NCBI GenBank assembly: GCA_964016885.1
Contig: OZ024764.1
Span: 26,040,001 to 26,104,000, forward strand
Length of the DNA stretch: 64,000 bases
Direction of reading: 5' to 3'
Source of the DNA: Eledone cirrhosa
Lineage: Eukaryota
Part shown: positions 1 through 64,000 of the stretch, one piece after another
Numbering within the stretch: the stretch's first letter is position 1
How the letters are laid out: the number at the start of each line of letters is the position of its first letter
Notes under the pieces: model-generated
What the model saw: only the letters and a program-made list of their open reading frames with translations
What the model was told of the DNA's origin: nothing
Database searches by the model: none
Translations under genes and position numbers: made by a program

Positions 1-14707: not shown

Positions 14708-15316
14708 GTCAGGTCACCACTTCGTGCTACTGGTAACATGTATCCCAGTACAACCTGTCTCATGGTCGGGTCGTTGGCGACTAAACTGGCAACCCCACCA
14801 AGGTTTCTTGGTGAGGAGGGTGACTTTGGACATCCTGCAGGACTAAAAACAAAACCTGTAAAAGGGCAAAGGAGCTCTTAAGAGTCAATGGCCATCCAAA
14901 ATCACTGGGAGAGATGACCCCATAGCCTTTGTCAAGGCAGAATTCTAGGAGAAGGAAAACTCTGATATAACACCTGCAACCCTGATGGTATCCAATGATG
15001 TTGACTTGTTCTTCTTTTTGGTAAATATCATCTTGGTTAAGAGAGTGGGACTGGCTTTGTGCAGTGCCTTTGCTCACTATAAAAGCTTCACGGTATAGGC
15101 ATTGCTTTATATCTGGAGATCTCTCTGCACTTGTCGTCACATGGTACCAAAGGCAAAGCACTGTGTGTCGATAATTGTCACAAGTGTAGTGTTTGTACCA
15201 GAGTTTTCAAGTCGCTGGCTGGACTAAAAAGTCACACTCGTTCAGCGCATTGGTAGGGGTTCTCCTACATGGATATAAAGTAGTGGCCGTACTCGAAAAC
15301 GAGTTGGCAGCCACCA
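14708..15316 (+). mobile_element. Bipartite non-autonomous RTE-derived element, full-length copy B
   Basis: Highly similar to copy A; 15176-15256 reads [26 protein letters not shown]. Confidence 0.87.
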
Positions 15317-15726
15317 TATATGTATGTATGTATATATATATGTATATATGTATGTATGTATATATATATGTATATATGTATGTATGTATATATATATGTA
15401 TATATGTATGTATGTATATATATATGTATATATGTATGTATGTATATATATATGTATATATGTATGTATGTATATATATATGTATATATGTATGTATGTA
15501 TATATATATGTATATATGTATGTATGTATATATATATGTATATATGTATGTATGTATGTATATATATATGTATATATGTATGTATGTATATATATATGTA
15601 TATATGTATGTATGTATATATATATGTATATATGTATGTATGTATATATATATGTATATATGTATGTATGTATATATATATGTATATATGTATGTATGTA
15701 TATATATATGTATATATGTATGTATG

Positions 15727-15758
<32 letters not shown>

Positions 15759-15816
15759 TGTATATATATATATATGTATATATGTATGTATGTATATATA
15801 TATGTATATATGTATG

Positions 15817-15850
<34 letters not shown>

Positions 15851-16168
15851 TGTATATATATGTATGTATGTATATGTATGTATATATATGTATATGTATG
15901 TATATGTATGTATGTATATATATATATATGTATGTATATATATATGTATATATATATATATGTATGTATGTATATGTATGTATGTATATATATATGTATG
16001 TATGTATATATATATGTATGTATATATATATATATATGTATGTATGTATATATATATGTATGTATATATATATGTATGTATATATATATATATGTATGTA
16101 TGTATATATGTATGTATGTATATATATATGTATGTATGTATATATATATATATATGTATGTATGTATG

Positions 16169-16199
<31 letters not shown>

Positions 16200-16312
16200 A
16201 TATATATGTATGTATGTATATATATATGTATGTATGTATGTATGTATATATATATGTATGTATGTATGTATGTATATATATATGTATGTATGTATGTATG
16301 TATATATATATG
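15317..16312. repeat. (TA)n/(TATG)n microsatellite
   Basis: Direct inspection. Confidence 0.97.
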
Positions 16313-17553
16313 AACTTTGAAATGTTTTGGCCAGTATTGGCCCAGGCCATGTCTAACTTAATAGCACCACCTGGCGAAGTCTTTCAATTCAGGATTTGGG
16401 CACCATGGCCCATTCGAGAAGAGAATTACTGTTTGCGGAGACATATCCGGGTGTGGGTGGTTTGTCCGGGATTACTTGGAGGAATTTGTCCAAAGACTTC
16501 TTGAATTTTGTGTGGTCAGTTTCTGTTTTGACGTGTCCTGGTGTGATGTTGAAGAGAGCAGGGCCGATTGAGGTGAAATAATTGTGCCGTATTGTTGTTA
16601 TGAGTTGCGATTTAGATTTTTGAATGGGACGGATAGCACGGGGCCCAAGCCTTGGGTGTATCTTGAAGGCGATGCCAACATCATTTGGGCAGTGATGATG
16701 GAACATTTTCCACATCATGCAGATAATATAACGCTCACGGCGACGTTGGAGTGAGTAAAGTTTCAGGTTTTCCAATCGACCCCAGTAGTCAAGGTCTGAC
16801 ATGCCATCTATCTTTTTCGTGATTGCCCTTTGAGGAGCTTCAAGTTTCATGATACTTTGTTTCGTGTGGGGAGACCACAGTGGACAACAGTATTGAAGGT
16901 GTGGTCGGGCGAAAGTAGAGAAGAGAAGGATAATGGTGCGGGAATCTCTCGACTGGAAGGTTCTGAGGATCCAGGAACACATTCTGCGGGCCATGTCAAC
17001 TTTGCTGCTTATATGCGTGGTCCAGCTTATGTTGCTGTCCACGGTTACTCCCAAGTCTCTGATGTTGTTAGATGCCACGAGAGTTTCCCCGGAGGGAAGG
17101 GAGTACGGGAGTTTCAGAGCATCCTCTTTTCCAAAGTGGATCAGTTCGAATTTGTCTTCGTTCAGTAACATGTTGTTCTTTTCTGCCCATTGGGTAACAG
17201 CCAGTAGGTCTGACTGAAGGCTTATCCGGTCATCCACGCCATTGATGACCTTTTGGAGCTTGGAATCATCAGCGAAAATTTTAATGTTGCTGTGTTTGAT
17301 GATGTCAGTGATGTCATTAATATAGATGATGAAGAGAAGTGGGCCCAACACAGTGCCTTGTGGGACTCCACTACTGACTTTGGCTGGGCTTGATTTGACT
17401 CCCTCAACTACAACATGTTGGGTTCTGTTTGACAGGAAGCTCTTGATCCACTGCAGCAGCTTTCCAGTGACACCAATATTGGACAGCTTTCTCAGTAGAA
17501 TGTTATGATCAACCCTGTCAAAGGCCTTGCTGAAATCAAGGTAGATAACATCA
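16313..17553 (-). mobile_element. Shorter 5'-truncated copy of the same CR1-group LINE, inverted
   Basis: Reverse complement of 19337-20578 with only a handful of substitutions; protein nearly identical. Confidence 0.93.
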
Positions 17554-17659
17554 TGTATGTATGTATATATATATGTATGTATGTATGTATATATATGTAT
17601 GTATGTATATATATATATGTATGTATGTATATATATATGTATGTATATATATATGTATG

Positions 17660-17690
<31 letters not shown>

Positions 17691-17695
17691 GTATG

Positions 17696-17784
<89 letters not shown>

Positions 17785-17789
17785 GTATG

Positions 17790-17825
<36 letters not shown>

Positions 17826-17831
17826 TGTATG

Positions 17832-17880
<49 letters not shown>

Positions 17881-18532
17881 GTATGTATATATATATGTAT
17901 ATATATATGTATATATATATGTATGTATATATATATGTATATATATATGTATGTATATATATATGTATATATATATGTATATATATATGTATGTGTATAT
18001 ATATATATGTATGTATATATATATGTATATATATATGTATGTGTATATATATATGTATATATATATGTATGTGTATATATATGTATGTATGTATATATAT
18101 ATATGTATATATATGTATGTATGTATATGTATGTGTATATATATGTATGTATGTATATATATATGTATATATATGTATGTATGTATATATATATGTATAT
18201 ATATGTATGTATGTATATATATATGTATATATATGTATGTATGTATATATATATGTATATATGTATGTATGTATGTATATATATATATGTATGTATATAT
18301 ATATATGTATATATGTATGTATGTATATGTATGTATGTATGTATGTATATGTATGTATGTATGTATATATATATATATGTATGTATATGTATGTATGTAT
18401 ATGTATGTATGTATGTATATATATATGTATGTATGTATATATATATATATATGTATGTATATATATATATATGTATGTATGTATGTATGTATATATATAT
18501 ATCAAAAAAATATATAAATGTATATATATATA
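17554..18532. repeat. (TA)n/(TATG)n microsatellite separating the inverted CR1 copies
   Basis: Direct inspection. Confidence 0.97.
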
Positions 18533-20585
18533 TCAAAAAAATCAACAAGCTGAAATACTGTCAGCAGCAACACATCAACTTGACTGCCATTTCATCACTA
18601 GAGATTAAAAAACATAACCTCCAAAACAACATAATGTCCCTCATCAACAATCAGAGAAGAGCTGAAGAGGCCTGGGCCATTGAGAAGATCAAACTCAATC
18701 CCAAAGTGTTCTTTTCATTTGCAAAAAAACACAAAATCACTGGCTCTACTGTTGGCCCTCTAATTGATGAAAATGGCACTCTTCAAGACAATGCTAAAAC
18801 CATGGGTGAGATACTGCAGAAACAATACTGCTCCGTTTTCAGCAATCCTGATATGGCCGATCTGGGCTGTATCGGCGATGTTACTCCCCATTACACCTTA
18901 TCGGACATAACGTTTGGCGCCCCTGATGTCTTGGCGGCAATAAAGGAAATCAAGCATAATTCAGCAGTAGGTCCCGATAGGTTCCCTGCTTGTGTCTTGA
19001 AGGCGTGTCAACACCAACTTGCATCTCCTCTAGCCAATCTGTGGCGGAACTCACTGGATGCTGGATATGTGCCAGAAAACCTTCTATCCCAGTCTGTTGT
19101 CCCAGTTTTCAAAAAGGGAAACAAATCCCTTGCCGTGAATTACCGTCCAATCTCACTCACCTCTCATATAATTAAGGTATTTGAGCGAGTGGTAGATCGC
19201 GAATGACCCACTTCCTTGAGAGTAACAATATGCTGAACTCCAACCAGCATGGATTCCGTAATGGAAGGGATTGCCTGACGCAGCTACTGCATCACTTTGA
19301 TGACATTTTGAGAGCCTTGGGAGAGGGTTCCAACACTGATGTTATCTACCTTGATTTCAGCAAGGCCTTTGACAGGGTTGATCATAACATTCTACTGAGA
19401 AAGCTGTCCAATATTGGTGTCACTGGAAAGCTGCTGCAGTGGATCAAGTGCTTCCTGTCAAACAGAACCCAACATGTTGTAGTTGAGGGAGTCAAATCAA
19501 GCCCAGCCAAAGTCAGTAGTGGGGTCCCACAAGGCACTGTGTTGGGCCCACTTCTCTTCATCATCTATATTAATGACATCACTGACATCATCAAACACAG
19601 CAACATTAAAATTTTCGCTGATGATTCCAAGCTCCAAAAGGTCATCAATGGCGTGGATGACCGGATAAGCCTTCAGTCAGACCTACTGGCTGTTACCCAA
19701 TGGGCAGAAAAGAACAACATGTTACTGAACGAAGACAAATTCGAACTGATCCACTTTGGAAAAGAGGATGCTCTGAAACTCCCGTACTCCCTTCCCTCCG
19801 GGGAAACTCTCGTGGCATCTAACAACATCAGAGACTTGGGAGTAACCGTGGACAGCAACATAAGCTGGACCACGCATATAAGCAGCAAAGTTGACATGGC
19901 CCGCAGAATGTGTTCCTGGATCCTCAGAACCTTCCAGTCGAGAGATTCCCGCACCATTATCCTTCTCTTCTCTACTTTCGCCCGACCACACCTTCAATAC
20001 TGTTGTCCACTGTGGTCTCCCCACACGAAACAAAGTATCATGAAACTTGAAGCTCCTCAAAGGGCAATCACGAAAAAGATAGATGGCATGTCAGACCTTG
20101 ACTACTGGGGTCGATTAGAAAACCTGAAACTTTACTCACTCCAACGTCGCCGTGAGCGTTATATTATCTGCATGATGTGGAAAATGTTCCATCATCACTG
20201 CCCAAATGATGTTGGCATCGCCTTCAAGATACATCCAAGGCTTGGGCCCCGTGCTATCCGTCCCATTCAAAAATCTAAATCGCAACTCATAACAACAATA
20301 CGGCACAATTATTTCACCTCAATCGGCCCTGCTCTCTTCAACATCACACCAGGACACGTCAAAACAGAAACTGACCACACAAAATTCAAGAAGTCTTTGG
20401 ACAAATTCCTCCAAGTAATCCCGGACAAACCACCCACACCCGGATATGTCTCCGCAAACAGTAATTCTCTTCTCGAATGGGCCATGGTGCCCAAATCCTG
20501 AATTGAAAGACTTCGCCAGGTGGTGCTATTAAGTTAGACATGGCCTGGGCCAATACTGGCCAAAACATTTCAAAGTTATTCAAAG

Positions 20586-20587
<2 letters not shown>
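18533..20587 (+). mobile_element. 5'-truncated CR1-group LINE (second family), RT with one frameshift near 19197
   Basis: [19 protein letters not shown] then MTHFLE...[23 protein letters not shown]; tail TTCAAAGTTATTCAAAGTT. Confidence 0.93.
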
Positions 20588-20631
<44 letters not shown>

Positions 20632-20636
20632 ATATA

Positions 20637-21984
20637 TCATCATCATCAACGTTTAACGTCCGTGTCCCACGCTTGCATGGGTTTGGACGGGGGTATTCCC
20701 ACTTGAGGCAAGAGTGATTGTCTTGCTCGCATAGGACTGCCTGGCAGGTTTTCTACAGTTGGATGCCCTTCCTAACACCAACCACATTTACAGTGTGGGT
20801 CTGGGAGGTTTTTACCGTGTTGCCTACACGGCCACATTACAGCGTGGACTGTGTGTTTTTTTGTCGTGACACCTACACGATCTCATTTGTTTCGGCCTGG
20901 ATGGCGCGGCATCAACATAACTTTACATAGAACGGGGTGGTGTGGATGGGGTGGGGGTGGTTGGACCGGGTGTATTTTGTTAGATGGCTGTAGTAGGTTT
21001 TACTATGTATTTAGGTAAGGCGGGTCTTCTCTGTTACTGAGTACCGCCAAAGGTCTCGGTCCAGTGACATTGTCTTGGAGAGGTGTAAGTGTGTGAGGTC
21101 GGAGTTTATCAGCTCGTCCCAGGTTTTTCTAGGTCTGCCTATTCCGTGGCTACCGTCTATCTTTATTGCCCTGCACTTTGTTATACAGCTATCGTCCTTC
21201 ATGCGCATCACGTGACCATACCAACGTAGCCTTCTCTCGAGTAAACGACATCTGATCCCTCTTATTTTTAATTTTTTCCTTAGTTCGTTTATGCTTTGCC
21301 GTTCACATATATTACTGTTACACATCCAGCGGAGCATGCAAGCTTCGTTCCTCTCTAGTCTGCGTATATCCTCTGCACACAATGCCCAGGTCTCACTGCC
21401 ATGCAACATTGCTGTTCGTATGCAGGCATCATACAACCTGCCTTTCATTTTTAGGGAGAACCCTTTAGCGGCTAATAGTGGTATAAGCTCTCTGAACTTT
21501 TTCCAACCAGTTCTGACTCTAGCTACTGTACTTTCAGAGCACCCTCCCCCACTGCTGATTTTATCGCCCAGGTAACGGAAGCTGTCCACTATTTCTATAA
21601 AACCCTCTGCGCAGTTGAAAGAGTTAGTATTTGTGGGCACTTGCTGCTACTTATTGCACCAGAGCACCGGCCACATGTAAAATCTATGTTCTTAGTTAGC
21701 TTACCTGTGATCCCACTACATCTTTTATGCACCCATACTTTGCATTTAGGACATAAAATGGAGTTTCTACCTACGCCTTTCCTACACACTGAGCATGGCC
21801 ATTTCCCTGAAGGGAGTGCCGCCTTATTTTCTTTCCTACAAACTAGAACTTTAGTCTTAGCCAGGTTAATTTTAAGTCATTTTGATTCTAGGCCGTGCTT
21901 CCATGTTTGGAATTTCTTCTCTAGCTCGGCCATTGATTCAGCTATGAGCGTTAGGTCGTCTGCGTATAGAAGTTCCCATGGGCA
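20637..21984 (-). mobile_element. 5'-truncated RTE LINE (same family) with PHD-finger insertion
   Basis: 3' part nearly identical to 11693-12590; [33 protein letters not shown]. Confidence 0.93.
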
Positions 21985-22030
21985 TGTATGTATATATATA
22001 TATGTATGTATGTATATATGTATGTATGTA

Positions 22031-22062
<32 letters not shown>

Positions 22063-22307
22063 ATATATATGTATATATATATGTATGTATGTATATATAT
22101 ATGTATATATATATGTATGTATGTATATATGTATGTATGTATGTATATATGTATGTATGTATATATATATGTATATATATATATATGTATGTATATATAT
22201 ATGTTTATATATATATATGTATGTATATATGTATGTATATATATATATATGTATGTATGTATATATGTATGTATGTATATATATATGTATATATATATAT
22301 ATGTATG

Positions 22308-22338
<31 letters not shown>

Positions 22339-22395
22339 GTATGTATGTATATATATATGTGTATATATATATATGTGTGTATGTATATATATATG

Positions 22396-22426
<31 letters not shown>

Positions 22427-22694
22427 GTATATATATATGTATATATATATATATGTATGTATGTATATATGTATGTATGTATATATATATGTATGTATGT
22501 ATATATGTATGTATATATATATGTATATATATATATGTATGTATATATATATATATGTATGTATGTATGTATATATATGTATGTATGTATGTATGTATAT
22601 ATATATATGTATGTATATATATATATATGTATGTATGTATGTATATATATATATGTATGTATATATATATATATGTATGTATATATATATGTAT

Positions 22695-22728
<34 letters not shown>

Positions 22729-22847
22729 GTATGTATATATATATATGTATGTATATATATATATATGTATGTATATATATATGTATATATATATATGTAT
22801 GTATATATATATATGTATGTATGTATATATGTATGTATGTATGTATG

Positions 22848-22878
<31 letters not shown>

Positions 22879-22925
22879 GTATATATATCTATGTATGTAT
22901 GTATGTATATATGTATGTATGTATG

Positions 22926-22960
<35 letters not shown>

Positions 22961-23004
22961 GTATGTATGTATGTATGTATATATATATGTATGTATGTAT
23001 ATAT
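21985..23004. repeat. (TA)n/(TATG)n microsatellite
   Basis: Direct inspection. Confidence 0.97.
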
Positions 23005-23382
23005 AGGCAGAATTCTAGAAGGAAAACTCTGATATAACATCTGCAACCCTGATGGTATCCAATGATGTTGACTTGTTCTTCTTTTTGGTAAATATCATCT
23101 TGGTTAAGAGAGTGGGACTGGCTTTGTGCAGTGCCTTTGCTCACTATAAAAGCTTCACGGCACAGGCATTGCTTTATATCTGGAGATCTCTCTGCACTTG
23201 TCGTCACATGGTACCATGGGCCCTGCACTATGTGTCAATAATGGTCACAAGTGTAGTGTTTGTACCAGAGTTTTCAAGTCGCTGGCTGGACTAAAAAGTC
23301 ACATCGTTCAGCGCATCGGTAGGGGTTCTCCTACATGGATATAAAGTAGTGGCCGTACTCGAAAACGAGTTGGCAGCCACCA
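23005..23382 (+). mobile_element. Same element, 5'-truncated copy C
   Basis: Same 3' end, 5' truncation, in TATG repeat. Confidence 0.87.
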
Positions 23383-23418
<36 letters not shown>

Positions 23419-23840
23419 TGTATGTATGTATGTATGTATGTATATATGTATGTATGTATGTATATATATATATATGTATGTATGTATATATATATATATG
23501 TATGTATGTATATATATATATATATGTATGTATGTATATATATATATATGTATGTATGTATGTATGTATATATATATATATGTATTTATATATATATGTA
23601 TGTATATATATATATATGTATGTATGTATGTATATATATATATATGTATTTATATATATATATGTATGTATATATATATATATGTATTTATATATATATG
23701 TATGTATATATATATATATGTATTTATATATATATGTATGTATATATATATATATGTATTTATATATATATGTATGTATATATATATATATTTATATATA
23801 TATGTATGTATATATATATATATTTATATATATATGTATG

Positions 23841-23909
<69 letters not shown>

Positions 23910-23910
23910 A

Positions 23911-23943
<33 letters not shown>

Positions 23944-24016
23944 ATATATATATGTATGTATGTATGTATATATATATGTATGTATGTATATATATATATG
24001 TATGTATGTATGTATG

Positions 24017-24053
<37 letters not shown>

Positions 24054-24300
24054 GTATGTATGTATATATATATATATGTATGTATGTATATATATATATG
24101 TATGTATGTATGTATATATATATGTATGTATGTATGTATGTATATATATATGTATGTATGTATGTATATATGTATGTATGTATGTATATATATATGTATG
24201 TATGTATATATGTATGGATGTATGTATGTATGTATATATATATGTATGTATATATATATGTATGTATGTATGTATATATGTATGTATATATGTATGTATA

Positions 24301-24366
<66 letters not shown>

Positions 24367-24527
24367 TGTATGTATATGTATGTATGTATGTATGTATATA
24401 TATGTATGTATATATGTATGTATGTATATATGTATGTATGTATATATATATGTATGTATGTATGTATGTATATATGTATGTATATATATATGTATGTATG
24501 TATGTATGTATATATATATATGTATGT

Positions 24528-24568
<41 letters not shown>

Positions 24569-24599
24569 TATATGTATGTATATATATATATATGTATGT

Positions 24600-24640
<41 letters not shown>

Positions 24641-24671
24641 TATGTGTGTATGTATATATATATGTATGTAT

Positions 24672-24703
<32 letters not shown>

Positions 24704-24950
24704 GTATATATATATATGTATGTGTATATATATATATATGTATGTGTATATATATATATGTATGTGTATATATATATATGTATGTGTATATATATATATA
24801 TATATGTATGTGTATATATATATATATATGTATGTGTATATATATATATATATATGTATGTGTATATATATATGTATGTGTATATATATATATATATATG
24901 TATGTATAAATATATATATATGTATATATATATATATGTATGTATGTATG

Positions 24951-24999
<49 letters not shown>

Positions 25000-25134
25000 G
25001 TATGTATGTATATATGTATGTATGTATGTATATATATATGTATGTATATATATATTTATGTATATATATATATGTATGTATATATATATGTATGTATATA
25101 TATATGTATGTATATATATATATATGTATGTATA

Positions 25135-25185
<51 letters not shown>

Positions 25186-25211
25186 ATATGTATGTATATA
25201 TATATGTATAT
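23383..25211. repeat. (TA)n/(TATG)n microsatellite, about 1.8 kb
   Basis: Direct inspection. Confidence 0.97.
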
Positions 25212-25629
25212 AACATGGCTAGAATTCAAATTTTGCTAAGAGAAGAAAACGGTCAAATGAACTAGATACATCTCACTGTCCACACCACCACAATAACGTC
25301 TACACTCTCTCCCCACCATCACATGTCATTACCATACCATACCCTATCGAGACTAAAGTCATCGACCTGTTGTCAAACTCTCTACTCTCTGATGAATGTA
25401 TATATATATATGTGTGTGTATGTATATGTGTGTATATACATCACTCAGTCAAACAACCAGATTTCAACCCCAACATCTACAACAACAACAACACCGGCAC
25501 TAATGTTTACAGCAACAACAGCTTCAGAATGAACTGAAATGAACATTTACAACAATTACAACAACAACAACAACAGCGGCATCAAAACATAAAAAAAGGA
25601 AGGGAAAAGAAAAAAGAAAAGGGAAGGGG

Positions 25630-25660
<31 letters not shown>

Positions 25661-26158
25661 GAAAGGAAAAAAAAAAAAAACTCAAAATAACAAAACACAC
25701 ACACACACACATACACACACACACAACAGAACAACAACATCAACTGCCACCACCACCGCCACCGCCGTCGCCATCACCATCACCAGCGACCTTAAGAACA
25801 ACTTTAATAATAATTTTTCTGCTTTTGGCACGGATCCAGCGACTGGCCAGCGCATCACTGGTACTCTCTTTTGTTGACTCCGTGGAGAGCCATAACTCTA
25901 TGCTGTAAAGCAATTATAGTAATACTGGACTGTAATACGATCGGCTTCAACTATACAAACTCTTGAAAGTCAACAGTTGACATAATCTGGTAATCTTGTA
26001 TCAGTAATGACGGTAATATATATATATATATGTGTGTGTGTGCGTGTAAGTGAGTAGAGTAGCGTGTGTGTGTGTTTGTTGTGTGTGTGAGTGTTGCTGT
26101 GTGCACGCATATGTATGCGTGTGTGTGTATGTCGTACGTATAAGTGTCAATAAGTAAT

Positions 26159-26190
<32 letters not shown>

Positions 26191-26191
26191 T

Positions 26192-26492
26192 GCGCGGGGA
26201 CATAGAAATAATCGGGCTGGATGCCCGATCGCGTAGTTAAACCACTGGGAGTGAAGAACCCCTAGCCCATGTCAGGGTATTCTTCTAGGAGAAGGCATCT
26301 CAGGAAACTGGGTTAACTCCGATATAAAACCTGCGGCTCAGTAGTTACCGATGATGTTGATCTTTTCTTCTTTTCGGGTTATAGCTACTGTCGCTCAGAG
26401 AGTGGGATTGGTTCAGTGCACAGTCTTTCCTCACTTTAAAAATATTCGTCACGCACAGGCATTGCACGAGTGCATTAATAATCATTAATAGT

Positions 26493-26529
<37 letters not shown>

Positions 26530-29500
26530 TATTATTACTTTTTTTTTTTTTTTTTTTTTTTTTCCCCAATTCAATGATGTTCCAGAACAATGTAAACGAG
26601 ATAATTGCCAATTTGGGTTCTGGAACAAAAAGGATCATTGGCAATAAGGGCAGGGGCCCCAAGTTATCACAACCTGGGCCCGCCCGTCATCGTGCCATTG
26701 TAATAGAGCCAAACAGGGCATTTAGTCTTGGCTGCTGGAACGTACGGACGCTGCTTGACAGGGATTCTTTGGAGCGTCCTGAACGAAGGACCGCTCTTGT
26801 TGCGAAGGAGCTTCGACGTTACGATCTTGACATCGTGGCTTTGTCTGAGACGAGGTTAGCTGGAGATGGTCATCTTACGGAATTTTGTGGAGAATATACA
26901 TTCTTCTGGAAAGGAAGAGATGAAGGAACCAGAAGAGAGGCTGGGGTAGGATTTGCTGTTAAGACTGTACTGGTGAATAAATTAGAAGAATTCCCAGTGG
27001 GGATTAGTGAGCGTCTTATGTCCATGAGAGTTCCGCTGGACAAGGGAAGATATGCTACCCTGGTGAGTGTGTATGCTCCAACTATGAATTCTGTCGATGA
27101 AGAAAAACTGTCCTTTTACCATGCCTTGAAAGGTGTTTTAAGAAATATCCCTCAGGCAGACAAAGTCATCGTGCTTGGTGACTTTAATGCTAGAGTGGGT
27201 AGGGATTTTAACACATGGAATGTAATCGGAAGGCATGGGGTGGGAAAGTGTAACAGCAATGGTATGCTCTTGCTGCAGATGTGTGAGGAGCTGGATCTGT
27301 GTGTTACCAACACCATGTTCCAACAAAAGAACAAATTCAAGACCACATGGATGCATCCTGCATCTAAGGAATGGCATCTTTTGGACTACGTCCTAGTCAG
27401 GATGCGTGACAGACAGGATGTGCGGTGTGTTCGTGTTCTTCGTGGAGCTGAGTGCTGGACGGACCACCGCCTGGTACGCGCAAAAGTGAATCTAATCACC
27501 AAACGTAAAATCCGGGCTCCTGGTGTTACCCTGCCCAAAAGATTGAATGCTGCTCGTCTTAAGGATAAAAATGTGAAGAGGACATTGGAAGAAGAGATGC
27601 AGGCTGCAGATCTTGGTGAGGATTGGCCGACCCTTAAAAAGTCGGTTTATGATGTAGGCAGACGTGTTCTGGGATTGGTGCAGAGAAAACATCAGGACTG
27701 GTTTAATGAGAAAGATGTGCATATAGATGACTTGTTGGCTGATAAGAGGCGCGCTCTGTCACGCTACTTGACGGCAAGACCACAGGAGAGGAATACGTTG
27801 CATGAGGAGCTCAGGGATGTGAAATCACGTGTTAGGCGGAGTCTTTCTCAGATGAAGGATCAGTGGTGGAGTGAGAAGGCTGGTGAGATACAAACTGCGT
27901 CTGATTGCAATAACACAAAGCTGTTGTACAGTCTCTTGCGTGAGGTTTATGGACCGTCTTCTTCTCTGGTGACACCGATTCGCAGCAGGGATGGCAAAGA
28001 ACTTCTTCGTGACTCACAGGGAATTCTACGAAGGTGGCGAGAGCACTTTGATGATCTTTTGAATCAGCCGTCTGTCGTCAGTGAAGATTTCCTCAATCTC
28101 ATTCCGGAAAGTCCTGTGAAAGTAGCTCTCGCAGAGCCTCCGACACTTGTGGAGGTTGCAGTGGCTATTTCGAAGCTGAACAGTGGAAGATCTCCAGGTA
28201 TGGATGGCATACATGCTGAGCTCCTACAATATGGTGGTGAGAGACTCCTGCAACATCTTCACTCTCTGTTTGGAGGGATATGGGCTAATGAATCCGTGCC
28301 TGAGGACTGGAGAGATGCAGTAATGGTGGTCTTGTACAAGGGAAAGGGTAACAGGAATGATTGTGGGAACTACAGAGGTATATCATTGCTTTCTGTCGTG
28401 GGGAAAGTTTTATGTAGGGTGCTTCTGGACCGTCTGCTGACACACATTGCAGATTGTGTCCTTCCTGAAAGTCAATCTGGTTTTCGTGTTGGACGCGGCA
28501 CTACTGATATGATCTTCTCAGCTAGACAGCTCCAGGAGAAGTGCATTGAACAGGGCTTGGATCTGTATCAGGTTTTTGTCGATCTGACAAAGGCTTTCGA
28601 TACTGTCAACAGAGATGCATTATGGAAGGTTCTCCAGAAACTTGGTTGCCCTGATAAGTTCCTTGCTTTAGTTAGGTCTTTCCATGACGACATGAAGGCT
28701 TGGGTTAATGTCGGAGGTAACATGTCGGAGCCTATCTCAGTAAAAAATGGAGTGAAACAGGGGGATATTCCAGCACCGACCCTGTTTGCCATATACTTTG
28801 CAATGGTTTTCTGTGTTGCATTCAGGAATTGCGAGCATGGTGTTTACATCCGATATCGAACCTCAGGCAGCATATTTAACATCAGGCGCTTTGCTGCGAA
28901 GACAAAAGTATTTACATCAGTCATAAGAGACCTCTTGTATGCAGATGATTGCGATCTTGTAGCGCACACAGAGAGTGATATGCAGCACATTTTGAATGTA
29001 TTTTCTGACGCTTGCACTGCCCTGGGTTTGACTGTCAGTCTCAAGAAAACCGTCGTCATGTACCAACCTGCACCTGGTAGGCAGTACACTGAACCAAACA
29101 TCTATGTGTATGGCAAACGACTTGGAGTGGTTGATCAGTTTGTCTACCTGGGAAGCACTGTCAATCGATACGGCAACCTTGACAGTGAAATCTCACTTAG
29201 GATTAGGAAAGCAAGTGATGCTTTCGGAAAGCTAGAAAGGCGACTCTGGGGTCGGCGAGACATATGCAGGAGGACAAAGGTAAAGGTGTACAGGGCATGT
29301 GTACTCTCTTGTCTTCTTTATGCCTGCGAGACCTGGGTCACATATCGACGCCACCTTAAGCAATTGGAGCGTTTCCATCAGATGTGTCTCAGACGGATAC
29401 ATGGCGTTCGCTGGAGGGACCACATCAGTGATGTCGAGATTTTGGAAAGCTCTATGTGTGACAGTATAGAAGCTCTTGTGCTTAAGCAGCGACTCCGTTG

Positions 29501-30224
29501 GAGTGGTCACCTTGCCAGGATGAAGGATTCTAGAATACCAAAACAACTCTTCTATGGAGAGTTGGTTAAAGGAAAACGACCGCCACATAAACCAAAAAAG
29601 AGGTATAAGGATTCCTTGAAGGCCTCTCTGAAAGACGCTAACATCTCTGCTGATACATGGGAAAATATTGCTGCTGATCGTAATAAATGGAGAAAGACTG
29701 TATATGAGGGAAAAGTTGCCTTTGAGGCATCTCGAATCGCACACGAGAAAGTAAAGCGGGACGTGAGGAAGGGTATTGCTGTTGCACTTCCAGACGGCGA
29801 GGGTCCTCCTATGTTTCTGACATGCAGCGTCTGTGCGAGACTCTGCCTAAGCAAAGCTGGACTCGAAAGTCATCTTCGCAGTCATAAAGTAAGACCAGTG
29901 GTTTACTACCAGGCTGCTGTTGGAGATGCTACTCATCATGCTTGCCAAACATGTGGTAGAGAATGTAAATCAGCAGGAGGACTCAAGCGACATGCAAAAG
30001 TACACGAACTCCAACCACAGCCGACTATTCCCAGTAAATGTTTTGGTTGCCGACTCTGTGCAAGACATTTTGGATCATTGGCTGGGCTAAAAAGCCACAT
30101 TCGATCGCAGCACTGTTAGTTGCTATCGTGTGTGTGTGTAGATATGCTTATGTGCGTGCGTGTGTGTGTATATATATATGAATATGTATATTATTATTGT
30201 TGTTGTCGTTATTATTATTATTGC

Positions 30225-30270
<46 letters not shown>

Positions 30271-30341
30271 TTTTTTATTTTTATTTATTTTTTTTTTTTT
30301 ATTGTGCAATGGCCATACTCGATAACGAGGGGGCAGCCATC

Positions 30342-30343
<2 letters not shown>
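26192..30343 (+). mobile_element. Near full-length RTE retrotransposon with conserved 5' UTR blocks and 3' terminal stem-loop
   Basis: 5' UTR motif TCTAGGAGAAGG...GATATAAAACCTGC; 3' end TGGCCATACTCGATAACGAGGGGGCAGCCATCAT then TA repeat; 5' boundary approximate. Confidence 0.88.
26574..30119 (+). CDS. Intact RTE-clade LINE ORF: APE endonuclease + reverse transcriptase + three C-terminal C2H2 zinc fingers
   Basis: WNVRTL, LSETRL, LGDFNARVG, TDHRLV (APE); FVDLTKAFDTV, GVKQGD, LYADD, YLGS (RT); CSVC..HLRSH, CQTC..HAKVH, CRLC..HIRSQH; 1181 aa uninterrupted. Confidence 0.96.
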   Translation: MMFQNNVNEIIANLGSGTKRIIGNKGRGPKLSQPGPARHRAIVIEPNRAFSLGCWNVRTLLDRDSLERPERRTALVAKELRRYDLDIVALSETRLAGDGHLTEFCGEYTFFWKGRDEGTRREAGVGFAVKTVLVNKLEEFPVGISERLMSMRVPLDKGRYATLVSVYAPTMNSVDEEKLSFYHALKGVLRNIPQADKVIVLGDFNARVGRDFNTWNVIGRHGVGKCNSNGMLLLQMCEELDLCVTNTMFQQKNKFKTTWMHPASKEWHLLDYVLVRMRDRQDVRCVRVLRGAECWTDHRLVRAKVNLITKRKIRAPGVTLPKRLNAARLKDKNVKRTLEEEMQAADLGEDWPTLKKSVYDVGRRVLGLVQRKHQDWFNEKDVHIDDLLADKRRALSRYLTARPQERNTLHEELRDVKSRVRRSLSQMKDQWWSEKAGEIQTASDCNNTKLLYSLLREVYGPSSSLVTPIRSRDGKELLRDSQGILRRWREHFDDLLNQPSVVSEDFLNLIPESPVKVALAEPPTLVEVAVAISKLNSGRSPGMDGIHAELLQYGGERLLQHLHSLFGGIWANESVPEDWRDAVMVVLYKGKGNRNDCGNYRGISLLSVVGKVLCRVLLDRLLTHIADCVLPESQSGFRVGRGTTDMIFSARQLQEKCIEQGLDLYQVFVDLTKAFDTVNRDALWKVLQKLGCPDKFLALVRSFHDDMKAWVNVGGNMSEPISVKNGVKQGDIPAPTLFAIYFAMVFCVAFRNCEHGVYIRYRTSGSIFNIRRFAAKTKVFTSVIRDLLYADDCDLVAHTESDMQHILNVFSDACTALGLTVSLKKTVVMYQPAPGRQYTEPNIYVYGKRLGVVDQFVYLGSTVNRYGNLDSEISLRIRKASDAFGKLERRLWGRRDICRRTKVKVYRACVLSCLLYACETWVTYRRHLKQLERFHQMCLRRIHGVRWRDHISDVEILESSMCDSIEALVLKQRLRWSGHLARMKDSRIPKQLFYGELVKGKRPPHKPKKRYKDSLKASLKDANISADTWENIAADRNKWRKTVYEGKVAFEASRIAHEKVKRDVRKGIAVALPDGEGPPMFLTCSVCARLCLSKAGLESHLRSHKVRPVVYYQAAVGDATHHACQTCGRECKSAGGLKRHAKVHELQPQPTIPSKCFGCRLCARHFGSLAGLKSHIRSQHC

Positions 30344-31279
<936 letters not shown>

Positions 31280-31354
31280 ACTCTTTTACTCTTTTACCTG
31301 TTTCAGCCATACGGCTGAGGCCATGCTGGGGCACCGCCCTTGTTGCTACACATT

Positions 31355-34327
31355 TTATCTCCAGCCTGTATAGGTTGGCCACTGGTGTAGGAGGGAGTTT
31401 GTTGCTGCTGCCCTTAGGTTTCCCTCGTGTCTTGCTGTGGGCTCATCCGGGATCCTGGATAACAAGGTGTCGAGATGTTTCTTAAAGACATCCACCTCCA
31501 CGTCATGTAAGTCTCGCAGATGCCTCGGCAGCCTGTTGAAGAGTTGAGGGCCCTTGAATCCCAGGCTATTGCAATACCTGCTCCTTATTCTAGATGTGGA
31601 AGACGGGACCTTTGGCACCACACAGTGACGTCCTGTTCGACGGTTGGTCCAGCTCCCAATGCCAAAGTTTGGTGCTAGTCCCTCCAGGATTTTCCACATG
31701 TAGATCACTGCGTATCTCTCCCGTCTTCGCTCCAAGGAGTAGAGGTTCAGTTCCTTCAGCCTCTCCCAGTAGCTTGTCTCCCTCATCTTGGCAATCGTCT
31801 TGGTGTAGCTTCGCTGGATTGCCTCAAGCTCTGTGGTTAGTTTGACACTATGGGGTGACCACAGCTGGGAGCAGTAGTCCAGGCGGCTTAGGACAAAAGT
31901 CCTCCACAGTGTCAACATGGTGTCTCGATCTCTTGTAAGGAAAGTCCTCAAGATCCAGCCAGCGAATCGTCTACATGCTGTCGCCACCTTCATGATGTGT
32001 GAAGAAAAAGATGCATCATCGCTCATGTCTATGCCCAGGTCTCGTATCGATTTTGACACGGGGATATCGGTCCCTCCTGGTCCTGTGTAGCTGTGTTCCG
32101 CTATATTTGTGTTTGTGTTTGCAGGTTTGTATTGTAGGGCTTGGAATTTGCCAGCATTAAACTGCATGTTGTTTTCTTCCGCCCATCTGTATATGGCATC
32201 CAGATCCTGCTGTAAGAGGGCAGCGTCAGCCGGGCTTTTGATTGCCTGTGCTACCTTAGTGTCATCAGCATAGCTAGTGAGGGATGTTGTTGCATGCACC
32301 ACAGAGGGCATGTCCGAGAGAGCCACCAAAAACAGTAGTGGTCCCAGGACTGTCCCCTGAGGCACCCCACTTGTTATCGGTGTTTCCATCGAGAGGGCCC
32401 CATTTGCTGCGACTGCCTGGCTTCTGTCCCTTAAGAAGCCATGCAGCCACTCACCTACTTTTCCAGTTATGCCGAGTCCGTGTAGTTTGTGACATATCAT
32501 TCCGTGGTCGACCTTGTCAAAGGCCTTCGCAAAGTCAAGATATATCACGTCTACATGTGAGCTGTCTAGTAGTTGTCTCAGTACCCAGTCGTAGTGATGT
32601 AGCAGCTGTGTAAGGCAGCTTCTTCCTGGGCGGAAGCCATGTTGCGTGCTAGTCAGGCGGTTATTTTCTTCGAGGAAAGTGATTAGTTTCTTTCTGACGA
32701 CTCGCTCCATGACCTTACTGATATGCGACGTCAGGGAGACTGGCCTATAGTTCTTGGCCTCCGCTCTAGTACCTCCTTTATGGATAGGGCATATTGTGCC
32801 TTCTTTCAGCTCCCTGGGTAGTACACCGCTAGCCAAGGAGCTTCTGAAGAGCATCTTCAGTGGAGTTGCTAAGGCCCGCTTACATATTTTTAGGAGAACT
32901 GCTGGGAATCCATCAGGTCCAGCAGCCGAGTCTGTTCTAATTTCATCAATGGCGTACACCACATCCTCCTCCGTTATGTCTATGTGGTTGATGGTTGCCA
33001 TTTCTTGATGTAGTGTTGTGGCATCAAAGAACTCCTCTGGCTTCGTTATTTGCATGTGCCTCAGTGGACATGTGAAGACACTTTTGTACTGTTCGTTCAG
33101 TATATCACATATCTCTTGGGGATTTTCGGTTAATGAACCGTCCGTGTGGAAGAGTGGTCCAATCTTGCAGTGTACTGAGGGAGTTTCTTTTGCAAATTTA
33201 AAGAAGGCCTTAGGGTTTGTTTTAATGTTTTCTATGGCCCTGTTCTCTTTCCTTGCCCTCTCATTCTCATGTGAAAGCTTGAGTGCAATCTCGGTGTCAA
33301 GTAGTGCACGTTTCAAATAGGATTCCTTCTTGTTTTGGTTTTGTTGACTATTCAACTGGTTTGAGAGTTTAGTTCTACGTCTCATAAGGATTTTCCTATC
33401 TCTGGGAATAAGATTTTTGTGTCTGTTTGCCTCTTTCTCCGGGACACACTTTTTGCATATGGTGTGTATCGTTGTCATGAAGTGTTGAAATTGTGTGTTA
33501 GTGTCTTGTGTGGCGATGTTTGCACTCCATGTTTGCTTCCGGATTTCACTCTTAATCTTCTTCCAGTCAGCCCCGTAGAAGTTAAGGCTGGATAGCGTCC
33601 CGGAGCTTCTTGGTGGTTTTGTCTCTGTTGGTTCTCTTGGACCACATATCATTAGCTCTACCAAGTTATGATCCGAGAGAATTGTTGGTGTCACCTTTAC
33701 ATTGTGGATGAGCACTTCGTTGTTTGTAAAACAGAGGTCCAGGACATTTTCGCCTCTTGTTGGGAGGAGTATTGCTTGCTCCATGAACAGCCTGTGTGTG
33801 AGGGCCAGCAGGGATTCCGTCTGTCTCTGTTCTATTGACGTCATTCCAGGGAGGAGGTGGCCCTCAGGCCATTTGACCTTTGGTAGGTTGAAGTCTCCCA
33901 GCAGTAGGATGTTGAGACCCTGGTCCAGTTTGTCAAGGACCTCTTCTATCCTACTTAGGCTATCCTCAAATTTACCCTCATGACTGGGGGCATCGGGCGG
34001 CCGATATGTGACACATATTACCGTCTGTAGTTGCTTCATATGTATTATCAGTGTGTCACAGACTGAGTTTGAATGTGTCAACAGTACAATTGGTGTGACA
34101 TCTTCACGGATATACAGAGCAACCCCACCATGAGTTCTCTCCTTCCTGTCCGAACGAAATACAGTATATTTCGGTATATGTATTTCTGCATCTGCTATAC
34201 TGCTTGTCAGGTGCGTTTCGGTTAGTGCCATGCATAGTGCTTGATTGCTTATGGCTAAGTCTCCCAGGTAGGAAATTTTACTCATGTTGCTGAGTTTCAC
34301 CAGGCCCCTGACATTCAGCAGCAGCAC
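31355..34327 (-). CDS. Intact CR1-group LINE ORF2 (APE endonuclease + RT)
   Basis: LNVRGL, ALTETHL, YRPP, LGDFNLP, SDHNLV; [36 protein letters not shown]; 990 aa; true start uncertain. Confidence 0.95.
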
Positions 34328-35078
34328 TGGTGTGACTTTTGGGTGCCAGTAATGGCTGTCGGTATGACACCTGGTCTGGTGTCAGCGGCGGCCACTCTGG
34401 GTCCCTTAACTGCGGTGGTCTCGAGTGCTGGTGTGGATGACCCTGGCTCTGGAGACGATGCAGCCAGGTCAGCTGTCCCACAATCTTCTCTGCCATCACT
34501 AAAAAATTTTTCTGATCTGCTGCTGCCATCTGTATCTCGTCGGCATGTGCGTGCCTTCTCCTTGTTGGTGCAGCACGCGCGACATCAGCATACTTCTGGA
34601 GCGGCTTATTTCGGCTTTGGCTGAGGCATGTTGCGCGAGTATGATGGGCATAGTTCGTTTGAGACCTAGGGTGGGCGAATCTGCATCCCATCCCTGTCTC
34701 TCCATGCCAGCATGTCCCGTTCTTGAAAAACTTGCACATTACTTGGGGTTTTTTGCTCCCAGTGTCTCGGTGCTTTCTGTTCTTTCTTTGAACAGTTGTC
34801 CACTGGTCCCTCTGCGCTTGGTTCTCCTTCGGAAGGTGATTTCGCTTTTCACCTTTGCCCTTAGCTTGTTGGTTGCCCGGCCTGCCCTCCCTGCCTGTAG
34901 CGGAGGGTATATCATTTTCTTTCAGGTCCGTGCTTGTGCTCTCCTCCTTTTCTTTTTCCCCTTCCTTTTCCTCCTCCTTCTCCCTCTCCTTCTCCTCATC
35001 CCTCCCTTCGGTTTTCTCCTCCCTGAGGACACGGCTTAGCATCGCCATATGAGGCGCTATGAGGACATACGCCTTCTC
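34278..35078 (-). CDS. CR1-group ORF1, 5'-truncated, with acidic/charged tract and CCCH zinc finger
   Basis: CKFFKNGTCWHGETGMGCRFAHP CCCH motif; overlaps ORF2 start in another frame; N-terminus fused to foreign RTE sequence. Confidence 0.8.
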   Translation of the reverse strand, partial: EKAYVLIAPHMAMLSRVLREEKTEGRDEEKEREKEEEKEGEKEKEESTSTDLKENDIPSATGREGRPGNQQAKGKGEKRNHLPKENQAQRDQWTTVQRKNRKHRDTGSKKPQVMCKFFKNGTCWHGETGMGCRFAHPRSQTNYAHHTRATCLSQSRNKPLQKYADVARAAPTRRRHAHADEIQMAAADQKNFLVMAEKIVGQLTWLHRLQSQGHPHQHSRPPQLRDPEWPPLTPDQVSYRQPLLAPKSHTSAAAECQGPGETQQHE

Positions 35079-35615
35079 AATTTCTTCTACTGCATACATA
35101 TTTCTCCCTACCTGTTAGTTTGCCTGCTATCCCGCTACATCTCTTGTGTACCCAGGACCTGCATTGTGTGCATTTTATAGAATTTATGCCAGTTCCTTTT
35201 CTGCATATCGAACATGGCCATTTCCCTGACGGAATCAGGGTTTTGTCCTCTTTTCTACTCATCAACACTTTTGTCTTAGCTAGATTTACTCTCAGTCCTC
35301 TTGCTTCCAACTGCTGTTTCCATAGCCGGAATTTATTCTCTAGCTCCTCTACTGATTCTGCTATAAAAGCCAGATCGTCAGCATAGAGAAGTTCCCATGG
35401 ACAGCCAGTCTTAAACTCCTCTGTTATGGCTTGGAGGACTATAATGAACAAGAGTGGGCTGAGGACCGAACCCTGATGTACTCCTACTTGTATCTGGAAT
35501 TCCTCACTAAACTCCATTCCTACCCTGACTTTACTGAGAGTACCTCTGTCAAAGTTTGCACTGTCCTCACAAGCCATTCCTCAACACCTAGCTTCCTTAG
35601 GGACCACCAGATGAC
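35079..35615 (-). mobile_element. RTE RT fragment (PHD-bearing type) joined directly to the CR1 ORF1
   Basis: [29 protein letters not shown]...CTQC..WVHKRC. Confidence 0.88.
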
Positions 35616-36249
35616 AGATATATATATATATATATATTGGAACATGTGTGAGATCCTTGGTACTGTTAGGTTTATTTGAAGAAAAGGAAAAGAATGACTT
35701 CACATGTAGTGTTAAAAAATATTTGATTTAATTTTATAATATTATAATAATATGAGTTGGTTCTTTGTTAACTTCGGTGGGAAGAAGAATTTTATAGATT
35801 CCTGGTTAACTTGGGTGTATATATATATACACACACATACATATATATGTATATATATATATACACATATATATATATATCTTATACACACATACACACT
35901 AAACATACATATATATTATACATATCTTGTACATACACATATATATATATATATATATATCACATACACACATACATATATTTTATATGCATACATATAT
36001 ATATATATAAACTCCTATACATACATATACATATATTTCATACACATACATATATATACACACCACATATACACATATCTATTTTCTACATACATATATA
36101 TATATATATCGTATACACACACCATATATATTTTTTTTACACATAAACCATACATACATTTTATATATACACTATATATATCCTATACATATATATAGAC
36201 ACATATATTGTCTACATACATATATATATATATCCTATACACACATATA

Positions 36250-37195
36250 TCATCATCATCATCAACATTTAACGTAGATCTTCCATGCTAGCATGGGTTA
36301 GATGGTAATTGTCCCACTTGAGGCAAGATTGATCAGGTGACCGTGTCTTGCTCATATAGGACATCGGGAAGGTGGGTCTTCTGTATTACTGTGTGGTGCC
36401 AAAATCTCGATCCAGTGACATTGTCTTAGAGAGGTCTAAATATGCAAGGTCAGATCATGTCGTCCCAGGTTTTTCTTGGGCTACCTACTCCGTAACTTCT
36501 ATCAATTTTGATCGCCCTGCACTTTGTTATACAGCTGTCATCTTTCATGTGCATCACATCACCATACCAACGTAGTCTTCTCTCAAGTAAACAGCATCTG
36601 ATTCCTCTAATCCTAATTTCTCACTTAGTTTGTTTATGTTTTACTGTACATGTATATTACTATTACACTTCCAACGGAGCATGCATGCTTCGTTCCTTTC
36701 CAATCTGAGCATGTCCTCTGCACACAATACCCATGTCTCTATAGAACCATCTACATTCTTAGATAGCTTGCCTGTGATCCCACTACATCTTTTATGTACC
36801 CATAGTTTGCATTTGGGGCATAGAATGGAATTTCTACCTACTCCTTTCCTACACACTGAGCATGGTCATTTCCCTGTGGGCACCTGTGCCCTATTTTCCT
36901 TTCTACGTACCAGAACTTTAGTCTTAGATAAGTTATCTTTAAGGTCTTTTGATTCTAGGCCATGCTTCCATGTTTGGAATTTGTTCTCTAGTTCAGCCAT
37001 AGATTCAGCTATGAGAGTTAGATAATTTGCATATAGAAGTTCCCATGGGCAGCCAGTCTTAAACCCCTCTGCTATAGCCTGAAGGGGAATAACAAACAGG
37101 AGGGGGCTAAGGACGGAGCTTTGATGAACACTTACTTTTATGCTAAATTCTTCAGTTAATATTTATTGTTAATTTTAACCTTGCTGACTGTTCCT
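36250..37195 (-). mobile_element. Older, internally deleted RTE copy of a related family
   Basis: [46 protein letters not shown]; (CAT)n tail. Confidence 0.85.
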
Positions 37196-37202
37196 TTATG
37201 GT

Positions 37203-37292
37203 CTGAGTTCAAATCCCATCGGGGTTAGCTTTGCCTTTCATCCTTACATGGTCGATAAAATAAAGTACCAGTAATGCACTGGGGTAATTGCT
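37203..37292 (+). mobile_element. SINE fragment with MetaSINE-like central domain
   Basis: GAGTTCAAATCCC...GCCTTTCATCCTT..GGTCGATAAAATAAAGTACCAGT. Confidence 0.7.
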
Positions 37293-37729
37293 GGACATGT
37301 GCCCAAAGTAGAAACAATTATTAAAAAGTGTGAGATAGTAAATAATAACATAGAAAGGTATATATATATATATATTGATTTGGTCTGTAAGAAGACAGTA
37401 GCTTTTATTAAATATTGGTGTTGGTCTATAACAATCCATCCAACCTATCCAGCACAGAAATACACATGTATGATGGTGATGATGATAATATCAGTTTTAT
37501 ATTCATAATTTCTTTTTTTGCTGTTTACAACTTATTTTTGAGACTTTACTTACATTTATGTAAAAATAAAAATGTTTTTATCAATAATATTCCATTATTT
37601 CAGATTCCCAATTACCAGTTTCTAATACAAAACCAATGAAATCGACAAAAGTGATTATAAAATACGTAAGTTAAATGTACTATTTTATTAGGTCCATACA
37701 ATATTATATATACTGTATATACTCATATA

Positions 37730-38920
37730 TTTTGTTGACCTTGAGAAGGCATATGACTACGTTCCTTGGCCACCTGCTGTGGTAGGCTGTACAGGAGTAT
37801 GTGATTGATAGTCAACTTCTTGCTGCCCTGATGTCTCTATATGAATGCCTGAGTATCTATGTTGGGATAAATGGTGTTAAATAGAAACCATTCAATGTGG
37901 GAGTTGGACTCCACCAAGGGTGTATACTGTCAACTCTTCTGTTTGTTATTTACATGAACAGGATTGATATACGCAGCTGGGTTGGAAGTGGTATCATGTC
38001 TGGCGGCTGTGAAATCACTTGACTGGAATTTGATGATGACATGGTGTTATCTAACTCGACAGAAGATGATATTTGACTTGCACTTGATAGGTTTGTTGCC
38101 GAGTGCCGCATGGCTGGAATGAAAATCAGTACTGTGAAAACTGAGACACTTGTCCTCTCATGGAAGCCAGTGCAGTGTACTCTACATGTGAATGGAGTTC
38201 CACTGAAGCAGGTAGAGAAGTTCAAGTATCTTGGGGCCATGTTCACGAGTGATGGTAGGCAGGAGGCTGAATTAAGTGTAAGAATTACAAAGGCTGGTAC
38301 AGTAATATGCCAGCTTCATTAATCAGAAGGTAGGAAGAAGTAAAAGCCAAACTCACTGTTTCAATTCGACATTCATGCCAACCCTTACCTAGGGTCATGA
38401 ATCTTGGATAATGACCCAAAAAATACAATCGTGAATGGGGTTCCTCCGAAGCGTCTTTGTAGTATTGTTACTCGATAGAGTGTGTAGCTCAGAGATCAGA
38501 AAGTCACTCCGAGTAGAGCTGCTACTTCTCTGAATTGAGAGATCACAGCTCCGATACTATAGGCATGGGGCTAGAATGGGATACTTCCGAAGGGTCTTTT
38601 GAATAACGTTACTCGATAAAGTGCATAGCTTAGAGATCAGTCATTGCAGGTAGAGCAACTACTTCTCTGAATTGAGAGATGACAGCGCCAATACTCTGGG
38701 CATGAGGTTAGAATGTCTCAGGAAAGAATCGCTGGACAGATGTTATGGGTAAAACAACCAGCAAAAGACCCAGGGGTAGATCCCGAACAAGACGTGCTTG
38801 GGCATGCAGCTGGATCAGTTGGAGATGATTGCTTCTGACAGGACCCACTGGAAGGAGAGTTTGAGGACTCTACACCCTGACCCTATCAGGAATAAGTTGG
38901 CAAAGAAGAAAACAGATGAA
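37730..38920 (+). mobile_element. Decayed RTE-clade LINE (RT and 3' region)
   Basis: FVDLEKAYD, VGLHQGCILS, FDDDMVL, QVEKFKYLG, with stops. Confidence 0.78.
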
Positions 38921-39159
38921 ATGGTAAAAAAGCATTACGTAATGGAGTTGTGTAACAAAAACTATATTCTAAAAGACACTTAAAACATTTTAAAGATTAA
39001 AATACTAAAACTTCATAAATATATTTTATACTCATGAGAATTTCAAAGCCACACCACCTAAACTTGTGTTGATTAGCTGCCTTGGCTTACAAATGGGGTT
39101 TATAATATATATATTCTTCTTTGCTGATATATTCCTGGGAGGAGGGCAGTGGGGGAATA

Positions 39160-64000: not shown

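Follow-up and report, generated by a model that had tools for sequence, protein, structure and literature searches.

Known xrRNA folds and 5′ modules of non-LTR elements

The ring of a subclass-1a xrRNA comprises 15-16 nt and is closed by a pair between L3 and the base after P1. In flaviviruses, the subclass-1a xrRNAs combine a three-way junction (P1 of 5 bp, a variable P2, P3 of 4-8 bp), a pseudoknot PK1 of 1-2 bp, a U.A-U base triple, a C between P2 and P3, a second pseudoknot PK2 of 2-7 bp, and P4 (PMC8374639, PMC7527734, PMC8571300). They resist Xrn1 without the help of proteins and stop it at a defined site. Mosquito-borne xrRNAs are described as having C-G junction pairs and an invariant P1 composition, and as being anisotropic; the knot yields when approached from its 3′ side (PMC13161572). 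Xrn1 halts 5-6 nt before P1 of these RNAs (PMC5760640); a second halt position is given as 5 nt upstream of PK1 (PMC7749634), and Xrn2 is likewise stalled by a Zika xrRNA (PMC9512700). Engineered uses of xrRNAs have been published (PMC12397905, bioRxiv 10.1101/2025.03.11.642701). A 2021 review presents xrRNAs as characterised only in viruses and asks if cells possess any (PMC8374639). No report of a natural xrRNA in a retrotransposon was found in the literature searched, subscription papers and bioRxiv supplements lying outside its reach.

Non-LTR retrotransposons carry 5′ modules of another kind. For the HDV-like ribozymes of R2, R1, R4, RTE, Ingi, and LOA, the proposed tasks are release of the element from its co-transcript and protection of the uncapped end (PMC5786205, PMC11331408). 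For R2, 5′ folds are suggested to limit exonucleolytic loss (PMC11331408, PMC12222951), and the stability of the template 5′ end is thought to be limiting in retrotransposon-based gene insertion (PMC11331408). A bipartite non-autonomous layout is known for RTE (PMC5786205), as in Bov-A, RTESINE1/2, and WALLSI3, which join the 5′ UTR and 3′ tail of an RTE-type LINE and have a microsatellite 3′ end.

The element considered here shares this layout. It lies in the window, the whole 64-kb stretch of DNA that was analysed, and starts at position 14708. Its first ~58 nt match the flavivirus subclass-1a xrRNA in sequence and base pairing and likely fold into the ring-shaped xrRNA knot, which would mean that a fold known from viruses has taken on a new role in cells. 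The head is named subclass-1a-like and is not counted a subclass-1a member, because its junction pairs and ring closure depart from the viral ones. The descriptions available for Bov-A, RTESINE1/2, WALLSI3, and the RTE-2_OV types, unlike the present element, contain no xrRNA-like head.

The 609-bp element, its copies, and its partner LINEs

The head opens a bipartite non-autonomous RTE-type element of 609 bp (14708..15316, + strand), identified by its matches to a LINE 5′ UTR and 3′ tail. Its nt 1-400 region (nt 17-400 aligned) is 71% identical to the 5′ UTR of L094, a degenerate autonomous RTE-type LINE that begins with the same head. The endonuclease and RT of L094 are 51-59% identical to those of the intact LINE in the window, and nt 509-549 and 577-609 of the element match the ORF end and 3′ tail of that window LINE (78% and 85%). 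The element has no ORF and no small-RNA head.

The intact RTE-type LINE (26192..30343, + strand) encodes an APE endonuclease, an RT, and C2H2 fingers within an open frame at 26385-30119. Its 3′ tail is similar to that of the 609-bp element and its 5′ head is different; it possibly mobilises the element. The RTE label follows from the architecture (endonuclease, RT, C2H2 fingers, one frame) together with the published account of octopus RTE-2_OV-type LINEs (PMC9115989), which the partner LINE resembles by description; the RTE-2_OV 5′ sequence was not found in eight published supplement files. The window LINE is young (L599-L623), and its structured 5′ head has no Rfam match. Most of its 25 young copies have in common a poly-T tract and sequence beyond it on the 5′ side, which suggests that a single master locus gave rise to them by 5′ transduction. 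The window also contains three other ORFs that encode an RT, one of them together with an endonuclease (1008 aa), and an 872-aa frame without a Pfam match; these four lie at 31355-34381 (-), 16389-18560 (-), 19185-20501 (+), and 41121-43739 (+).

A second full-length copy, 95.6% identical, lies at 13486..14093 (+ strand); it has a P3-breaking change, and the tattat upstream of it shows the -3 scar discussed below. The older E-subfamily copy at 52141..52502 (+) has a decayed head in which the U of the triple and the C of PK1 are lost, and a 51-bp minisatellite (52628-53245) interrupts the body downstream of it. Two copies are 5′-truncated and headless: 23005..23382 (+, nt 228-609) and 60492..60901 (-, nt 200-609). 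Genome-wide, head patterns occur at no fewer than 12,413 places in 3.0 Gb (reversed control, 0), and an exact 25-mer of the 3′ tail has 25,557 matches.

Among the listed runs, the element was found in contigs only and in no RNA data set. Contigs under other organism labels in runs X1, X6, and X8 contain it, one X6 contig spanning all of it with a TATG flank. L095-L119, L091, and L092 are chimeras that fuse a head of the 609-bp family with the 5′ portion of a different RTE-like element, and family 2 has a second, internal head with a long P2.

Predicted fold of the head

On inspection of the sequence, GTCAGGT opens the copies at 13486, 14708, and 52141, with TA/TG repeats directly 5′ of it, as an earlier sequence-only reading of this DNA had stated. 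The 16-mer CTAAACTGGCAACCCC occurs three times against 0.22 expected, and within the 64-kb window model R1 matches these three heads only. The pairings proposed in that reading (CAGGT/ACCTG, a variable hairpin, loop CATG with a 3′ CATG, GTCG/CGAC, and CACYAAG/CTTGGTG) were all recovered; the stem it gave as CTGG/CCAG is present but longer, being 6 bp of TACTGG/CCAGTA. The sequence TAAACTGGCAACCCC, called invariant there, is not so: many E-type copies have TAAACCGG, and several related families lack it.

The predicted subclass-1a-like knot spans 14707..14764 (+ strand) and is drawn from the pairing scheme, a structure descriptor, and covariation. Five subclass-1a features (junction, PK1, triple, junction C, and PK2) map onto this interval. 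P1 pairs 14710-14714 with 14753-14757. P2 occupies 14715-14726, with 3 bp in the 14708 copy and 4-5 bp in the main subfamily. It is separated by C14727 from P3, whose 6 bp join 14728-14733 to 14745-14750. PK1 consists of U14707-A14752 and G14708-C14751, and the triple, read at the level of sequence, of U14709.A14729-U14749. PK2 pairs the loop CATG at 14737-14740 with the CATG 3′ of the outer stem at 14761-14764. Of these tertiary features the sequence-only reading had seen PK2; it overlooked the 5′ pseudoknot (14708-14751, 14707-14752), the base triple, and the junction C.

Directly 3′ of PK2 lies a P4-like domain, GTCG...CGAC TAAA CTGGC (14765..14796, +). Its register is ambiguous; it has hairpin potential and can also be drawn as a second H-type pseudoknot. 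The domain, as GTCG...CGAC TAAA CYGRC, is present in the element's own families and in L429 and L472, and some families are without it. A CACCAAG/CTTGGTG hairpin follows at 14796..14813 (+).

Only the 14708 copy among the three window heads passes the strict descriptor; those at 13486 and 52141 have stem- or triple-breaking changes. The three-way junction is not the minimum-energy fold, lying 1.8-12 kcal/mol above it, much as in the viral set (0.9-12). Single-sequence folds did not recover the junction, with z values of -1.7 for three B/E copies, -3.4 for L094, and +0.5 for L112. The 5′ strand can also pair with the GGGTGAC region, but this competing helix was set aside, its variation being, by eye, one-sided only.

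Comparison with flavivirus xrRNAs

Scanned permissively against Rfam, the element gave five weak matches (E<=10), the top-scoring being RF01415 (Flavivirus_SLIV) at 14703-14774, with 20.3 bits and E 0.55, below the cut-off of 54.5 bits. When RF01415 was run against the whole genome (64 candidates scored), all three reported matches were copies of the 609-bp element, at 29.0-29.6 bits. The sequence-only reading had held that a match to an Rfam family would speak against its proposal; RF01415 is such a match, but only below the cut-off (20-30 versus 54.5 bits). RF03547 (Flavi_xrRNA, gathering score 37 bits) gave no match on the element, and a scan of the whole window yielded only microsatellite-driven miRNA noise among the matches listed (150 of 362).

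The viral comparison used 80 of 84 loci matching the core pattern, 17 of which, near the 3′ end of contigs of 10.4-11.1 kb, were classed as flavivirus-like. Flavivirus Rfam families match 13 of these 17; the other four have no Rfam match at E<=0.01. The structure descriptor parses 27/30 of the element's own pattern matches and 14/17 flavivirus-like loci. It parses none of the chance matches to the sequence pattern, whether from other viral loci (0/45) or from prokaryotes (0/80), the prokaryotic scan serving as a negative control only (80 of at least 122 loci used). With PK2 included, its background in simulated sequence was no site in 8 Mb and one site in another 3 Mb. At 27 core positions, the 14708 copy is identical to each viral xrRNA at 18-21, and the differences are mostly compensatory. 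Of the 17 flavivirus-like loci, a model built from 46 retrotransposon heads alone picks out the xrRNA position in 15 at E<=1 and in eight at E<0.01; these loci were preselected by pattern, and the E-values of the model are rough.

The likeness to the flavivirus xrRNAs (RF01415, RF03547) thus extends over the junction with its 5-bp P1, the variable P2, the G-C and covarying outer pair of PK1, the U.A-U triple, the C between P2 and P3, a PK2 within 2-7 bp, and hairpin potential after PK2. The difference in position is plain: the retrotransposon head stands at the first base of a cellular element, whereas the flavivirus one is in the viral 3′ UTR. In composition, all 11 retroelement heads examined have U-A at P1 pair 5 and at P3 pair 1, while the same junction pairs in viral examples are C-G in 14/14 (P1) and 13/14 (P3), the one remaining viral P3 pair being U-A. 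The ring-closing complement is at position 15 in 14/14 viral examples and in 4/11 retroelement heads; it falls within 15-17 in 8/11 heads (four at 16-17) and is absent in three, so that it is shifted or missing in 7/11. Scores stay below the Rfam cut-offs, and on the retrotransposon side the fold is a predicted one. The outer PK1 pair also fails in 5/19 heads, and the A-U variant of the PK1 pattern has no exact match genome-wide, though decayed copies exist.

Covariation and conservation across families

Whether the structure covaries, as the sequence-only reading had claimed, depends on the scale: the claim is borne out within the genome for P2, and the other helices change on both sides only across families. 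Among own copies (45 distinct sequences), P2 is the only helix with double-sided changes (24 cells versus 11.6), and the pair count alone is not above shuffles (112/500). Across 19 heads, there are 21 double-sided cells against 6.1 in shuffled alignments (0/500), distributed over six pairs, of which PK2 and P3 hold two each and P2 and PK1 one each; the count of covarying pairs alone is again not above shuffles (73/500).

In these 19 heads, 97.9% of P1 cells and 98.2% of P3 cells are paired, and P2 ranges over 8-31 nt with compensatory pairs. The G-C pair of PK1 is present in 19/19 and the outer pair in 14/19 (U-A in 12, A-U in one, G-U in one). The U, A, and U of the triple, as bases in the sequence, and the junction C are invariant in 19/19. 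This core conservation is partly imposed by the search pattern in the metagenome rows, and not so for own copies found by BLAST. PK2, which no pattern demanded, has 4-7 bp in 11/11 representatives, and its strands fit the partner from their own family better than permuted partners (46/5040).

The metagenome scan used 80 of at least 121 loci, and two further own families were added. L472 and L429 have the head upstream of RTE-type ORFs, L430/L457/L461 form another head-bearing family, and an ORF-less element of ~225 bp is common to 28 metagenome loci (family 5), its aligned copies all beginning at the G. L432 is a lone insertion in this set. Related heads are also found on retroelements in the DNA of other organisms, and compensatory changes fall in P2, P3, and both pseudoknots. 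The sequence-only view is upheld in so far as the RNA is conserved and pseudoknotted, probably has a function, and lies exactly at the 5′ end of a family related to RTE.

Position of the 5′ end and the junction scar

When copies were chosen by their 3′ tail (n=30), 13 began exactly at the G and 17 were scattered from 10 to 528. The base before the G is T in 82/89 copies, as PK1 needs. The purine-pyrimidine phase of the flank is broken most often between -4 and -3 (23/89 versus a background of 6.6, p 1e-7). Among copies with microsatellite flanks, a TT scar marks 22 of the 93 full-length ones and none of the 29 truncated ones (p 0.002); this set overlaps the phase-break set (n=89). The scar points to an RNA whose 5′ end would lie ~3 nt upstream of the G, with TAT at 14705..14707 (+) as the candidate leader; this leader is deduced from the population-level scar and matches the flank in the 14708 copy. 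The Xrn1 halt 5-6 nt before P1 corresponds to 3-4 nt before the G of the element, and the halt described in PMC7749634 is 1-3 nt longer than the scar distance.

Readable target duplications show junctions that are flush, often with GT microhomology, or that carry 1-5 extra bases. The main family has 13 informative duplications among 127 copies: three carry 3-4 extra bases, five none, two one base (a filter artefact), and three are artefacts of tandem or duplicated heads. In family 3, target duplications were found in 2/28, both with extras of 3-4 nt; in family 5, extras range from none to five, with no fixed leader. Untemplated additions could account for some of these extras. The position before the G, that of the outer PK1 pair, is itself a G in 15/23 copies of own family 3 and in 8/28 of family 5, where flank composition is 18.5%. 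Head duplications (31 cases) have a spacer of <=4 nt in 16, with a mode of 3, and the old head continues 3′ in 0/24; they are a weak hint at the same leader, many being explicable by DNA-level tandem duplication.

Proposed mechanism and alternative explanations

We consider it probable that Xrn1/Xrn2, when degrading co-transcripts, stall at the xrRNA-like knot, which thereby sets the 5′ end of the uncapped RNA and protects it. Copies of the element would be transcribed within longer host or read-through transcripts; co-transcription from upstream is suggested because most of the 25 copies of the window LINE share sequence beyond the head. Decapping or upstream cleavage would come first, after which Xrn2/Xrn1 would trim the flank and halt 3-5 nt before the G, leaving a defined, stable, uncapped template. 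An RTE protein would then prime at the 3′ tail, and reverse transcription would cross the knot from its 3′ side, the side from which viral xrRNAs yield. The cDNA end might anneal to T|GT in the TA/TATG target or be end-joined with a short leader. In this way, the knot would take over the task of the HDV-like ribozymes in other non-LTR elements. That several families without an ORF have retained the head speaks for a function in making or stabilising the RNA.

A xrRNA-like fold that is real but reused, as a handle for the RTE protein at the 5′ junction or as a translation element, with the 5′ end made otherwise, would sit well with the departures of the junction and ring-closing pairs from the viral ones, the extra conserved downstream domain of several families, and the variable junction extras. 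It is nonetheless unlikely: all 19 heads retain the triple, the G-C pair of PK1, and the junction C, features known to serve the ring; the scar at -3 is consistent with the footprint of a nuclease; and translation cannot be the reason for a head kept by ORF-less derivatives. The sequence-only reading had favoured an unclassified ribozyme or promoter, and both give way to a fold already known from subclass-1a xrRNA, to the lack of any ribozyme match at E<=10, and to a scar that lies ~3 nt before the G.

An internal RNA polymerase II promoter starting 1-4 nt upstream of the G, with structure secondary, is quite unlikely. LINE 5′ ends frequently drive transcription (PMC5786205), the 5′ boundary here is sharp, and the G at -1 in families 3 and 5 could be a copied cap. 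Yet the G frequency of family 5 is close to flank composition, both family-3 copies with a target duplication have 3-4 nt extras and not a single G, DNA promoters do not need compensatory pairs or pseudoknots, and the leader of the main family begins with U. U is a poor transcription initiator. Release from host transcripts by a new self-cleaving ribozyme is very unlikely, since a known non-catalytic fold explains the invariant bases of the first 58 nt and the extras vary over 1-5 nt, not one fixed site. No ribozyme family is among the five Rfam matches (E<=10) on the element or the 11 on eight related loci, and an HDV-like parse at the 5′ end was obtained in 0/8 representatives with a home-made descriptor run without a positive control. 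Like the 5′ HDV-like ribozymes, the head is a structured RNA that occupies the very 5′ terminus and persists in bipartite non-autonomous derivatives. The topology differs, however, no catalytic core was found in the retrotransposon head, and its end would come from an exonuclease halt, with a 5′-phosphate and a short variable leader, rather than from self-cleavage.

Beyond the halt of Xrn1/Xrn2 itself, a wider reading would have an RTE lineage of several eukaryotic hosts use a bona fide xrRNA, homologous to subclass 1a and exchanged between RNA viruses and retroelements, so that host Xrn1/Xrn2 carves the transposition template out of host transcripts; we lean slightly towards it. The near-identity to subclass 1a suggests homology, because subclass 1b attains the same ring with other bases. 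The xrRNA module may move among RNA replicons, because 1a-like motifs also occur in a noda-like virus contig.

Significance and related occurrences

The heads provide a concrete candidate for a cellular xrRNA: a single animal genome has over 12,000 of them, and others occur in the DNA of further organisms. If the proposal is true, it would add a third means by which non-LTR elements acquire a defined, stable 5′ end, the other two being internal promoters and ribozymes, and would raise the matter of module exchange between RNA viruses and retroelements. It would also mean many nuclease roadblocks within host transcripts, and could offer natural 5′ modules for retrotransposon-based gene insertion.

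Similar motifs were observed in several other settings. L540, which encodes a nodavirus-type methyltransferase/RdRP and an S-domain coat, has a subclass-1a-like motif (4076-) near its 3′ end; among other RNA-virus-like contigs outside flaviviruses, L541 has two such motifs and L552 a pattern match at its end. At L432:2567-2720, a xrRNA-like head and a partial tandem duplicate stand just 3′ of genes in an AT-rich contig encoding a protein kinase, and no retroelement body was seen in that contig. L493 and L488 contain tandem arrays of 3-4 xrRNA-like motifs, most with a P1 of CGGGC/GCCCG, a compensatory variant. Tandem satellites made of the xrRNA-like head (a 59-bp unit and others) occur at G000:C2:221059405-221061226, C2:220134719-, C8:18059898-, and C15:169588-.
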